DNA of 64,000 bases from Candidatus Bathyarchaeota archaeon (GTDB lineage Archaea > Thermoproteota > Bathyarchaeia > Bathyarchaeales > Bathycorpusculaceae). The position numbers were made by a program, and so were the translations under genes. The stretch is taken from NCBI GenBank assembly GCA_963780185.1, contig CAWABA010000006.1:128001-192000 (forward strand), given 5' to 3'. Under the pieces are notes generated by a model. That model made no database searches. It was not told the origin of the DNA and saw only the letters and a program-made list of their open reading frames with translations. Shown here piece after piece: positions 1-64,000 of the stretch (position 1 is the stretch's first letter; every line of letters begins with the position of its first letter).

Positions 1-1
1 T

Positions 2-181
2 TACTATTGGATATCGGATTCTGACCTTGGACCAGCATACAGCGGCGAAACGCTTCTGACAGGGTCATGGGCTCTCGGAGCTGCATCACCGACACCGAAC
101 ACCATGGGACAAATATTCCTAAACCATGCCCCATCAAACTCGCAAAAACTAAGCCAACCGTCTTTCTTGCGCGTTTTTTGA
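2..181 (+). CDS. 3' end of a CDS entering the window (unknown function)
   Basis: Open frame YYWISDSDLGPAYSGE...LRVF* from the window edge. Confidence 0.4.
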   Translation, partial: YYWISDSDLGPAYSGETLLTGSWALGAASPTPNTMGQIFLNHAPSNSQKLSQPSFLRVF

Positions 182-265
182 GCAACATCCAGTTTTAAAT
201 ATGCTTACTTGATTAACTTTCTGTTGAGCAGCTAAAGCCTTTTCACTAAAGAGATTTGGGAAGAT

Positions 266-1543
266 TTGATGGTGAAGCTTCACTTAAGCCATGACGTTCT
301 AACTGTCCTGTTAAGTGTTGCAGTGCAGGTGCCCTTAGCGATTTTTCTTGGGCACGCCTACGACCAAACATCATTCATGGATGCAGGGTACCTTGTCAAT
401 GCAGGGTTAAACCCGTATCAACCCCACTTAATCACTGTTTTTTCTCCACACATGGTTGGAATCAACCCGATCATCGGGGATCCGCCGCTGTGGCCTTTGC
501 TTTTAGGCGCCATCTACAGGTTATCCTACAACATTGTACCGAACATTTTTCTTTACAACTTTGCAACAAAACTCCCAGTAATCGCCGCCAACATCGGCTT
601 AGCCTACCTCACCAGGAACTTGCTGCGGCAGCAGGGTGCATCTGAACGAAAAATCAGGTTCGCATGGCTTTTTCTGCTGTTCAATCCTTTCGTTCTGCTA
701 ACAACCGCTGCATGGGGACAATTCGACACTCTGATAGCTCTGCTATGTGTTGCTTCACTTTACCTCCTGAGCAAAGGCATGATTAAGGGAAGCGCGTTGC
801 TGCTTTCTTTAAGCGTTGTTTTAAAACCCATTGCCCTTCCACTTCTCGGTTTACCCCTACTTTTTACAGCAAAAAAACAGAACTGGTCCAAAACGCTACA
901 GTACCTATTGATTTCAGCCGCAGTGATCGTGACTTTGTGGATTCTGCCTTTCTTCCTTCTCGGATGGAGTATGCCTTCCTCAGGCAGTCAGTTGGCTTCG
1001 TATTTCACAAGAGCCGGCGGCATGACACCCTTCAACATAGTAGAAATCCTAAAGGACACGGTTACGATTCCGACGGGTCTGGAGCTTTTGGGTTACGTTT
1101 GGGTGCCTGCTTTACTGTTGGGCTATTACTTGGTTTACCGTGATCCACCGAAAACCTTCATTGAGCTCACCCAGAAAGCAATCGGTATAATGCTTATTTT
1201 TTTCCTCACTTACTCTTGGCTCTCAGAACCCTACATCAACGTTGTAATCCCGTTAGCCCTTTTAGCTTTGCCATTCACCAAAATCAACTTCCGCAACTTC
1301 CATTTTCTATGGGTCATCGCGCTGGTTTTTATGGTTCTCACCACAAATTTTGTTCAACTTTTCTACCTTGTCTCTCCCCAATCCCTCGTCTCATCCGCAG
1401 TTCAAATTGAACATAACATTAGAAGCTGGCGACTCATAGCGCGGTTTCTGATCGTTGTGGCGTGGCAGGTTTTCGCCTGGATGTTAGCCATCAAAATCCT
1501 TTTGATAAAGAAATTCAAGGCGCAGATTAGCGTTGTGGAATGA
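266..1543 (+). CDS. GT-C fold polytopic membrane glycosyltransferase (PIG-M/GT87-like)
   Basis: GHAYD, PPLWP, FNPF..TAAWGQFD and LKP motifs; about 10 TM segments. Confidence 0.75.
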   Translation: MMVKLHLSHDVLTVLLSVAVQVPLAIFLGHAYDQTSFMDAGYLVNAGLNPYQPHLITVFSPHMVGINPIIGDPPLWPLLLGAIYRLSYNIVPNIFLYNFATKLPVIAANIGLAYLTRNLLRQQGASERKIRFAWLFLLFNPFVLLTTAAWGQFDTLIALLCVASLYLLSKGMIKGSALLLSLSVVLKPIALPLLGLPLLFTAKKQNWSKTLQYLLISAAVIVTLWILPFFLLGWSMPSSGSQLASYFTRAGGMTPFNIVEILKDTVTIPTGLELLGYVWVPALLLGYYLVYRDPPKTFIELTQKAIGIMLIFFLTYSWLSEPYINVVIPLALLALPFTKINFRNFHFLWVIALVFMVLTTNFVQLFYLVSPQSLVSSAVQIEHNIRSWRLIARFLIVVAWQVFAWMLAIKILLIKKFKAQISVVE

Positions 1544-1735
1544 TTATTTTTTGATTGCTTCAAAAGTTTTAGGTTTTCTCAGTATGGACCTGACAGGCTT
1601 GAGGCATTCAAGCATACCTATGGCCGCGGAAGATATGAGGGCTAACAGGTGGAAGGTTACGTAAGCGCCGAGTAGTTCCAAAACAAAATCTTTAACTCCG
1701 CCAGTTACCAATCTGTAAAATGAGTCAGCGACGGT

Positions 1736-2602
1736 TTGATTGACTTGTACAGCAATCAGAAATTGCGTTCGGCTATCGCAGAGGAACCCGTCACCGTTGA
1801 GCTTACCAACCGATTAACAACACGGCTGTACGAAGACACTTTTCCCCGCTGCATGGAAACCGCCTCGCTCCAAAAGGGTCTCGTTCTGACGCTTGACGGT
1901 GAAGAGTTGATAGAGGAGGGGCTTGGCTTTGGAGCTCCAGTCGTGAAGTACCGAGACAAAACCTACTTTTCCAGTTCAGCAGAAATCTCAATTGAAAGAA
2001 CCGCCTCAACCCGCAGGGTCAGCAAAACCTACGTTATGGATGCTGTTTCCAGAAAGAAGTTTTGGCGCGCGACCTACATCGACGACGGCGTCTATTCCTC
2101 GATAAGAAAAACCTTCGCGAAAGCGTATCTCTCCAAAAAGAACCTGTCGCCATACTTCAACGCAGTCATGGAGCTTCGACAGCTAGCGAAGATAAAAACT
2201 GAATTTCTAAAAGTGAAACCCAGAGGCACCGTTACCGTAACGTACGAGGTTAAGCCAACCCAAATTGAAGTCAGCGTTGACTTTTCTGATTTGTCTCTGT
2301 CAAGGTGTGATGAAATCTTGGTTCTAAATGAGCAAGGCTCGTCAGCTTTCCAAAAATACGTTGACGCAAACGGCTTGACACTTTTGGGGCGGGACATCGG
2401 CGCGTGGGATGCGGTGGCGGCGGACTGGGCGTCGTTGGTTAACGTCAAGGGGCAGCTTTCTTTTAGCCTGCGACGGATGCGGGGTGCGAAGCTGTTCAGG
2501 GGTTGGGAACGGACAAAGAACCGTTTTTCATGGGCAGGCTTGAGCTACTCGCTAAAACCCACCTGCGGGACACTGAATTACACGGTAGAACTGGGTTTTT
2601 AG
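1736..2602 (+). CDS. hypothetical protein
   Basis: 288-aa ORF with normal composition. Confidence 0.6.
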   Translation: MIDLYSNQKLRSAIAEEPVTVELTNRLTTRLYEDTFPRCMETASLQKGLVLTLDGEELIEEGLGFGAPVVKYRDKTYFSSSAEISIERTASTRRVSKTYVMDAVSRKKFWRATYIDDGVYSSIRKTFAKAYLSKKNLSPYFNAVMELRQLAKIKTEFLKVKPRGTVTVTYEVKPTQIEVSVDFSDLSLSRCDEILVLNEQGSSAFQKYVDANGLTLLGRDIGAWDAVAADWASLVNVKGQLSFSLRRMRGAKLFRGWERTKNRFSWAGLSYSLKPTCGTLNYTVELGF

Positions 2603-2632
2603 GTGCCCGTTTGGCGATTTGGGTTTGGTGTT

Positions 2633-2953
2633 TTAAGGTTCGATCATTTCTTTTTCGGGTTCGGTGCCTTTTAGGCGTTGCCGCATCGTGTAGATGAAGG
2701 CGATGAACCAGAAGGCGACGCTTACCCAGCCCAGTACGAAGCCGACGATGTTGTTTAGCAGGTAATATGCGATTTGGAAGCCGACCAGCGAGACAAACGT
2801 CAAGAACGAGCCGGTGATGCTGTAGCCGCGCAGTGCGTTTCGGTTTTTGAGGACGGCGCGCAGCATTAGCAGTAGGGCTGTGAAGTTGATGATGCTGGCG
2901 ACGCTTAACGCTAAATCTGCAAGGTTCATCGGCTCAATTTCCCATTGCCACAA
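2633..2953 (-). CDS. small 3-TM membrane protein (PQ-loop/SemiSWEET-like topology)
   Basis: Three hydrophobic helices; GYS motif after helix 1. Confidence 0.55.
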   Translation of the reverse strand: MWQWEIEPMNLADLALSVASIINFTALLLMLRAVLKNRNALRGYSITGSFLTFVSLVGFQIAYYLLNNIVGFVLGWVSVAFWFIAFIYTMRQRLKGTEPEKEMIEP

Positions 2954-3054
2954 CAGCTTTGCCTAACTTAAGACTTACGCCGCCCAGCAAGCCCTGACGT
3001 GCAAAACACCTTAAATCAAGCGGCTCCCAATAGTTATGGCGGAAGAGAGGAAAC

Positions 3055-3198
3055 ATGAAAAAAATTATCTCGCAAGGTTGCGATGGATGTGCTCGAGAAG
3101 AGCCATGCATTAGAACTTATCGACGGGTTTCGTTCGGAGAACAAGTTTACTGCCCAGACGGAACGGTTCATCTCGTAGACGAATCAAGCCTCGCCTAA
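3055..3198 (+). CDS. 47-aa Cys/His small protein, probable zinc binder (not in ORF track)
   Basis: MKKIISQGCDGCAREEPC...YCPDGTVH; GAGAGG RBS and CTTAAAT TATA-like box upstream. Confidence 0.6.
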   Translation: MKKIISQGCDGCAREEPCIRTYRRVSFGEQVYCPDGTVHLVDESSLA

Positions 3199-3342
3199 GG
3201 GCAGGCGACGGGAACCTGCGGGTTTCTTTGTTGGCATTTGCGGTGAATTTTTGTTGTAAATATTAGGGTAGGCTTAGAGAAGATTATTAATTTGAAAACC
3301 CGTTGCCGTCTCGGTCTACCTAACAAGCGTTATTTGGCAATC

Positions 3343-4035
3343 CTAACGAAGAGGCTTCCCGCATCCCTTACAGAATGAAGCCTTTGCCCTGTTCTTTGCG
3401 CCGCAGGACCCGCAAGCCACCTCTGCAGCGGCACCAGCATCGGCGGTTTCATCCCCGAGTTTCTTGCCGCAGCTCTGGCAGTACACCGCGTCCGCGTCGT
3501 TGCAGAAGCCGCAGAAAACGCAGTCAGCCACCGCGGAGCCTTCGCCGTAAAGCGCGGTCCATTTGCCCGTAATCCAAAGCTTGTCCTTCAACGCGTCAAC
3601 CAGCGGAATCAAATCGATCAGCTGGTAAAACTGATCTTCGTCGGGAGCAAATTTCGATTCGCAGTCCCTGCTTAGAATCACGAATTTCGGCGTTTTTCCC
3701 AGAATCAACTTGATTTCTTCGATTTCCTCGTTGGTGTAGACGCAGCTTTTCTTGCTCAGCTTCAAAAGAGCGTCCAGAGACAGATCCTTTGCTTCCTCAT
3801 CAATCGACGGCTTACTTTTCGCCTTCTCCACATACGACCCTATGGGCGCAGGCACCCCGAACGCTGAAGGCATGTAAGAAAGCGTCTCTTCGGTCTCAGA
3901 TTCAAAACGTTCCGCCTTTCCCAAACAAACAATCGCAACACGCCTGTCAGTAAAATAAACATCATACCTAGTGTGAGCATCAACTGGCAAAACAACATCC
4001 TTAACGATTCCCAACAACCTTTCAGAGCTCGACAT
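3343..4035 (-). CDS. PH-like domain protein with C-terminal double zinc ribbon
   Basis: YFTDRRV motif; four CxxC motifs (CVFCG, CQSCG, CGSCG, CKGCG). Confidence 0.7.
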   Translation of the reverse strand: MSSSERLLGIVKDVVLPVDAHTRYDVYFTDRRVAIVCLGKAERFESETEETLSYMPSAFGVPAPIGSYVEKAKSKPSIDEEAKDLSLDALLKLSKKSCVYTNEEIEEIKLILGKTPKFVILSRDCESKFAPDEDQFYQLIDLIPLVDALKDKLWITGKWTALYGEGSAVADCVFCGFCNDADAVYCQSCGKKLGDETADAGAAAEVACGSCGAKNRAKASFCKGCGKPLR

Positions 4036-4124
4036 GCATTGAGTCCCTCATCAAAAGGTTCTTGCTTTCGCTAATTCATAAGGTTTTTTATGGCTTTAGA
4101 CTCGCGGTTCTAATGGGGATAAAC

Positions 4125-4147
4125 TGGTGGATGGGTGGCTTTAAACC
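4125..4147 (-). repeat. degenerate tRNA 3'-end copy (att-like)
   Basis: TGGTGGAtgggtggcTTTAAACC resembles TGGTGGAcaaggggggATTTGAACC of tRNA-Ala. Confidence 0.35.
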
Positions 4148-4220
4148 TCTTTTACTTTTATCCTATTTTTGTTTTTGGCAGGAAAATTTTTTAGGGTAGG
4201 ATTACTCTTTTGTATCTGCA

Positions 4221-4469
4221 GTGAAAATCATGCAAACGTTAGATGTCAGCATAGTTAAAGTTACGCGAAGAGGACAGACGACGATTCCTTTAGAAATCAG
4301 GCAAAAGTGCGGAATCAAAGAAGGCGACAAACTCATAGTCGAACTCACAGAAAAAGGGGTACTGTTCAAGCCAATACGAAAATTGTCTGATATGGCAGGG
4401 ATCGATGCTGGGTACGCGACGGTTGAGGAAGTAAATAAGATGATTGATAAGCTCAGAGAAGAGTACTGA
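4221..4469 (+). CDS. AbrB/MazE/SpoVT-family antitoxin
   Basis: VKVTRRGQTTIPLEIRQKCGIKEGD. Confidence 0.9.
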   Translation: MKIMQTLDVSIVKVTRRGQTTIPLEIRQKCGIKEGDKLIVELTEKGVLFKPIRKLSDMAGIDAGYATVEEVNKMIDKLREEY

Positions 4470-4869
4470 TTTGAAAGAAGTCTTAGACACCCGGGTTTTG
4501 AGAGAGCTCTTCTATTCCGATAAAGCTGAGACAAAAGAGAAAATAAGAAGAAAAATGCAAGCACTTGAAGCTAAATGCGAAGGAATACTGCCAACAATGG
4601 TGATAGCGGAAATCACCCAAATCACTTACACCACGCGCGGAAAAGACATGGCTGAAAGCCGTTATCAAGATTTGGTTCAAAGTGGTTTAGAAATACAAAA
4701 TCTTACTTCGATCATTGCGAAACAAGCAGGTTTTTTCAAGGGCAAATACAGAAATTTGCCCATGGCAGATTGCATAATCGCAGCCACAGCGCTGATGAAC
4801 CATGCAAAAATACTCTCCGACGACCCGCACTTCGACGCCATAGAGGAAATCAAACGTGTCTGGATCTAA
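4444..4869 (+). CDS. vapC: PIN-domain VapC toxin
   Basis: VLDT, IAE, ADCIIAATA and SDDPHF motifs; true start probably TTG near 4471. Confidence 0.9.
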   Translation: MISSEKSTDLKEVLDTRVLRELFYSDKAETKEKIRRKMQALEAKCEGILPTMVIAEITQITYTTRGKDMAESRYQDLVQSGLEIQNLTSIIAKQAGFFKGKYRNLPMADCIIAATALMNHAKILSDDPHFDAIEEIKRVWI

Positions 4870-4883
4870 CAATTAACAAAAAC

Positions 4884-4908
4884 TGGTGGACGAGCCGGGG
4901 TTCGAACC
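4884..4908 (-). repeat. tRNA-Ala-type 3'-end fragment (T-loop to CCA), att-like
   Basis: Reverse complement reads GGTTCGAACCCCGGCTCGTCCACCA. Confidence 0.7.
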
Positions 4909-4935
4909 TGCTGGGTCCTGCGCACTTTAGGTGTT

Positions 4936-5367
4936 TTACCAAGGTTCTATTTGTAAGTCTTTGATTCTCTTAAAGTGCGCTTGGTTTCGAGTCACAAGGG
5001 TCAAGCCGTTCTCAACAGATATTGCTGCTATCATAGCGTCCCTGAAATCTATTGTTTCCCCTTTGGCAGCCAGTTTCGCGGATATTTCAACTGCTTTCTT
5101 TGAGGATGCAAAGTCCAATGGAAAAACAGTTAGCCGCTCAATAAGTTTTGTGGCTTCTTTTAGGTTTTCTTGTTTTCTTTCTGACTTGTTTGCGCCGAAG
5201 AAGAGTTCAAAGGCATTCACCGCGGTGGTTGCGCCTCTGTCTTCTTCATCTAACTCGGCAATTTTTTTCTTAGCCTCTTCCTTGCCCCGCAGGATAGCGA
5301 CTAACAGGTCAGTGTCCAGACACTTCAATGGAGATTCTCTCTTGAACTGTGCGCCATCCTTTAGCAA
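4936..5367 (-). CDS. vapC: PIN-domain VapC toxin
   Basis: CLDTD, FEL, DAMIAA and VTRNQAHF motifs. Confidence 0.92.
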   Translation of the reverse strand: MLKDGAQFKRESPLKCLDTDLLVAILRGKEEAKKKIAELDEEDRGATTAVNAFELFFGANKSERKQENLKEATKLIERLTVFPLDFASSKKAVEISAKLAAKGETIDFRDAMIAAISVENGLTLVTRNQAHFKRIKDLQIEPW

Positions 5368-5548
5368 GCTCGGCGTTGATGGCTTTTTCTTCTTCGTCAG
5401 TCATTTTCCAAGTTCCGAAGCAATCCGCAATTTTGCCTGACTTTTTAGTTATGCGCAGAATAGTATCGGTGAAGCTCTCTTTGTCCATTTTTTCGCGGAG
5501 CAAAGCTTCGTACGCTTCGTCTTTTATCGAAATGGTCTTCGTTCCCAT
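5309..5548 (-). CDS. vapB: VapB antitoxin (DUF217-type RHH)
   Basis: MGTKTISIKDEAYEAL...ESFTDTILR; overlaps vapC. Confidence 0.88.
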   Translation of the reverse strand: MGTKTISIKDEAYEALLREKMDKESFTDTILRITKKSGKIADCFGTWKMTDEEEKAINAELAKGWRTVQERISIEVSGH

Positions 5549-5557
5549 GGATATGTA

Positions 5558-5573
5558 TGTGTACACGTACACA
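5558..5573. promoter_or_regulatory. palindromic operator candidate for vapBC
   Basis: TGTGTAC-AC-GTACACA between the TATA-like box and the vapB ATG. Confidence 0.55.
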
Positions 5574-5629
5574 GATAAATTTTACTGCATAGAATAATAT
5601 CGAGCAAGAACAAAGCATCTGAATGTTGT

Positions 5630-5707
5630 TGGTGGACAAGGGGGGATTTGAACCCCCAACCTCTACAATGCCAATGTAGCGTTCATACCAAGCTGAACTA
5701 CTTGCCC
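5630..5707 (-). tRNA. tRNA-Ala(GGC), CCA encoded
   Basis: GGGCAAG...CTACA-TTGGCAT-TGTAG...GGTTCAAATCC...CTTGTCC-ACCA cloverleaf. Confidence 0.95.
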
Positions 5708-5875
5708 ACTTTGCCTTGGCTTCTGAAATCTACCTCGCATCATTTAATAAGCGTTTCTTATGGACTTGCCTAAAAGAAGCAAAAACTTTCAGTAGGCATT
5801 TTGTTCAGGCGCAAATGTCGGCGTAGCTTTTTATAATCCATTCGCAAATAGAGAAGCCAAGCAAGGTGCCAAATT

Positions 5876-6928
5876 ATGCCCAAGGTTAAAGTTGCATTGA
5901 TCGGCGTTGGAAACTGCGCCTCAGCGTTCATCCAAGGAATTAATTATTACAAGAAATTCAGCAAGCCCGAAGACTTCGTTGGGTTACGCAACCCCACACT
6001 GGCGGGTTTAAGCACAAAAGACATCGAGGTTGTTGCGGCTTTTGATGTTGACGACCGTAAGGTTGGCAAAGACCTCTCAGAAGCCATTTTCGCCGCGCCC
6101 AATAACGCGCCAAAAGTTGCCGACGTGCCCTCTGCAGGTGTTAAGGTTAGCAGGGGTCCGTTGCTTGACGGTTTAGGGAAATTAAGTGAAGCCATCGTGC
6201 AAGTCAGCAAAGCACCTGATGCGGATGTTGTTAAGGTTCTCAAGGCGGCAGGCGCCGAAGTCATGGTTAATTTGCTTCCAAGCGGAGCCACAAAAGCCAC
6301 ACAGTGGTACGCTGAGCAAGCTTTGGCAGCAGGATGCGCTTTTGTGAATGCTACGCCAAACTTCATAGCCAGCGACCCAGCATGGGCGAAAAAGTTCAGC
6401 GACGCAAAAGTTCCGCTTGTCGGCGACGACTTGGTCGATCAGGTTGGCTCAACCGCGTTGCATAAGACGCTGCTTAAGCTGCTAAGCGACAGCGGCGTGA
6501 AAATCGCTGAGACTTATCAGCTTGACGTGGGCGGGGGAACCGAATCCGTGGATACCATGGATCGAAGCCGCGATGCAAAACGCAGCATAAAAACTGAATC
6601 CGTAGCAGCATCACTGCCGTACAAAGCTGAAGTCGTAGCTGGCTCAACTGACTACGTTGATTTTCTGCAAAACAAACGCGACAGCTACTTCTGGATAAGC
6701 GGCGTCTACTTCTGCAATGCCCCGATGAAAATCGACCTCAAATTCCAAACCGTTGACGCGCCAAACGCAGGCAGCGTGCTCTTCGACGTGGTGCGCGCGA
6801 TGAAGTTGGCGCTGAACAAGAAGCTTAAGGGTGCGGTTGAACCTGTTTGCGCTTACGCGTTTAAGCGTCCGCCGCAAGTTGTTTCTATGGAAGTTGCGGA
6901 AAAGGAATTTGCGAAATTCATCGCTTAA
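5876..6928 (+). CDS. ino1: myo-inositol-1-phosphate synthase
   Basis: IGVGNCASA, AFVNATP, GDD and YQLDVGG motifs. Confidence 0.9.
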   Translation: MPKVKVALIGVGNCASAFIQGINYYKKFSKPEDFVGLRNPTLAGLSTKDIEVVAAFDVDDRKVGKDLSEAIFAAPNNAPKVADVPSAGVKVSRGPLLDGLGKLSEAIVQVSKAPDADVVKVLKAAGAEVMVNLLPSGATKATQWYAEQALAAGCAFVNATPNFIASDPAWAKKFSDAKVPLVGDDLVDQVGSTALHKTLLKLLSDSGVKIAETYQLDVGGGTESVDTMDRSRDAKRSIKTESVAASLPYKAEVVAGSTDYVDFLQNKRDSYFWISGVYFCNAPMKIDLKFQTVDAPNAGSVLFDVVRAMKLALNKKLKGAVEPVCAYAFKRPPQVVSMEVAEKEFAKFIA

Positions 6929-7029
6929 CCTCCTTTTTGGGCGTCTATTTTTTCTTAACGTCTCTCCAATTTTCGTTTCACAAAAAGCGTTATAAGTGGA
7001 AAAAACCTTACACATTTTGAGTCTATTTC

Positions 7030-7719
7030 ATGCAAAAAACAGTCGTCGCAGTAGTCTTCATTATTGCTCTTATGTTTATTTCGATAAATGCAGCGGAGGC
7101 TCAGCCTTCGGTAGGCGTTAAGACGGGCAACTGGGTTGAATACTCCGTTAAAACTGCTGGTGCTGTTCCTGCCGCGCAAGATTTGACGTGGGCTAAAATC
7201 GAGATTGTGGATGTAGAAGGAGAGGCGTTTCATGCCAATTTCACCGTCAGATACGTTAATGGAACTGAGTCGAGTGCCCTTCGGTTCTTCAATTTCTCTG
7301 CAGGGAACGTTCAAGCTTGGATAATGATACCTGCAAATCTTGGACCGAGCCAAACCTTCTATGATTCATCCATCAACAACAACGTAACCATTCAAGGACA
7401 AATGCAGAAAACCGTTGCGGGAGCAACCAGAACAGTCACATGCACAAACAGCACTTTGGGCGGTGTTCAAAGAAACAAGGAATGGGACAAAGCCACGGGT
7501 TTCTATATTCAAAGCGCCGATAACTTGGGAACTTACACCGTTAATGCGCAGGCATATGCGACAAACATTTGGAGCCCACAAATTCTGGGTTTGAATCAGA
7601 CCGTGTTTTATTTGCTTGTTGCCGCCATTATCGTTGTTGTTGCGTTGTTAGCGTTGGTGCTGTTATTGATGCAAAAAAGAAAAAGAATAGTTGCAGAAGA
7701 AAAGCCGTTTAGGACTTAG
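7030..7719 (+). CDS. exported, C-terminally anchored hypothetical protein
   Basis: Signal peptide, VGVKTGNWVEY, WDKATG, C-terminal TM followed by basic tail. Confidence 0.75.
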   Translation: MQKTVVAVVFIIALMFISINAAEAQPSVGVKTGNWVEYSVKTAGAVPAAQDLTWAKIEIVDVEGEAFHANFTVRYVNGTESSALRFFNFSAGNVQAWIMIPANLGPSQTFYDSSINNNVTIQGQMQKTVAGATRTVTCTNSTLGGVQRNKEWDKATGFYIQSADNLGTYTVNAQAYATNIWSPQILGLNQTVFYLLVAAIIVVVALLALVLLLMQKRKRIVAEEKPFRT

Positions 7720-7721
7720 CG

Positions 7722-8828
7722 TTAAAGTTTTGCAAGTTCGGCTACTACTTTTTCTCTGAACCCGTTTTGTTTGAGCGTGTCTTTTAGGTAGTTTATGGTT
7801 TTGACAGGCGTCGGGTCTGCCCCACGTAGGACCGCGAGGTAAACGCTTGTGAGGTCGCCGACCAGAACCGTTGACAGCATCCGTGCCAAGCTGCTTTTGC
7901 CTTGCGCCTGAACCTCAAGGATTTCCACCTCCGCATGCTCCACAAGCTCCTTTGTAATTTCGATTCGGCTTTGAATCGGGGTCGGCTCGTCGGAGTCTCT
8001 TAGGAAGATGGCTGAGTAGCATTTGCCGAGGTCGCCTGCACGTTCCCAACCTACGATTTCGTTGTGGTTGAGTTCGCTGAAGACATCCGATTTTGCGGGA
8101 ACCTTGCTGTTCTCGTTGAACTGCTGCTTAAAACGCAGGGCAACACCGCGGTACATGCCAAAACCATACGTGACAGGGGAAGTTTTCCCGATGTTTAACG
8201 CTAAGGCTTTGCAGTAGTTTTCCACTGTGGGCTTTTGGGGCGCGTTTTCCTTGCTTATTTTTTCAATAAGCTGGATCGCTTCGGAGAGTTCTTTTGAGGC
8301 GCCTTCAACTAAGCCTGCCTTCTCCATGTAAATCAGAGGGGGAACGAACATGTAAGGAAGCGCGGCTCGGGGAGGCATACCGCCTGGAACCCGCAGGTAA
8401 GGCACGCCGAGTCTTTCCGCGTTTTCAAGCAGGGCGCCGCCGCTGCTGACGCAGAAAACCATGCATTTCCGCTTCATTGCGTCAAGAAACGCGCTGAGGG
8501 TTTCCTCGGTGTCGCCTGAGTAGCTTGATATGAAAACAAGGGTTTTTTTGCCCGCGTACTCTGGCAAGTCGTATTCTTTGTTGACTTCGATTGGTACGGC
8601 TGCTTGTTTTTTTGCCCAATCTTTAAGAAGCTCTCCTCCGATTCCTGAGCCGCCCATGCCTGCAACGATTACGTTTGCTGGTTTAGGATAGTTTACTTTG
8701 ATTTTGTCGGCTAAACCCGCGGTTTCTCGGTAAAGCTTCGCGGAGTTAAGGCAGAAGTTAATCATGTCGCTTCTATCAACCGATTTAATGCCTTCGGCAT
8801 TGTCTAAAACGGAACTTGCCATTTTCAT
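7722..8828 (-). CDS. bifunctional phosphoglucose/phosphomannose isomerase
   Basis: GMGGSGIGG, SYSGDTEET, QFNENSK and ELNHNE motifs. Confidence 0.93.
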   Translation of the reverse strand: MKMASSVLDNAEGIKSVDRSDMINFCLNSAKLYRETAGLADKIKVNYPKPANVIVAGMGGSGIGGELLKDWAKKQAAVPIEVNKEYDLPEYAGKKTLVFISSYSGDTEETLSAFLDAMKRKCMVFCVSSGGALLENAERLGVPYLRVPGGMPPRAALPYMFVPPLIYMEKAGLVEGASKELSEAIQLIEKISKENAPQKPTVENYCKALALNIGKTSPVTYGFGMYRGVALRFKQQFNENSKVPAKSDVFSELNHNEIVGWERAGDLGKCYSAIFLRDSDEPTPIQSRIEITKELVEHAEVEILEVQAQGKSSLARMLSTVLVGDLTSVYLAVLRGADPTPVKTINYLKDTLKQNGFREKVVAELAKL

Positions 8829-8922
8829 TGTCCTCCAGTAACCCGCAATTTTATATCTAAACCCCGCCTTTTAAGCTCAACGCAGACGCATATCGGTCAA
8901 GCGGACAGGAGATAAGAAAACC

Positions 8923-9777
8923 ATGGATAAAAAGAAACTTGCAATCGCCATCCCTGCATCAACGATTTCAGACACGCCTCACATTCGGGAAAAAACCGCG
9001 AAGGTCGGGTTGATTGGGCGGGCAGCGGCGATTTTCAGGGTGAACGAAATCATTGTTTACCCAGACAGCCCTAAAACTAACCAGGCGCGAGACCTCGATT
9101 TCATGGTGCTTCTGCTTAACTATTTGGAGACACCTCAGTATCTACGCAAGAGCCTTTTCAAACTTGAGCCGAATCTGCAGTTTGCGGGGATTCTGCCGCC
9201 GCTCCGAACGCCTCATCATCCGGTGAGCGGTAAAACCCGTGATTTGAAAGTCGGCATGTACCGCGAAGGATTAGTGCTCTCCGAGGTAAAGGATGGCTTG
9301 CTTGTCGACATCGGGGTGGAGCAGCCTGCGATTTTGAGGGACAGGCAGTATGCTGTGGGTGACCGTTTAACGCTTCAGGTTGTTAATGTTGGCGAGCGCG
9401 TGCAGGTTCAGGCGGCAAACCGCGATGACATCGAGGCGTACTGGGGCTTTCAGGTACGCGCAGAAACCAAGCCGTTTCCTCAGTTTGTGGCTGATGGCGG
9501 TTTCGACTTGACGATTGCAACGGCTAGGATAGGCGTAGACATCGAAGAAGCCTCAGACAGGATAGATGCGAAATGGAGCCGCGCCCGAAGTGTTTTGGTG
9601 GCGTTTGGGGCGCCGTCGCGTGGGTTGCATGAGATTGCCAAAGACCAAGGCTCAAGGCTCGATGGGGTTGTTGACTTTGTGGTTAACACGATTCCTGGGC
9701 AGGGAACGGCGACGGTTAGGACGGAAGAGGCGATTTTTGCGTCTTTAGCCATCTTCAACGTCAAGTTTAACCGTTAG
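8923..9777 (+). CDS. SPOUT-class RNA methyltransferase (COG2106/DUF171)
   Basis: ETPQYLRK, GILPPLRTPHH and QGTATVRTEEA motifs. Confidence 0.92.
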   Translation: MDKKKLAIAIPASTISDTPHIREKTAKVGLIGRAAAIFRVNEIIVYPDSPKTNQARDLDFMVLLLNYLETPQYLRKSLFKLEPNLQFAGILPPLRTPHHPVSGKTRDLKVGMYREGLVLSEVKDGLLVDIGVEQPAILRDRQYAVGDRLTLQVVNVGERVQVQAANRDDIEAYWGFQVRAETKPFPQFVADGGFDLTIATARIGVDIEEASDRIDAKWSRARSVLVAFGAPSRGLHEIAKDQGSRLDGVVDFVVNTIPGQGTATVRTEEAIFASLAIFNVKFNR

Positions 9778-9865
9778 TTTCTCCGTTTTCTAATTGCTGG
9801 GTGCTTCGGAGCTTTTTTGGCTTTTGGCTAAAGAAATAAATGCGTCGCCGATAATTGCTCTCTCT

Positions 9866-11065
9866 ATGTTTACCCTTGACGTCGCCATGCCTTTGGCCTT
9901 ATTCGGTGTAATTGTTGTTGCCCTGTTTTTGAATAAGCGCACGGAAGGCCGATTGATGTCAACTGTTGAGGAGAAGCAGTTCAAAATTAAAGATGTAATT
10001 GTCCTCGTCGTATTCATGGCTATAATCGTTTCAGGCTTAGCTCTAGCCGCCATCTACACACCTGGAGAACTCTTCAGCGACGTAATTCTTGTATTCTTCT
10101 TGTTCTCATACACCATGCTGCTGTTCACAATCTCATACTTGTTCAGCGGCATCCCAAAAGTCCGCGCGCAGCTTCTTTCAGTGGGGTTCGGCGCTGCCTC
10201 CATCATCGCAGGCGCAGCCTGCGCGTTACCGCCGCTCCAAGATGCCTTCACCATACTGAGAGTTGCAGCCTTCATGGGGTTAGCAGCGTTTTGCTTCGGC
10301 GTCGCCTTTTACGAGCGGAAAAACACGGTCCATAAAGAGCGTTGGTATGTTGCTGCGCAGCCTCCAGCGATTTTTGTTTTGCTGTTTGTCTTCTTTAACT
10401 TTTTAAATAACGCGGGAACAGCGGCGATTTGGGCTCCGTATCTTATGGATGTTTTCGCTTTAACCTTCGCCGTTCTAATTATCCTGTATCTAAGCACACT
10501 ATTTAATTGGAAGACAGTTGGGCTTTTTGCAGTTCTCTTAACAGCAATGGATATCATTTTGGTCATCGGAAGCACCGCAATGGTTACTGCGGCAACTAAA
10601 TTTAGCGGACTTGGGCTTCCAGTACTCGTTTCCCTGCCCAACATCCCCATTAAGATGGTTACAATTCCAAACTCTACCGCTTTGGCCATCGGTTTCAGAG
10701 GACTTGGTTTAGGCGACTTTTTCTTTGCTGGCATCCTTATAGTTCAAACGTACAAAAGATTCGGTCAAAAGACTGCCCTTATCGCTGCAACCGTTATAAC
10801 GATAGTTTTTGGCATTTGGGACGGTTTCTTATTTGATTTGGTAAATTGGATTAGTTCGATTGTTGGACGAAACATAGGTGGCATGCCCGCTACCGTTTTT
10901 ATTATTACGGGGTGGGCGCCTGTAATCGCGGTGGCGCTTTGGCTTGAACACAGAAAGAAAGCAAACCTGCCAGCGGCAACTCCCACGGTCGAGCCCGTTC
11001 AAGACGCAAACGTGCCTGTTGCTAGCGAGCCAACTCAAACTACGCAAGAACCGGGAACCTGCTGA
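9866..11065 (+). CDS. presenilin/signal-peptide-peptidase family GxGD aspartyl protease
   Basis: TAMDII, GLGLGDF and MPA motifs in TM helices; start uncertain. Confidence 0.8.
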   Translation: MFTLDVAMPLALFGVIVVALFLNKRTEGRLMSTVEEKQFKIKDVIVLVVFMAIIVSGLALAAIYTPGELFSDVILVFFLFSYTMLLFTISYLFSGIPKVRAQLLSVGFGAASIIAGAACALPPLQDAFTILRVAAFMGLAAFCFGVAFYERKNTVHKERWYVAAQPPAIFVLLFVFFNFLNNAGTAAIWAPYLMDVFALTFAVLIILYLSTLFNWKTVGLFAVLLTAMDIILVIGSTAMVTAATKFSGLGLPVLVSLPNIPIKMVTIPNSTALAIGFRGLGLGDFFFAGILIVQTYKRFGQKTALIAATVITIVFGIWDGFLFDLVNWISSIVGRNIGGMPATVFIITGWAPVIAVALWLEHRKKANLPAATPTVEPVQDANVPVASEPTQTTQEPGTC

Positions 11066-11180
11066 TAGAATAGATTTTGTAATGGTAATTGATATTTTGT
11101 CTAGCAAATTATTTAAAACAAAACTCTGTATAGCACTAAAAGTAAACTTATGCCCTCTGCTATTAAACTTCAGGATTTTA

Positions 11181-11732
11181 ATGAAGCAGAAAAATTCATT
11201 AATTAATTATTACTCGGGTGTTCAAGTATCGCTGGGTGAGCGCCTCTTAGGATTAGGTGCTGTTCTTTTTGCGCTATTCCAAGTGACTAGTTGGAGCAGA
11301 TCAGGGCTTGCAGCAATATCAACTTATAAAATTACGTTTTGGATGATAAGCTTTTCACCAAAATTATTTTTATACTTTTTTGCCGTTTTTATGCTGATAC
11401 TTTACATGGCTCGTACAGGTTTGAGGTATGCCTCTGTTTCGGGATATTTGAACATAATTATTACTTTGGAACTGATTAACGACATTACTTCCTCAATACA
11501 TGGGGCGATAACTAAAGAGAGTTACAAAAGAATGGTTGAAGCAAAAGTCAAAATATTTTATCTCCTTCCATTTCAATGGTTTTTGTCAGGCGAAACAAGT
11601 TTAGATTCGGCTGAGGGGAAAAAATTTAACAAAAGATCAAATATTCGAGGTTGGGTGTTGTCAATTGTTATTTCACTTATTCTTACCGGGCTAATGTTTT
11701 GGATTTTACAAGAAATTCTATTCCCAATATGA
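11181..11732 (+). CDS. AT-rich hypothetical membrane protein
   Basis: Several TM segments; composition differs from neighbours. Confidence 0.5.
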   Translation: MKQKNSLINYYSGVQVSLGERLLGLGAVLFALFQVTSWSRSGLAAISTYKITFWMISFSPKLFLYFFAVFMLILYMARTGLRYASVSGYLNIIITLELINDITSSIHGAITKESYKRMVEAKVKIFYLLPFQWFLSGETSLDSAEGKKFNKRSNIRGWVLSIVISLILTGLMFWILQEILFPI

Positions 11733-11860
11733 AAAATTGACATTGACTAAATTGTCGCTCATACTGATTTGTTGACTGTTAGATTAATGAACATATCTAA
11801 AAGATTACAAAGGGTGAAAAAGTTTAGTTATGGGTAGTAAAACACCCATTAACGGCATGT

Positions 11861-12183
11861 TTACCCGAATAGGGCGCCTAATCCTTCTAACGCTGCTTCT
11901 TCTTTGGCTTTTTCTTCTTCAGCTTTCTTCTTCTTGTCTTCTGGAGGTGCGGCTGCTGGTTTTGCTTCTGCGCCTGCTGGTGCTGCGACTGGAGCGGCTG
12001 CCATCATTGTGGTGCTGCCTTGAGCGCCTCATCAATGTTTACTTCGCTCAGTGAAGCTACGAGTGCTTTAACTTGAACCACGTCAACTTCTATTCCTGCT
12101 GCTTTGAGAACGGCGGTTACTGAATCTTCGTTTATTTCTTTTCCTGCCTTGTGAAGGAGCATCGCTGCGTAAATGTTTTCCAT
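11861..12183 (-). CDS. rpl12: ribosomal stalk protein P1 (L12), with apparent frameshift errors
   Basis: [19 protein letters not shown]...Ala-rich hinge...[12 protein letters not shown]; frame switches in the hinge region. Confidence 0.93.
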
Positions 12184-12198
12184 ACCTTTTCACCTCTT

Positions 12199-12298
12199 CA
12201 ACGGACTATTTTAACTTTTCAGTTGGTCGAACCAGCCTCTTTCATGATGCTGGTCGTTACCTTGAATTGCAGTTGATTCTGCATTCTGTTGCCGTTAG
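12199..12298 (-). promoter_or_regulatory. structured 5' leader of rpl12 (four-way junction candidate)
   Basis: Closing stem UAACGG/CCGUUG encloses three hairpins, just upstream of the GAGGTG SD. Confidence 0.55.
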
Positions 12299-12463
12299 GG
12301 AAAAGACCCAATTACTTAAGAACTTTTCGTACTTCCCTTGAGTAGGTTACCGTTTATCGGGTTTGCCAGCGAATTTCTCAAGAAAAGAGTCGGCGTGAAA
12401 ACTAATTAATAACTTAGACAGATGAGTGTAAGAGCCACATAAAAAAACTGAATCAGTGAAAGT

Positions 12464-13381
12464 TTGCGCTTCAAAACGTTACATCCGCCATATTCGCGAA
12501 ACAGCAAGGTTCTGCTAACGTTAGTCATAGCAGCCTTGATTATTCTCAACTTTTCTATTTTGATGTCTGCTTACCCCCAAACTTTTAAGTTAGACGGGGG
12601 CGGGGCGCTTGCGAAAGATTTTTCAGCGTATTACGTAGGCGCATGGCGACTTTGGCACAACCCCACAGGCTTGTACACCCGGGGAGCAATCAACGACGGC
12701 GAGCCAACCATTAATCCGCAGCCGCAAGACTACAAGTACCTGCCTTCTTTTCTGCTATTGGTCTCTCCATTCCAGATTCTCAGTTACCATCAAGCGTTCA
12801 TCGCGTTTGACCTTTTTCAATTTGCCCTTTTGCCCTTGATTGCGCTGTTGCTTTATCAGTTGCTGTATCGGAAGGGCTTGGTTGTGGTTTTGGTTGTTGC
12901 CGCGGTTGTTTTGCTGCCTTTTCCTTTGCCGCATTGGGGGTCCCTCGCCACTTACTTCTGGCAATGGGCTGAAGGTCAAGCTAAAGTCTTCGAAACCTTC
13001 CTTTTCCTCTTATCATTCTACCTCGGAGCCAAAAACAAGCCCCTTGCCTCAGGAATCGTCTTCGCCTTCGCCGCCTTTGACCCAAGGTTTGCCCTCCTCG
13101 GGTTGCCCCTTTTCCTTTTCTACAACAAAAACAGCATCACCTTCACAGTGAAAACCGCCTTCGCCACAATAATCATGTCAAACATCATTCTTCTTTACCC
13201 CGCAATAGCCCAATCGTTCTGGAACGTAATTCTCACGCGCGGCTTAGGCACCACCCTCTATGCTTACGCCTACATTCCCTTGCTAACATTAGCTGCTTTG
13301 AATCTTGTCAATTTCAAAGATATTATGGCGAATTTTTTTGAGACGTGTGAACGGTGGATGGACAGTCGACGTCAGGTTTAA
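12464..13381 (+). CDS. GT87/DUF2029 membrane glycosyltransferase
   Basis: KDFSAYY, YKYLPSF and EGQ motifs; multiple TM segments. Confidence 0.75.
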   Translation: MRFKTLHPPYSRNSKVLLTLVIAALIILNFSILMSAYPQTFKLDGGGALAKDFSAYYVGAWRLWHNPTGLYTRGAINDGEPTINPQPQDYKYLPSFLLLVSPFQILSYHQAFIAFDLFQFALLPLIALLLYQLLYRKGLVVVLVVAAVVLLPFPLPHWGSLATYFWQWAEGQAKVFETFLFLLSFYLGAKNKPLASGIVFAFAAFDPRFALLGLPLFLFYNKNSITFTVKTAFATIIMSNIILLYPAIAQSFWNVILTRGLGTTLYAYAYIPLLTLAALNLVNFKDIMANFFETCERWMDSRRQV

Positions 13382-13520
13382 AAGGCAAGAAATCGCCGTG
13401 GATTTAAGCGAACGGTTCGGTGGGAACTGAATCGCGTGGTTTTTTGGTGGAGGCGGGCTTTCTTGTTCACAATACTTATCTTTAGGTTGGGCACATGGGG
13501 TTATTTACAAGGGTCGTCAC

Positions 13521-14494
13521 TATGGGAAATATTACAGTCGCCGTTCTCGGCGCTTTAGGATACGGTGGCAGCATCGGCAAAAAGGGAACATCCACAGACC
13601 TAACATTCTACAACGTGAAGAAAGGTGAAGATACAATAACCCTTATCGAGCCGACACGGTACCCTGAACGCTTAGCGCCTCTATTCTACGCTGTTTCCCT
13701 CGCCAAAAAAGCCATAGTCGTAGTAGACCAAATAGACGCTACCTTCGGCGAATGCTTAGTTATGCTTCAATGCTCAGACATCAAAGAAGGCTACTTCGTT
13801 TTAAGAAACTACATTCCGAAAGAAAAAATCGAACCTCTAATCAAAGGAACCAGCCTGGAAAAATTCCAGTTCGTAGGCGACGACGCCAACTTCCTGCGCG
13901 AGCAGCTTTTGGCAGAAGCTTCCAAGCAAGGTCCCGTCGAGATTCCAGCTGGGCAGCAGGCGGTTGGGGCGGTTCCAGTTGACCACTCTTTTAACGTTAA
14001 AGGCGTCGGTGTAGTTGTGCTCGGCGTAGTGGTTTATGGGGCTGTGCAGAAACATGAAGCTCTCAGTGTTTTGCCAGCGGGGAAGTCGGCGCAGGTTCGT
14101 TCGATTCAGAAGCACGATGACGAGTTTGATGTTGCAGGCGAAGGCGACCGTGTGGGGCTTGCCTTGAAAAACATCGAAGTTGAAGATTTGGATCGGGGCA
14201 CAGTTCTGACAAATGACCCGTCAATCAAGACGGCATCTAAGCTGGAAACACATGCTTCTTTGATTAAGTATTGGCAGACCCCGATAAAGGCGGGGATGGT
14301 TATGCATGTTGGCCATTGGACGCAGTTCTTAACCGCCAAAGTCGAAGCGGTGACAGACGGAGGGCGACTGGAGAAAACCAACCTTGACTTTAACGCTGGA
14401 TAAACCGCTAATCCATCGCCCAAACGATAGGGCAGTGCTGATGTATTTGGAGGGCGCAAAGCTCCGCGTCGCAGGAAACATAGCCTTACCCTAA
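13521..14494 (+). CDS. SelB-like/EF-Tu domain II protein with degenerate G domain (C-terminal frameshifts)
   Basis: GKKGTSTD, VDHSFNVKGVGVV, VRSIQKHD and GDRVGLALK motifs. Confidence 0.85.
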
Positions 14495-14527
14495 CCTGGG
14501 TAAAAAAGAAAAAATCAACTAAAAATT

Positions 14528-14780
14528 CACTGCAAAAAGGTGGGAAAGAGGGGAGCTTACCGCGGAAGTGCTGCTTCTCTTTCAACTGCGACTTTTATGG
14601 CTAAAATCAGGATTGTGTAGACGATGGGTAATGCAGCGATGGTCCAGATTGGCACGGAATAGTCGTAAGCCATCCAACATGAAATAATCCATGGCGGCAT
14701 TGAAAACTTGGATAACTAATACGAACCGCACAATTTTCCACACCGCTTGATGAGAAATTTGAATGTCGAAGTTTCTCAAG
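14528..14780 (-). CDS. small 2-TM membrane protein (frameshifted)
   Basis: ...AVWKIVRFVLVIQVFNAAMDYF joined by one indel to WMAYDYSVPIWTIAALPIVYTILILAIK. Confidence 0.35.
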
Positions 14781-15222
14781 TTTTCACTTCCCACAAGAAA
14801 TTGCGTCTTTCGAACGACGCTAATTGAAAACATTCCCGTCAGCTTTAATAATTCTATGTGGTTGTGTCGGGCTAGCAACACAGTTGCCGTCGCCAACCCC
14901 GCGAAAAATCTGGAATCTTTCCTTCAGAGGTGGGGATAATAGTTCCTTCCTTTAGGATATTCAAAATGGTTCTCCGTGCATAATTTGATTTTGCTTTTAA
15001 AATATGTAAAAATATGAATTGAAATTCTACTAAAAGATGTCGTACATTGAAAAAGACATTTTTTTGTTCAAACAAGCAACATTCGGCAAAAATTGCGTTA
15101 ATTTGTCTGCCAAACAATAATATGGTGCTTGCTTATTATTCTATTTTCAGATACAATTTTGATTAAGAAATGATGAAAAATTGGTATTCTTTATGAATAT
15201 AAAAAGAAGCGTGTTCTTTTTT

Positions 15223-15714
15223 GGAGCCAACGTCATTGGAGCAACCGGGGAAAGTTCTTTTGGCGAAGCTTGGAAGCGGTAAGCCCGGTTCCTCAGTTTT
15301 CCACTTACAAGTGGTCCCTGGAAAAGATCGGCTGGCGGCAACTTTTAGAAGCGAAGGTTCCCCAAAAGGCGGTTTTTCAGCATACGATAATTCAGGAAGG
15401 CCCTTCGGCGTCATAATCATGATTGACCTGAGAAGGGTGGCCGGGGAAATAGCGGCTTCGGATGCTGATTGAAAACTGAATCACCTTCGTCGTGCAAGGG
15501 TGATGTCTGTGTGGGGAGAACCAACGTTCTAAACGCTGTCGCCAGCCTAAGAGACCCAAGGATGATTGCAGATTTTAGAAATACCTGATTTAATTCGTCT
15601 CAGAGAATTGGAAGTTGTCTCCTTAGTCAAATCTATCCTTGGCAATATCTTAGCGACCGCTTTGCTGCAAAGTTCTACGGGCGACTTGAGGGCTCTTCGG
15701 TCTCCGAATAAGAG
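15223..15714 (+). ncRNA. candidate large structured non-coding RNA (~490 nt), family unknown
   Basis: Many nested helices with G-U pairs on the + strand, 5'/3' closing pairing, TATAAAAA box at 15198. Confidence 0.7.
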
Positions 15715-15798
15715 TTTTGAAATGCCTAAAAAATTGGTTGTCGTTAACGTAAATTCTTATTTGTTGCGTGTGCCTTACCTTTGTGGCGGGAGCTTTCT

Positions 15799-16263
15799 AT
15801 GAGCGATATGGAGCTTAGGGTTTCAAAGATTAAGGATGGCACGGTGATTGACCATATTAGAGGCGGATACGCGCTTGATGTTGTCAGGATTTTGGGGATA
15901 ACGGGTAAGGAAAAACTGGTGATTACCATCGCCATCAACGTTCCGAGCAAACGTTTCGGCGCCAAAGACATCGTGAAGATTGAGGGTCGAGCCATTAACC
16001 CGCAGGAAGTTAACCGAATAGCCTTGGTTGCTCCCCACGCGTCAATCAACATCATCCGCAACTACAAAGTCCTCGAGAAAGTCGAGGTTAAACTGCCAGC
16101 AACCATCGAAGGCATAATCGAATGCGTAAACCCCTGCTGCATAAGCAACAGCGACGAACCCGCAGCGCCAAAATTCTACGTCAAAAACGAGGAACCCCTA
16201 ACACTCAAATGCCACTACTGCGGCGTAACCCTGGAACAAGCCGACATCCTGCAGCAGCTTTAA
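15799..16263 (+). CDS. pyrI: aspartate carbamoyltransferase regulatory subunit
   Basis: GTVIDHI, KDIVKIE, CVNPCCIS and CHYC motifs. Confidence 0.96.
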   Translation: MSDMELRVSKIKDGTVIDHIRGGYALDVVRILGITGKEKLVITIAINVPSKRFGAKDIVKIEGRAINPQEVNRIALVAPHASINIIRNYKVLEKVEVKLPATIEGIIECVNPCCISNSDEPAAPKFYVKNEEPLTLKCHYCGVTLEQADILQQL

Positions 16264-16699
16264 CGCCGAATCTTTTGATTTAGCCTTTCCTGTGCCAGGT
16301 CGAAAAGTTTTTTGAAGTCGGCTTTGTCGAGCGGTTTGCCTTGATTTATTCCTGGGCATTCAACTGTAAAATCAAAATCGTATGATTCTTTGTTCTCGTT
16401 GAATTTGAGTTCAAACGGGTAAAACATGCAGATTAGGGTTCTTAGTGGGTAAATGCTGCATCGGTTGTCTTTGAGGAAGACGCATTTGCCTTCGCTTGAC
16501 TTCTTCATCTCGTAAACATAAGGGCGCTTGCCGTCAACTTCCACACAAAAACCAGCTATCTGCTGCCCAGTTTCCGCGCGATCCTTTCAGCTTCGCCTTT
16601 CAAAAGGAGAATGTGCCTTGTTTTTTGCGCTGTGTCGCCGCAGCATAAGCCGCATCGGCTGCATTCAAACCGCACCTTAACGGGGTAAGCAAAGTCCAC
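16260..16699 (-). CDS. YkgJ/UPF0153 Cys-cluster protein (frameshifted)
   Basis: FECSRCGLCC...CVFL...CSIY...CMFYPF...CPG. Confidence 0.85.
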
Positions 16700-16747
16700 G
16701 TTGATTCAACAAGTATAGCTTAAAATGCGGCATAAAAAAGTTGGCGG

Positions 16748-16930
16748 TCACTTCTGTTTTTCTTCAGGCGCTTTGCTGCGGTGTCCTTCGCCGTACTGGA
16801 AGGGTCTGCCGAGGTTTTTCGCCAGTTTTTTCTCGAAGGCTTCATCCATGTTCATGTTGGGGCAGGCTAAGCGGCTGGCATCTAAAACGTAAAACGTTTA
16901 TCACGTAATAAGCTTTCAGCTATTTTCTCG
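16748..16930 (-). pseudogene. C-terminal half of a MazG-like pyrophosphatase gene
   Basis: Decayed EKIAE(E)LI(D)VI then FYVLDASRLACPNMNMDEAFEKKLAKNLGRPFQYG*. Confidence 0.65.
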
Positions 16931-17139
16931 CAAGATGCTCTTGTTATGAAGAAAAAACATCGACTACGTTCATTTAAGAAAATATGCGCCAATCTGAAAG
17001 CTGCCCTTAGTTAGGTCCTAATATAGGCCAACAAATAGCCTTCGGAAATCAAAAGATCAACGGTCTGCTTACGGAAAATTTAAAATTCAGAATCTTGTAC
17101 AGAAAGACTGGTTTAGCAAAAAGAATGAGAGGGTCAATA

Positions 17140-17820
17140 ATGAAAGAAATGGATGAAGAACAGGTGCTATGTTTCGAAAGTAAGCTGTTGTCCGGATATT
17201 CTTCTCAGAAGGTTTTCTACATTCAATTCCTTTGGGATCAAATTCGAAGAAACCTTATTGCCCTTCCAAGATCCGAAGCAGAACAAAATTTTCAGTATAA
17301 ACAACTTATTGCTTATGGTATCATAAAATCAAATGAATGCTACTTAACCTACAAAAGAACCCCTAAAGGAGGGGAAAGCAGGCTCTGGAAAAGATACTCA
17401 ATAGGCATTGGCGGACATATTAATAGCGGAGATCAAAGTCAAAAAGAAATGGCGGAATTTGGCTCAAAGAAAACCAGAAACTTAAGCTTTTTTTATACAG
17501 CAGTCCAGAGAGAGATTGACGAGGAGATTATGGTGGAACCACCTTATTTATTGAGTAAGCCGGAGCTGAAATTTTTCATAAATGATGATTCTGATGAAGT
17601 CGGAAAAGTTCATTTTGGGTTGGTTTGGCTATACGAAATCAAGTATCCAAAAGATATTCATACACAAAGTAAAGTTACAGAAAAAAAAATAGTTAGAGGA
17701 ACAAAAGGGCTGGCAGAATTGGATTTTCTTGATATTGAGACTTTGAAGGCTAACAAACCGCATTTTGAGAGTTGGTCGCAATTAATAATAGACGCGATTT
17801 CAGGGGGTCAATTTATTTGA
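17140..17820 (+). CDS. NUDIX-family phosphoesterase (COG4112-like)
   Basis: YKQLIAY, GGESRL, SIGIGGHIN, REIDEE and INDDSDEVGKVHFG motifs. Confidence 0.85.
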   Translation: MKEMDEEQVLCFESKLLSGYSSQKVFYIQFLWDQIRRNLIALPRSEAEQNFQYKQLIAYGIIKSNECYLTYKRTPKGGESRLWKRYSIGIGGHINSGDQSQKEMAEFGSKKTRNLSFFYTAVQREIDEEIMVEPPYLLSKPELKFFINDDSDEVGKVHFGLVWLYEIKYPKDIHTQSKVTEKKIVRGTKGLAELDFLDIETLKANKPHFESWSQLIIDAISGGQFI

Positions 17821-18443
17821 TTTACACCGGTTCGGGTTCTAACAACTCGTTCCCTTGAACTCTCCTGATTCGGACCCGTGACTTTTTCTTCTGGCAAACC
17901 TTTTTTCCAAGCGTCGCTTGCTTCGCCTAATTCGATGAATGCGAAAAGAAGCTTTTTCGGGATGTCTTCCAACCTGTTGTAGAATCCTTTTGCAATTACC
18001 AACACTTCAATTTGCTTCTTCATTTTTTCCAGATTCAACTTGGCTTCCCCAAACGTCAACAAAAGCCGATTTTCTTGCAGCTTAAATGGTGTTTTGTTAT
18101 TATTTCGGAATGTTATTAAAAGAGGTCCAAACCAATTTGGATCAAGTGTAGTTGCAATATGTGAAAGTCCTTGTGTTACGAGGGAGACCTTAGAGTGGAA
18201 CAAACCGCCTATTCTTTTTGAAACCCATAGAGATTCTCGAGTTAGAATTAGAATTGTGCTCTCGGGTGGTAGATCATAATAGCCATCGACTGGCTTAATT
18301 AGGGAACACTGATCAAGGGAATAAACAAAATCGCCGACATGAAAATCGTAGCCAACTGGAGTCACCCCTTCTGGAAAGAAATTGTCAATAACGATGTCTT
18401 TCCCAAGCAACTTCGTAATATCCTTGTCGGTTAAGAGGGACAT
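17808..18443 (-). CDS. dCTP deaminase-like domain running in frame into the N-terminal half of a MazG-like gene
   Basis: VGYDFHVG, TRESL, SKVSL and DPNWFG motifs, then NLEKMKKQ...FIELGEASDAWKKG. Confidence 0.7.
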   Translation of the reverse strand: MSLLTDKDITKLLGKDIVIDNFFPEGVTPVGYDFHVGDFVYSLDQCSLIKPVDGYYDLPPESTILILTRESLWVSKRIGGLFHSKVSLVTQGLSHIATTLDPNWFGPLLITFRNNNKTPFKLQENRLLLTFGEAKLNLEKMKKQIEVLVIAKGFYNRLEDIPKKLLFAFIELGEASDAWKKGLPEEKVTGPNQESSRERVVRTRTGVNQIN

Positions 18444-18742
18444 TAATTGCCACAAGGATAGTATGAGTAATTTACTTTTAAGCTTTAGTACCTAAAGAAA
18501 TGAATAGTTTGCGCCTTCATCAGCTAATAAACTGTAGCTTTTGCCATACTCTGATCAATTGCGGAATAACAAAAATGTGCATCGGCAAAAGAAGCGGCAC
18601 TCGAAATTGTTTTCCAGAATAGTTAGTCCATTTATACTTAAACCGTGAAGCGCAGGCTTGACTGTTGCCTGTGACTGCTTGTGTACTACCACAAATTTTT
18701 ATAATCTCGCCGAAGTAGCAGTTACTTAGCGAACAAAAACGG

Positions 18743-18869
18743 GTCGTTTGGCAGGTAAATCTGCTGTCATGAAATGGCTCTGCTTTCGGATTTGTACTAT
18801 GGGGCTTAGGCTCCCAAATCGTGCGTTTCTGAGCATCCTTTTAGACAGAAGAGTAAACTGCCAAGCGGC
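18743..18869 (+). ncRNA. candidate ~130-nt rod-like structured RNA
   Basis: 12-bp terminal helix with G-U pairs, symmetric GUAAA/GUAAA loop, further nested stems; TTTTATAA at 18697. Confidence 0.6.
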
Positions 18870-18890
18870 ACTCTAACTTACCATTTTATC

Positions 18891-19247
18891 TTATTGACTT
18901 GACTTTCCCTCATTATCCATGTGAAAATGATGCAGGAACCGATGAAAAATCGGCGCAGCAAAAATTCCAATTGCAATTATCTCAACCAGCCCGCAGTATA
19001 GAGCGTAGATTCCAGCGAATATTTTTCCGTCTGAGTTGCGCAAGGCGTTGACGGGTCCCATTCCGCCCATCAGCATGGCGGCGTTGAGGAAGGAGTCAAC
19101 CCAAGAGAGACCTTCAAGCGTGTGGTAACCGATCATGCCGATGACCAAGGAAGCCAAAATTAGCCCGAGGGAAATCAACGCGTATTTGAATACGCGCCGG
19201 ATAAAGAGATGTCTGGGCAAAAGTTTTTCGTGGTGACGCTCAAACAC
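18891..19247 (-). CDS. small 2-TM potassium-channel-like protein with GMG pore motif
   Basis: EGLSWVDSFLNAAMLMGGMGP and GKIFAGIYALY motifs. Confidence 0.8.
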   Translation of the reverse strand: MFERHHEKLLPRHLFIRRVFKYALISLGLILASLVIGMIGYHTLEGLSWVDSFLNAAMLMGGMGPVNALRNSDGKIFAGIYALYCGLVEIIAIGIFAAPIFHRFLHHFHMDNEGKSSQ

Positions 19248-19746
19248 AGATTCAACCCCTCGCTCGATATCTACTATTCAAAATCTGCCTTTATACTTTT
19301 ACAGTACGCATGCTAACTTGTCAAAATTGCAACGCATTTTTTTGGGGGGTTAAAAAAAAGGATTAAGCGGATTAACCGTGCGCTACCCAGTGACAGGGCA
19401 CAAAAACAGTATGGGCATGCCCTTTTTCTCCTGTTAGCCGTTGAACCCGCCCAATTTGGTAATCGTGTGTTGTCCTTTCTTGTTAGCCCTCTTACGATTC
19501 CTAGGAATATAAGGGAATGTTGTCACAAAAAGAAGCAACAAAGCTCTTGTTCCCCTGACTTTTTTGATTAGCCCTGGCTCCGAAAAGCCTCATATTTGGG
19601 ACATCTAGATGCGCCTATTTGGGATATACAATGAACCGAGAGGGTAGACGATGAGAGAAACAAAGCAACGTTTACGGCAGCGGAAAACCTCAAATCGTTT
19701 GCACAACGTAAGTATCTTTAACTTCATGTTTTCCCGTTAGCTATCA

Positions 19747-20262
19747 TCAAGGTTGATACAATTTTTTGTTCAGAGTCGGAGCTTCTTCCGTGATTTTTGC
19801 CCCATGGTAATTGTAGTATGGCAGCATCATAAAGAATTCGATTCCTATTCCAGAAAAAAATAAAATGAAGCTTTCAAAATAAAAAGGATGCCAATAACTC
19901 ACAGAAATAAAGCCGCCACTGTTGATTGTTTCTGATCGGTAAAAAGGAGCAACTGCTATCGCAACAGTCATCAAGACAAAGCTTATCAAAATCGGCGCGT
20001 TTTTAATGTTTCTTAAGTTTCCCACATCAATCTTTACTTCCACTCCATTTTGCCGCAATCCGCTGACGCCAGAGTGAATAATCAAAAAGGATATTGTTAA
20101 GCCGCTCACGAAAAAAGCAGTATTAATCGCCCAATTTTGATAAAAATAATTATCGTTGACCGCCGCTATCCATGCACCAAAGAAAAGCAAGGAAATTCCT
20201 AAATAAACTCTCAAGAAAGATTGTCCTGTCTGCTTTTCATCCATATCTCCATTTATCCACAT
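19747..20262 (-). CDS. hypothetical 4-TM protein
   Basis: Four hydrophobic segments; AT-rich. Confidence 0.55.
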   Translation of the reverse strand: MWINGDMDEKQTGQSFLRVYLGISLLFFGAWIAAVNDNYFYQNWAINTAFFVSGLTISFLIIHSGVSGLRQNGVEVKIDVGNLRNIKNAPILISFVLMTVAIAVAPFYRSETINSGGFISVSYWHPFYFESFILFFSGIGIEFFMMLPYYNYHGAKITEEAPTLNKKLYQP

Positions 20263-20567
20263 TTTTTCTATTTAAAACTTTTACATTTCTATTTGGATCA
20301 TCAGGATTAACCAATCATGCGCTTTCGGCTGAAATTGCCCTTTTTCAGGCAGGTTGCCCACTCAAGTTTCAAACGTTCCAAGCTCTAAACCAAAAAAGCA
20401 ACCCAAAACAAGCCGTGAACAGAAGGCTCGACAGAGGGGAGGGGGTCTACTTTTTGTGACCAAAAACCATTACAAATATGGGTGCCAGCCACGACTCGAC
20501 CAAGGGGAGCCTATGTCTTAGCAAACATCTTTAACTTTAGGTTTCTTCGTTACCTAACTTAAGGCTG

Positions 20568-21200
20568 ATGCTGTTGGTTGATGCTTGGCGTGAACCTTAC
20601 CATGTCGTAATCGAAGTTGAAAACAAGCACTGCCGAATGGTTAAGCGGCTTGCGGCTCTTGGGTTTGAGCAGATGAAGGTCGTTGACGTCCGAAGCTCCA
20701 GCAGCGGATGCGTTAGGCACTTGATGGATGTCGGCGAGGAGCAGGCACGTCGGGTTCCCCGTGAGCTCGCAGCCAAAGGCCACGTTGAAGGAAAATCGGC
20801 GGTTTGGGTTGAAAGCGAAGGCTGCCAAGTCTGCAACACCATCCTGTCCCACGACGCCTTCCTGGTCAACGGCAAAAGCATGCAGGGCAACATCATCACC
20901 TACAGCTTCATGGTGCCAACCTTCGAAGCCTACCGAGGCATAATAGCCGATTTGGAGAAGGCATGCGGCAGCGTGAAGGTTCTAAAAGTAGGCAAGTTTG
21001 AGCCGCAAATCGGGGTCTTAACGGAGAATCAGGAACGGATTTTTTGGCTTGCCTTGAAAAGCGGGTTTTTCGATTATCCGCGCAAAGTCGGCATGGCGGA
21101 GCTTGCTGCTAAACTTGAAATTAGTCCCGCAACGCTCTCGGAGGTCATCCGCAGGGGCACACGAAGGCTGCTTGAACACTACTTCAAACGGGAGCTGTAG
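20568..21200 (+). CDS. HTH_10 (bacterio-opsin activator-type) regulator
   Basis: LTENQ...GFFDYPRK...LEISPATLSEVIRRG. Confidence 0.88.
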   Translation: MLLVDAWREPYHVVIEVENKHCRMVKRLAALGFEQMKVVDVRSSSSGCVRHLMDVGEEQARRVPRELAAKGHVEGKSAVWVESEGCQVCNTILSHDAFLVNGKSMQGNIITYSFMVPTFEAYRGIIADLEKACGSVKVLKVGKFEPQIGVLTENQERIFWLALKSGFFDYPRKVGMAELAAKLEISPATLSEVIRRGTRRLLEHYFKREL

Positions 21201-21362
21201 TCAACGGCGGTTTCTTGTTCTCTGGTTTTCCAGTTTGTTTTTTATTAGATACCGCTTGGCGGGATAGCGTTTATTAGGGTCGGAAACCATTTTTAAAATA
21301 CCCAAAAAAGGGTCAGAATCTTTGTCGGTCAAATCAAGCATGCGCTTGGTTTTGGTTGCAAA

Positions 21363-21776
21363 ATGGAGACGAATTCATTGGTAGGGTCTAAAAAAAACAT
21401 ACTTGTGGTTGATGACGATAAATCGATACTTCGAACTTTTACCCGTATTCTCCAGAAAAGCGGCTACGAAATCGATGTCGCCGAAACCGGCAGAGAAGCC
21501 ATCGACAAAGCAGAAAGTCACCATTACGATTTAGCGTTAGTCGACATCAGGCTGCCTGACATGGATGGAACGGACCTGCTGGCAAAACTCAAAAAACAAC
21601 TCCAGAGCACCGTAAAAATCATGATTACTGGTTTCCCATCGCTTGAAACAGGCGTCAAAGCGCTTGACGAAGGCGCAGATGCTTACCTTGTTAAGCCTGT
21701 TAAACCTCAAGAGCTGCTTCTGCTTCTGGAAGAGAAACTTAAAAATCGCGAAGAACCAGCAGAAGTCCCCAGCTAA
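21363..21776 (+). CDS. stand-alone response regulator receiver
   Basis: VVDDD, VDIRLPDMDG, ITG and YLVKP motifs. Confidence 0.93.
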   Translation: METNSLVGSKKNILVVDDDKSILRTFTRILQKSGYEIDVAETGREAIDKAESHHYDLALVDIRLPDMDGTDLLAKLKKQLQSTVKIMITGFPSLETGVKALDEGADAYLVKPVKPQELLLLLEEKLKNREEPAEVPS

Positions 21777-21828
21777 AAGCTGAGGGTTCATATCCGACTG
21801 ACTTGTTTTTTGCTTGGTTTTGGAGCTT

Positions 21829-24732
21829 TTACTCGACGTAGATTGCTGGTTGATTAGGCATAGCCATCATTGCCCGCTGCTTAGGGTCGTAGCGTTCTTC
21901 GTCGGTTTCGCTGAAAACTGAAACTTCAGCTTTGAAGCGTTCCTTCAAAAAGCTAACCGCGCCGTCCAGGATTTCTTTCTCAGCCAAGCCTTTAATCTTG
22001 AGTAAGTTGGCTTTCCGCTCCGCAGGCAGCTTCGTTAGCGCCTTCATTATTCTCGGCACTAAGGCTGCAATTTCCTTCATGCGCGGCTTGAATTCCTTGT
22101 CAGCAGCGAACTCTTTCATCAACTCGTTGATTTTTGCTTCTCCAGCCAAGCTTTTGTCGAGGATTTTGAGGTAAACCTGCATTTTCCAGGAGGCGGTCGT
22201 GTAGTAGCAGATGTGTTTGGGCGTGATTTTTGTAGCTTTCAAGATGTTGGATGTGTCTTCTATCACGTCAAGTACCAGATTCTCCTGTTCCTCAGCCGCA
22301 ACATCAATTTTCTGTTCGTCGCAGACTGGCCATTGAGCCACGCTGACAAGGCACGCTTCGCCTGTTTTGCTCCAAAGTTCCTCGCAGAGGAAAGGCGCGA
22401 AAGGCGCAAGCATCCGAACCCAAACTTTAACTGCGTCAGCCAACTCTTTGGCGTCGGTGCTGCCTTTCCGCTGAATGTACCAGCGCATGTCATTCCAAGT
22501 TTCAAACAGAGCAACCTGCAAAGCCGTGCGGGTTTTCAACTCTTCAAGACTTGCCGACACCTCTTTGATTCTGCTTTGAAGCTTGCTCTCAAGCCACCGC
22601 TCCATCACCGTGCCCTCTTCCACCTTGGCGGAGGCGATGATTCCGCTTGCAAACCCATTTAATGCTTCAAACTTTGTTTTGAGGTCGGCGACGTTTTCTG
22701 CTCGCCAGTCAGGGTCATCCATTCCTTCTGCGCCTAAAAGCAGGGCACATCGGGTGGCGTCGGCGCCGTACTTTTCCACTGCACCTTTCATGGTTATGAA
22801 GTTGCCTTTGCTTTTGTGCATCTGCTTGCCTTCAACCATAAGCATGCCGTTAACCGCCATCGCTTTGGGCCAATGCTCAGGCGGGAAAAGGGCGGCGTGG
22901 TGGAAGATGCAGAAGGTCAGATGGTTCGGTACAAGCTCTTTAGCGGAGTTTCTTAGGTCAAAGGGGTACCAGTAGAGGAATTCGCTGCGCATCGAGTCGA
23001 GCAAAGAAGCCTTTATGCCGACTGCCGCTTCAAGCTGCGCTGCGTTGCCTTTGCCAAAGAAGATATAGTCGAAAACCTCAGGCGTCAGGGATTCTGCTTT
23101 GAGGTTGTTTTGTTTAATGTGTTTGTTCACGGTGTAGAACGACATGTACATTGTGCTGTCGCTCAGAGTCTCAATTATCCAGCCTTTACCCCACGGCAGC
23201 GGGGTTCCGAAACCTGTAGTTCGGGCGCATGCCCACTCCCGCAGCCAATCGATCACGGTGATGAACCATGATTTGGTGGCTTCTGGGTAGACCGTCATTT
23301 GAGCCACAACTTCCTTCGCCAACGCTTTCCACTGGGGGTCAGAGTAGTTTAGGAACCATTGGTCGCTAAGAATCTTCACGATGCATGGAGTCATACAGCG
23401 GCAAACAACGGGCTCCGATAAATCGTACATGCGGTCAGCGACGCCGAGTTTGCGGAAATCCTCAATCAAGACGTCTTTGGCTTCCCGAATGGTTTTCCCA
23501 GCGTACGGTCCGCAGTTTTCCTTGAGGATGCCGCTGTGGAATTCTTTCTTGTACAGCTCCTTCGTAGCTTGGTCTGCTTTGGGGTCGTTCTGGTCTTTAA
23601 CGCCCATTTTCTGCACAATTTCTAAGGCTGGGAACTCGCCGAAGCCTTCAACCTTGATGATTGATATCGGCTTAATGTTCTTCACAATGGCTGGGTCCAC
23701 GCCGAATTGGCCGAGAACTTCGGGTTTTTCCTGTAGGTCTTTGAGTGCTAGCCAATCGTAGGGTGCATGTGCGGGAACGCTGTAGACGACGCCCGTCGCG
23801 GTTTTTGGGTCTACGAACCAGCCTGGCAAAATTGGGAAAGTGTCTTTCGTTATTGGGTTCTGGAAGGTTTTGCCGATTAGCTCCTTGCCTTTGAAGGTAC
23901 GTTTCACCTGAACCTTCTTTTCTTGCTCTTTAAGTTTCTCCGCTGCTTCCTCGCTGACTATCCAGTTTTCCCCGTTTACCGTGGCTTCAACGTAGGTTGC
24001 GTCGGGGTTTATCCACATGTTTGTTATGCCGTAGATTGTTTCAGGACGGAAGGTAGCTGCAGGCAAATATGTGCCGTTGTCGAGCACGTATTTTATGAGG
24101 GCGTATTCTTCGGGGGTTACTCCTTCGCCTACTTGGCGGTCATGGTCGCCTGTGGGGCTCTGGTCTTTTGGGCACCAAACCACCGGGTGCGTTCCCCGCG
24201 TCACGTAGCCTTTTTCCCGAAGGTTCTTGTATTGCCACTCGATGAATTTCTGGTAAGTCGGCATCACCGTTGTGAATTCACGGCGCCAATCCACGCTGAA
24301 CCCTATGCCTTTGGCTGCTTTGCGTCCTTCGTCGGTGTAGTACTGCGCCATGTAGAGGGGTTCAACGAATTTTTTGAGTTCAGATTCGGGTACGCCGTCG
24401 ACTTCACGCAGAACCTTGATGAAGGCTTCGTCGCCCCGCGCCACCCGTTGGCTTGCTCCCAGAAGCGGCTGACCTGTCCAATGCCAACCCCAAGGCCAAA
24501 GCACGTTGTAGCCCTGCATCCGTTTGAAACGAGCGTAGGCGTCAACCCGTGAAGCCGTAAAAGCGTGCCCAACATGCAGCGGACCATTCATGTACGGATA
24601 CGGAAAAGTCACCATAATCTTCTTTCTTTTCGGGTCTGGGTCAGCTTCGAAAACGTGCTCGGCTTCCCATTTGGCAAGCCATTTCTGCTCGATTTCCTTG
24701 GTTTGGCTCATGAAACCTGTCAATTGAGGCAT
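21829..24732 (-). CDS. leuS: leucyl-tRNA synthetase (archaeal type)
   Basis: PYPYMNGPLHVGH, TFRPET and QMHKSKGN motifs. Confidence 0.97.
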   Translation of the reverse strand: MPQLTGFMSQTKEIEQKWLAKWEAEHVFEADPDPKRKKIMVTFPYPYMNGPLHVGHAFTASRVDAYARFKRMQGYNVLWPWGWHWTGQPLLGASQRVARGDEAFIKVLREVDGVPESELKKFVEPLYMAQYYTDEGRKAAKGIGFSVDWRREFTTVMPTYQKFIEWQYKNLREKGYVTRGTHPVVWCPKDQSPTGDHDRQVGEGVTPEEYALIKYVLDNGTYLPAATFRPETIYGITNMWINPDATYVEATVNGENWIVSEEAAEKLKEQEKKVQVKRTFKGKELIGKTFQNPITKDTFPILPGWFVDPKTATGVVYSVPAHAPYDWLALKDLQEKPEVLGQFGVDPAIVKNIKPISIIKVEGFGEFPALEIVQKMGVKDQNDPKADQATKELYKKEFHSGILKENCGPYAGKTIREAKDVLIEDFRKLGVADRMYDLSEPVVCRCMTPCIVKILSDQWFLNYSDPQWKALAKEVVAQMTVYPEATKSWFITVIDWLREWACARTTGFGTPLPWGKGWIIETLSDSTMYMSFYTVNKHIKQNNLKAESLTPEVFDYIFFGKGNAAQLEAAVGIKASLLDSMRSEFLYWYPFDLRNSAKELVPNHLTFCIFHHAALFPPEHWPKAMAVNGMLMVEGKQMHKSKGNFITMKGAVEKYGADATRCALLLGAEGMDDPDWRAENVADLKTKFEALNGFASGIIASAKVEEGTVMERWLESKLQSRIKEVSASLEELKTRTALQVALFETWNDMRWYIQRKGSTDAKELADAVKVWVRMLAPFAPFLCEELWSKTGEACLVSVAQWPVCDEQKIDVAAEEQENLVLDVIEDTSNILKATKITPKHICYYTTASWKMQVYLKILDKSLAGEAKINELMKEFAADKEFKPRMKEIAALVPRIMKALTKLPAERKANLLKIKGLAEKEILDGAVSFLKERFKAEVSVFSETDEERYDPKQRAMMAMPNQPAIYVE

Positions 24733-25177
24733 TGGCTATTAAGAGTTTTGCTTTCAACTGTTGCCGCATTATTTGTTTTTTTGACATAGCAGACAAAGCG
24801 GTGTTGCGTTGGAAACGTATGTAAACAATTCTGGGGGGATTAGCTGCTGGGTTTGGGTTCAAGAAAAATGGGTTGCTGGAGTAAAAAACTCTTATGTACT
24901 TGTTTTTAGCATACAGGGAAGCGGTGAAGATGTTTGGCAGAAGCTGAGGCAAAACTTAAGCAGGACCTTTTTGTCGAAATCAAAAATTTGGAGCAAAATC
25001 ACGGTGTCATCCGAGAGTTTTATTTCGGGGAAAGACTACGACGCTCATAACCATCGGCGGGACACTTCAAAACTTCAAGGACAGCCTAAGCCGAGCCAGC
25101 GCGTTTGTTCTTGCCCTCTACAACCTTAAAGGCAAACACGTCACTATCCCATGGGATCCCCTGTTCACAAGCCTGGA

Positions 25178-25447
25178 TTACGCGTTGGCAACCATTGGGG
25201 TTTCTTCCTCGCCTAAGCAGAAGGCGGCGGTGCGGACGGTTCTGGCGATGTCTGAAGAGCAGATGGAGCAGGTTCTCTCGTACTTCGCAGCCCTCAAAGA
25301 ATCCCTCAAGTAGCTTAAGCCATCAGGCGTTTTCTTTTTAGCGTACCACCAATCGTAGACTTGTCCGAAGCCGTAGGCAAAGATGATCATTCCGAAAAAG
25401 AACGAAGCCTCCGCAACGGCAACGTACAGGTTAGAAATTTATCATCG
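25178..25447 (-). CDS. small membrane protein (frameshifted)
   Basis: LYVAVAEASFFFGMIIFAYGFGQVYDWWY; boundaries approximate. Confidence 0.35.
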
Positions 25448-25543
25448 TAAATTTCACTTCGAGGGCACCCTTAAAACAATTGTATCAGAAGTCGGCTAGC
25501 CGCTGATGAAAGTCAGCCGTTTAGAACATGCGGCTCGCAGAAG

Positions 25544-25906
25544 TCATTTGATTATCTTGTATTCTTCAAGCAAATCGTTCAGTTGCGCGAACAACTCCAG
25601 AAATCGGTATCCCTTTTCGGTGATGATGTATTTGTTCAGGTTCTTCGCCAGCAGACCCTGCGATGTTAAACTGCTGATTTGGCTTTTCAGCTGGGCATGA
25701 TTTAGGTTTGCGTTGTACATGATGCTTGTCTTGCTTTTCTGCTGCTCGCAGTAAAGCAGGATTTCAGCGATGATGTCCAGTTTTCCTCTTCTGGCTCCCT
25801 TTTGGCGCTGCTCCATTCTTTTTGGTGTTTCAGAAGTGCAAACTGGAGTTCCTGCGAATTCAGCTTTGCGTTTCCCGGTAAATTGCTTGTCAAGATACTT
25901 TCTCAC
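25544..25906 (-). CDS. winged-HTH regulator (DUF4364/HTH_45)
   Basis: RRGKLDIIAEIL, TSIMYNANLN and YIITEKGYRFL motifs. Confidence 0.88.
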   Translation of the reverse strand: MRKYLDKQFTGKRKAEFAGTPVCTSETPKRMEQRQKGARRGKLDIIAEILLYCEQQKSKTSIMYNANLNHAQLKSQISSLTSQGLLAKNLNKYIITEKGYRFLELFAQLNDLLEEYKIIK

Positions 25907-26210
25907 TGCTTGAATTGATTTAAAGATTTTTTAGCACTTAAACCGAATGTGATTGTGCATCTGCAGTAACAACCAATCGGATTGTCGATTGCATCCCTTT
26001 TCGGGGTTAATACCGTTAGACAAGGCTTCGATTTTCGGTTGCGGTCAAGGCGTTGGCGTGTTTGGAGCCTTTTCGGGGTCATTCGCCGTTTCTTGTTTCA
26101 TATAGTTTGCCGGAAAAATAGGCGAATTGTGAAAATGTAAAATCTATAAATAAGTAGCGGCGGAGTAATTCTCTTAGTGCCCGAGTGGGTGGGGTATCCT
26201 AATCAAGCTC

Positions 26211-27307
26211 TTTGAACCCGTTGAAGGCGGCAAGGAAGAAAGCCAGCGGCGGAATTTTCGCTTCCCGTTGACTTAATTCGGGTTTCAGCAATCTTCTTGG
26301 TGATTCTCCTTCACGTAACCAACACGTTTTACGACCAAATCTATCAGGGTCCCTTCAACTCTGGGTCTGGTGGACGTACACCATTTACAAGTCGATATCC
26401 CTGCCCTGCGTGCCGCTGTTCGTTATCCTCAGCGGCGCCCTGCTGCTTCAGCCGTCAAAAATCAATGAACCCATCAAGGCATTTCTGAAAAAAGAGCTAA
26501 CCGCATAGGAATAGCGTTCGGTTTCTGGACCGCTGTCTACATTGTCTGGGGATTCTACGTCACAAAAGCCGCTGTGACCCTGAGCAATGTGGGTCAAGAG
26601 CATTATCATAAGCTTGTTTACAGGGTCATACTACCATTTCTGGTTCCTTTACCTAATAGCGGGACTTTACTTGATGACTCCTGTTATGCGTGCGGTTGTC
26701 AGACTTCAAGAACCCCAGTTTGGTCAGTTACCTGATCATTCTGTGGTTTGTCGGCATCTTGTTGTTCCCCTTATACCACTTTTCACGTCTTACAGCGTAA
26801 ACGGCGAGGTTTTCATAATGGGCGGGTACATCGGCTACTTCCTTTTAGGGTTCTACTTGCAGACAGCTCGGATGCGGCGTCGGTTCATGTACAGCTTCTT
26901 AGTTCTCGGCATTGCGTTGACGGTTGCGACCACATGGGTCATGAACTTTCCTCTGCATCCGCTGGGACAAGACTACTACTTCTTCGATTACCTAGCCATA
27001 AACGTAGTCATAGCCTCCATCGCCCTGTACGCTTTTTAAGCAGGTTTCCCGCTGATTGGCCGGGCAAAAAGCATCCGCGCATCGGCAAAGATTGTCGCGG
27101 CTAATCAGTCAACAACACTTTCCAATTTATCTTTTCCACGTGATGATTATGGAGGGTTTGGCAATTGGCACTTTAGGCTTCACGTTGAACTTGGCGGTTA
27201 TGCCCGATCGTTGAGATTCCCCTTGTGGCGGTTGGTATCCTGCTCGTTACTTTGGGGCTTGTTTACTCATGAAGAAAGTGCCCGTCCTCAGAAGGCTGAT
27301 AGGCTAA
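26211..27307 (+). CDS. acyltransferase-3 family O-acetyltransferase (multiple indels)
   Basis: LVILLH, CVPLFVILSGALLL, YYHFWFLY and GYIGYFLLG motifs. Confidence 0.8.
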
Positions 27308-27309
27308 GT

Positions 27310-27977
27310 TTCTCCGTGAAATTAGTCTGCTGGTAAATTGCGTTTGCAATGACTTGTGCCCCTTCATCATTGGGGTGAACGCCGTCAACAAAGTAATCAG
27401 GGTGGTTTAAGCAAAGGCGTGTGGACGTTGATAAGCGGCAAGCCAGTTTCATTCGCTACCTGCTCAATGCGCGGAATCAACCCCCGACGAAAGATCTAAG
27501 CCGTTTATGTCGATTGTGTTGTTGTAAACTGGCGGAGGAATCACCAGAAAAATATGCGGTTTGCTTTTCAAGTCTTCAAATTGGTTGATTAGCTGTTTGT
27601 AGTCGTTTACGAATTTGTCGATTGCAGGGTAGACGTTTGAGCGGGCATCGTTGGTTCCGAGCATGATGATGACGGTTGTTGGCTGAAATTCAATTGCGTT
27701 TTCAAAAGCGTTTTCATACATGTAGGGTTTTTCCGAGTTAAAGTTAACTGTTGGCTCCGCTGACTCCAAAGTTTTGCACTGTAGATTTTGAACCCAGCAA
27801 GGTTTGAAGATCGTTTGGGTAAACGGTTATCTGCGTGATGCTGTCGCCCGACGCATGCAACCCGGCTTAAAGCGGTAGAGTGCCCTTGAGCGAATTCCTC
27901 GAAGTAAAATGCGGCAGCAAAGCTACCGATATGATTAGAATCAGGGTGACTGCGGCTAAAGTTTTGGTTCTTGGCAA
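27310..27977 (-). CDS. SGNH/GDSL hydrolase with N-terminal anchor (indels)
   Basis: GDSIT, MLGTND and DGVHP motifs. Confidence 0.8.
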
Positions 27978-28144
27978 TGTACGAGTTTCTCTCACGCTGA
28001 ATTATTGTTCATGTATATGACAGAGCCTATTAAAAGTTAACGAACAAAACAAGTTCGACTCCGAAAGAACCGAAATCCGAGCAAGGCTGGCTTAACAATT
28101 TAAATAATAAATCGCGGTTAGCACCTGTTAAGAAGCGGTAACAC

Positions 28145-28570
28145 ATGCTTGAACGTTTGGCGCTTTACTCTGACGGCGGCGCAAGAGGAAACCCTGGACC
28201 AGCAGCCATTGCTTTTCTAGCCGTAACCGAGGCGGGGCAGGTTATCAAGGCGGATTCGCGTTTCATCGGCAAAGCAACCAACAACCAAGCCGAGTATAAC
28301 GCTTTGATTGCTGCGTTGGAGTTCGCTAAAGCCTTCAAAGCGCAAGAAGTCACATGCCACCTTGACAGCGAATTAGTTGGAAAACAAATGACGGGCGAAT
28401 ATAGCGTAAAAAACCCTGAGCTGAAAAAACTTTGGCTTAAGGCTCGGGAACTAAAATGCTGTTTCAAAAAAATAAGTTTTGTAAACGTTCCACGATTCAA
28501 CCCGTTCATTTCGAAGGCTGACGAGCTTGTGAACAAAGCCTTAGATGAAGAGGAAAGAAAACTCTGTTAG
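28145..28570 (+). CDS. rnhA: ribonuclease HI
   Basis: DGGARGNPGPA, TNNQAEY, DSEL and AD motifs. Confidence 0.92.
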   Translation: MLERLALYSDGGARGNPGPAAIAFLAVTEAGQVIKADSRFIGKATNNQAEYNALIAALEFAKAFKAQEVTCHLDSELVGKQMTGEYSVKNPELKKLWLKARELKCCFKKISFVNVPRFNPFISKADELVNKALDEEERKLC

Positions 28571-28619
28571 CTTAACGGTTATAACGAACCGTGTGATTGA
28601 AAAGTTAGAGTTGACGACC

Positions 28620-29008
28620 ATGTTTGACCATACTAGCATCCGAACAAGTAATGTGGAGCGGTCAATTGATTTTTACTCGCGGTTCTTAGGCTTGAAGGTT
28701 CTTGAGCCGCCGCGAAATCAAGCAGACCAACGCCGAAATCGTTTTCCTTCAAGACCCAAAAGGCGAAGGCTGCACGCTTGAGTTAACGTTTTACCGTGAC
28801 CAAAAAAAGTTTAGCTCAGCCCCAATATGAAGAGCGGCTGTTTGACCATTTAGGCTTCACAGTGCCCGACATAAAGGCAACCCTTGCGGCGATGCGGAAA
28901 GAAAAAGTGACGGTTACTGATGAGCCGTTCAAGCTTGGACCAGAGGGGCCGACAATAGCTTTTGTTGAAGACCCAGATGGGACTCTTGTTGAGTTGATCG
29001 AGCGGTAA
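28620..29008 (+). CDS. VOC/glyoxalase family protein (indels)
   Basis: FDHTSIR, FYSRFLG, DHLGF and EDPDGTLVELI motifs. Confidence 0.85.
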
Positions 29009-29009
29009 T

Positions 29010-29321
29010 CTAAAGATTAATCATGATGTCGTCGTTTTCGACTTTCAAGTCGTATTTGGGTTCGCCTTTCTTTGTGGGTCCTTTGAGGAAATTGCCTGTT
29101 TTGAGGTCGTAGGTGGATCCGTGGCATGGGCAAATCACTTTTTCCCCTTCCAGTTTCCCTTTGGATAGTTGGCAGCCTCGGTGCATGCAGACGTCGCCGA
29201 TGGCGTAGTAGTTTCCGTTTACGTTGGCAAGCAAAATTTTCTGGTCATTAACCGTGACCCTCATCATGCTGTTCGGTTTCACGTCGTTTACTGACGCTAA
29301 CTTGACAGATTTCGTTAACAC
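29010..29321 (-). CDS. Rieske-type ferredoxin
   Basis: CMH...CPCHGS. Confidence 0.9.
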   Translation of the reverse strand: MLTKSVKLASVNDVKPNSMMRVTVNDQKILLANVNGNYYAIGDVCMHRGCQLSKGKLEGEKVICPCHGSTYDLKTGNFLKGPTKKGEPKYDLKVENDDIMINL

Positions 29322-29353
29322 ATCTATCGCCTCCTAACCGTTTGTTTTTGAAT

Positions 29354-29791
29354 TTACTCGTAGAATCTTGGTCTGATTTTTTGGCTGTACTCGTCCAGGG
29401 CTTTTGCTCTTATTTCTTCCTCTGCATCTTTGGCTTGTGCTTCTTTTTCGGCAGGTTGCGTAACTGATTTTTCAAAGTCTCCGTCGAAGCTTCTGCATGC
29501 GCCTTCAAGGGCAATGACGTAGTTTTTGAAGTCGCCGATTGTGCTTTCCGCTTGCCTATGCGATGAATGCACCTGCTCAGACACGAGGATTATTAGGTCT
29601 TGGATGCTTCTAAGCGTCAGCTTATCGGCTTCCGCCGCTTGGTCGTAGAACCGTTGAAAAACGCTTAAAAGATCCATAAACATCTCGTCTACTTCCCTGG
29701 TTTCGCGTCTAAGAACATTTTCTGACGTAAGCGATTTAGTCTTGAGCAAAACCATCAGATTCTTGAGAACTGCTGAGTCGCCGCTTGACAA
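29354..29791 (-). CDS. hypothetical helical protein
   Basis: 145-aa ORF. Confidence 0.55.
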   Translation of the reverse strand: MSSGDSAVLKNLMVLLKTKSLTSENVLRRETREVDEMFMDLLSVFQRFYDQAAEADKLTLRSIQDLIILVSEQVHSSHRQAESTIGDFKNYVIALEGACRSFDGDFEKSVTQPAEKEAQAKDAEEEIRAKALDEYSQKIRPRFYE

Positions 29792-29954
29792 AACAAAAAC
29801 CCGAATTTAACTATGCAAGGTGCATGAATTATGTTTTTTGGTTGCTTTTTCTCTGGCGATAATTATAGCCAATTTAATCCATCTTGTTTGGTTAGCCTTT
29901 AGAGGCAAAAACAAAGAGTTCGGATGAAAATTAGACGTTTCAACCTCTAGCGAA

Positions 29955-30146
29955 TTACGGTTTTGGGTTTTCGTTCTTCTTTTCTTCGGTCATGAGTTGC
30001 GCTAAGCGGTAGGTGACGTAGGCTGAGAAGCTTCGGACGCCTCGTTTTATGCCGTATTCGTCTTTGACTTTGAGCCATTCTTTGAAAAAATAATCATACA
30101 CTTCCGTCTTCACCGTGATGGTTTTGTAGCCTTTTTTCGGCGTTAT
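29955..30146 (-). CDS. small RHH-like protein with apparent ATA start
   Basis: (M)TPKKGYKTITVKTEVYDYF...RSFSAYV; GGGGT SD upstream. Confidence 0.6.
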   Translation of the reverse strand: MTPKKGYKTITVKTEVYDYFFKEWLKVKDEYGIKRGVRSFSAYVTYRLAQLMTEEKKNENPKP

Positions 30147-30296
30147 GTATTACCCCTGAAGAGAAGAGTTATCGGACGTACATTTAAGGTTTCAGACAGA
30201 AAAAGCCAAAAAACCGATTGCTTGTACGAACATTTGTTTCACCATTTTAATTATATATTTTGTCCATGTTAAATACAGAAAAGGGTGTTGGGGCTT

Positions 30297-30443
30297 TTGA
30301 ATGAAAATCGATGCAAACGAATAGCTGTCAGCGAAGAGATACATGCAGCGCTCAAAAGAAAAGCGAAGGAAGCCGACCGAAGCATGAGGGAATACGTTGA
30401 GTACTTGATTGCTAAAGAAAAAGCCGCCAAAAAGGAATCGTAA
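30297..30443 (+). CDS. small RHH-like DNA-binding protein
   Basis: KRIAVSEEIHAALKRKAKEADRSMREYVEYLI. Confidence 0.65.
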   Translation: MNENRCKRIAVSEEIHAALKRKAKEADRSMREYVEYLIAKEKAAKKES

Positions 30444-30535
30444 TTCCCGTTTTCGGGCAAAATCCCTCAGCAGAATGCGTCATTTAAACTCAGCAGATAG
30501 TCAGCGTCAGCAACTGGAAGTTTTCTTGGCCCGTT

Positions 30536-30922
30536 TTATTTCAGTTTGGCATGTTCAGCTTTGAAAGCTGCGTTGTAGGTTCTTTTTTTGGCTTGGTTTA
30601 GGACAAACGTTACTTTTCCTTTGAAGGTTACTCCTCTTAGACGCCTCAGGTCCCTTGTCATGTCGGGTTCAGAGTCGTCAAACCAGCACATCACGTAATG
30701 GTCCGCCGCGCCCGCTGCGGTGGAAAGGTAGTCCGCGTCGCCCATCAAAGTGAAGAAATCCGCAAGTCTTCCCTCCACTTTGCCGTTCGCCATGCGTGGA
30801 CACCGATATTTTTCTGGCTTTAACAACCACAAACGGGTCAATCTCTGGGTTATCGTCGCGCTCCTTGAAAATGCAGACAACAGGCTTATTCCAAACAAGC
30901 TCAGACAAACATTTTTCCTCAA
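30536..30922 (-). CDS. hypothetical protein (frameshifted)
   Basis: Two overlapping frames join into one plausible protein. Confidence 0.5.
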   Translation of the reverse strand: MRKNVCLSLFGISLLSAFSRSATITQRLTRLWLLKPEKYRCPRMANGKVEGRLADFFTLMGDADYLSTAAGAADHYVMCWFDDSEPDMTRDLRRLRGVTFKGKVTFVLNQAKKRTYNAAFKAEHAKLK

Positions 30923-31010
30923 AATAGCCTAGGCTTCAAGCATTATATAAATGGTGTTGCAGCGGGGAATTGTCGAAAATTTATAAGCGGACTTTGCCTT
31001 CCATTTTCGT

Positions 31011-32087
31011 ATGAAAACTTCTGTTAAAATAGGGTCCGCATACGGCATCCCCATCGAGCTGCACCTGACCTTCATCCTGCTTATTGTGGCGGTGCTCGGG
31101 CTCTCCGTTTACTACAGCCAAATTTACTCGTTTATCCTCATAGTGTTCCTGTTTGTCTTCGTGCTTTTCCATGAGCTTGCCCACTCAGTCATCGCCAGAC
31201 GCTACAAAATCAAAGTCCGCAAAATCATCCTCTACCCCATCGGCGGAGTTTCCGAAATCGAGGAGATACCTGAAAACCCCCAGATAGAGTGGCGCATGGC
31301 TTTTGCGGGTCCAGCTCACCAGCCTCATAATGGGCGCGGCTCTTGTCGCCGTAAACTTCGTGTTGCCTGTAAAATTCATGTTTGCGCCCGTCTTCCGTTG
31401 TGCTTTCCACGGGGAACCTGCTGCTGGATTTGGGGTACCTCAACCTGCTGCTTGGCGCCTTCAACCTGCTTCCTGCGTTTCCCATGGACGGCGGCAGAGT
31501 TCTTCGGGCGCTGCTGGCTGAACGCATGAAGTTCACGGCTGCCACCAAATACGCAAGCTACATCGGCAGGATTTTGGGCATCGGCATGGCGGTTTTCGGA
31601 ATCCTGTTTCCAGGCTACTTCCTGTGGATTGTGGTAGGCGTCTTCGTTTATGTTGGCGCCAGTGAAGAGGCGGAGCAGACAATTGTTTCCACGACGCTGG
31701 CAAACGTGCGGGTTAAAGATGTGATGCAGTCTGAAATCGGCTCAGTTCGTCCCGAGCAAACCCTCGCTGAAGCCTTCGAAGTCATGTTCCAAATCCCGCT
31801 ACCACGACGCGCTTGTCGAGAAAGACGGCGTCTTCCAAGGCGTCGTCACATGGACCGAAATAATCAAAGTTCCCAAAGACCAACGCGAAAACATCCGAAT
31901 CGAGCAGATGCCGCTGAAGAACATCTCAACTTTTCCCGATGAAGCCGTTTTTGAAACCTACAAGCTGATGACCCGGGAAAAAATCGATTTGATGCCTGTC
32001 GTCGACAAAGAGGCGCCTTCCAAAGTGGTGGGTGTCTTGACAAGCGAAGCCGTCGCCAACGCCTACGAGAAAGCCAAGAACAGCTAA
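31011..32087 (+). CDS. site-2 protease (M50) with CBS pair (indels)
   Basis: HELAH, AGP and FNLLPAFPMDGGR motifs; C-terminal CBS. Confidence 0.9.
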
Positions 32088-32198
32088 CGCCGACTGGCAA
32101 AAAGTATGTAATTTCTGAAATAGACAAACCCTCTTATCCAAAAAATGCGGTAGATAAGTTCAGTCAACTTAACCTTTATTGCAAAGTGGTGAACCAAC

Positions 32199-32834
32199 AT
32201 GGGAACAGAAATCCGCACATTCACGTCCCTAAAGGACATAACAGAGTACCTTACGAATCAAACTGTGCAGTACCGCGCCCTCTACGAAGACTACAGCCAA
32301 TGGCTCGGCACACTGCTACGCGACTTGGAAGGCACCCACAAAAACGACGAATGGTACCAGAAGTCAGCGGCGCTGCAAAAAAACCTTAAAGCGCAATCGA
32401 AAAAACCCGCGGAGCCAGCCGACAAAGGCAAGAAAGGCGGCAAAGGAAAAGAGGTGCAATCTTCCTGTTGGGTGCAGTCAGGCGACATCCAAATCAGCTT
32501 CACTGAGCAGGGACAAGCAGAAATCCTGTTTGAAGCCATCGAAAAAATAAAGGTTAAGATTGCGGAAAACGAGAAGTTCAAATTGACTGTTGCGCAGCTT
32601 GCCCGTTTGGGGCTTGGAACAACCATCAGCTACATCGTATACTTTGAAGAAGACGTACCCAAAAAAATCGTGCTCAAACCCAAAGCAAACGCCAAGGGAG
32701 ATGAAGCCTTCAAATTCATCGCAGAGCTCTCAGTGCCAGCATTCTACAACTATGACAAACCCCTAAAACCCCAGGGCTCAGCCAGCCCCAGAAACATCAG
32801 GCGATGTTGGCTACATGCAAAAGTTAAATATTGA
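32199..32834 (+). CDS. hypothetical protein
   Basis: 211-aa ORF, first gene of a co-oriented cluster. Confidence 0.65.
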   Translation: MGTEIRTFTSLKDITEYLTNQTVQYRALYEDYSQWLGTLLRDLEGTHKNDEWYQKSAALQKNLKAQSKKPAEPADKGKKGGKGKEVQSSCWVQSGDIQISFTEQGQAEILFEAIEKIKVKIAENEKFKLTVAQLARLGLGTTISYIVYFEEDVPKKIVLKPKANAKGDEAFKFIAELSVPAFYNYDKPLKPQGSASPRNIRRCWLHAKVKY

Positions 32835-33404
32835 AAACACAAAAATGAAGTAAAGAAGGAATACGCCGTAAACCCGCAGTACTCGGTCTCCGGAGTCACC
32901 GTTTCAATTAATATTACTAGTTTACACGCTGAAAGATCCGGCGAGTACCTAGCGAAGGAAGAACTGTTTTTTGACGTGAACGCGAAGCTGGAGGAGCAGA
33001 AAAAACCAGGCAGCAACGAAGTGCTCCTCAACTTTGAACTGGCGATTTCCACCAAACCCAACGTCGTGAAATACAACATCGCGGGCAGCGTAAGCCTAGT
33101 CGGCAAGCCAGAGGACATAAAAAAGAAGCTGGAAGTCAACCCGAAAACAAAAATCCCCCAGTTACTCTTCACCATCTACCAACACGTTTTCAGCTCAATC
33201 TACATGCTTTCCTCCAACCTGAACACGCCGTACCCGCCGCCTGACCTGCTTCACCCGATGGCGGAAAAAATACAGATAATATCAGGCATACCCCCAGCAG
33301 AAAAAACGGAAGTCCCAGCCGCGGCTCCAGCAGCAGCGCCCGCATCCACTCCGCCGCCTTCTGCACCTGCACAGCCGGCAGCGGGACAAGCGGCGCCAAA
33401 ATAA
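32815..33404 (+). CDS. hypothetical protein (SecB-like pattern possible) with Pro/Ala tail
   Basis: Frame extends upstream of 32976 across a poly-A indel. Confidence 0.55.
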
Positions 33405-33549
33405 ATCGGTAACTATCGGCTTTTCCACTTTTGGGTCTTTCCCATTTTTCAAGGCTTGTTGATGGTAGTTTTGTCGGACATATTTCAATGTTGGATATAG
33501 CTCGGATAGTGGAGCAAGCCATTAAACCGTTTTTCAACAACTTGTCTCA

Positions 33550-33807
33550 GTGAGAAAGGAGAAGAAGTCTTTGGAGACAACAGTAGCCACCTTGCTCTTA
33601 GTGGTTGCGTCGGTTGTATTTGCCTGCACGGTAGTGTCCTATGCAGTAGCCACCATCGAACAGACAATCAACACCCAAAACATGCCTGAGTTGAGTCAGT
33701 TGAAAACGTTTGAAAACAACCTTCTGAACCAGACAGGCATAATGAACGGAACTCTGCCGCAGCTTCCGAACCCGCACGCCGTAACCCGCAGTTTCAAGGT
33801 AGCTTAG
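33550..33807 (+). CDS. archaeal pilin/flagellin-like protein with class III signal peptide
   Basis: RKEKKS-LETTVATLLLVVASVV. Confidence 0.65.
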   Translation: MRKEKKSLETTVATLLLVVASVVFACTVVSYAVATIEQTINTQNMPELSQLKTFENNLLNQTGIMNGTLPQLPNPHAVTRSFKVA

Positions 33808-33903
33808 ACGCATTTTCGTGTTTGGTAGCTGTGCTGATTTTGAATGTGGTTTTTGAATTCATAAATCCTAAAATGGTGAAGCCGCAATTATGACTGAAGA
33901 TTA

Positions 33904-34233
33904 ATGTCTACTGGAACAGGAGAAGAAATATCAAGATTCGATGCGGAAAACGCCACGTCCCAGACCATGGACTTCCTCAAAAGGCTAGGCTACAAACAGA
34001 GTTGGCAGCCCATGAAGGTATCAATGGACGGCGACCTGTACATTGTCGAGATGTCAGTTCCGAAGCTGACGGCTAAAGTGCAGATAAACTCCAAAACCAA
34101 AGACATAAAAGAATACGAACTCACAGAAAGCGAAGCCGCAAACAACTCGTTTTTCAACTCGAAAAAAATGATGCTTATCGTTGTCGGCGCGTCGGCAGCG
34201 GTTGTTTTGCTGAATTTGCTTGGTCTCTTTTGA
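33904..34233 (+). CDS. PepSY-like small tail-anchored protein
   Basis: YIVEM...VQINSKTKDI followed by a C-terminal TM. Confidence 0.5.
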   Translation: MSTGTGEEISRFDAENATSQTMDFLKRLGYKQSWQPMKVSMDGDLYIVEMSVPKLTAKVQINSKTKDIKEYELTESEAANNSFFNSKKMMLIVVGASAAVVLLNLLGLF

Positions 34234-34264
34234 TTCCGCAGATTTTCTCCGAAATCAGTGCCAC

Positions 34265-34621
34265 TCACTTGGGTTTGTAGCGGTTTTTCTCCGAGAAGTA
34301 ATCCATCACTCGGGTATCGTCGAAGAATCTGGCAGAATGCGCCTTCCCCGCAGCAACAAGGTACTCGTCGCCTTTCCTGTACCGCGTCGATTTGCCGTCG
34401 ACAGTTAACTCCATTTCGCCATCCACAACCATACCCCACTGCGCGTAAGTGTGACTATGCGCTGGCATATCGGTGCCACGTTCAAACTGGAAAAAAACAA
34501 GCTGGCTATCCTCTGCCTGCAGAATCCACGCTTTCCCGCCCTCGCAAGCAACCTTCGCCTCAGGCAGACTGGTTATGACGTCAGGATAAGCGGAAACCTT
34601 CTGACCCTTTGTTTTACTCAA
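34265..34621 (-). CDS. cupin domain protein
   Basis: PAHSH..QWG.V..G and H motifs. Confidence 0.88.
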   Translation of the reverse strand: MSKTKGQKVSAYPDVITSLPEAKVACEGGKAWILQAEDSQLVFFQFERGTDMPAHSHTYAQWGMVVDGEMELTVDGKSTRYRKGDEYLVAAGKAHSARFFDDTRVMDYFSEKNRYKPK

Positions 34622-34748
34622 ACGTTTTACCCCACAGAGGTATCAACGGCGAAAAGATAGAAAAACCCTTTGATTACCAGTTAAATAACAACAGTTTTTT
34701 GCATTCTCTAGCGAAAATAGAAAATTTTCATTAAGAAAAATCTCGGTT

Positions 34749-35075
34749 TCAGGTTTGGTATTTTGGGCGTTTGGCTTCTTTTTCCCAGAAATGTTCGTCG
34801 TCGACCATTATGACTTGGACTTCAACAACGTTTTTTGGGGTGGTTAATGCCTTGCGGAGCTTGGTGGGTAATTCGGGTTTTGCCAAAAGCGCCATTCTGG
34901 ACTTCTCCTGCAGCTCTGCGATGCGTTCCGCGTTTTTGTTGGCGTAGCCATGGTACTTCACGCTTTTTCCTTCGATGATGGCTTTGTCAAAGTCGTCTTT
35001 GCTGCATTGGATCAGTTTTTCGCCGTCTCGAATGAACCAGTAAGGCAGAGTCTTAGGCATAACAATCGTAGCCAA
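34749..35075 (-). CDS. hypothetical protein
   Basis: 108-aa ORF. Confidence 0.55.
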   Translation of the reverse strand: MATIVMPKTLPYWFIRDGEKLIQCSKDDFDKAIIEGKSVKYHGYANKNAERIAELQEKSRMALLAKPELPTKLRKALTTPKNVVEVQVIMVDDEHFWEKEAKRPKYQT

Positions 35076-35274
35076 TAGGTTAGGCGACTCCTAATTAACA
35101 TTGTCGTTTGGAACGCAGATTAGCGCCTCAGAAACCGAATCTAAATAAATCAACGCGGCTAAGCTATCCGCTTCATACTAACGTGTTTATCATCATGGCG
35201 CATTAAAACAAAAACACTGAAAAACAAGTTTATAAAAACGGATAATAAATTTAGAAAGAAAAAATTCTGCAGCG

Positions 35275-35421
35275 TTAACGTTTGAGAGTAAGCGTGAGAT
35301 AATGGCCTTTGTGTTCGCTCATTCGGTGGATTCTTAATTCTTCTGGATTATGAAATTTCTCGGAACATAATCTGCATTTAAATGTCTCTCCATACATTGA
35401 TCTGGTATCCAACATCAACAT
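35275..35421 (-). CDS. small C2H2 zinc-finger protein (not in ORF track)
   Basis: FKCRLCSEKFHNPEELRIHRMSEH. Confidence 0.7.
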   Translation of the reverse strand: MLMLDTRSMYGETFKCRLCSEKFHNPEELRIHRMSEHKGHYLTLTLKR

Positions 35422-35650
35422 CAACCTTCTCCATTGGCTATGCAAAAATTACTTCTTACAAGCCCTTATCAAAATGCACTTAAGCCGCTTATAAACCAAC
35501 AATAAATTCTGGCAAAAACCACCATAGCTTTCGTCAAATTTGTGTTAAGAATTAACTGCAAGAAAATCGAAATCATCTATTTAGCGCTCACATCATTTTC
35601 CAAACTCGTAAAAACTTAATTAGAATCCAGGATAATTTTACTGATGGGTA

Positions 35651-35878
35651 ATGAATTTGTCAATTGATATAAAACTTGAACGAGGCGTCAGAGGATACAC
35701 CATTGTCAGGAAAAAATGCCCGAACTGCGATGCGGAACTAATCTTCAAAATCCACAAGAACGCGATCCACGACGTAGGCGGAGAAGGACTATACTATCCT
35801 GAAGAAAACGTTGTCCGCTGCAAAGTCTGCATGAGCACATTCAAATACGAAACCAAAATCAAGCCTGAAACCAAATAA
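35651..35878 (+). CDS. small zinc-ribbon protein
   Basis: CPNC...CKVC. Confidence 0.65.
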   Translation: MNLSIDIKLERGVRGYTIVRKKCPNCDAELIFKIHKNAIHDVGGEGLYYPEENVVRCKVCMSTFKYETKIKPETK

Positions 35879-36020
35879 GAGCAACCTGAGAAAAAAAGGC
35901 AATCAAATTACTATATGCCTTTACGTTCAAAAAATTAGTTTTCAAGGTTAACCCATAAATTTTTGGTTTTCCAGGGGCTTTCTTAAAGATTATAAGATAA
36001 TCTGTTGCTATAACGTAGGC

Positions 36021-36428
36021 ATGAAGGCTTGCGTGCTGTACATTTCACGCACAGGAAACACCAAACGTTTAGCCGAAGCAATTGCGGATTTGTTAAAAGC
36101 GCCTATTTTCAACATAGCCTCCGCCCCTGACCCTTCACTTGTTTTAGGCTTCGACTTGTTGATCATCGGGACACCAGTTATGGGTCTTGGACCAGCTCCC
36201 GAAACGCACTCGTTTGTTAAACGCTTGCCAAACGGCGAAGGAAAGAAAACGATCCTTTTCTGCACATACGCGATAAAACAAGGCGGAACCCTAAAAGTTC
36301 TGGAAAAAGAGCTAACAACCAAGGGTTACGTGAATGTTTTGAGCGTTTCAAAGCGGGGGCTCAAACCAAACAAAACTGACTTCCAAGACGTTCTATACCA
36401 GATAAGCAAGGCAACAGAACCCAAATGA
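36021..36428 (+). CDS. flavodoxin family protein
   Basis: YISRTGNTKRLAEAI and IGTPV motifs. Confidence 0.88.
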   Translation: MKACVLYISRTGNTKRLAEAIADLLKAPIFNIASAPDPSLVLGFDLLIIGTPVMGLGPAPETHSFVKRLPNGEGKKTILFCTYAIKQGGTLKVLEKELTTKGYVNVLSVSKRGLKPNKTDFQDVLYQISKATEPK

Positions 36429-36549
36429 AGCTCATTTCGTTAAAGAACGGGGCAACGCCGGGCAACTCCACGAATAAAATGTCAAAAATTGGCTCCCAAC
36501 ATCGGCATTGAGGGCTCAATTAGGGTTCTGGCGCGGTTGAAAGGGCTTG

Positions 36550-36975
36550 CTACTGGCGCTCTCCACCAAGGGCTTCCCATATGTCCTCAGCGAAAGTCTT
36601 GTTGGACAATTGGCGCAATACGTCAAATGCAACTAGGACTCCAGTTATTTTTCCGTTTTCGGTTACTGGGAGCCGTCTTATTTTTCGTTCGCCCATAATT
36701 CTGGCGGCTTTTTTCAGGGTAATATTGGCGTCGATTGTTATTAGCGGGGATGACATGACCTCTGAAACTGGGGTAGTGTGGGGAAGGTTTTTTGCGATAA
36801 CTCTTATAACTAGGTCTCTCTCGGTTATGATGCCAACGGTAATTTTGTCATCAACAATCATCAAGCTGCCTCTATTAGACTCCTTCATGAGGTTAGCAGC
36901 TTCCAACACTGTCTGCTTCGGTCCTACATTGACGACAGGTTTCATTATCTCTTTAACAGTGCGCATAGTTTCCAT
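36550..36975 (-). CDS. CBS-pair protein
   Basis: VGIITERD and IRRLPV motifs. Confidence 0.92.
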   Translation of the reverse strand: METMRTVKEIMKPVVNVGPKQTVLEAANLMKESNRGSLMIVDDKITVGIITERDLVIRVIAKNLPHTTPVSEVMSSPLITIDANITLKKAARIMGERKIRRLPVTENGKITGVLVAFDVLRQLSNKTFAEDIWEALGGERQ

Positions 36976-37027
36976 AATGCACCTTTAAACAAAAATAAGG
37001 TTTCCTATAGCACACAGCAGGTGAGAC

Positions 37028-37091
37028 TGGAGGGCTGGAGAGATTTGAACTCTCGTCTATAACGCCCGAGGCTACAAGCCTAGACCAAGCT
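37028..37091 (-). repeat. direct repeat of the 3' ~64 nt of tRNA-Pro (att site)
   Basis: Near-identical to 40968-41032. Confidence 0.92.
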
Positions 37092-37558
37092 TAGCTATTT
37101 TGTCTTTTGACAAACTCTTTGGGAGTCATTACCTTACCTTTCAAGTTGGGAAGCCTTTCAAAATGCTCTTTGTTCTCGGTCAATAGGACGTCACAGCCCT
37201 CCGCTATGAAGGAGGCAGCGATTACTACATCTTGGTATTCTATCGGCTGCCCCTTTGCGATAAGGTATGCGTTCAGTTGAGCAGTGTGCTTGGCTATCTG
37301 ACCGTTTAATGGGATCCATCGAAATTGACTGAGTACCTGCTCGGCTTTCTTTACCGCGCCAATATAATCCTTCCTTAGGTATGATCCCGTTAATATTTCC
37401 GAAACGCTCACAGTGCTTATAAACGCACTATCAGTACTCGTTAGCTGCTTACAAAGCTCAATAACGTCTTCTCTTCCTCTATCCACATCAACAATTATCG
37501 AGGTATCAACGAATACAGTTTCGAGCTTTCTTTCTGTCTTAGACTTTTTGCCGCTCAA
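37091..37558 (-). CDS. vapC: PIN-domain VapC toxin
   Basis: FVDTS, SEI, QDVVIAA and LTENKEHF motifs. Confidence 0.92.
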   Translation of the reverse strand: MSGKKSKTERKLETVFVDTSIIVDVDRGREDVIELCKQLTSTDSAFISTVSVSEILTGSYLRKDYIGAVKKAEQVLSQFRWIPLNGQIAKHTAQLNAYLIAKGQPIEYQDVVIAASFIAEGCDVLLTENKEHFERLPNLKGKVMTPKEFVKRQNS

Positions 37559-37810
37559 TCAGGGAACCAGCCCAAGACGCTTAAATCTATTTCTTGAGTC
37601 AGAGCGGAGAGATGCCAGCAGCTTTTCGAAGTCCTCGGGCAGAAAGTCAGTACAATCTTTCCAAGCTTCTTCGTTTGCTTTCTCAATCACTATCTTCTTT
37701 CCCTCTACCACCTTCATCTTCACCCTATCGCCCTCCACTATACCCGCTGCTTCACGTATTTCTTTAGGGATTGTGACTTGCGAATGCCTCGTAACGATAA
37801 CTGAATCCAT
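37559..37810 (-). CDS. AbrB/MazE-family antitoxin
   Basis: VTRHSQVTIPKEIREAAGIVEGD. Confidence 0.9.
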   Translation of the reverse strand: MDSVIVTRHSQVTIPKEIREAAGIVEGDRVKMKVVEGKKIVIEKANEEAWKDCTDFLPEDFEKLLASLRSDSRNRFKRLGLVP

Positions 37811-37990
37811 AGTTTGACCACTGCTAATAATTACTGGCATTTCTCACTAATAAGGAATTACTACAATTTAATAGGAAAAAACTTTCTGCGTCTTAAACCA
37901 TGCGATTACTAGCACTTTGCTAATAATTAAGCGGTAACAAGTTTAAAATAGTGATTTCATGCAAATAGGCACAAGGTACGTGCCACTTGA

Positions 37991-39310
37991 ATGTTGGAAA
38001 ATGCCGCTGTTTTCTTAGATAAAATGTCGGGATTCGATTTCGAAGAACTTGTTGCAGATATTCTCAGCAGATTAGGTTACGGGCATGTCGAGAAAATATT
38101 ATTTACTCAAGATGGCGGTAGGGATATTCTAATTCATTCGCCGCAGGGTTTAATCGTAGTGGAATGCAAGCATCAGCCGAAAACTAGTATCGGAAGACCA
38201 ATAGTTCAAAAGTTGCACTCAGCCGTCATCACCTCAAAAGCAGTTAAGGGCATGCTTGTTACAACAGGGCACTTTACTAAAGAAGCGTTGGAGTATGCAA
38301 GGAATCTTGCCAGTACTAATACCCAAATTGATATGATAGACCGGCCTATTCTAATCGATATGGCTTCTCGTGCCAATGTTACCATAGTTAGCGGCAGACA
38401 AAAATTAAGCGTGTGGACTTATTCACTGCCTTCAAGAGATAAAACGGCTTATGCAATATCTTCCCACGTCGCCTCATTCTCGTCAAGCTATCCACGGCAT
38501 CCCAATGAAATGATGAACAACTTAAACAGAGTGATTTCCTATAGACCCGTCTATTCGATAACGTATAACGTAAATAGTGTTTTTGAGACTTCAGTGGGAG
38601 TTGTTCATCGCGAGAGCGCTTCCCACGCTCGACTGTTTCTAGATGGAAACACGGGCTATCTATGTAGCGATGGCATTAGCACTTTTTTGGAGTCGGAACC
38701 TCAGGACGAGTTTAATCAGCCCCATGAAGACTTTGTGGGTGAGTTACCAACTTTCCAGATTGACTCTACGACAATGCAGCGAAGCGCTAAGAAATTTATC
38801 ATAGAAAAACATTCCAAAAACGTCTCCTATTATGGACGTAACAACCAAAGATATGTTAAGGCATGTGTCCCAGGCGAGAGAGAAGTTTACATTAGTGATG
38901 TACGGCAGCTTTACCTTCCTTTAATCAGGATTGATTTCAAATTAGGCTCAACAAGTTATTACACTGAGGGCGCTCAAGCTCCATCTGGACGATTATTGTC
39001 TCAATCAGACAATCTGCGGCAATGCCGAATATGCAATAAGACAATCGTTGCGGGCGCGATTATTTGCGATACGTGTGGGAAAACGACCCATTCAGGAGGC
39101 TTTTTAATCAGTTCCATCCATGGCTTCAAATGCAAAATTTGTGGTCGAACTACTTGCCGGGAGCACGGATCTTGGAGACGAAAATACTTAATTCTTAAAG
39201 AAATGGTTTGCCCAGCATGCTTTGGAGATCTTAAAAATAATAATCTTGGGTTTAGGCGATTCGAAGCTTTTGACAATCAAACTCCTCTATGGAAGAGCTT
39301 ATTCAATTAA
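37991..39310 (+). CDS. Mrr-like (PD-D/ExK) restriction endonuclease with C-terminal multi-Cys zinc region
   Basis: FEELVA, DGGRDI, VECKH and VTTGHFT motifs; several CxxC at the C-terminus. Confidence 0.88.
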   Translation: MLENAAVFLDKMSGFDFEELVADILSRLGYGHVEKILFTQDGGRDILIHSPQGLIVVECKHQPKTSIGRPIVQKLHSAVITSKAVKGMLVTTGHFTKEALEYARNLASTNTQIDMIDRPILIDMASRANVTIVSGRQKLSVWTYSLPSRDKTAYAISSHVASFSSSYPRHPNEMMNNLNRVISYRPVYSITYNVNSVFETSVGVVHRESASHARLFLDGNTGYLCSDGISTFLESEPQDEFNQPHEDFVGELPTFQIDSTTMQRSAKKFIIEKHSKNVSYYGRNNQRYVKACVPGEREVYISDVRQLYLPLIRIDFKLGSTSYYTEGAQAPSGRLLSQSDNLRQCRICNKTIVAGAIICDTCGKTTHSGGFLISSIHGFKCKICGRTTCREHGSWRRKYLILKEMVCPACFGDLKNNNLGFRRFEAFDNQTPLWKSLFN

Positions 39311-39500
39311 ACTTTTGTTCGTGTCTTAAAATGAATGCTCGAGATTTTTGGTCGGGCTTCCCAGATTTGAACCAGCCTATAGGCTGATTCATTTTTTCTA
39401 AAAAGAGTTACTATTTCAGTGTGCGGAAATAATACAGGAAAACTTATCTCGTGTAAGGAACCATACAGATAAAGAGAAAATCTAGAAACAGTGGGAAGAA

Positions 39501-40391
39501 ATGAGCGATCTGTCAAAGATACTCGAATACTTGCGTGATATTGTTAGTGCACCCATCTTGAACATCATAATAATAGCCGGAATTATTTTCGCCTTTGTTT
39601 CATTTTTTAGTTTTAATGGACTGAGTAATTTTAGGTTACAGGTAAACCCGAATTTAATTATGTTCGCAACAGGATGCGTGTTAATTTGCTCTGGAATAAG
39701 TGTATATGCGGTAACTAGAGAAATAGAAAGAGGTTCAAGAGCGGCAAAGATTAAAGACGGATTAAAGTTCAAACTTGGACGAACCACAGTCATTTTGAGA
39801 AAGGGAAAAATTCAAGACGCTGCTGGCTTAGATAGAGAGACAGCAGTTGTACTTCCTGTCAATACAACATTCGTCGACGATTGCACTTCAGATAAAAGGA
39901 GTGCGACCGGCGCATACATTCTGGAATTTTACCCGAATGAACTATCAAAAATCCAGCAAGTAATGAATGAGCAATTGGAAAAACTTGGCTACCGTAAAAC
40001 CGGAAATGGCACATTAACTCCGGGAACCACGATACTTCTACCTTCGCCCTATGACACGCCCGCTAAAGTGTTGATGACTGCATCTACCTTTAGAGAAGAA
40101 AAAGTGGGAATCAAAGCTGAACCAAATATTATTTGCGATTGTGTGGGAAAAATATTCGAATTCACCGCTGACAAGAAGATCAGTAAATTCCGTATGCCCG
40201 TCTTAGGTAGCGGTCATGGAGGCTTAGATATAAACGAAGCTTTAGCACTACTGATGATTAGCATCAAATATTACTCTGAAAATTCATTCCACCACGTAAA
40301 GCAGACGGAAATCATAATTATGGAAAATGATATATCCAAATTAAGAGAATGTTGTATACAGTACTTTGCAACTTTGGGGGAAAATAAATGA
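39501..40391 (+). CDS. 2-TM + macrodomain protein (Thoeris type II ThsA-like)
   Basis: Two N-terminal TM helices; GKIQD, VVLPVNTTF and MPVLGSGHGGL motifs. Confidence 0.75.
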   Translation: MSDLSKILEYLRDIVSAPILNIIIIAGIIFAFVSFFSFNGLSNFRLQVNPNLIMFATGCVLICSGISVYAVTREIERGSRAAKIKDGLKFKLGRTTVILRKGKIQDAAGLDRETAVVLPVNTTFVDDCTSDKRSATGAYILEFYPNELSKIQQVMNEQLEKLGYRKTGNGTLTPGTTILLPSPYDTPAKVLMTASTFREEKVGIKAEPNIICDCVGKIFEFTADKKISKFRMPVLGSGHGGLDINEALALLMISIKYYSENSFHHVKQTEIIIMENDISKLRECCIQYFATLGENK

Positions 40392-40756
40392 TAGTGTACC
40401 ACTATACCGAAGAGAGAGCATATAATGAGATAATAGAAACAAATGAGTTTAAGCCTTCTAATTTTTCCACATCATTAGATTGCACTTATGGAGAAGGTTG
40501 GTATTTCACAGATTTAACTCCCAATATGTCCAACCAAGAATTATGCCAATTATGGGGTCAACTCGTACCCAAAAGAACTAGATTCTACTTAGAATTTGAT
40601 GTAGACCAAAGCTTTCTTCAAAACACACGTTCACATGTTTATAGATTTCCATTGAACAGTTTGAAGGAGCCTGTCATCAGATTGGATTTTCACTATCATT
40701 TACAAAATTTTCCTGAGAAAATAGTGCTTAAACATACGAGAAAAGGTAGAAGATAA
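40388..40756 (+). CDS. HYD1-signature ADP-ribosyltransferase-fold protein
   Basis: YHYT...EII...YGEGWYFTDLTP...YLEF; ATGA overlap with the upstream gene. Confidence 0.75.
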   Translation: MIVYHYTEERAYNEIIETNEFKPSNFSTSLDCTYGEGWYFTDLTPNMSNQELCQLWGQLVPKRTRFYLEFDVDQSFLQNTRSHVYRFPLNSLKEPVIRLDFHYHLQNFPEKIVLKHTRKGRR

Positions 40757-40967
40757 GTGCATCTCCTTTAACTTTGGCCACCGGACCGTTGATCAAGTTA
40801 AATTCTCATCAGGTGAAATTAAGTCAAACAGAATGGCAAATATTCCATCCCCTTTGTCCCCTTCACTCGACTAACTGCCAATTACTCTGGCTTAAAGTGA
40901 TACTTTCTAACAACAGTTATAAAAATAATTATTTTTGAAACTGAATGAATTTTTCGGAATAGACATT

Positions 40968-41045
40968 TGGTGGGGCTGGAGAGATTTGAACTCACGTCTA
41001 TAACGCCCGAGGCTACAAGCCTGGACCAAGCTAGCCGACAGCCCC
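40968..41045 (-). tRNA. tRNA-Pro(CGG), CCA encoded
   Basis: GGGGCTG/CAGCCCC acceptor stem, CTCGGGC anticodon loop, TTCAAAT T-loop; one mismatch each in D and T stems. Confidence 0.88.
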
Positions 41046-41099
41046 ATGATTGTTTGGCTTGATTTTTTCGGGGTTCATAGAATAATGGTGGCTTAGCCT

Positions 41100-41740
41100 T
41101 TAAACTTTAACGGTTAAGAAAAGCTGGTTGCTGATGTGCTTAGGCGGTGGGTGCTGCGGGTGCGGTTGCGGGGCGGCGGCTGCTGCTGGCTGGATTGGGG
41201 TTGGGGCAAAGTGGCCGTGGAATACTCTTGCCAATATGCATAGTGCGGCTGCTGGCGTTGCGAGGAAAAACGGCAATTCGAATGTTCCTGAAACCAAGGC
41301 GCTGACGGTGGCGCCCGCGGTCCAGTTGCTTGGCAAGGTGACTGTTGCTGACCCGTTTATGGGGATGTACATGCCGAAGTGTCCCGCGATCAACAGGATA
41401 ATTACTAGCAGGGCGACGAAACTTATGACTGAGTACAGCGGTTTTTTCCATGAGAAGCCGAGTAGATGTTTCGCGTAGGGTTTCGTGGGAATCACCGAGT
41501 AAATCAGCATGATTATGCCGCTGGCGGAGAATGTCAGAATCGTTACGAGGTTTAGTGCCCAAATCATGGGTATGGTGAATTGGGTGCCGAATAAGCCGAA
41601 GTTGGTGTTGACTGGGGAAGCGTTGATTTTGATGAGGTCTTGCCCGACTGTTAGCTGCCACCACGGCATGTAGAGCGAGATTACAAGCGCCACAAGGTGA
41701 TGATTCCCGCAGCGAAGCCAAGCCAATTAATTTTTCGATC
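41100..41740 (-). CDS. 4-TM hypothetical protein (start frameshifted)
   Basis: LYMPWW motif and four TM segments. Confidence 0.6.
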
Positions 41741-42344
41741 CAAATTATTTCCTCCGAGGCTTGACGCGAGGTTTTGCAGGTCCGTAATTGAACCTGCGTC
41801 GATGTGGTCGATGTGGATGCATATTCCGCCGACGACTACGTTCACGTTGTTTAATGCGATGTTGAGGGTTCCGCTTTGGTACTGTGCTTCAAGCTGGTTT
41901 ATTGCTGCTGGTGTCCAAGTTTCCAACGCGGTTAATATTGCGTTTGCTCCGGGCGACAGGTTGATTGCTTGCGGGATGGAGACGTTTCCGATTGGGGTGC
42001 CGTCTTCGGTGGCTACTTGGGCGGAAAGCTGGCTGAATGAAAGTTGGGTTGAAAGGGGATTGGTGAAGTTGAAGGGGTAGCTGAAGGCGCCCGTGGTTGG
42101 GTTATACTGGGGTTGCCCGACGGGTTGAGGCATCTGGAAGTTCGACAGGGAAGGCAGCTCGGACTAGGGTTCCGGCGGTGGCGCCGTTGTTGTTATTGCC
42201 GTTGTTGCCGTTCATGAGGTTCTGGATTTGAGGCGGAAAAACCAGCCCCTCCAAATTGTCCTTGTAAACGTAAACTTCAACCAAAATCGGAACAATAATG
42301 ATCATTATAGACAGAACGGTTAAAGCAACCTTGACTTTATCCAT
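41735..42344 (-). CDS. membrane-anchored LEA_2-like beta-sandwich protein (indels)
   Basis: N-terminal TM; FNFTNP and INLSPG motifs. Confidence 0.55.
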
Positions 42345-42490
42345 TAGTTACCCCCGACCCGTGTTTATTCAGCGCTTACTCCTTTTAATGGTTGCGCAAA
42401 AAAAATTCTGACGCCAAATCAACATCACCCAGCAGCACCAAACGCAACCCGAAAAAACACATAAAACAGACAAAACTACCCTGCCCGCCA

Positions 42491-42560
42491 ACTTTTGACT
42501 TTCCTTGACTAATTTTGACTTTCCCAGACTACCTTAGACTACTACAGACTATCCTTGACT
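42491..42560. repeat. seven GACT cores at exact 10-bp spacing
   Basis: acttttGACT ttccttGACT aattttGACT ttcccaGACT accttaGACT actacaGACT atccttGACT. Confidence 0.85.
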
Positions 42561-42717
42561 CAACCAACAAACACTTCAAGCCCCAACCAAACAAAGCAAC
42601 CCAAAACACAAACAACAAAAACCAGCCCGAACAACAAACCAGCCGCCGAGCTCCCCGATATCACAAAATTTAATTAACGTTGCTCTTTACATGTACCTAA
42701 ACCTCTGAGCCTTCAAC

Positions 42718-44064
42718 ATGCAAGTTAACTCAAAGATAACTGTCTCTAAACGTGTCCTCGCCTTGATTCTCATAGCCGTGCTTGCCCTCTCAGCGTTCAA
42801 CACCTACATGATTCTGATGCGTCCCAGCTTCAACTCAAACGCGGTAGCCTACGATTTTGTACTCACACAACACGGCAACAGCTACCAGCTAAAGAACATG
42901 CAGACGGGCTCAACCGTCGAAGGGTCGGGCAGCGTGTCATCAGCCATCAATTCAGCCCTAAAACACGGAGACTCGGTTTACCTGAACGCAGGCACCTACG
43001 TTTTGAACAGGGACATTTTGGTCTCTAACAAGATTGACGCCAAAATCGTCGGCAACGGAGCAACAATCATCGGAAACGGACACAAAATAATCGTTTACGG
43101 CGACAACTTTACAACTTCGCAGTACGCCTCGGTCTCGGGCTTAACGGTAATCAACGGAACCCTCAGAATCGAGAACTCGTTTGGAACAACCGTCACCGAC
43201 ATGATTTTTGAGAATACGTCAGTGGGGATAGACTTGGCTAACACGAACACGTGGAGCGAGGATACCCAAATCGACAACTGCTACTTCATCAACGCCACGC
43301 AAGGCATAGTTTTCGAAACCCCCACCGTCAACGCCACAGGCTCCTACGCCAGCTCAGACATCGAACGCTGCTTCTTCAACGTCCGCGACAACTCAGTCGG
43401 CATCAACGTCGAAGACAAAGCGCAGTTCTCCGACAGCCAAATACAAAACATCCGAATGTGGCTGGGACAAGACGGCGTAACAAACCAAACTGGGCTTTTA
43501 GTCAACGGCTCGATGTATCAGACGCTGCTGACCAGCGTGGTGTTTGAATCCTTCACCGACGTCCCAAACGACATGTTTGCCATCGACCTTGGAAAAAACT
43601 GCAACCCAGCCCCCATGCTGGACGGCGACGTCAACTTTTTGGGCAGTTGGACAGCAAACATACATAACCCCTACAGCAACTGGATTTCAGGCGTCGGCAC
43701 CGCCTTCGAGCGGCAAAACGTTAACGTTCCAGTCGGCGTGAACAGCCAATACGGCGCCAACGCAACAATCCAAACCGTTCCGCTAAACATTTATTCGTTT
43801 GAACCTAAAATCCAAGTTCAGGGAAGCTTCGCCAACAACGAAACCGTCACCGTCCGCATCCGACTGCTATTCGCCGACAACGTCGTCTCAAACCCCGTAA
43901 CACAAACCTTCACCAGCAACGGAGCAGCGTGGCTCAGCAACGACCAGATCCTGACTTTGTTTCCGTCGCAGAGCATAATTGTCGGCGTAGTCTTTGACGC
44001 ACAATCAAATGCTGGCGCAACCGACGCCGTTGTCACTGTCAGCGGCTACGGCACAGCAGGCTAA
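42718..44064 (+). CDS. membrane-anchored right-handed beta-helix (pectin lyase-like) protein
   Basis: AINSAL..GDSVYLNAGTY; repeated I.N..F....GI pattern. Confidence 0.75.
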   Translation: MQVNSKITVSKRVLALILIAVLALSAFNTYMILMRPSFNSNAVAYDFVLTQHGNSYQLKNMQTGSTVEGSGSVSSAINSALKHGDSVYLNAGTYVLNRDILVSNKIDAKIVGNGATIIGNGHKIIVYGDNFTTSQYASVSGLTVINGTLRIENSFGTTVTDMIFENTSVGIDLANTNTWSEDTQIDNCYFINATQGIVFETPTVNATGSYASSDIERCFFNVRDNSVGINVEDKAQFSDSQIQNIRMWLGQDGVTNQTGLLVNGSMYQTLLTSVVFESFTDVPNDMFAIDLGKNCNPAPMLDGDVNFLGSWTANIHNPYSNWISGVGTAFERQNVNVPVGVNSQYGANATIQTVPLNIYSFEPKIQVQGSFANNETVTVRIRLLFADNVVSNPVTQTFTSNGAAWLSNDQILTLFPSQSIIVGVVFDAQSNAGATDAVVTVSGYGTAG

Positions 44065-45454
44065 CGTTAACTGGTTCGTTGAGCAGGTTTTTGCGGCTAA
44101 ATATCTTGTCGATTTCCTCGGGTTTAAGCAGCTTCTTCTCTAACGCAATTTCTTTCACTGAGCGGTTTTCAGCTTGGGCTTGCTTGGCGATTTTTGCCGC
44201 TTCCAAGTAGCCGATGTAGGGGGACAGCAACGTGGCTAAAGACGGGTTCTTCTCCAAGTATTGGCTGCACTGCTTCTCGTTAACGGTTATTCCTCGTACG
44301 CATTTCTCGGTGAAGGCTGGGAGGAAGTTGCTGAGGATTTCGATTGAGAAAAGCATGTTGTACATGATGACTGGCGTCATAACGTTGAGTTCCATTTGCC
44401 CCGCCTGAACCGCCAAAGACACCGTGGCGTCGCTTCCTACAACTTGGAAAGCCACCATGTCTAAGCATTCAGCCATCACAGGGTTCACTTTTCCCGGCAT
44501 AATGGATGATCCAGGCTGCACGGGCGGAAGCACAATCTCGTTGAGCCCAGTCGTTGGACCCGACGCTAAAAGCCTCAGGTCATTTGCTACCCTGATAAGC
44601 TCCAACGCTAACTCCTTTAGACCGCTGGAAACCGACTGCGCCGCCCGCTGGCTCTGAAGCGCCTCAAAATTGTTTGTTGCAGGCTTAAGTGGGAACCCAG
44701 AAAGCTTCGCTAACTCAGCCACGGCAAGGCGCTTGTATTTGGGGTGGGCGTTGGCTCCTGTCCCGACCGCTGTGCCGCCTAAAGCAACGGCATACAGGTT
44801 TTGCTGCCTTTTTCGCAGTTCAGCGCAGGCATTAGCCACTGCCGAACCGTACGCAGCGAATTCTTGCCCAATCGTCACGGGCACAGCGTCTTGCAGGTGC
44901 GTTCTGCCTGACTTGAGCACGGAACCGTATTTTTTGCCGAGCTCGCTAAACGCCTCTGCAAGCTCGTCCAGCGCATAAAGCAGCGGCTTCAACGCCATCA
45001 GGACGGAGAGGTGGAGCGCGGTGGGGAAGGTGTCGTTTGTTGATTGCCCCATGTTTACGTGGTCGTTTGGGCTTAGGGTTTTGTAGTCGCCTTTTTCTTT
45101 GCCCATGATTTCTAAGGCGCTGTTGGCTAAAACCTCGTTAACGTTCATGTTGAAGGATGTGCCTGCGCCAGCTTGGAAGACGTCGACGACGAACTGGTCA
45201 ATTAGTTTGCCAGCTAACACTTCATCGCATGCGGCAACGATTGCCTCCGCCTTTTTCTCGTCAAGACAACCCAACTGCATGTTCGCGGCGGCGGCGGCTT
45301 TTTTGACGAGCACATAAGCGTCGATGAATGCCTTTGGCGCTTTGATTCCGCTTACGGGGAAATTCTCCGTCGCCCTCAACGTTTGAATGCCAAAATAAGC
45401 GTCGTTGGGAATGCGTCTCTCGCCTAATGGGTCAACTTCTTTCCTTGTCTCCAA
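44039..45454 (-). CDS. aspA: aspartate ammonia-lyase / class II fumarase
   Basis: GTSFNMNVNE, GRTHLQDA and GSSIMPGKVNP motifs. Confidence 0.88.
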   Translation of the reverse strand: METRKEVDPLGERRIPNDAYFGIQTLRATENFPVSGIKAPKAFIDAYVLVKKAAAAANMQLGCLDEKKAEAIVAACDEVLAGKLIDQFVVDVFQAGAGTSFNMNVNEVLANSALEIMGKEKGDYKTLSPNDHVNMGQSTNDTFPTALHLSVLMALKPLLYALDELAEAFSELGKKYGSVLKSGRTHLQDAVPVTIGQEFAAYGSAVANACAELRKRQQNLYAVALGGTAVGTGANAHPKYKRLAVAELAKLSGFPLKPATNNFEALQSQRAAQSVSSGLKELALELIRVANDLRLLASGPTTGLNEIVLPPVQPGSSIMPGKVNPVMAECLDMVAFQVVGSDATVSLAVQAGQMELNVMTPVIMYNMLFSIEILSNFLPAFTEKCVRGITVNEKQCSQYLEKNPSLATLLSPYIGYLEAAKIAKQAQAENRSVKEIALEKKLLKPEEIDKIFSRKNLLNEPVNVSLLCRSR

Positions 45455-45524
45455 CCTAATCTGCCCCTAACTTGCCTTCTACTAAGACAGCGGTAACTTT
45501 AATGCTCTTCGCAGGACTGTGAAC

Positions 45525-46400
45525 TTAAATTTCGAATTTATCGATAATCTTGTTTTCTTTTTCACCTGTGATTTCGGCGATTACGTGGAAAAACTGTTCA
45601 AGCCCTGAGTAGACTATTCTGGGCTTCAGAAGCTCATCTATTTGGAAAACTCCTGCTGAATTGGACATTTTGATCCTTATTTCGATTGGTTTTTTCCCGT
45701 TTTCAACTGGTTCGACCTCAACCTTCTCGATTGAAAGCGCGGAAACCGCGTGGATGTCTATTTTGCCTGCTTGGAAAGGGATTCTTGCCCTGCCCGCCTC
45801 CATGTCCAAGGCGTCGGCGATGCCTACTATGCCTGCTTCTTTGGTTAGTACTCTGTGGGTTGGGTCTCCGCTGGGCGGCTGCTCATGTGCCACGATGGCG
45901 TGCAGGACTTCTGAGGTGATGATGGCTATTTCCTCCTCGTTGTAAGTCGGCTTTAAGCAATCCATAAACTGCAAAGCGAGGGTTGCACTGTATTTTTCAT
46001 GGTTGTTTCTCTGAACAATCATGCCTAAGTCATGGAAGATTGAGGCTAAAACCACGACGACTTCCGCATCTTCATTTTGCATCCCGTAGTTTTCAACTAT
46101 GCTGGGCGTTATCAGTTTTTTCTCTACAAGAATCCGAAGAAGCTTTAGCGCGATGTTTGAAACGATTTTAACGTGGGTTGGACCGTGGTCAGTGTAGCCC
46201 ATGCGTTCTATAGCCATGACGTTGCTGCATCTCCAGTAGGTCTGTAGTTTCTTGTCTTCTCGTATTCTGTCCATGACCTGCTTGAGTTTTGCGTTGCCTC
46301 GGTAGGGTATGTTAAAGACATAGGACACTTCGGTGAATCTCCCTTTACCATATTCAAAGAAAGAATAATTTAAACTTGCATCCGACGGCTTAAGCAGCAA
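45525..46400 (-). CDS. HD-domain phosphohydrolase (COG3294-like)
   Basis: DHGPTH, HDLG and ADALD motifs. Confidence 0.88.
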   Translation of the reverse strand: MLLKPSDASLNYSFFEYGKGRFTEVSYVFNIPYRGNAKLKQVMDRIREDKKLQTYWRCSNVMAIERMGYTDHGPTHVKIVSNIALKLLRILVEKKLITPSIVENYGMQNEDAEVVVVLASIFHDLGMIVQRNNHEKYSATLALQFMDCLKPTYNEEEIAIITSEVLHAIVAHEQPPSGDPTHRVLTKEAGIVGIADALDMEAGRARIPFQAGKIDIHAVSALSIEKVEVEPVENGKKPIEIRIKMSNSAGVFQIDELLKPRIVYSGLEQFFHVIAEITGEKENKIIDKFEI

Positions 46401-46514
46401 GTCAACGGTAAATTCTCTGTTTTTGTGGTGCTGAATCTGAATTGTTCGATGAACATGCTTTTAAGCATGAAAAGCACTGTTTTTCAATTATCTAACAAAC
46501 GGGGTTCGTACTGT

Positions 46515-46820
46515 TTGGGAAAGAAAAAAGTGTTAAGTGAAGGCGCAATCAGCGAGATGACTTACCCTGGACAAGGCGAAGTGTTGGGGTTAGTAGTGAA
46601 GCTGCTTGGTTTCGACCGCATCTTAGTCAAATGCCAAGACGGTGCCGAACGGCTTTGCCGAATCCGCGGCAAAATGAAAAGACGCGTCTGGATACGTGAA
46701 GGCGACATCGTAATAGTTTCGCCTTGGGAATTCCAAACTGACAAACGCGGCGACGTCGTGTGGCGCTACACTCATTCGCAAGCTGATACGCTAAGACGCA
46801 AGGGAATTCTAACCCTTTAG
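46515..46820 (+). CDS. eif1A: translation initiation factor aIF-1A
   Basis: CRIRGKMKRRVWIREGDIVIVSPW. Confidence 0.95.
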   Translation: MGKKKVLSEGAISEMTYPGQGEVLGLVVKLLGFDRILVKCQDGAERLCRIRGKMKRRVWIREGDIVIVSPWEFQTDKRGDVVWRYTHSQADTLRRKGILTL

Positions 46821-47032
46821 CCTTCAACTTTTGAAAAAGTTTCTTTAAGTTCATGTTCTCTCTTTGATTTTTGGGAAGATGCGAAGGTTAGTTTTGTCTG
46901 ATTTCCATGTTTGAATTGCCGTTTGTTTATGGACTGCAAAAAAGTTCTTTAAAAATTCATATCATATGTGTAATAATTCAAGGGGTTTCCGAGCGGTTTT
47001 AATACCTTAACGGGTTATCAAATGCTGATTAT

Positions 47033-47818
47033 ATGTCTTCTAAGAAAGCTGTAGAACGCCTTGCCCACAACGAAAGGAGAGTGGAGCGAAGAGACAAGAT
47101 GCTGACCCACGATATGACCAAAGAACGCGCCACCGTGGAGGAGGTTTTTGACCAAACCACCCGCATGGTTGTCTTCGACATGCTAAACAGTGGCGTATTC
47201 TACGAGCTAAACGGCGTAGTGAGTTCAGGCAAGGAAGCACGAGTTTACTGGGGCACAACCAAAGAAGGCGTTGACTTAGCTGTAAAAATTTATTTAACCT
47301 CTTCAGCCGAATTCAAAAAAGGTATGCACAAATACATCGAAGGCGACCCCCGATTTAAAGACGTCAAACACGATACCCGTTCATTAATGACGGTTTGGGC
47401 ACAAAAAGAATTCCGCAACCTCAAAGAAGCCACCGACGCAAAAGTGCGTGTACCAAAACCTATTGCAGTCAAAAGCAACGTTGTAGTTATGGAGTTTATT
47501 GGGGAACAGGGTGTTAGTGCGCCTTCTCTTAAGGAGCAGCCTCCAGAAAACCCCGAAAAAATCTACAAAATAATCGTCACTTCTATTAAACGGCTTTATC
47601 AGAAAGCAAAGATAGTTCACGGCGACCTCAGCGAATACAACATTATGATGTGGAAGGGCAAACCCGTGGTTTTTGACATGTCTCAGTCAGTTTCAATTCA
47701 GCATCCATTGGCTGACGAGCTGCTGGTGCGTGATATTACGAATGTGAATAGGTTCTTTAGTCGGTTAAATGTTGAAGTTATTTCAGTTGAAGAATTGCAT
47801 AAGATGGTTGTGGGTTGA
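47033..47818 (+). CDS. rio1: RIO1 serine kinase
   Basis: SSGKEARVY, WAQKEFRNL and VHGDLSEYN motifs. Confidence 0.95.
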   Translation: MSSKKAVERLAHNERRVERRDKMLTHDMTKERATVEEVFDQTTRMVVFDMLNSGVFYELNGVVSSGKEARVYWGTTKEGVDLAVKIYLTSSAEFKKGMHKYIEGDPRFKDVKHDTRSLMTVWAQKEFRNLKEATDAKVRVPKPIAVKSNVVVMEFIGEQGVSAPSLKEQPPENPEKIYKIIVTSIKRLYQKAKIVHGDLSEYNIMMWKGKPVVFDMSQSVSIQHPLADELLVRDITNVNRFFSRLNVEVISVEELHKMVVG

Positions 47819-47819
47819 A

Positions 47820-48398
47820 ATGTCAGGTTTAGACACGTTTGTAAAGATTCCGAAAGAACGCGTTGGCATACTTATCGGTGAAGAAGGAAAAGCAAAACAG
47901 TACATTGAAGATAGACTTAACGTCAAAATCGACGTGGACAGCGAAGGCAGCGTCACCATCAAGCTTACAGAAAAAGCTCCAGACCCATCGGTGCTGCTGA
48001 AAGCTAAAGACGTTGTGACTGCCATAGGCAGAGGATTCTCACCTGACGCCACCTACCGCCTAATACGCAACGAAGACGAAATCTTCGACTTGATCGACCT
48101 GCGACAAGTCTTCGGGCGCTCCGAATCTGACATCAAACGTGTAAAAGGCAGAATGATAGGTACAGACGGCAAAACAAGAAAACTGATTGAAGAATTAACG
48201 GAAGCCAACATGGTGGTTTATGGGCACACAGTCGGGTTCATCGGAAGCTTCACCCAGGTGGATGCAGCACGTCATGCGGCGCAGATGATTATCGAAGGGT
48301 GCCAGCATCAAACGGTCTACAGGTTCCTGCAACGGAAACGCACGGAACTCAAAAAAGAGAAGCTTGAGTTGTGGGAGAAAACTGGAAACAAAAAGTAG
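47820..48398 (+). CDS. KH-domain pre-rRNA processing protein Dim2/Pno1
   Basis: KIPKERVGILIG, AIGRGFSP and GRMIG motifs; follows rio1. Confidence 0.93.
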   Translation: MSGLDTFVKIPKERVGILIGEEGKAKQYIEDRLNVKIDVDSEGSVTIKLTEKAPDPSVLLKAKDVVTAIGRGFSPDATYRLIRNEDEIFDLIDLRQVFGRSESDIKRVKGRMIGTDGKTRKLIEELTEANMVVYGHTVGFIGSFTQVDAARHAAQMIIEGCQHQTVYRFLQRKRTELKKEKLELWEKTGNKK

Positions 48399-48490
48399 CT
48401 TCGTTTGAAGAAACCTTTTTCTTCTTAACGTCAATGCCAAATGGCATGGTTAGGTTATTTGTCACCAAAGCTTTTTGTTTTTAGTGTTTT

Positions 48491-48562
48491 TTGTGTTTGT
48501 GTGTAAGGGTACCCGATAGGTAGGCAAACCATATACGGAAAGCATATACAATTCGTCAATAC
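48491..48562 (+). repeat. conserved non-coding element copy A (CATATAC, 13-bp period)
   Basis: Aligns with the reverse complement of 55109-55177. Confidence 0.75.
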
Positions 48563-48811
48563 AGGCACGCAAAGATGTTGCCAAGTTTTCTTTGATTTGG
48601 AGACTTAGTTTTCTACGATAGGAAACCTGACAGTGAGTTCCTGAACTTGAGGGCATAAACGAAAAAAGTTCGATTAACCATCCAAATTGCTAAATTTGGC
48701 GTTTTTTCTCAAAAAAAGCCTTTGGTTTCCGTTTGCCATGCATTTTGCAAAGTGTTAAATAACCAATTGTTAAATAAGCAAGATAACCCTCGTAAGTAGA
48801 AGGGGAGAGGT

Positions 48812-49894
48812 ATGTTGGAAAAATCATTCGCAGGCTTTAATAAAAAAACAGTGAAACTAATAACCGTATTATTGTTCATCACTATGTTAGCTTTGGTTGC
48901 GGCGGCAGTTCCTTCGGCTAAAGCTGCGGGTTTGAAAGTAACCTTCAGCCCTGCGGAAGCCGCCGTTGGCGCAACTGTCCAAATAACTGGATCGGGATTT
49001 TCTCCAGTTGAACCAGTAACTTTCGTTTGCAACAATAACCAGATGTTTGCCCCCTCTGTTACCGCGGACAGCGCTGGAAACATAGTGAGCAGTTGCACTG
49101 TGCCTGATTTTCCCGCGGGAACATACCATGTGACCGTGTATGACAGTTCCGGGCTCAGTGTCAGCGCACCTTTTATTGTGACAGGCGGCGGTAGTTCCAC
49201 CGCTTCCCCTATCGCCCCATCCTCCAGCTCTTCATCGTCAGGGAACGGAAACGGAAATGGTAACAGCAATGGCAACGGAAACGGCAATGGAACAGGAACG
49301 GCAATGGTAATCCCCACCTATTCGCCGACCCCAACTTCATCATCCAGCGGATTTTGGTCTCCAACTGTAATCGGAGTAATTGTAGCGGTTTTGATAGCGT
49401 TCGCCATTTCAGGAGTACTCCTGTATTCAAGACAAGGCAAACAGAGAATGATGCTTGAAAGGGAAAGGGAACGTGACCGCGAACGATCTTCACTTTACGG
49501 TCCAGAACTCACCTCAGGCGCCATACGGGCCAGGAGGAGGATACAGTCCGCAATCTTCAAATTACGGTCCAGCGCCATCTGGCCCCGCTGGCTCCTCACG
49601 GTACACCCCTACAGTTACAGGTCACCGTCATCATCAGGTTCCTACCAATCACGTTACAACCAAACTTCAAGTTACAGACCAAGCCCATACGCCTCGCGTT
49701 ACAGCCAACCATCAAGTTACAGACAGCCAGCAGCAACAGTCAAGTTACAGTCGACCACCAATCGCATTCGAAAACTTGCTCTCACTGCAAAAGATCCGTC
49801 AGAGAAGACCAAAACATTTGCCCATACTGCAATAAAAGGGTATAAACAATCAGCGGTTAAGTGCCAAGCCTCCTTCCAAATCGGTCGCGTCTAA
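48812..49894 (+). CDS. surface protein: Ig/IPT-like domain, S/GN linker, TM, cytoplasmic SY-rich region and zinc ribbon (indels)
   Basis: ITGSGF...ADSAG...PAGTYHV; CSHC..CPYC in shifted frame. Confidence 0.7.
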   Translation: MLEKSFAGFNKKTVKLITVLLFITMLALVAAAVPSAKAAGLKVTFSPAEAAVGATVQITGSGFSPVEPVTFVCNNNQMFAPSVTADSAGNIVSSCTVPDFPAGTYHVTVYDSSGLSVSAPFIVTGGGSSTASPIAPSSSSSSSGNGNGNGNSNGNGNGNGTGTAMVIPTYSPTPTSSSSGFWSPTVIGVIVAVLIAFAISGVLLYSRQGKQRMMLERERERDRERSSLYGPELTSGAIRARRRIQSAIFKLRSSAIWPRWLLTVHPYSYRSPSSSGSYQSRYNQTSSYRPSPYASRYSQPSSYRQPAATVKLQSTTNRIRKLALTAKDPSEKTKTFAHTAIKGYKQSAVKCQASFQIGRV

Positions 49895-50087
49895 CTGGCG
49901 TTAGATTTTTCTTTTCCTTTTTTCACATGCTTTCTTTGATATTTCTCGATTTGGATAATTTCATTATTGAATTAAAAATAGTTGTTACATAAGCTAGCGC
50001 CAATAGGGTTATAAGATGGAGGATGCAAAGGACTTGTAGGTTTCAAGCCGCTTTTTTTTGTCTATAGAAGTCTTTTGAGGTATTTCT

Positions 50088-53000
50088 ATGAGAAGTTAAG
50101 TCTTCTAAGATTTTAGGTTTAATTATTATCTCACTTTTTGTTTTATCCACAGCGAATGCAGTATGGGGTGCTGGAGTAAACATCAACTACGCTGCAAACA
50201 ACCCAACCAATAGGCGTGGCTTACGATTGGGGTATGGGCGAAGTATTCGTAACTAACTATGCGATCCGACTCCGTTTCAGTAATATCCGACGCCACCAAC
50301 ATCATAGTTGCAACCGTTAACGTAGGATACCAACCCATACTGTTTAGCATATGACTCCGCTAAAGGAGAAATATTCGTAACCAATCCAGGTTTTTCCACA
50401 GTTTCAGTAATATCCGACAGTAACAACTCCGTGGTTGCAACCATTAACGTAGGATCCTACCCCGAAGGTATAGCTTATGATTCCTCCAAAGGAGAGATAT
50501 TTGTTGCTAACGAAGGAGCCAAACACAGTTTCGGTTATTTCAGACATCAACAACACCGTGATTGCAACCGTACAGGTGTAGGATCGCAACCATACGGCGT
50601 AGCATATGATTCCAGTCAAAAACGAGGTATTCGTAGCAAACTCTAACTCAACACAGTTTCGATTATAGCGGATTCAAACAACACCGTGATTGCGACTGTA
50701 AACGTTGGACCTCAACCAAGCGGAGTAGCCTATGACTCTGCCAAAGGCGAAATATTTGTCACCGATTACGGAAACAACACTGTTTCAATTATTTCGGATA
50801 GCACAAATGCTCGTAGTTGCAAATGTGCCTGTTGGGACTCTCCGTATGGGGTGGCTTATGATTCTGGCAAAGGCGAGATTTTGTAACCAATCAGGGTTCC
50901 GAATTCAGTGTCATTGATTTCAGACAGCACCAACTTGGTACTTGCGAATTGACTGTAGGATACCAGCCCTACGGATTAGCCTACGATTCCAGCAGAGGCG
51001 AAGTGTACGTCGCCAACTATGGGGCAAACTCTATCTCAATATTATCTGATAGTCAGCAACTCGGGAGTAGCAACCGTGGCTACACAGAATCCCCTTGGCG
51101 TAGCATATGATTTTGCAATGGGCGAAATCTTCGTGGCTAACCGGGCAACCAACTTCGTCTCAATCCTGTCAGACACCACTGACGCGTTCAGTCACAACCC
51201 AGTCGCAACCGTGACGGTGGGTTTTGACCCGTACGGAGTAGTTTACGATTCAGGCAAAGGCGAAATCTTCGTTTCCAACTATGGAAACAGGACGGTTTCA
51301 GTCATCCCAGACGGAAGCAACACAGCAACCGTAAGCATACACGTAGGAAGCAACCCAGCAGGCCTTGCTTACGATTCCGCAAAGGGTGAGATATTTGTGG
51401 CAAACTACGGATCTAACTCGGTTTCAGTCATATCGGACAGCACCAACACAGTCGTCGCAACCGTGACTGTAGGAACCAACCCCGAGGGCTTAGCTTACGA
51501 TTCTGCGAAAGGCGAAGTTTTCGTAACAAATTACGGAGTCGGGTTCGGTTTCAGTCATATCTGACACCAGCAACACGTGGTCGCAACCGTAAACGTGGGA
51601 ACCAACCCGGCAGGCGCAGCTTACGATTCCGCGAAAGGCGAAGTATTTGTTGCTAACTTCGGCTCTGGCACGGTTTCAATCATCTCCGACAGCACAAACG
51701 TTGTTGTTGGAAGCGTGACAGTGGGAACGCAGCCTGACGCAGTGGCCTACGATAACTCCGTTAACGAGGTGTTCGTGACAGATTACGGGTCAAATGCAGT
51801 CTCAGTAATATCTGACGTAACAAGCGCGGTCGTGGCAACAGTCTCGGTGCAAAGCAACCCTGCGGGCGCTGCCTATGATTCGGGCAGAGGAGAAATATTC
51901 GTAAGCAACTATGGATCCGGCTCAGTTTCGGCACATATCGGATAGCACGAACACCGTTAACGTGGGAAGTTACCCGCAGGACTTAGCGTTTGACTCCGCG
52001 AAAAATGAAGTTTTTGTTGCAGCGGCTGGCTCCAACGCAGTTTCAGTTATTTCAGAAACCACCAACACAGTGGTGGCAACTATACCCGTAGGGCGTTTCC
52101 CATACGGCGTCGCTTATGATTCTGGCAAAGGAGAAATATTCGTAAGCAACTATGGAGAAACATCCCCTCGGCAACACAGTTTCAGTCATATCCGACACCA
52201 CCAACACCGTGGTTGCAACCGTAACTGTTCAATTGGGTCCGAGCGGTTGTGCGTATGATTCTGGAAAAGGCGAAGTCTTCGTAGCTAACTGGGAAAACAA
52301 TTCTGTTTCAGTCATATCGGACGCCACCAACACCGTTGTCGCAAACGTGACAGTTGGCTACGACCCGTACAGCTTGGTTTACGATCCGACACATGGGCAA
52401 GTCTTCGTAACAAACTACGGTGACAACACGTTGGAGTCATTTCGGATTCCACCAACACCCAAGTTGCAACAATATCCGTCGGGTCACGTCCAACATTCAT
52501 GGCGTATGACTCTGCCAAAGGCGAAATATTAGTGGTAAACCAGGAGTCTGACACGTTTCGGTCATATCGACTGCTACTGACACAGTGGTCGCAACGGTGA
52601 CATTGCCGTCAGGGTCACATCCTGAAGACGTAACCTACGATGCAGCCAAAGGCGAAATATTCGTATCGAACGAATACACCAACTCCGTCTCAGTCATATC
52701 GGACAGCACCAACACCAGTTGTTGGCTCCATCTCTGTAGGTTCACTTGCCTACGGCATAGCCTGTGACCCCGTAAAAAGCGTAGTATTCGTAACCAACGC
52801 CTACTCATACACAGTTTCAATCATATCCGCCTTAGCTGCTCCATCATTGTCTTCTTCTCCGCCTGCAGTCGATCAGGGACAAACCTCAACCCTCACCGCA
52901 ACTATGACTACGGGGGCAGGGACCATACATCTACCAGTGGTTTGAGAAATCCCCTACGGGAAACTACGTCGCCGTCGGCTCCAACTCCGCCACCTTCAAC

Positions 53001-54220
53001 TTCGCAACGACAGGTTCAACTGCGCAGGGCAACTGGGCTTTCATGGTTCAAACAGCCGACAACTCAGGCGCAACAGTGAACTCTACAAGCCTGGTCATCG
53101 GGGTGTATCCCGCAGGCGCCTTGATTCCTCCAACAGTGACTGCTTCAATCGTCAAGTTGGATCAAGGTCAAACGTCAACTTTAACTTCCACGGCGATGAC
53201 TACAGGCGTTTCCCCTTACACGTACCAGTGGTTCAGTAAGGCTCCAAGCGCCTCCGTCTACTCAACGATTGCCTCTGCAACTTCCAGCAGCTACAGTTTC
53301 GCAACCACAACTTCCACAGCTACAGGCGTCTGGAGCTTCCTGCTTCAAGTGTCAGATTACACAAGTACAAAAGTGAACTCAACCGCAGCAACAGTCACAG
53401 TCAACGTCACTCCAACAGTTTCAATAACCCCCGCCGCATACACGATGGATGTTGGCCAAAGCAACATTTTCACTGCTAACCCGTCGGGCGGCTCAACTCC
53501 CTACGTCTCTTACCAGTGGTATGTAGGCGGAATAGCCCAAAGCGGCATGACCGCATCGACCTACCGATATTCAGCCACCACCGCAGGCACACCCGTAATC
53601 ACAGTGACGTTGACCGACAACGCAGGCACAACCTCACCTCAATCGGCAGCCCCAACGGTGACAGTGAATTCTGCTTTAGCTGCTCCAACCGTATCCGCCT
53701 CATCTGCTTCCGTGACTCAGGGTCAAACTTGCAGCCTAACTTCGGCTCCAATCACAACAGGAACATCGCCATACACGTACTTGTGGTTCTGGGAAGCTGC
53801 CGGCGCCTCTTCTTACTCAATGATTAGCGGTGCGACTTCATCGAGCTACAATTTTGTAACCTCATCTTCCACGGGCATTGGCAACTGCAATTTCATCCTT
53901 CAAGTTACAGACAACACCGGAGCAGCCGTAAACTCCACTGAGACGCTAGTCGCCGTCAATGCACCTGCAGCCACCCCTCCACTCCGCCACCAAGCAGCCC
54001 AACACCAACCCCGGTTGTAAGCTCCCCCACTCCAACACCAACCGACCCCTCGTCAAACCATCTGCTAACCCCATCGCCGACACCTAAAGTAACTGCTTCT
54101 CCATCACCGACTCCAACCACACCCGAATTTGGTCCTGAAGCAGCCATCATAATCATGCTAGTAATGGTTGTCGTGACATCCAGCGTGATTGCAATCTCCC
54201 AAAGAAAACCGAAGAACTGA
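50088..54220 (+). CDS. large YVTN/YncE beta-propeller repeat surface protein with Ig-like domains and PEF-CTERM-like tail (many indels)
   Basis: About 20 copies of VG..P.GVAYDS.KGEIFV.N..S..VSVISD; YTYQW domains; TPEF-TM-basic end. Confidence 0.85.
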
Positions 54221-54496
54221 CAACAACTCCAGCAACAAGCAATCCAAAGGTTCGCTGCGTCTTACATCTGGCTTGAGGCGCCTTAGGTGGGCTCTTATGC
54301 CAGCAGCGCTGATTTCAGCACCGGGCTTTTCGCACTCAAGATCCTCATCATCCTCACGTCTTCGGGGCCAGAGTCGTCATCGCCCACCCAACTAAAAAAC
54401 TTGCTCAATAACCTTTAAACATTCAGGTAAATCCCCAAGAAAGCTCGCCAAAGTTTAAACGTTCGAAAACGGCAGTAAAAAGCTAAAGTGAGCCAT

Positions 54497-55028
54497 ATGC
54501 CGTTTTGCCGAAAATGTGGACGTTGCCTTCCCCCATCCAGCGAAAACTGTACTGAATGCGGAACCTCAACCACCGGCGCAATAATTAAAGTCAAAAAAGA
54601 CATCTGCCGCCCACACACACAAAGCCCCGCCGAAAACAAAAATCGCCAAGGTTGTTTGCTCCAGAAGCCGAAACTGCCGTTTCAGTTAAACACTGTCATC
54701 TCAACTGAGCCAGCTCCCAAGCCTACCGCTCCAGCCAAAAAAGAGACCTCCCGCTAAACCAACCGCCAAACTAAGCCTGCTGTCGCTGCCGAGGAGCCTA
54801 AACATGAAATCAAACAGAGCAAACTATCCATCGAAGAAGACATCATCACCAACCCCCACGACTACGAAACCCAAACCTTCGATTTTGACCTCAGATGCCG
54901 CACACGACCATTTCTTCCCAGCCGGCAGCACGCTCCCAGTATCAAAAGGAAAAGCATACTGCCCCATATGTGGAGAACAACTAAGAAACAACGAACACGG
55001 AAAACCCCGCAGATACCACGAGTTTTAA
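54497..55028 (+). CDS. zinc-ribbon protein (indels)
   Basis: MPFCRKCG..CTECG; C-terminal YCPICG. Confidence 0.65.
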
Positions 55029-55108
55029 TAAAATTTTGTCAAAATTCAAGTTGGGTTTGCTTAGTGTCAACTGCCATCGTTGAAGGCGGTTTTATTTTGG
55101 AGCTGAGT

Positions 55109-55177
55109 GTATATGGAAAGTGTATATGCATTCCGTATATGCTTTACCCTCTATCGGGTGCCTACGCGCGAACACAA
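55109..55177 (-). repeat. conserved non-coding element copy B (three GTATATG, 13-bp period)
   Basis: GTATATG at 55109, 55122 and 55135. Confidence 0.75.
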
Positions 55178-55282
55178 CAGTCTAGCTGACGATAGTTCGG
55201 CAGTTCATCGAAGGTTTAAGGCTTCAAATGGGGGTAAAAACGCCAAAAAAAGTTAGTCAAGAAAATTGGACTAACCGTCAGT

Positions 55283-56304
55283 ATGACATCTCTTGACGAA
55301 AACGCTTTTACATCAAGATCAACTAAACGCCTTTCGGTGGAACTGGATGGGAAAACAAGTAGTTCTCGGTTTAAAACACCCCCCGAAAGAACAGAAAACA
55401 ACCGCGACTTATCAGCAATAATAAAATCCCTCGAAGCAAACTGCAGAGGCTGCTCCCCGATTTCTCCGCTACAATGCATAGACCGATGCCAAACCTACAA
55501 GCTGAAAAACGAGCTGCGGACGCTGCGGAAAGCGTTGGCTAATCCCAGCTACCTAAAAGAGCTTTTCAACGTACTGAAGAATGAGACGCGGCTCCTTATC
55601 CTTCAAACCATCGCAAACGGCAGGTTCAATGTGGGTCAGCTTCAGCAGAAACTCAAAGAGGCAGGTCAAAGCCACAGCCAAAGCACGATCTGCGACGAAT
55701 ACATGCATCCTCTAATGGCCGTCGGCTTAGCCGCCCAAGTGGGAGAAGAATACTATGCCACCGCTTTTGGTCTCCGTTTGATGCAGGTGACTCGCGGACT
55801 TTCGAGAGTTCGCTCCAAAAGCTGCCTGCCCGATCAGAATGCTACGAAGAAACTCTTTTGCAAGCGTTGCTTACTGGACCAAAAACCTTCAAGGACATCG
55901 AGCCGATTGTTCTACAAAAAAACGTTTCACGCGTACTCAAACGCTTATGCTAAGCCAAATTGATTGACACGCCGAAAGAGAGAGACTACATTTTCTTCTT
56001 CAGATCAAAACGCGACCCTAAAAAAGAAAGCTTCACGCAAACCGAGAAGAAAATCTACGAAGCCATCGCCGACGGAGGAATCAGCGCAGGATGCCTCGCT
56101 AAAGACACAGGGTTTCTCAACCAGAATAATCTACAAGTATCTGCGGGGTTTGAAGGGCAAAAAACTGGTTTTCAGCAGAAGAACATTGAAGGCTTACCGT
56201 TTAACTGGCGTTGGCGAAAGACTTGCTTCGTCGATGAGCTTGTTCAGCAAATAGTTGAAGACGCATGGAACTCAACTGAGCTAGTCTGCAAGATACCTGC
56301 GTAG
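55283..56304 (+). CDS. multi-winged-HTH protein with N-terminal Cys motif (indels)
   Basis: CRGCSPISPLQCIDRC; NETRLLIL, YYATAFG and YRLTGVG wHTH wings. Confidence 0.7.
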
Positions 56305-56317
56305 TTAGAGGTCAGGT

Positions 56318-56889
56318 TCAAACCCTGACGCTTATTTCCATACCGTCGTCGCCTACCTGCACGTAGCGGCTTCCGTATTTGCCCGATTTCCTAACGTAAT
56401 CCAAGTAGTCGCTCATTTGCTCAGCGAAGATTCCAGCGTTATCCGCCACAACAACCGTTCCCTCATGAAACTTGTCTTCGGCAAGCTTGAGGTACTGCAA
56501 GTACTCGCTTTTCTCTGCGTCGATAAAGGCAAAGTCAAAAGGCCCATCCAAAGTGGGAATAACCATCCACGCGTCGCCCATTATAATCGTAATTTTAGGC
56601 TCCAAATTTGCCTCAACAACATTTGCTCCAGCCTTTTCAGCCTCTTCCCGGTGGATTTCAATCGAAACTATCTCGGCGTCTGCGTCAAGTTCTTTGCCCA
56701 TGAGGATTGCCGAGTATCCGATTAGGGTGCCGACTTCCAGAACATGCTGCGGCTTAGCTTTCCGAACTTCGGCAGCCAAGATTTTGCCTTTGCGTCGCCC
56801 CACAATCGGCAGAAAATCCCGCAATGACGACTCTTCTATTTGCCATAAGACTTCGTCGGCGTTGCTTTGTTTGATTTCGTTTCCGTCAT
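56318..56889 (-). CDS. class I SAM-dependent O-methyltransferase
   Basis: LEVGTLIGYS, FDFAFIDAEK and VADN motifs. Confidence 0.9.
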
Positions 56890-57449
56890 AGGGGCGCCTT
56901 GATTTTGTCGATGAAATGGTGTTGCAGCTTCGCGATTTTGGGTGCGATGACAACTTGGCAGTATGGTTCTTTGGGGTGCTTCTTGTAGTAGTCTTTATGG
57001 TAGGTTTCAGCTTTGTAGAACACTTTGAGCGGCTCCACGGCGGTGACTATCGGCTTGTCCCAGATGCCTTCTTTGGTGAGTTCATCGATAAGTTTCTCCG
57101 CCTCAGCCTTCTGTATTTCGTTGTGGTAGAAGATGGCTGACCTGTACTGTGTGCCAACGTCGGCGCCTTGCCTGTTAAGCGAGGTGGGGTCGTGGATTGT
57201 GAAGAAAATCTCCAGAATTTCGCGGTAACTTATGACTTTGGGGTCGAAGAATATCTGGGCGGCTTCCGCATGCCCCGTGGTAGCCAGAAGAAACCTCCTC
57301 ATAAGTCGGGTTAGCCACCGAGCCGCCTGTGTAGCCAGGCTCAATCCGCTCCACACCCCTAATAATACTGTACGCCGCTTCCGTGCACCAAAAACAGCCC
57401 GCGGCAAGCGTCGCAACCTCCAAACTGTTTTCTCGTCAGATTGACTCAT
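56886..57449 (-). CDS. msrA: peptide methionine sulfoxide reductase A (indels)
   Basis: [20 protein letters not shown] and DVGTQYRS motifs. Confidence 0.93.
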
Positions 57450-57792
57450 TTATTTATCCTTCCAAAAAGCTCCAGTATATTTCAGTGCTAAGGAAGCTTT
57501 GAACTTAACGGTTTGTGGCTGTCAACAAACAACAACCTATTTTGCGAATTTACTTTTTCCACCAATAGTGGATAGCTCTATATGATTCCTGTTTTTCAAT
57601 CAGGAAATTTTGACTAATCTTCTCAAGAAACTCCAAGAATTGATTGTTGTTTTTGGTAAGGGTTAATGTTTGAAACGTTCAACTGAAAGATCGCAATATC
57701 CAACTATAGAGTTTTGCTCATTTTTTCCATTAATCCTTATATGGTTAACTTGATTGATGACTAAGCAATCGAGAAAGGAGAGAATTAACGAA

Positions 57793-58274
57793 ATGAGAAA
57801 AATCGTTTCAGTATCAATAGCCATGCCTAGTTATCTGCAGTTGCCTTGCTCCTCTGGCTTTCGCAAAAACAGAACACCTATATACTGCTTGATCACAGCC
57901 CATCTGGCGCCGCAGTTCCTTCGGGAAATGTACAAATGACCGCCATAACTTCGGATCCTCAAGTAAACACAGTTATATTCTATTGGGATGGCCCAGGCGG
58001 AATTTCATTCACTGACACAGTAACCTCATCGACTGGCACTTTCACCTCAACCCATCCAGCAACTGATTCAGGTCAATGGTACGTAACAGCAGACTTCGGA
58101 TATTTCTCTAGCGGAATTTGGAAGAGCAAGAGTAATGTGGACGACCAATTCACCGTTAACACTTTTGTGCTTCCCGAATCTTCATTGGGAACCGCGATGG
58201 CTATAGTTGCCCCTCTACTTGCAGTGGCTCTTTTGTTTGTTGTGAAACGCAAGAGTCAATCCGCGATTAGATAG
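57793..58274 (+). CDS. small surface protein with VLPE-CTERM tail
   Basis: Ig-like core; FVLPES-TM-KRK. Confidence 0.65.
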
Positions 58275-58527
58275 GGGATTCAACTCTTTTTTTGTTTTCT
58301 AAACGATACTCATCGGAGATTTTTTGTTAGTTGTGAAAGCTGCACTGTAAATCCTTGGATTGACTCGTCAGATACATTTGCCAATAATCAATTGAAAAGT
58401 CTCACGACAACAAACATGTCTTTCCTCAAAAATGACGAATAGAATGGTTATTTTGATACCAATTTATTGAAAAATTTATTAGCAACCGCTTGCTTACCCG
58501 CCCTTCAATATTGAGGGGAGGAGTAAA

Positions 58528-61500
58528 ATGAAGCGTATTTCACTAGTTATACTACTATTATTCATAACCGTTGTTTCATTGGGGTTAATTGCAACGTCAA
58601 AAGCGGATACCCCGAATCTGCCAGTTGGACCGGTAACCTTGACTGTTTTGACACACAATGCAAACGACCCATGTTATACCACCTTCTCGTTAAGCGGCAT
58701 ACCCTCCGGGTTCCCGATATCTGACGGCGTTTTCTATGGCTGGTGCGGAGACAATGCATATCCCTATGAGAGCGCAACAATTTACATGTACCCCAGCCTT
58801 TCTTCTTCGCTGCCTGCCTAGCTTAGCGCAAGTAAACTGGAATGAAGTCAACTACATTCTGAACCATAAGTTAGGCACATCCACTGATGTGCAGTATGCA
58901 CTATGGAATATCATAGACGGCTTTCAGCCATCCCATCATTTGTATCCGAACGCTTGGACAATGATAAACAATGCAAACGCCAACCCTAACTATTCGCCCC
59001 CCCTCGGAGGCGTTATGGCAGTTGTATGCGCCAGCCAAGACTGGAACAGCATCACAACTCCACCTGATACTGCATCACAACCTTTGCTGATTACACTTGA
59101 AGAAAAGGTAACTTCAACCACGGTTACGACTTTGTCGAGTTCAACGATTACTCTTGGACAATCAGTCGAAGATACCGCGACTGTAACTGTCGGCGCCACT
59201 GGGCAAGTGCAGTTCGAAGTCTCCACAGACGGAAATATCTTCAGCCAGTACGGCGGCGTCAAAACTCTCTCAGGCGGCAACCCAAACACCGCAGTTTCCG
59301 ACAGTTACATTCCTTCAGCGCCAGGAACCTACTATTTCCGAGCTGAATACCTTGGCGACTCCAACTACTACAACTCTCAAAGCGCAAACAACGAGGAACC
59401 CCTCACCGTAAACCAAGCAACCCCAAGCATAGCGACCACCACGAGTACCCCAACACTGACTTTAGGTCAAAGCATCCATGACACCGCAACCGTTGTAGGC
59501 GTGTCTGGTTTCGTTGATCCAAGCGGCTCGGTTACCTTCTGGGTTTCAACTGATGGATTAACATGGAGTCAGGTTGGTGGATCTGTCAGGCTTAACCGCG
59601 GGCGTTGCGACTTCTGCTGATTTCACACCCACCGCAGCGGGAACAATACTATTTCCAAGCGCAATACTCCGGCGACAGCAACTACCTCTCGGTTGCCAGT
59701 GACGCAGCCAGCGAACCCTTCAGCGTGGGGCAAGCAACAGCGACCGCCTACACTTCCTTATCCACTCAACTTTAACCCTGGGCGAATCCGTGACAGACTC
59801 CGTAACCGTTACGGGTTTAGGCGGCAACTACCCGTTCCATCTGGCACAGTTATTTTCCAAGCCTCAACCGACAACGGGGCAACATGGGTCAACTTCGGTT
59901 CAACCAAAACCTACTTCCAAGCACGGTATTCAGGCGACGGCAACTACGTCGCAGTAAGCAGCGGCGTCACCGATGAGCCCTTCACAGTCAACCAAGCCTC
60001 ATCAAGCGTTTCAACCCAGCTGTCCACATCCACGTTAACTCTGGGCGGATCCGTAACTGATTCAGCCGCAGTCACGGGGACTAGGCACTGGTTTTCCAGT
60101 CCTCATAGGTGCGGTCCAGTTCCAGTTCTCAACTGATAATTGTGCAACTTGGGCAAATTTGGGCGGCGCCGAGGTTCTGACAGCGGGCTACGTCGTCTCT
60201 GACGGCTACACTCCATCCTGTGTCGGCACTGTTTACTTCAGAGCAATCTATTTGGGTGACAGTAACTACCTTGGCTCTCAAAGTGGCAACACAGCCGAAC
60301 CGTTAACCACAAGTCCCGCAACGCCAACAATTGTAACCTCTCTAAGCTCTTCAACGCTAAGTCTTGGGTCAAAGCGTCTATGACACAGCCACGGTAACAG
60401 GGTTGCCTGACTTCGTAGCTCCATCTGGATCAGTAACCTTCTGGGTTTCCACTGACAACGTCAACTGGATCCAAGTTGGCGGTTCCGTCAATTTGAACGG
60501 CGACGTCGCGGTCTCGACAAACTTTGTCCCAACCTCGGCGGGTCTGTATTACTTCCAAGCCAGATTTTCAGGTGACGGCAACTATTTGGCGGTTACCAGC
60601 GGAGCCACAGATGAGCCCTTCATGGTTAACCCGGCAGCATCAAGCATTTTCACCGTGCTGTCAGCATCAACTGTGACTCTTGGCGGATCGGTAACTGATT
60701 CAGTCACAGTTTCTGGCTTAGGCAACGGATTTCCTGCCCCCACAGGCACCGTTCTTTTCCAAGTATCAACTGACAACGGCGCTTCATGGAATTACTTTGG
60801 CCAAAGCAAGACGCTAACAAACGGCTACGCTGTTTCAGACAGCTACGTTCCTGCATCTGCTGGAACATTCTATTTCAGGGCAAGCTATCTCGGCGACAGT
60901 AACTATCTCGGATCGCAAAGCGACAACGCCGCAGAGCCCTTAACAGTTAACCTCGCCTCCCCAAGCATATCGACCACCCTCAGCGTTTCCACCCTTACTT
61001 TGGGCCAAAGCCTACATGATACCGCAACAGTAACGGGGTCATCTGGCTTCATAGCCCCAAGCGGGTCAGTGACGTTTTGGGTTTCGACTGATGGAAAAAG
61101 TTGGAGTCAACTCGGCTCCGCTGTCAGCTTAAACGGCGGTTCAGCTAACTCGCCCGATTTCATTCCCACGTTGACTGGCTCATATTATTTCCAGGCACAA
61201 TACTCGGGTGACAGCAACTACGTCTCTGTTAGCAGCGGCTCAACAAGTGAACCTTTCTCTGTCATTAAAGCTGTGTCAGGCGTTTCAACCCAGCTATCCG
61301 TATCCACCTTAACCTTAGGCGGATCACTTACGGACTCTGTGGTCGTCACAGGAGTAGGCAGCGGCTTCCCAACTCCACAAGGAACAGTTCAGTTCCAAGT
61401 TTCAACTGACAACGGCGTCACATGGAACAGCTTCGGCGTAACCAAAACTCTCTCAGGTGGTTTAGCAGTCTCAGACAGTTACAAGCCCACAGCTACAGGA

Positions 61501-63805
61501 ACATACTATTTCCGAGCCATCTACACAGGAGACTCCAACTATCTATCATCCCAAAGCGGAAACACCGCAGAACCATTAGCCGTCCAAGCTGTACCTTCAT
61601 CCACGACAACAATTCTCTCATGCAGCACCATAACTCTCGGCGGCTCGGTCACTGACAAAGCATATGTTTCCAATGGCGCCACAGGTCATAGTCATCTTCC
61701 AGGTTTCAACCAACGCTGTAACCTTCGTTCAGTACGGCGCCACAAAGACCCTCTCCGCCGGCTCAGCAACCTCAGACAGCTACACACCAACCACAACGGG
61801 CACATACTACTTCCGAGCAGTCTACGTCGGCGACAACTCCCATCCGGGGTCGCAAAGCAGCAACACAGCAGAACAGTTGACCGTGAATCCGGCAACTCCA
61901 ACCATCAAAACAACCCTGAGCGCTTGCACTCTTACGCTGGGACAAAGCATTTATGACACCGTATCCGTCACGGGATTATCTGGCTTCAGTTCTCCAACGG
62001 GTTCGGTGACCTTCTGGGTGTCAACCGACACACACAGCTGGAGTCAAGTTGGCGGCTCAGTTGGCTTAGCCAGCGGCTTAGCGGTCTCCTCAAGCTTCAC
62101 TCCGGTTTCAGCGGGCTCATACTACTTCCAAGCCCGATACTCAGGCGACAATAACTACGTGTCAGCAAGCAGCTGCGCCACCAGCGAACCCTTCTGCGTC
62201 AACAAAGGCTCATCTTGCGTTTCAACTTCACTGTCCTCATCCTCTATAACTTTAGGCGCCTCAGTCACCGACTCAGTCACCGTCAAAGGCTTAGGCACAA
62301 ATTTCCCCGCTCCGACGGGCACGGTGCAGTTCCAAGTTTCATCCAACAGCGGTGCAACATGGAGCAATTTTGGTTCAAGCAAAACTCTCTCCGCTGGCTC
62401 TGCGGTTTCTGACAGCTACACGCCTTGCAGCGCAGGAACCTTCTACTTCCGTGCAGTGTACCTGGGTGACTCAAATTACCTTGGATCTCAAAGCGGCAAC
62501 TGCAACGAACCATTGACTGTAATACAGAAGAAGTGTTCCTGCACAACCACTTGCCTGTCCTCTGACAAGATTACCGTCGGGTGCTCTGTCACAGACACCG
62601 CATACGTAACCTGCGGCGCCACGGGCAACGTGGTGTTCCAAGTATCCACAGACGGCGTCAACTTCGTTCAGTACGGTTCAGTCAAAACCCTTTGCGGAGG
62701 CAAAGCTGTCTCCGACAGCTATACGCCGACTTCAGCAGGCACCTATTACTTCCGAGCCGTATACCAGGGCGACAGCAACTACTTGGGTTCACAAAGCGGC
62801 AACTGTAACGAGCAATTAACTGTCCAGAAGAAGTGCTCATGCACCACGACCTGCCTCTCCTCTGACTCAATCACTCTTGGCAACTCAGTAACTGACACGG
62901 CGTACGTTACCTCCGGGGCGACAGGTCAAGTTATGTTTGAAGTTTCCACTGACGGCTGCAGCTTCGTACAGTACGGCTCGCTTAAGACCCTCAGCGGCGG
63001 CACAGTGGTTTCCGACAGTTACACACCCAGCGCGGCAGGCACCTACTATTTCAAAGCTGTTTACCTGGGTGACAACAGTTATCTTGGATCCCAGAGCGGC
63101 AGCTGCAACGAACAACTAACCGTCATACAAAAGAAGTCTTCATGCACAACCACCTGTCTATCCTGCGATTCGATAACTTTAGGATGCTCAGTTACAGACA
63201 CAGCTCACGTTACATGCGGAGCAACGGGTCAGGTAATTTTTGAGGTTTCAACCGACGGCGTCACCTTTGTCCAGTACGGTTCAATAAAGACTCTGAACTG
63301 CAGCTCAGCCACCTCCGACCCCTACACCCCAGCCTCCACAGGCACCTACTATTTCCGCGCAGTGTATCTTGGCGACTGCAACTACCTTGGATCCCAAAGC
63401 GGGAACTGCAATGAACAACTGACCGTGCAAAACAACTATTCAGGATTAACACCTGGATTCTGGAAGAATCACACCTGCCTCTGGCAAGGCAATAAACCGA
63501 CGGATTCCTTCAACGCTGTCTTCGGCGTCTGTATAAAGATAGGTTGCGATAGCAATCCAACATTGTTGACTGCGCTTCAGTCAGGAGGAGGCGGAGTAAC
63601 TGCCTTAGCTCGGCAAGCTGTTGCAGCGCTTCTGAACTCGGAACACCAATACATCAACTACCCCCTGACTAAAACCCAAATCATAAACCTCGTGCAAAAC
63701 GCCATAAAAGGCGGCAACTGCGCAACCATATCAGCACTGGCAAACCAACTTGAAGCCTACAACAGCCTGGAAGGCGGTATTGACGCCCACGGGAACCCCA
63801 TTTAA
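58528..63805 (+). CDS. giant secreted repeat protein: putative thioester domain, ~14 Ig-like repeats, C-terminal TPGFWKNH domain (indels)
   Basis: GWC, VQYALW and QPLL motifs; repeats D.A.V...TG.V.F.VSTD...GTYYF.A.Y.GDSNY. Confidence 0.8.
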
Positions 63806-64000
63806 TCATCACTGAAAAACGACCTCTGACAAAGCTTCTTCCCAAGGCAAATGACACCTAAAAAAAAGCAACACGACAACTCTAGAAACACAGTAAAAGC
63901 AGGCACTTGAGTGTCGCCGCCGATATTCTGAGGTTTGCTCGGATGTTCCCGCCTATGCGTGGGGTTCTGCGTCTAGGCGGCAGCTGGGTACTTTATTTCG

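Follow-up and report, generated by a model that had tools for sequence, protein, structure and literature searches.

A transmembrane macro-domain protein paired with a stand-alone HYD1-family ADP-ribosyltransferase looks like an undescribed NAD-based defense module

What does a membrane-anchored macro domain do when the small gene coupled to it encodes an ADP-ribosyltransferase (ART) fold instead of a TIR enzyme? Type II Thoeris combines ThsA, a transmembrane (TM) and macro-domain protein, with the TIR protein ThsB, and its signal is His-ADPR. To our knowledge, the NAD+-using signaling defense described so far (Thoeris types I to IV) always depends on a TIR enzyme. The locus considered here lies in a window of 64,000 nucleotides, the whole stretch of DNA that was analyzed, from the genome of a Candidatus Bathyarchaeota archaeon, and it consists of a TM-macro gene (gene 1) and a HYD1-type ART gene (gene 2) within a small islet (Table 1). 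The initial annotation had proposed that the two genes form an undescribed archaeal NAD-based antiviral system or, alternatively, a new type of toxin-antitoxin pair. The pair does look like an undescribed NAD-based defense module: we found no description of it in full-text literature, the supplementary tables of Thoeris and defense-discovery papers being the place where the operon could still be listed.

Table 1. Features of the islet and of the gene pair (positions are those of the window).
Feature	Position	Strand	Description	Basis
Left 60-nt direct repeat	37032..37091	.	Duplicate of the tRNA-Pro 3' part; left border of the islet	97% identity to 40973-41032
PIN-domain (VapC-type) toxin gene	37091..37558	-		Pfam PIN, E 2.7e-10
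MazE/AbrB-type (VapB-like) antitoxin gene	37559..37840	-		Pfam MazE_antitoxin, E 1.1e-12
Mrr-type restriction nuclease gene	37991..39310	+	Cys-rich C-terminal part	Pfam Mrr_cat, E 1.9e-26; PADLOC mREase_IV, E 6e-14, PDC-S02
Gene 1	39501..40391	+	296 aa; two N-terminal TM helices and C-terminal ThsA-type macro domain (~88-282)	ORF call, profiles, model
ATGA start/stop overlap	40388..40391	+	Gene 2 ATG (40388-40390) over gene 1 TGA (40389-40391); translational coupling	
Gene 2	40388..40756	+	122 aa; stand-alone HYD1-family ADP-ribosyltransferase, H5/Y39/D71	ORF call, Pfam, fold match
tRNA-Pro(CGG)	40968..41045	-	Integration target; right repeat copy inside (40973-41032)	

The setting first described for the pair is borne out in each of its parts. 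The two ORFs are joined by the ATGA overlap, and they belong to a 3.9-kb islet that is framed by the direct repeat and tRNA-Pro(CGG) and whose only ORFs encode the PIN, MazE, Mrr, TM-macro, and HYD1 proteins, the Mrr nuclease and the VapBC genes being the neighbors that had been named. The islet has a GC content of 0.40 and the pair one of 0.37, versus 0.46 and 0.49 in the flanks; it is on this composition and on the 60-nt repeat that we call the islet an insertion. A DNA-level search of 40 genomes of the same genus gave, among the matches listed, hits to the tRNA and to VapBC-like, Mrr-like, and neighboring flank genes, but neither the pair nor a clean empty tRNA-Pro site. The islet, as had been pointed out, holds no TIR gene: of the two TIR_2 matches of the genome, one is on this contig at a distance of ~292 kb and the other is on a different contig.

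Gene 1 has the architecture of ThsA. Its residues 112 to 273 match Pfam ThsA_Macro (PF20016; E 1.1e-6; 29 bits, cut-off 25), and the PADLOC ThsA model PDLC00413 (ThsA1) covers residues 22 to 281, TM part and macro part together (E 3.2e-9). Hydrophobic stretches span residues ~10-42 and ~50-72, and the AF2 model (pLDDT 85.5) has helices at 19-33 and 52-86. The best PDB matches of the gene 1 family profile are the Thoeris ThsA structures 9uuz_A (E 5.1e-6) and 8r66_A, while Foldseek with gene 1 retrieved OiMacroD (1.4e-8) and ThsA 8r66_A (4.8e-8), the macro domains of macroH2A and PARP14 also being among its best fold matches.

The macro-domain motifs attributed to gene 1 are all present (GKIQD at 102-106, VVLPVNTTF at 116-124, and PVLGSGHGG at 233-241). 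They differ from the MacroD/YmdB signature, taken here as NAAN...GGG[VLI]D with the catalytic Asp, the adenine-contact Asp of GDI, and G[VI][YF]G. Indeed, gene 1 reads LPVNTTFVDDCTSDKRSATGA and GKIQ where MacroD/YmdB has its motifs, and GSGHGG replaces STG[VI][YF]G; T136 stands where MacroD has its catalytic Asp, K103 replaces the GDI Asp, and there is no GGG-[VLI]-D loop. As a caveat on this comparison, the hhalign profile alignment with MacroD-type proteins has a low probability (2%, E 0.022); Pfam Macro reached 16.8 bits, under its cut-off of 22. Since ThsA proteins are the best solved relatives by profile, the MacroD catalytic motifs are missing, and the ThsA macro domain likewise lacks the MacroD Asp (Sabonis preprint, section 7), the macro domain of gene 1 looks, from its sequence, more like a sensor than like a hydrolase.

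Within the macro family alignment, the small residues S34 and G58 of the two-TM module are invariant, as are the polar residues C128, D131, H239, and H265, which could represent a noncanonical catalytic site; no Lys is invariant. The pocket of this clade differs from that of ThsA in having GxIQ for GDI, the invariant C128 and D131, and GSGHGG. Because of these pocket differences, the ligand of gene 1 is probably other than His-ADPR.

The only Pfam family matched by gene 2 is Tox-ART-HYD1 (PF15633; E 1.3e-10; 42.2 bits, cut-off 25), so that the proposed combination of a macro domain and a HYD1-type ART holds for the two proteins. The motifs YHYT (4-7) and YGEGWYFTDL (34-43) are where they had been seen, and the catalytic signature H, [FY], [DE] is represented by H5, Y39, and D71. 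Over 42 relatives of gene 2, H5 and Y39 are both conserved in 42/42; the third catalytic acid is retained, as D or E, in just 34/42, a point against a signaling role.

Gene 2 is predicted to adopt an ART fold and is confidently modeled (AF2, pLDDT 93.6), an assignment that combines the Pfam match, VIA-align Z scores of up to 8.6, and the names of most of the entries listed. The top VIA-align match is 3aq3_A (Z 8.6), with Tpt1 at Z 6.8, TreTu at Z 5.2, and DarT1 at Z 4.9; most of the 50 entries in the fold-search listing are, by our reading of their titles, ART-fold proteins, and Tpt1/KptA and the DarT, ParT, MbcT, and RES toxins are among the matches listed. Profile and Foldseek searches had been expected to recognize both proteins, which was the case for gene 1, with its ThsA structures, but not for gene 2, for which Foldseek gave no match at E <= 1e-3. 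When the HYD1 family was compared as a profile with solved structures, nothing beyond one chance-level match was returned. PADLOC behaved as anticipated, recognizing gene 1 with its ThsA model and finding no match for gene 2.

Proteins of the same Pfam family with the same H-Y-D/E signature occur in polymorphic toxins, e.g., Photorhabdus Tre23. Tre23 is reported to be a lethal toxin that ADP-ribosylates 23S rRNA, with H8 and Y33 as putative catalytic residues. However, in polymorphic toxins the HYD1 domain sits at the C-terminal end of an Rhs or PT-HINT protein that has a dedicated immunity protein, whereas gene 2 stands alone. Moreover, the toxin domains match the Pfam HYD1 model in full, at 92 to 107 bits, while macro-paired proteins reach 27 to 42 bits over model positions 1 to ~73-85 of 97. 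PT-HINT or RHS contexts do appear for the distant gene 2 relatives P0098 and P0105; a search for longer, fused relatives of gene 2 found none, which is weak evidence.

Recurrent pairing had been named as a check of the idea, and it was found from both sides. The searches used short motif patterns from the pair's own clade, so that the following fractions describe this clade and not all HYD1 or ThsA_Macro proteins: a HYD1 gene lies directly downstream in 14 of the 25 genome loci of the macro-side search, and a TM-macro gene lies directly upstream on the same strand in 47 of the 56 metagenome loci of the HYD1-side search, which was run with a narrowed HYD1 alignment (two of its nine misses have no upstream DNA). 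This gives 61 pair loci and 56 distinct HYD1 sequences. At the macro-to-HYD1 junctions of other loci, the spacing is between -26 and +25 nt in 57/64 cases and equals the 4-nt overlap of this operon in 15/64. The pairing is not due to chance, and the two genes form a single conserved module that moves horizontally.

Contrary to what had been proposed, this module is not peculiar to archaea. Most of its loci are in bacteria, which represent at least eight named phyla, two further archaeal lineages also have it, and its architecture is near-identical across distant phyla. It was found in none of the 60 relatives of the source genome (1/61 when the source genome is counted). The archaeal copies, in the source genome and at loci L002 and L007, look like horizontal acquisitions on mobile islets.

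Sister proteins carry the same macro domain behind an N-terminal module that is 2TM, TIR_2, or a CAP12-type TIR (as placed in a tree from a quick IQ-TREE search), and such an N-terminal swap is what is usually seen where a sensor domain is joined to exchangeable effectors. Two HYD1 genes accompany one macro gene in three distinct loci (L004, on the same contig as L005; L011; and L047). This is reminiscent of Thoeris, in which several ThsB genes are described per ThsA. Furthermore, 8 pair loci have a complete MacroD/YmdB-type Macro gene directly adjoining the pair, and L043 has one adjoining HYD1; the four of these soluble Macro genes that were scanned have full MacroD motifs (E 1e-39 to 5e-49), which indicates that in some loci the hydrolase is supplied separately.

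Several loci have defense genes as neighbors: BrxL (BREX) and a KAP NTPase in L008, HerA and a methylase in L010, HsdR (type I restriction) in L013, and PLD in L015, and a DNA-methylase-like gene is found near the pair in 8 loci. No TIR family recurs among the neighbors of the 61 pair loci; L010 has one weak upstream TIR_2 match, below the cut-off. The HYD1 alignment found no relative in viral contigs and PHROGs has no family for either gene, so that there is no link to phage countermeasures.

With type II Thoeris, the pair thus shares a TM-macro protein built like ThsA and the organization as a two-gene, NAD+-linked operon in defense islands, with the small enzyme multicopy in some loci; it differs in that the partner of gene 1 is an ART-fold HYD1 protein and not a TIR protein. 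A TIR gene is part of each of the four Thoeris types defined, and a pair without one is by definition not Thoeris.

We assign a probability of about one half to the reading that the module brings about abortive infection in an NAD+-dependent, Thoeris-II-like way, with an ART-fold enzyme replacing the TIR enzyme. The HYD1 ART would be idle until infection is sensed. Once active, it would spend NAD+ on an ADP-ribose-containing ligand, which could be an ADPR conjugate in free form or a macromolecule modified with ADP-ribose. The macro domain of gene 1, apparently nonhydrolytic and observed to resemble ThsA in fold and sequence, may bind this ligand, and by analogy with type II ThsA, binding may trigger membrane damage by the two-helix module and in this way halt the virus. 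Where a MacroD-type hydrolase adjoins the pair, it might clear the ligand and so keep the system off. This reading builds on the missing MacroD motifs, the swapping of effectors in the sister proteins, the loci with two ART genes, and the optional separate hydrolase. The lack of an obvious sensor domain in gene 2 speaks against it.

A small ADPR product made by an ART has a precedent in aRES, a RES-domain, ART-superfamily protein that is reported to degrade NAD+ in defense and to yield ADPR-1P; Tpt1/KptA and MbcT, among the fold matches of gene 2, point in the same direction. In both cases an ART-superfamily enzyme would act in antiphage defense, and the small ADPR derivative of aRES is handled by macro-domain enzymes. 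However, aRES is reported to act through NAD+ depletion, and its macro-domain partner is a phage counterdefense phosphatase rather than a membrane protein of the host.

The same two domains could instead form a DarTG-like toxin-antitoxin pair, in which the HYD1 ART modifies an essential RNA, DNA, or protein, the membrane-tethered macro antitoxin reverses the modification or sequesters the toxin, and infection or stress frees it. We consider this rather unlikely but still a serious rival, and part of the evidence fits it. The macro-first, ART-second order with its translationally coupled 4-nt overlap also suits a classical antitoxin-toxin operon and to that extent counts against signaling. In addition, the HYD1 relative Tre23 is a proven toxin, the ART toxins DarT, ParT, MbcT, and RES are among the fold matches listed, the islet already contains a VapBC pair, and the four invariant polar residues of the macro family are possibly catalytic. 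The likeness to DarTG extends to an ART-fold gene with a macro-domain gene in defense contexts and to the fold level, at which gene 2 matches DarT1 (Z 4.9) and DarTG (Z 4.4), DarT proteins ranging from Z 4.0 to 4.9. Nevertheless, gene 2 belongs to HYD1 and not to the DarT family, and gene 1 scores E 0.079 and 12.2 bits with the NCBIfam model antitoxin_DarG, whose cut-off is 250; gene 1 is also without MacroD motifs, an invariant family Lys, and a DarG-type C-terminal domain. In DarTG operons, darT precedes darG. The order is reversed in the present pair, with the macro gene first. A transmembrane antitoxin would be unusual, and TIR modules on the same macro domain in the sister proteins are hard to square with an antitoxin role. 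Further arguments against a toxin-antitoxin pair are the two ART genes per macro gene in three loci, the separate complete hydrolase beside 8 pairs, and the orphan HYD1 genes in L033 and L036, which have an intact His and no adjoining macro gene. Taken together, the comparative sequence evidence leans toward an ART-made signal that gates the membrane protein. The complex predicted for gene 2 and residues 84-296 of gene 1, which hold the macro domain, received a score of 0.00 and was counted neither for nor against.

It is still less probable that the ART itself is the main effector and ADP-ribosylates one specific macromolecule (gene 1 itself, or a protein or nucleic acid of the virus), while the macro protein localizes, regulates, or reports without killing. 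Macromolecules are the usual targets of ARTs, including every characterized relative among the gene 2 fold matches, and protein-linked ADP-ribose is read by macro domains such as those of macroH2A and PARP14, to which gene 1 is similar in fold. A few HYD1 relatives have a C-terminal hydrophobic tail and may sit at the membrane beside the macro protein, but these amount to only 2/74 HYD1 ORFs, and the conserved S34 and G58 of the two-TM module, along with its replacement by TIR in the sister proteins, argue for gene 1 as the effector. We regard as very improbable that the pair is a housekeeping or stress module, e.g., for membrane-associated ADP-ribosylation signaling, that merely rides on mobile islets. 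Some loci do lie amid ordinary metabolic genes (L003, L009, and L017-type), and the blank PADLOC, PHROGs, and viral-contig results for gene 2 would suit such a role. A distribution as patchy as one genome in 61, the location in a tRNA-integrated, low-GC islet, the recurrence of defense genes nearby, and the near-identity of architecture among distant phyla all oppose it.

If the pair acts by signaling, as in the Thoeris-like reading that we prefer, it would introduce into prokaryotic immune signaling an enzyme class that is new there and probably also a new molecule derived from ADP-ribose. We would tentatively, and with some doubt, extend this to the possibility that ART-fold enzymes are second, TIR-independent makers of NAD+-derived immune messengers and that the GSGHGG macro clade is a general sensor with exchangeable 2TM or TIR killers and at least three small partners (HYD1 ART, DUF1810, and OGFr_N). 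Were this true, the domain conserved in the opioid growth factor receptor of animals would, like Rv1873-like proteins, be rooted in ADP-ribose-based immunity. If the genes are a toxin-antitoxin pair, the antagonism between ART and macro domain would here take a new, membrane-tethered form. In both cases, the two genes make up a compact two-gene system found across archaea and many bacterial phyla.

The pair formed by the TM-macro gene (gene 1) and the HYD1 ADP-ribosyltransferase (ART) gene (gene 2) is a real, conserved, mobile module associated with defence genes. The two same-strand ORFs and the ATG/TGA overlap placing the gene 2 start on the gene 1 stop are as the initial annotation described them, and the recurrent pairing it proposed to look for was found. 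The pairing fractions apply to this clade, not to every HYD1 or ThsA_Macro protein (the scans used short clade-derived peptide patterns, and the sampling left out canonical TIR-paired ThsA proteins): a search with an alignment of gene 1 relatives yielded 25 loci in species-representative genomes, 14 with HYD1 directly downstream of the macro gene, and a metagenome contig scan from the HYD1 side yielded 56 loci, 47 with a TM-macro ORF directly upstream on the same strand. Two related loci, L004 and L005, are one contig filed in two bins, and two of the nine HYD1-side misses (L043 and L051) are without any upstream DNA. In total, 61 pair loci carry 56 distinct HYD1 sequences; 57 of 64 macro-to-HYD1 junctions fall between -26 and +25 nt, 15 being the same 4-nt overlap. 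These counts rule out chance adjacency. A fast maximum-likelihood tree built on 53 macro proteins, sampled with the same omission, places the 44 HYD1-paired ones on one side of a branch (SH-aLRT 99). True orphan HYD1 genes, with no macro gene adjoining, are found at L033/L036 and L037/L038; in the latter, YYYT shows Tyr replacing the catalytic His.

The annotation's view of an archaeal system did not hold, since bacterial hosts occur too. Macro-side pairs come from one Methanobacteriota and one Methanoperedenaceae MAG, Dehalococcoidia, a deltaproteobacterium, Elusimicrobiota, Planctomycetota, Omnitrophota, Thermodesulfobacteriota, candidate division FCPU426, Treponema and one unclassified bacterium. 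Defence neighbours include BrxL and a KAP NTPase (L008), HerA and a DNA methylase (L010), type I HsdR (L013) and a PLD protein (L015), and a methylase-like gene recurs in 8 loci. At L010, a 358-aa protein encoded ~200 nt upstream of the pair weakly matches TIR_2 (25 bits, cut-off 28), the only such case seen.

That the host is an archaeon is borne out by the Rfam clan competition, which the archaeal SSU model wins (1472 bits). Here the pair lies, as annotated, in a tRNA-Pro-integrated, AT-rich islet: 60 tRNA bases are duplicated as an att-like repeat (97% identity), and the copies enclose 3.9 kb of GC 0.40 (flanks, 0.46 and 0.49) containing a PIN gene and a MazE-type gene (annotated as VapBC), an Mrr_cat nuclease ending in a Cys-rich tail, as well as the pair. 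The VapC ORF runs exactly up to the left repeat copy. Neither an integrase ORF nor a TIR gene was found in the islet, the latter agreeing with the annotation; the host genome has two TIR_2 matches, one ~292 kb off on the same contig and one on another contig, and its sole canonical Macro gene is ~206 kb from the pair. The HYD1 family turned up in 1 of 61 genomes searched (the host and 60 relatives), and a DNA search of 40 same-genus genomes left the pair unmatched among the matches listed (82 further matches lie beyond these). Same-genus genomes carry VapBC-like and Mrr-like DNA at other sites (69-79% identity).

Both claimed domains were recovered. Gene 1 passes Pfam ThsA_Macro (PF20016; E 1.1e-6, 29 bits, cut-off 25, residues 112-273) and stays below the cut-off of the general Macro model (16.8 versus 22 bits). 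PADLOC ThsA models span its membrane and macro parts together (residues 22-281, E 3.2e-9), and no PADLOC model matches gene 2. Two hydrophobic stretches (~10-42 and 50-72) become helices 19-33 and 52-86 in the AlphaFold2 model (mean pLDDT 85.5). Foldseek aligns the globular part of this model with the solved macro domains of OiMacroD (E 1.4e-8), macroH2A, Thoeris ThsA 8r66_A (E 4.8e-8, TM 0.72) and EcThsA 8v6r. ThsA chains are also the best solved relatives of the 28-member family profile (residues 88-282; 9uuz_A, E 5.1e-6; 8r66_A, E 7.6e-6). By its motifs, the macro domain looks different from a MacroD-type hydrolase, because the glycine-loop Asp, GDI Asp and phosphate-loop motifs are plainly missing from the sequence, even if the profile alignment behind the comparison is of low probability: D126-D127-C128...D131...T136 stands where the glycine loop and catalytic Asp would be, K103 (K/R/E/Q across the family) occupies the adenine-contact Asp position, and the second phosphate loop is GSGHGG.

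Gene 2 passes Pfam Tox-ART-HYD1 (PF15633; E 1.3e-10, 42 bits, cut-off 25). Foldseek with the gene 2 model (pLDDT 93.6) returned nothing at E <= 1e-3. An exhaustive structural search gave best Z values of 8.6 for 3aq3_A, 6.8 for Tpt1, 6.7 for CC0527 and 5.8 for KptA, followed by Tne2 (5.6), TreTu (5.2), MbcT (5.2), Scabin (5.0), DarT1 (4.9) and, lower down, PARPs and classical toxins; by entry titles, the majority of the best 50 matches listed are ART-fold proteins. We accept the predicted ART fold because this run of ART names is persuasive, and not on the middling Z values. Tpt1/KptA and MbcT are ART-fold enzymes with small ADPR products. Among 42 relatives, H5, D31 and Y39 never vary; 38 of them retain R81, and 34 have D or E at position 71. 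Macro-paired HYD1 proteins reach 27-42 bits, covering only model positions 1 to ~73-85 of 97; the most distant relatives, classical polymorphic-toxin tips (PT-HINT, RHS), match the full model (92-107 bits). Judged by sequence, the macro-paired proteins are a divergent HYD1 subfamily. Some stand-alone relatives have a hydrophobic C-terminal tail, probably a membrane anchor, and others a Cys-rich CxxxxC...CxxC tail.

Coordinates of the pair, the islet borders and features of related loci (L numbers, loci from genomes or metagenomes with their own coordinates; P numbers, HYD1 relatives)
Feature	Coordinates	Strand	Basis
Gene 1, 296 aa	39501-40391	+	ORF
Gene 2, 122 aa	40388-40756	+	ORF
ATG/TGA overlap	40388-40391	+	sequence
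tRNA-Pro(CGG)	40968-41045	-	
Repeat copy	37032-37091
Soluble MacroD/YmdB-type Macro genes	L002:2444-2977, L006:351-989, L008:6264-6815, L011:1894-2406, L016:6272-6775, L043:358-921, L047:4730-5302, L057:2587-3108, L063:306-536
HYD1 paralogue pairs	L004:5893-6270 + 6324-6758; L011:111-485 + 1459-1836; L047:4001-4387 + 4413-4778
Macro genes around one HYD1 gene	L028:753-1652, 2120-3151
Weak TIR_2 neighbour	L010:3726-4802
Orphan HYD1 genes	L033:904-1242, L036:1331-1618, L037:4001-4363, L038:527-889		tblastn, 46-62% identity to gene 2
HYD1 relatives with hydrophobic or Cys-rich tail	P0042, P0056, P0073, P0075; L007:5670-6140, L040:607-1059
OGFr_N genes after sister macro genes	L017:5926-6474, L020:1568-2260, L022:3818-4354
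DUF1810 genes after sister macro genes	L019:5721-6161, L021:5685-6149, L023:5633-6058, L024:5741-6172, L018:504-884
ThsA_Macro fused to N-terminal TIR_2 or CAP12/Pycsar-type TIR	L019:4593-5687, L021:4614-5678, L024:4629-5693, L025:1587-2885, L026:4374-5672

Related loci vary around this core. A complete MacroD/YmdB-type Macro gene directly adjoins the pair in 8 pair loci, and HYD1 in L043; the four such neighbours that were scanned match Pfam Macro at E 1e-39 to 5e-49, and all eight aligned copies keep full NAAN...GGGV[DA]GAI and ISTG motifs. This gene is an optional third gene that would supply a hydrolase separately. At three distinct loci a TM-macro gene is accompanied by two HYD1 genes, and at L028 a single HYD1 gene is flanked by two macro genes. 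In a sister "GSGHGG" macro clade, a small DUF1810 (PF08837; solved relative Rv1873, 2jek, E 8e-34) or OGFr_N (PF04664) gene follows in place of HYD1, and the N-terminal module is two TM helices, TIR_2 or a CAP12/Pycsar-type TIR (Pfam confirms TIR_2 in L019 and CAP12-PCTIR_TIR in L025, the rest being judged from N-terminal sequence and length). Since TIR fusions take the place of the TM helix pair, the N-terminal modules on this macro domain are exchangeable.

In its presumed working, the pair most resembles type II Thoeris, but it lacks the defining TIR gene, which a preprint (10.64898/2026.01.22.701046) gives as common to all four defined Thoeris types. We infer, with a probability of about one half for this signalling logic, that upon infection the small HYD1 enzyme would make an ADP-ribose-containing ligand, that the gene 1 macro domain would read it, and that the membrane module would then kill or arrest the cell. 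According to the Sabonis preprint, the ThsA macro domain, likewise devoid of the MacroD Asp, binds the signal His-ADPR; EcThsA holds ADPR in a buried cleft and is proposed to perturb membranes through nucleotide-induced oligomerisation (Shi et al., Sci Adv 2024), and the ART-fold defence protein aRES makes ADPR-1P (preprint 10.64898/2026.01.28.702374).

A DarTG-like toxin-antitoxin, sharing the ART-plus-macro theme, agrees with the gene order and translational coupling; a characterised HYD1 domain, Tre23, is toxic and ADP-ribosylates 23S rRNA (PMC8661411), and the invariant Cys, Asp and His of the gene 1 family could make a novel catalytic site. However, neither protein matches the DarG or DarT family, gene 1 has a membrane anchor, sister macro proteins bear TIR modules and some pairs have an extra MacroD gene, so that we regard this reading as rather unlikely. 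Thoeris-like signalling fits better than antitoxin logic because one macro domain carries swappable effector modules, because several ART genes can accompany a single macro gene, because the hydrolase comes separately in some loci, and because an orphan ART with intact His occurs without a macro gene. A mark-and-read variant, in which the ART would modify a macromolecule, seems less probable than the toxin-antitoxin, and a role outside defence is the least probable of all.

In the full-text literature searched, whose supplementary tables could still list such an operon, we found no TM-macro/HYD1 operon described and no paper joining HYD1 with Thoeris, and PF15633 appeared in T6SS toxin papers only. 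Hence, what stands of the initial interpretation is a conserved, mobile, defence-associated and apparently previously undescribed module, not specific to archaea and with a Thoeris-like mechanism that is still conjectural, while the sister loci joining a macro gene to DUF1810 or OGFr_N look like a further group of macro-based two-gene modules that are likewise undescribed.
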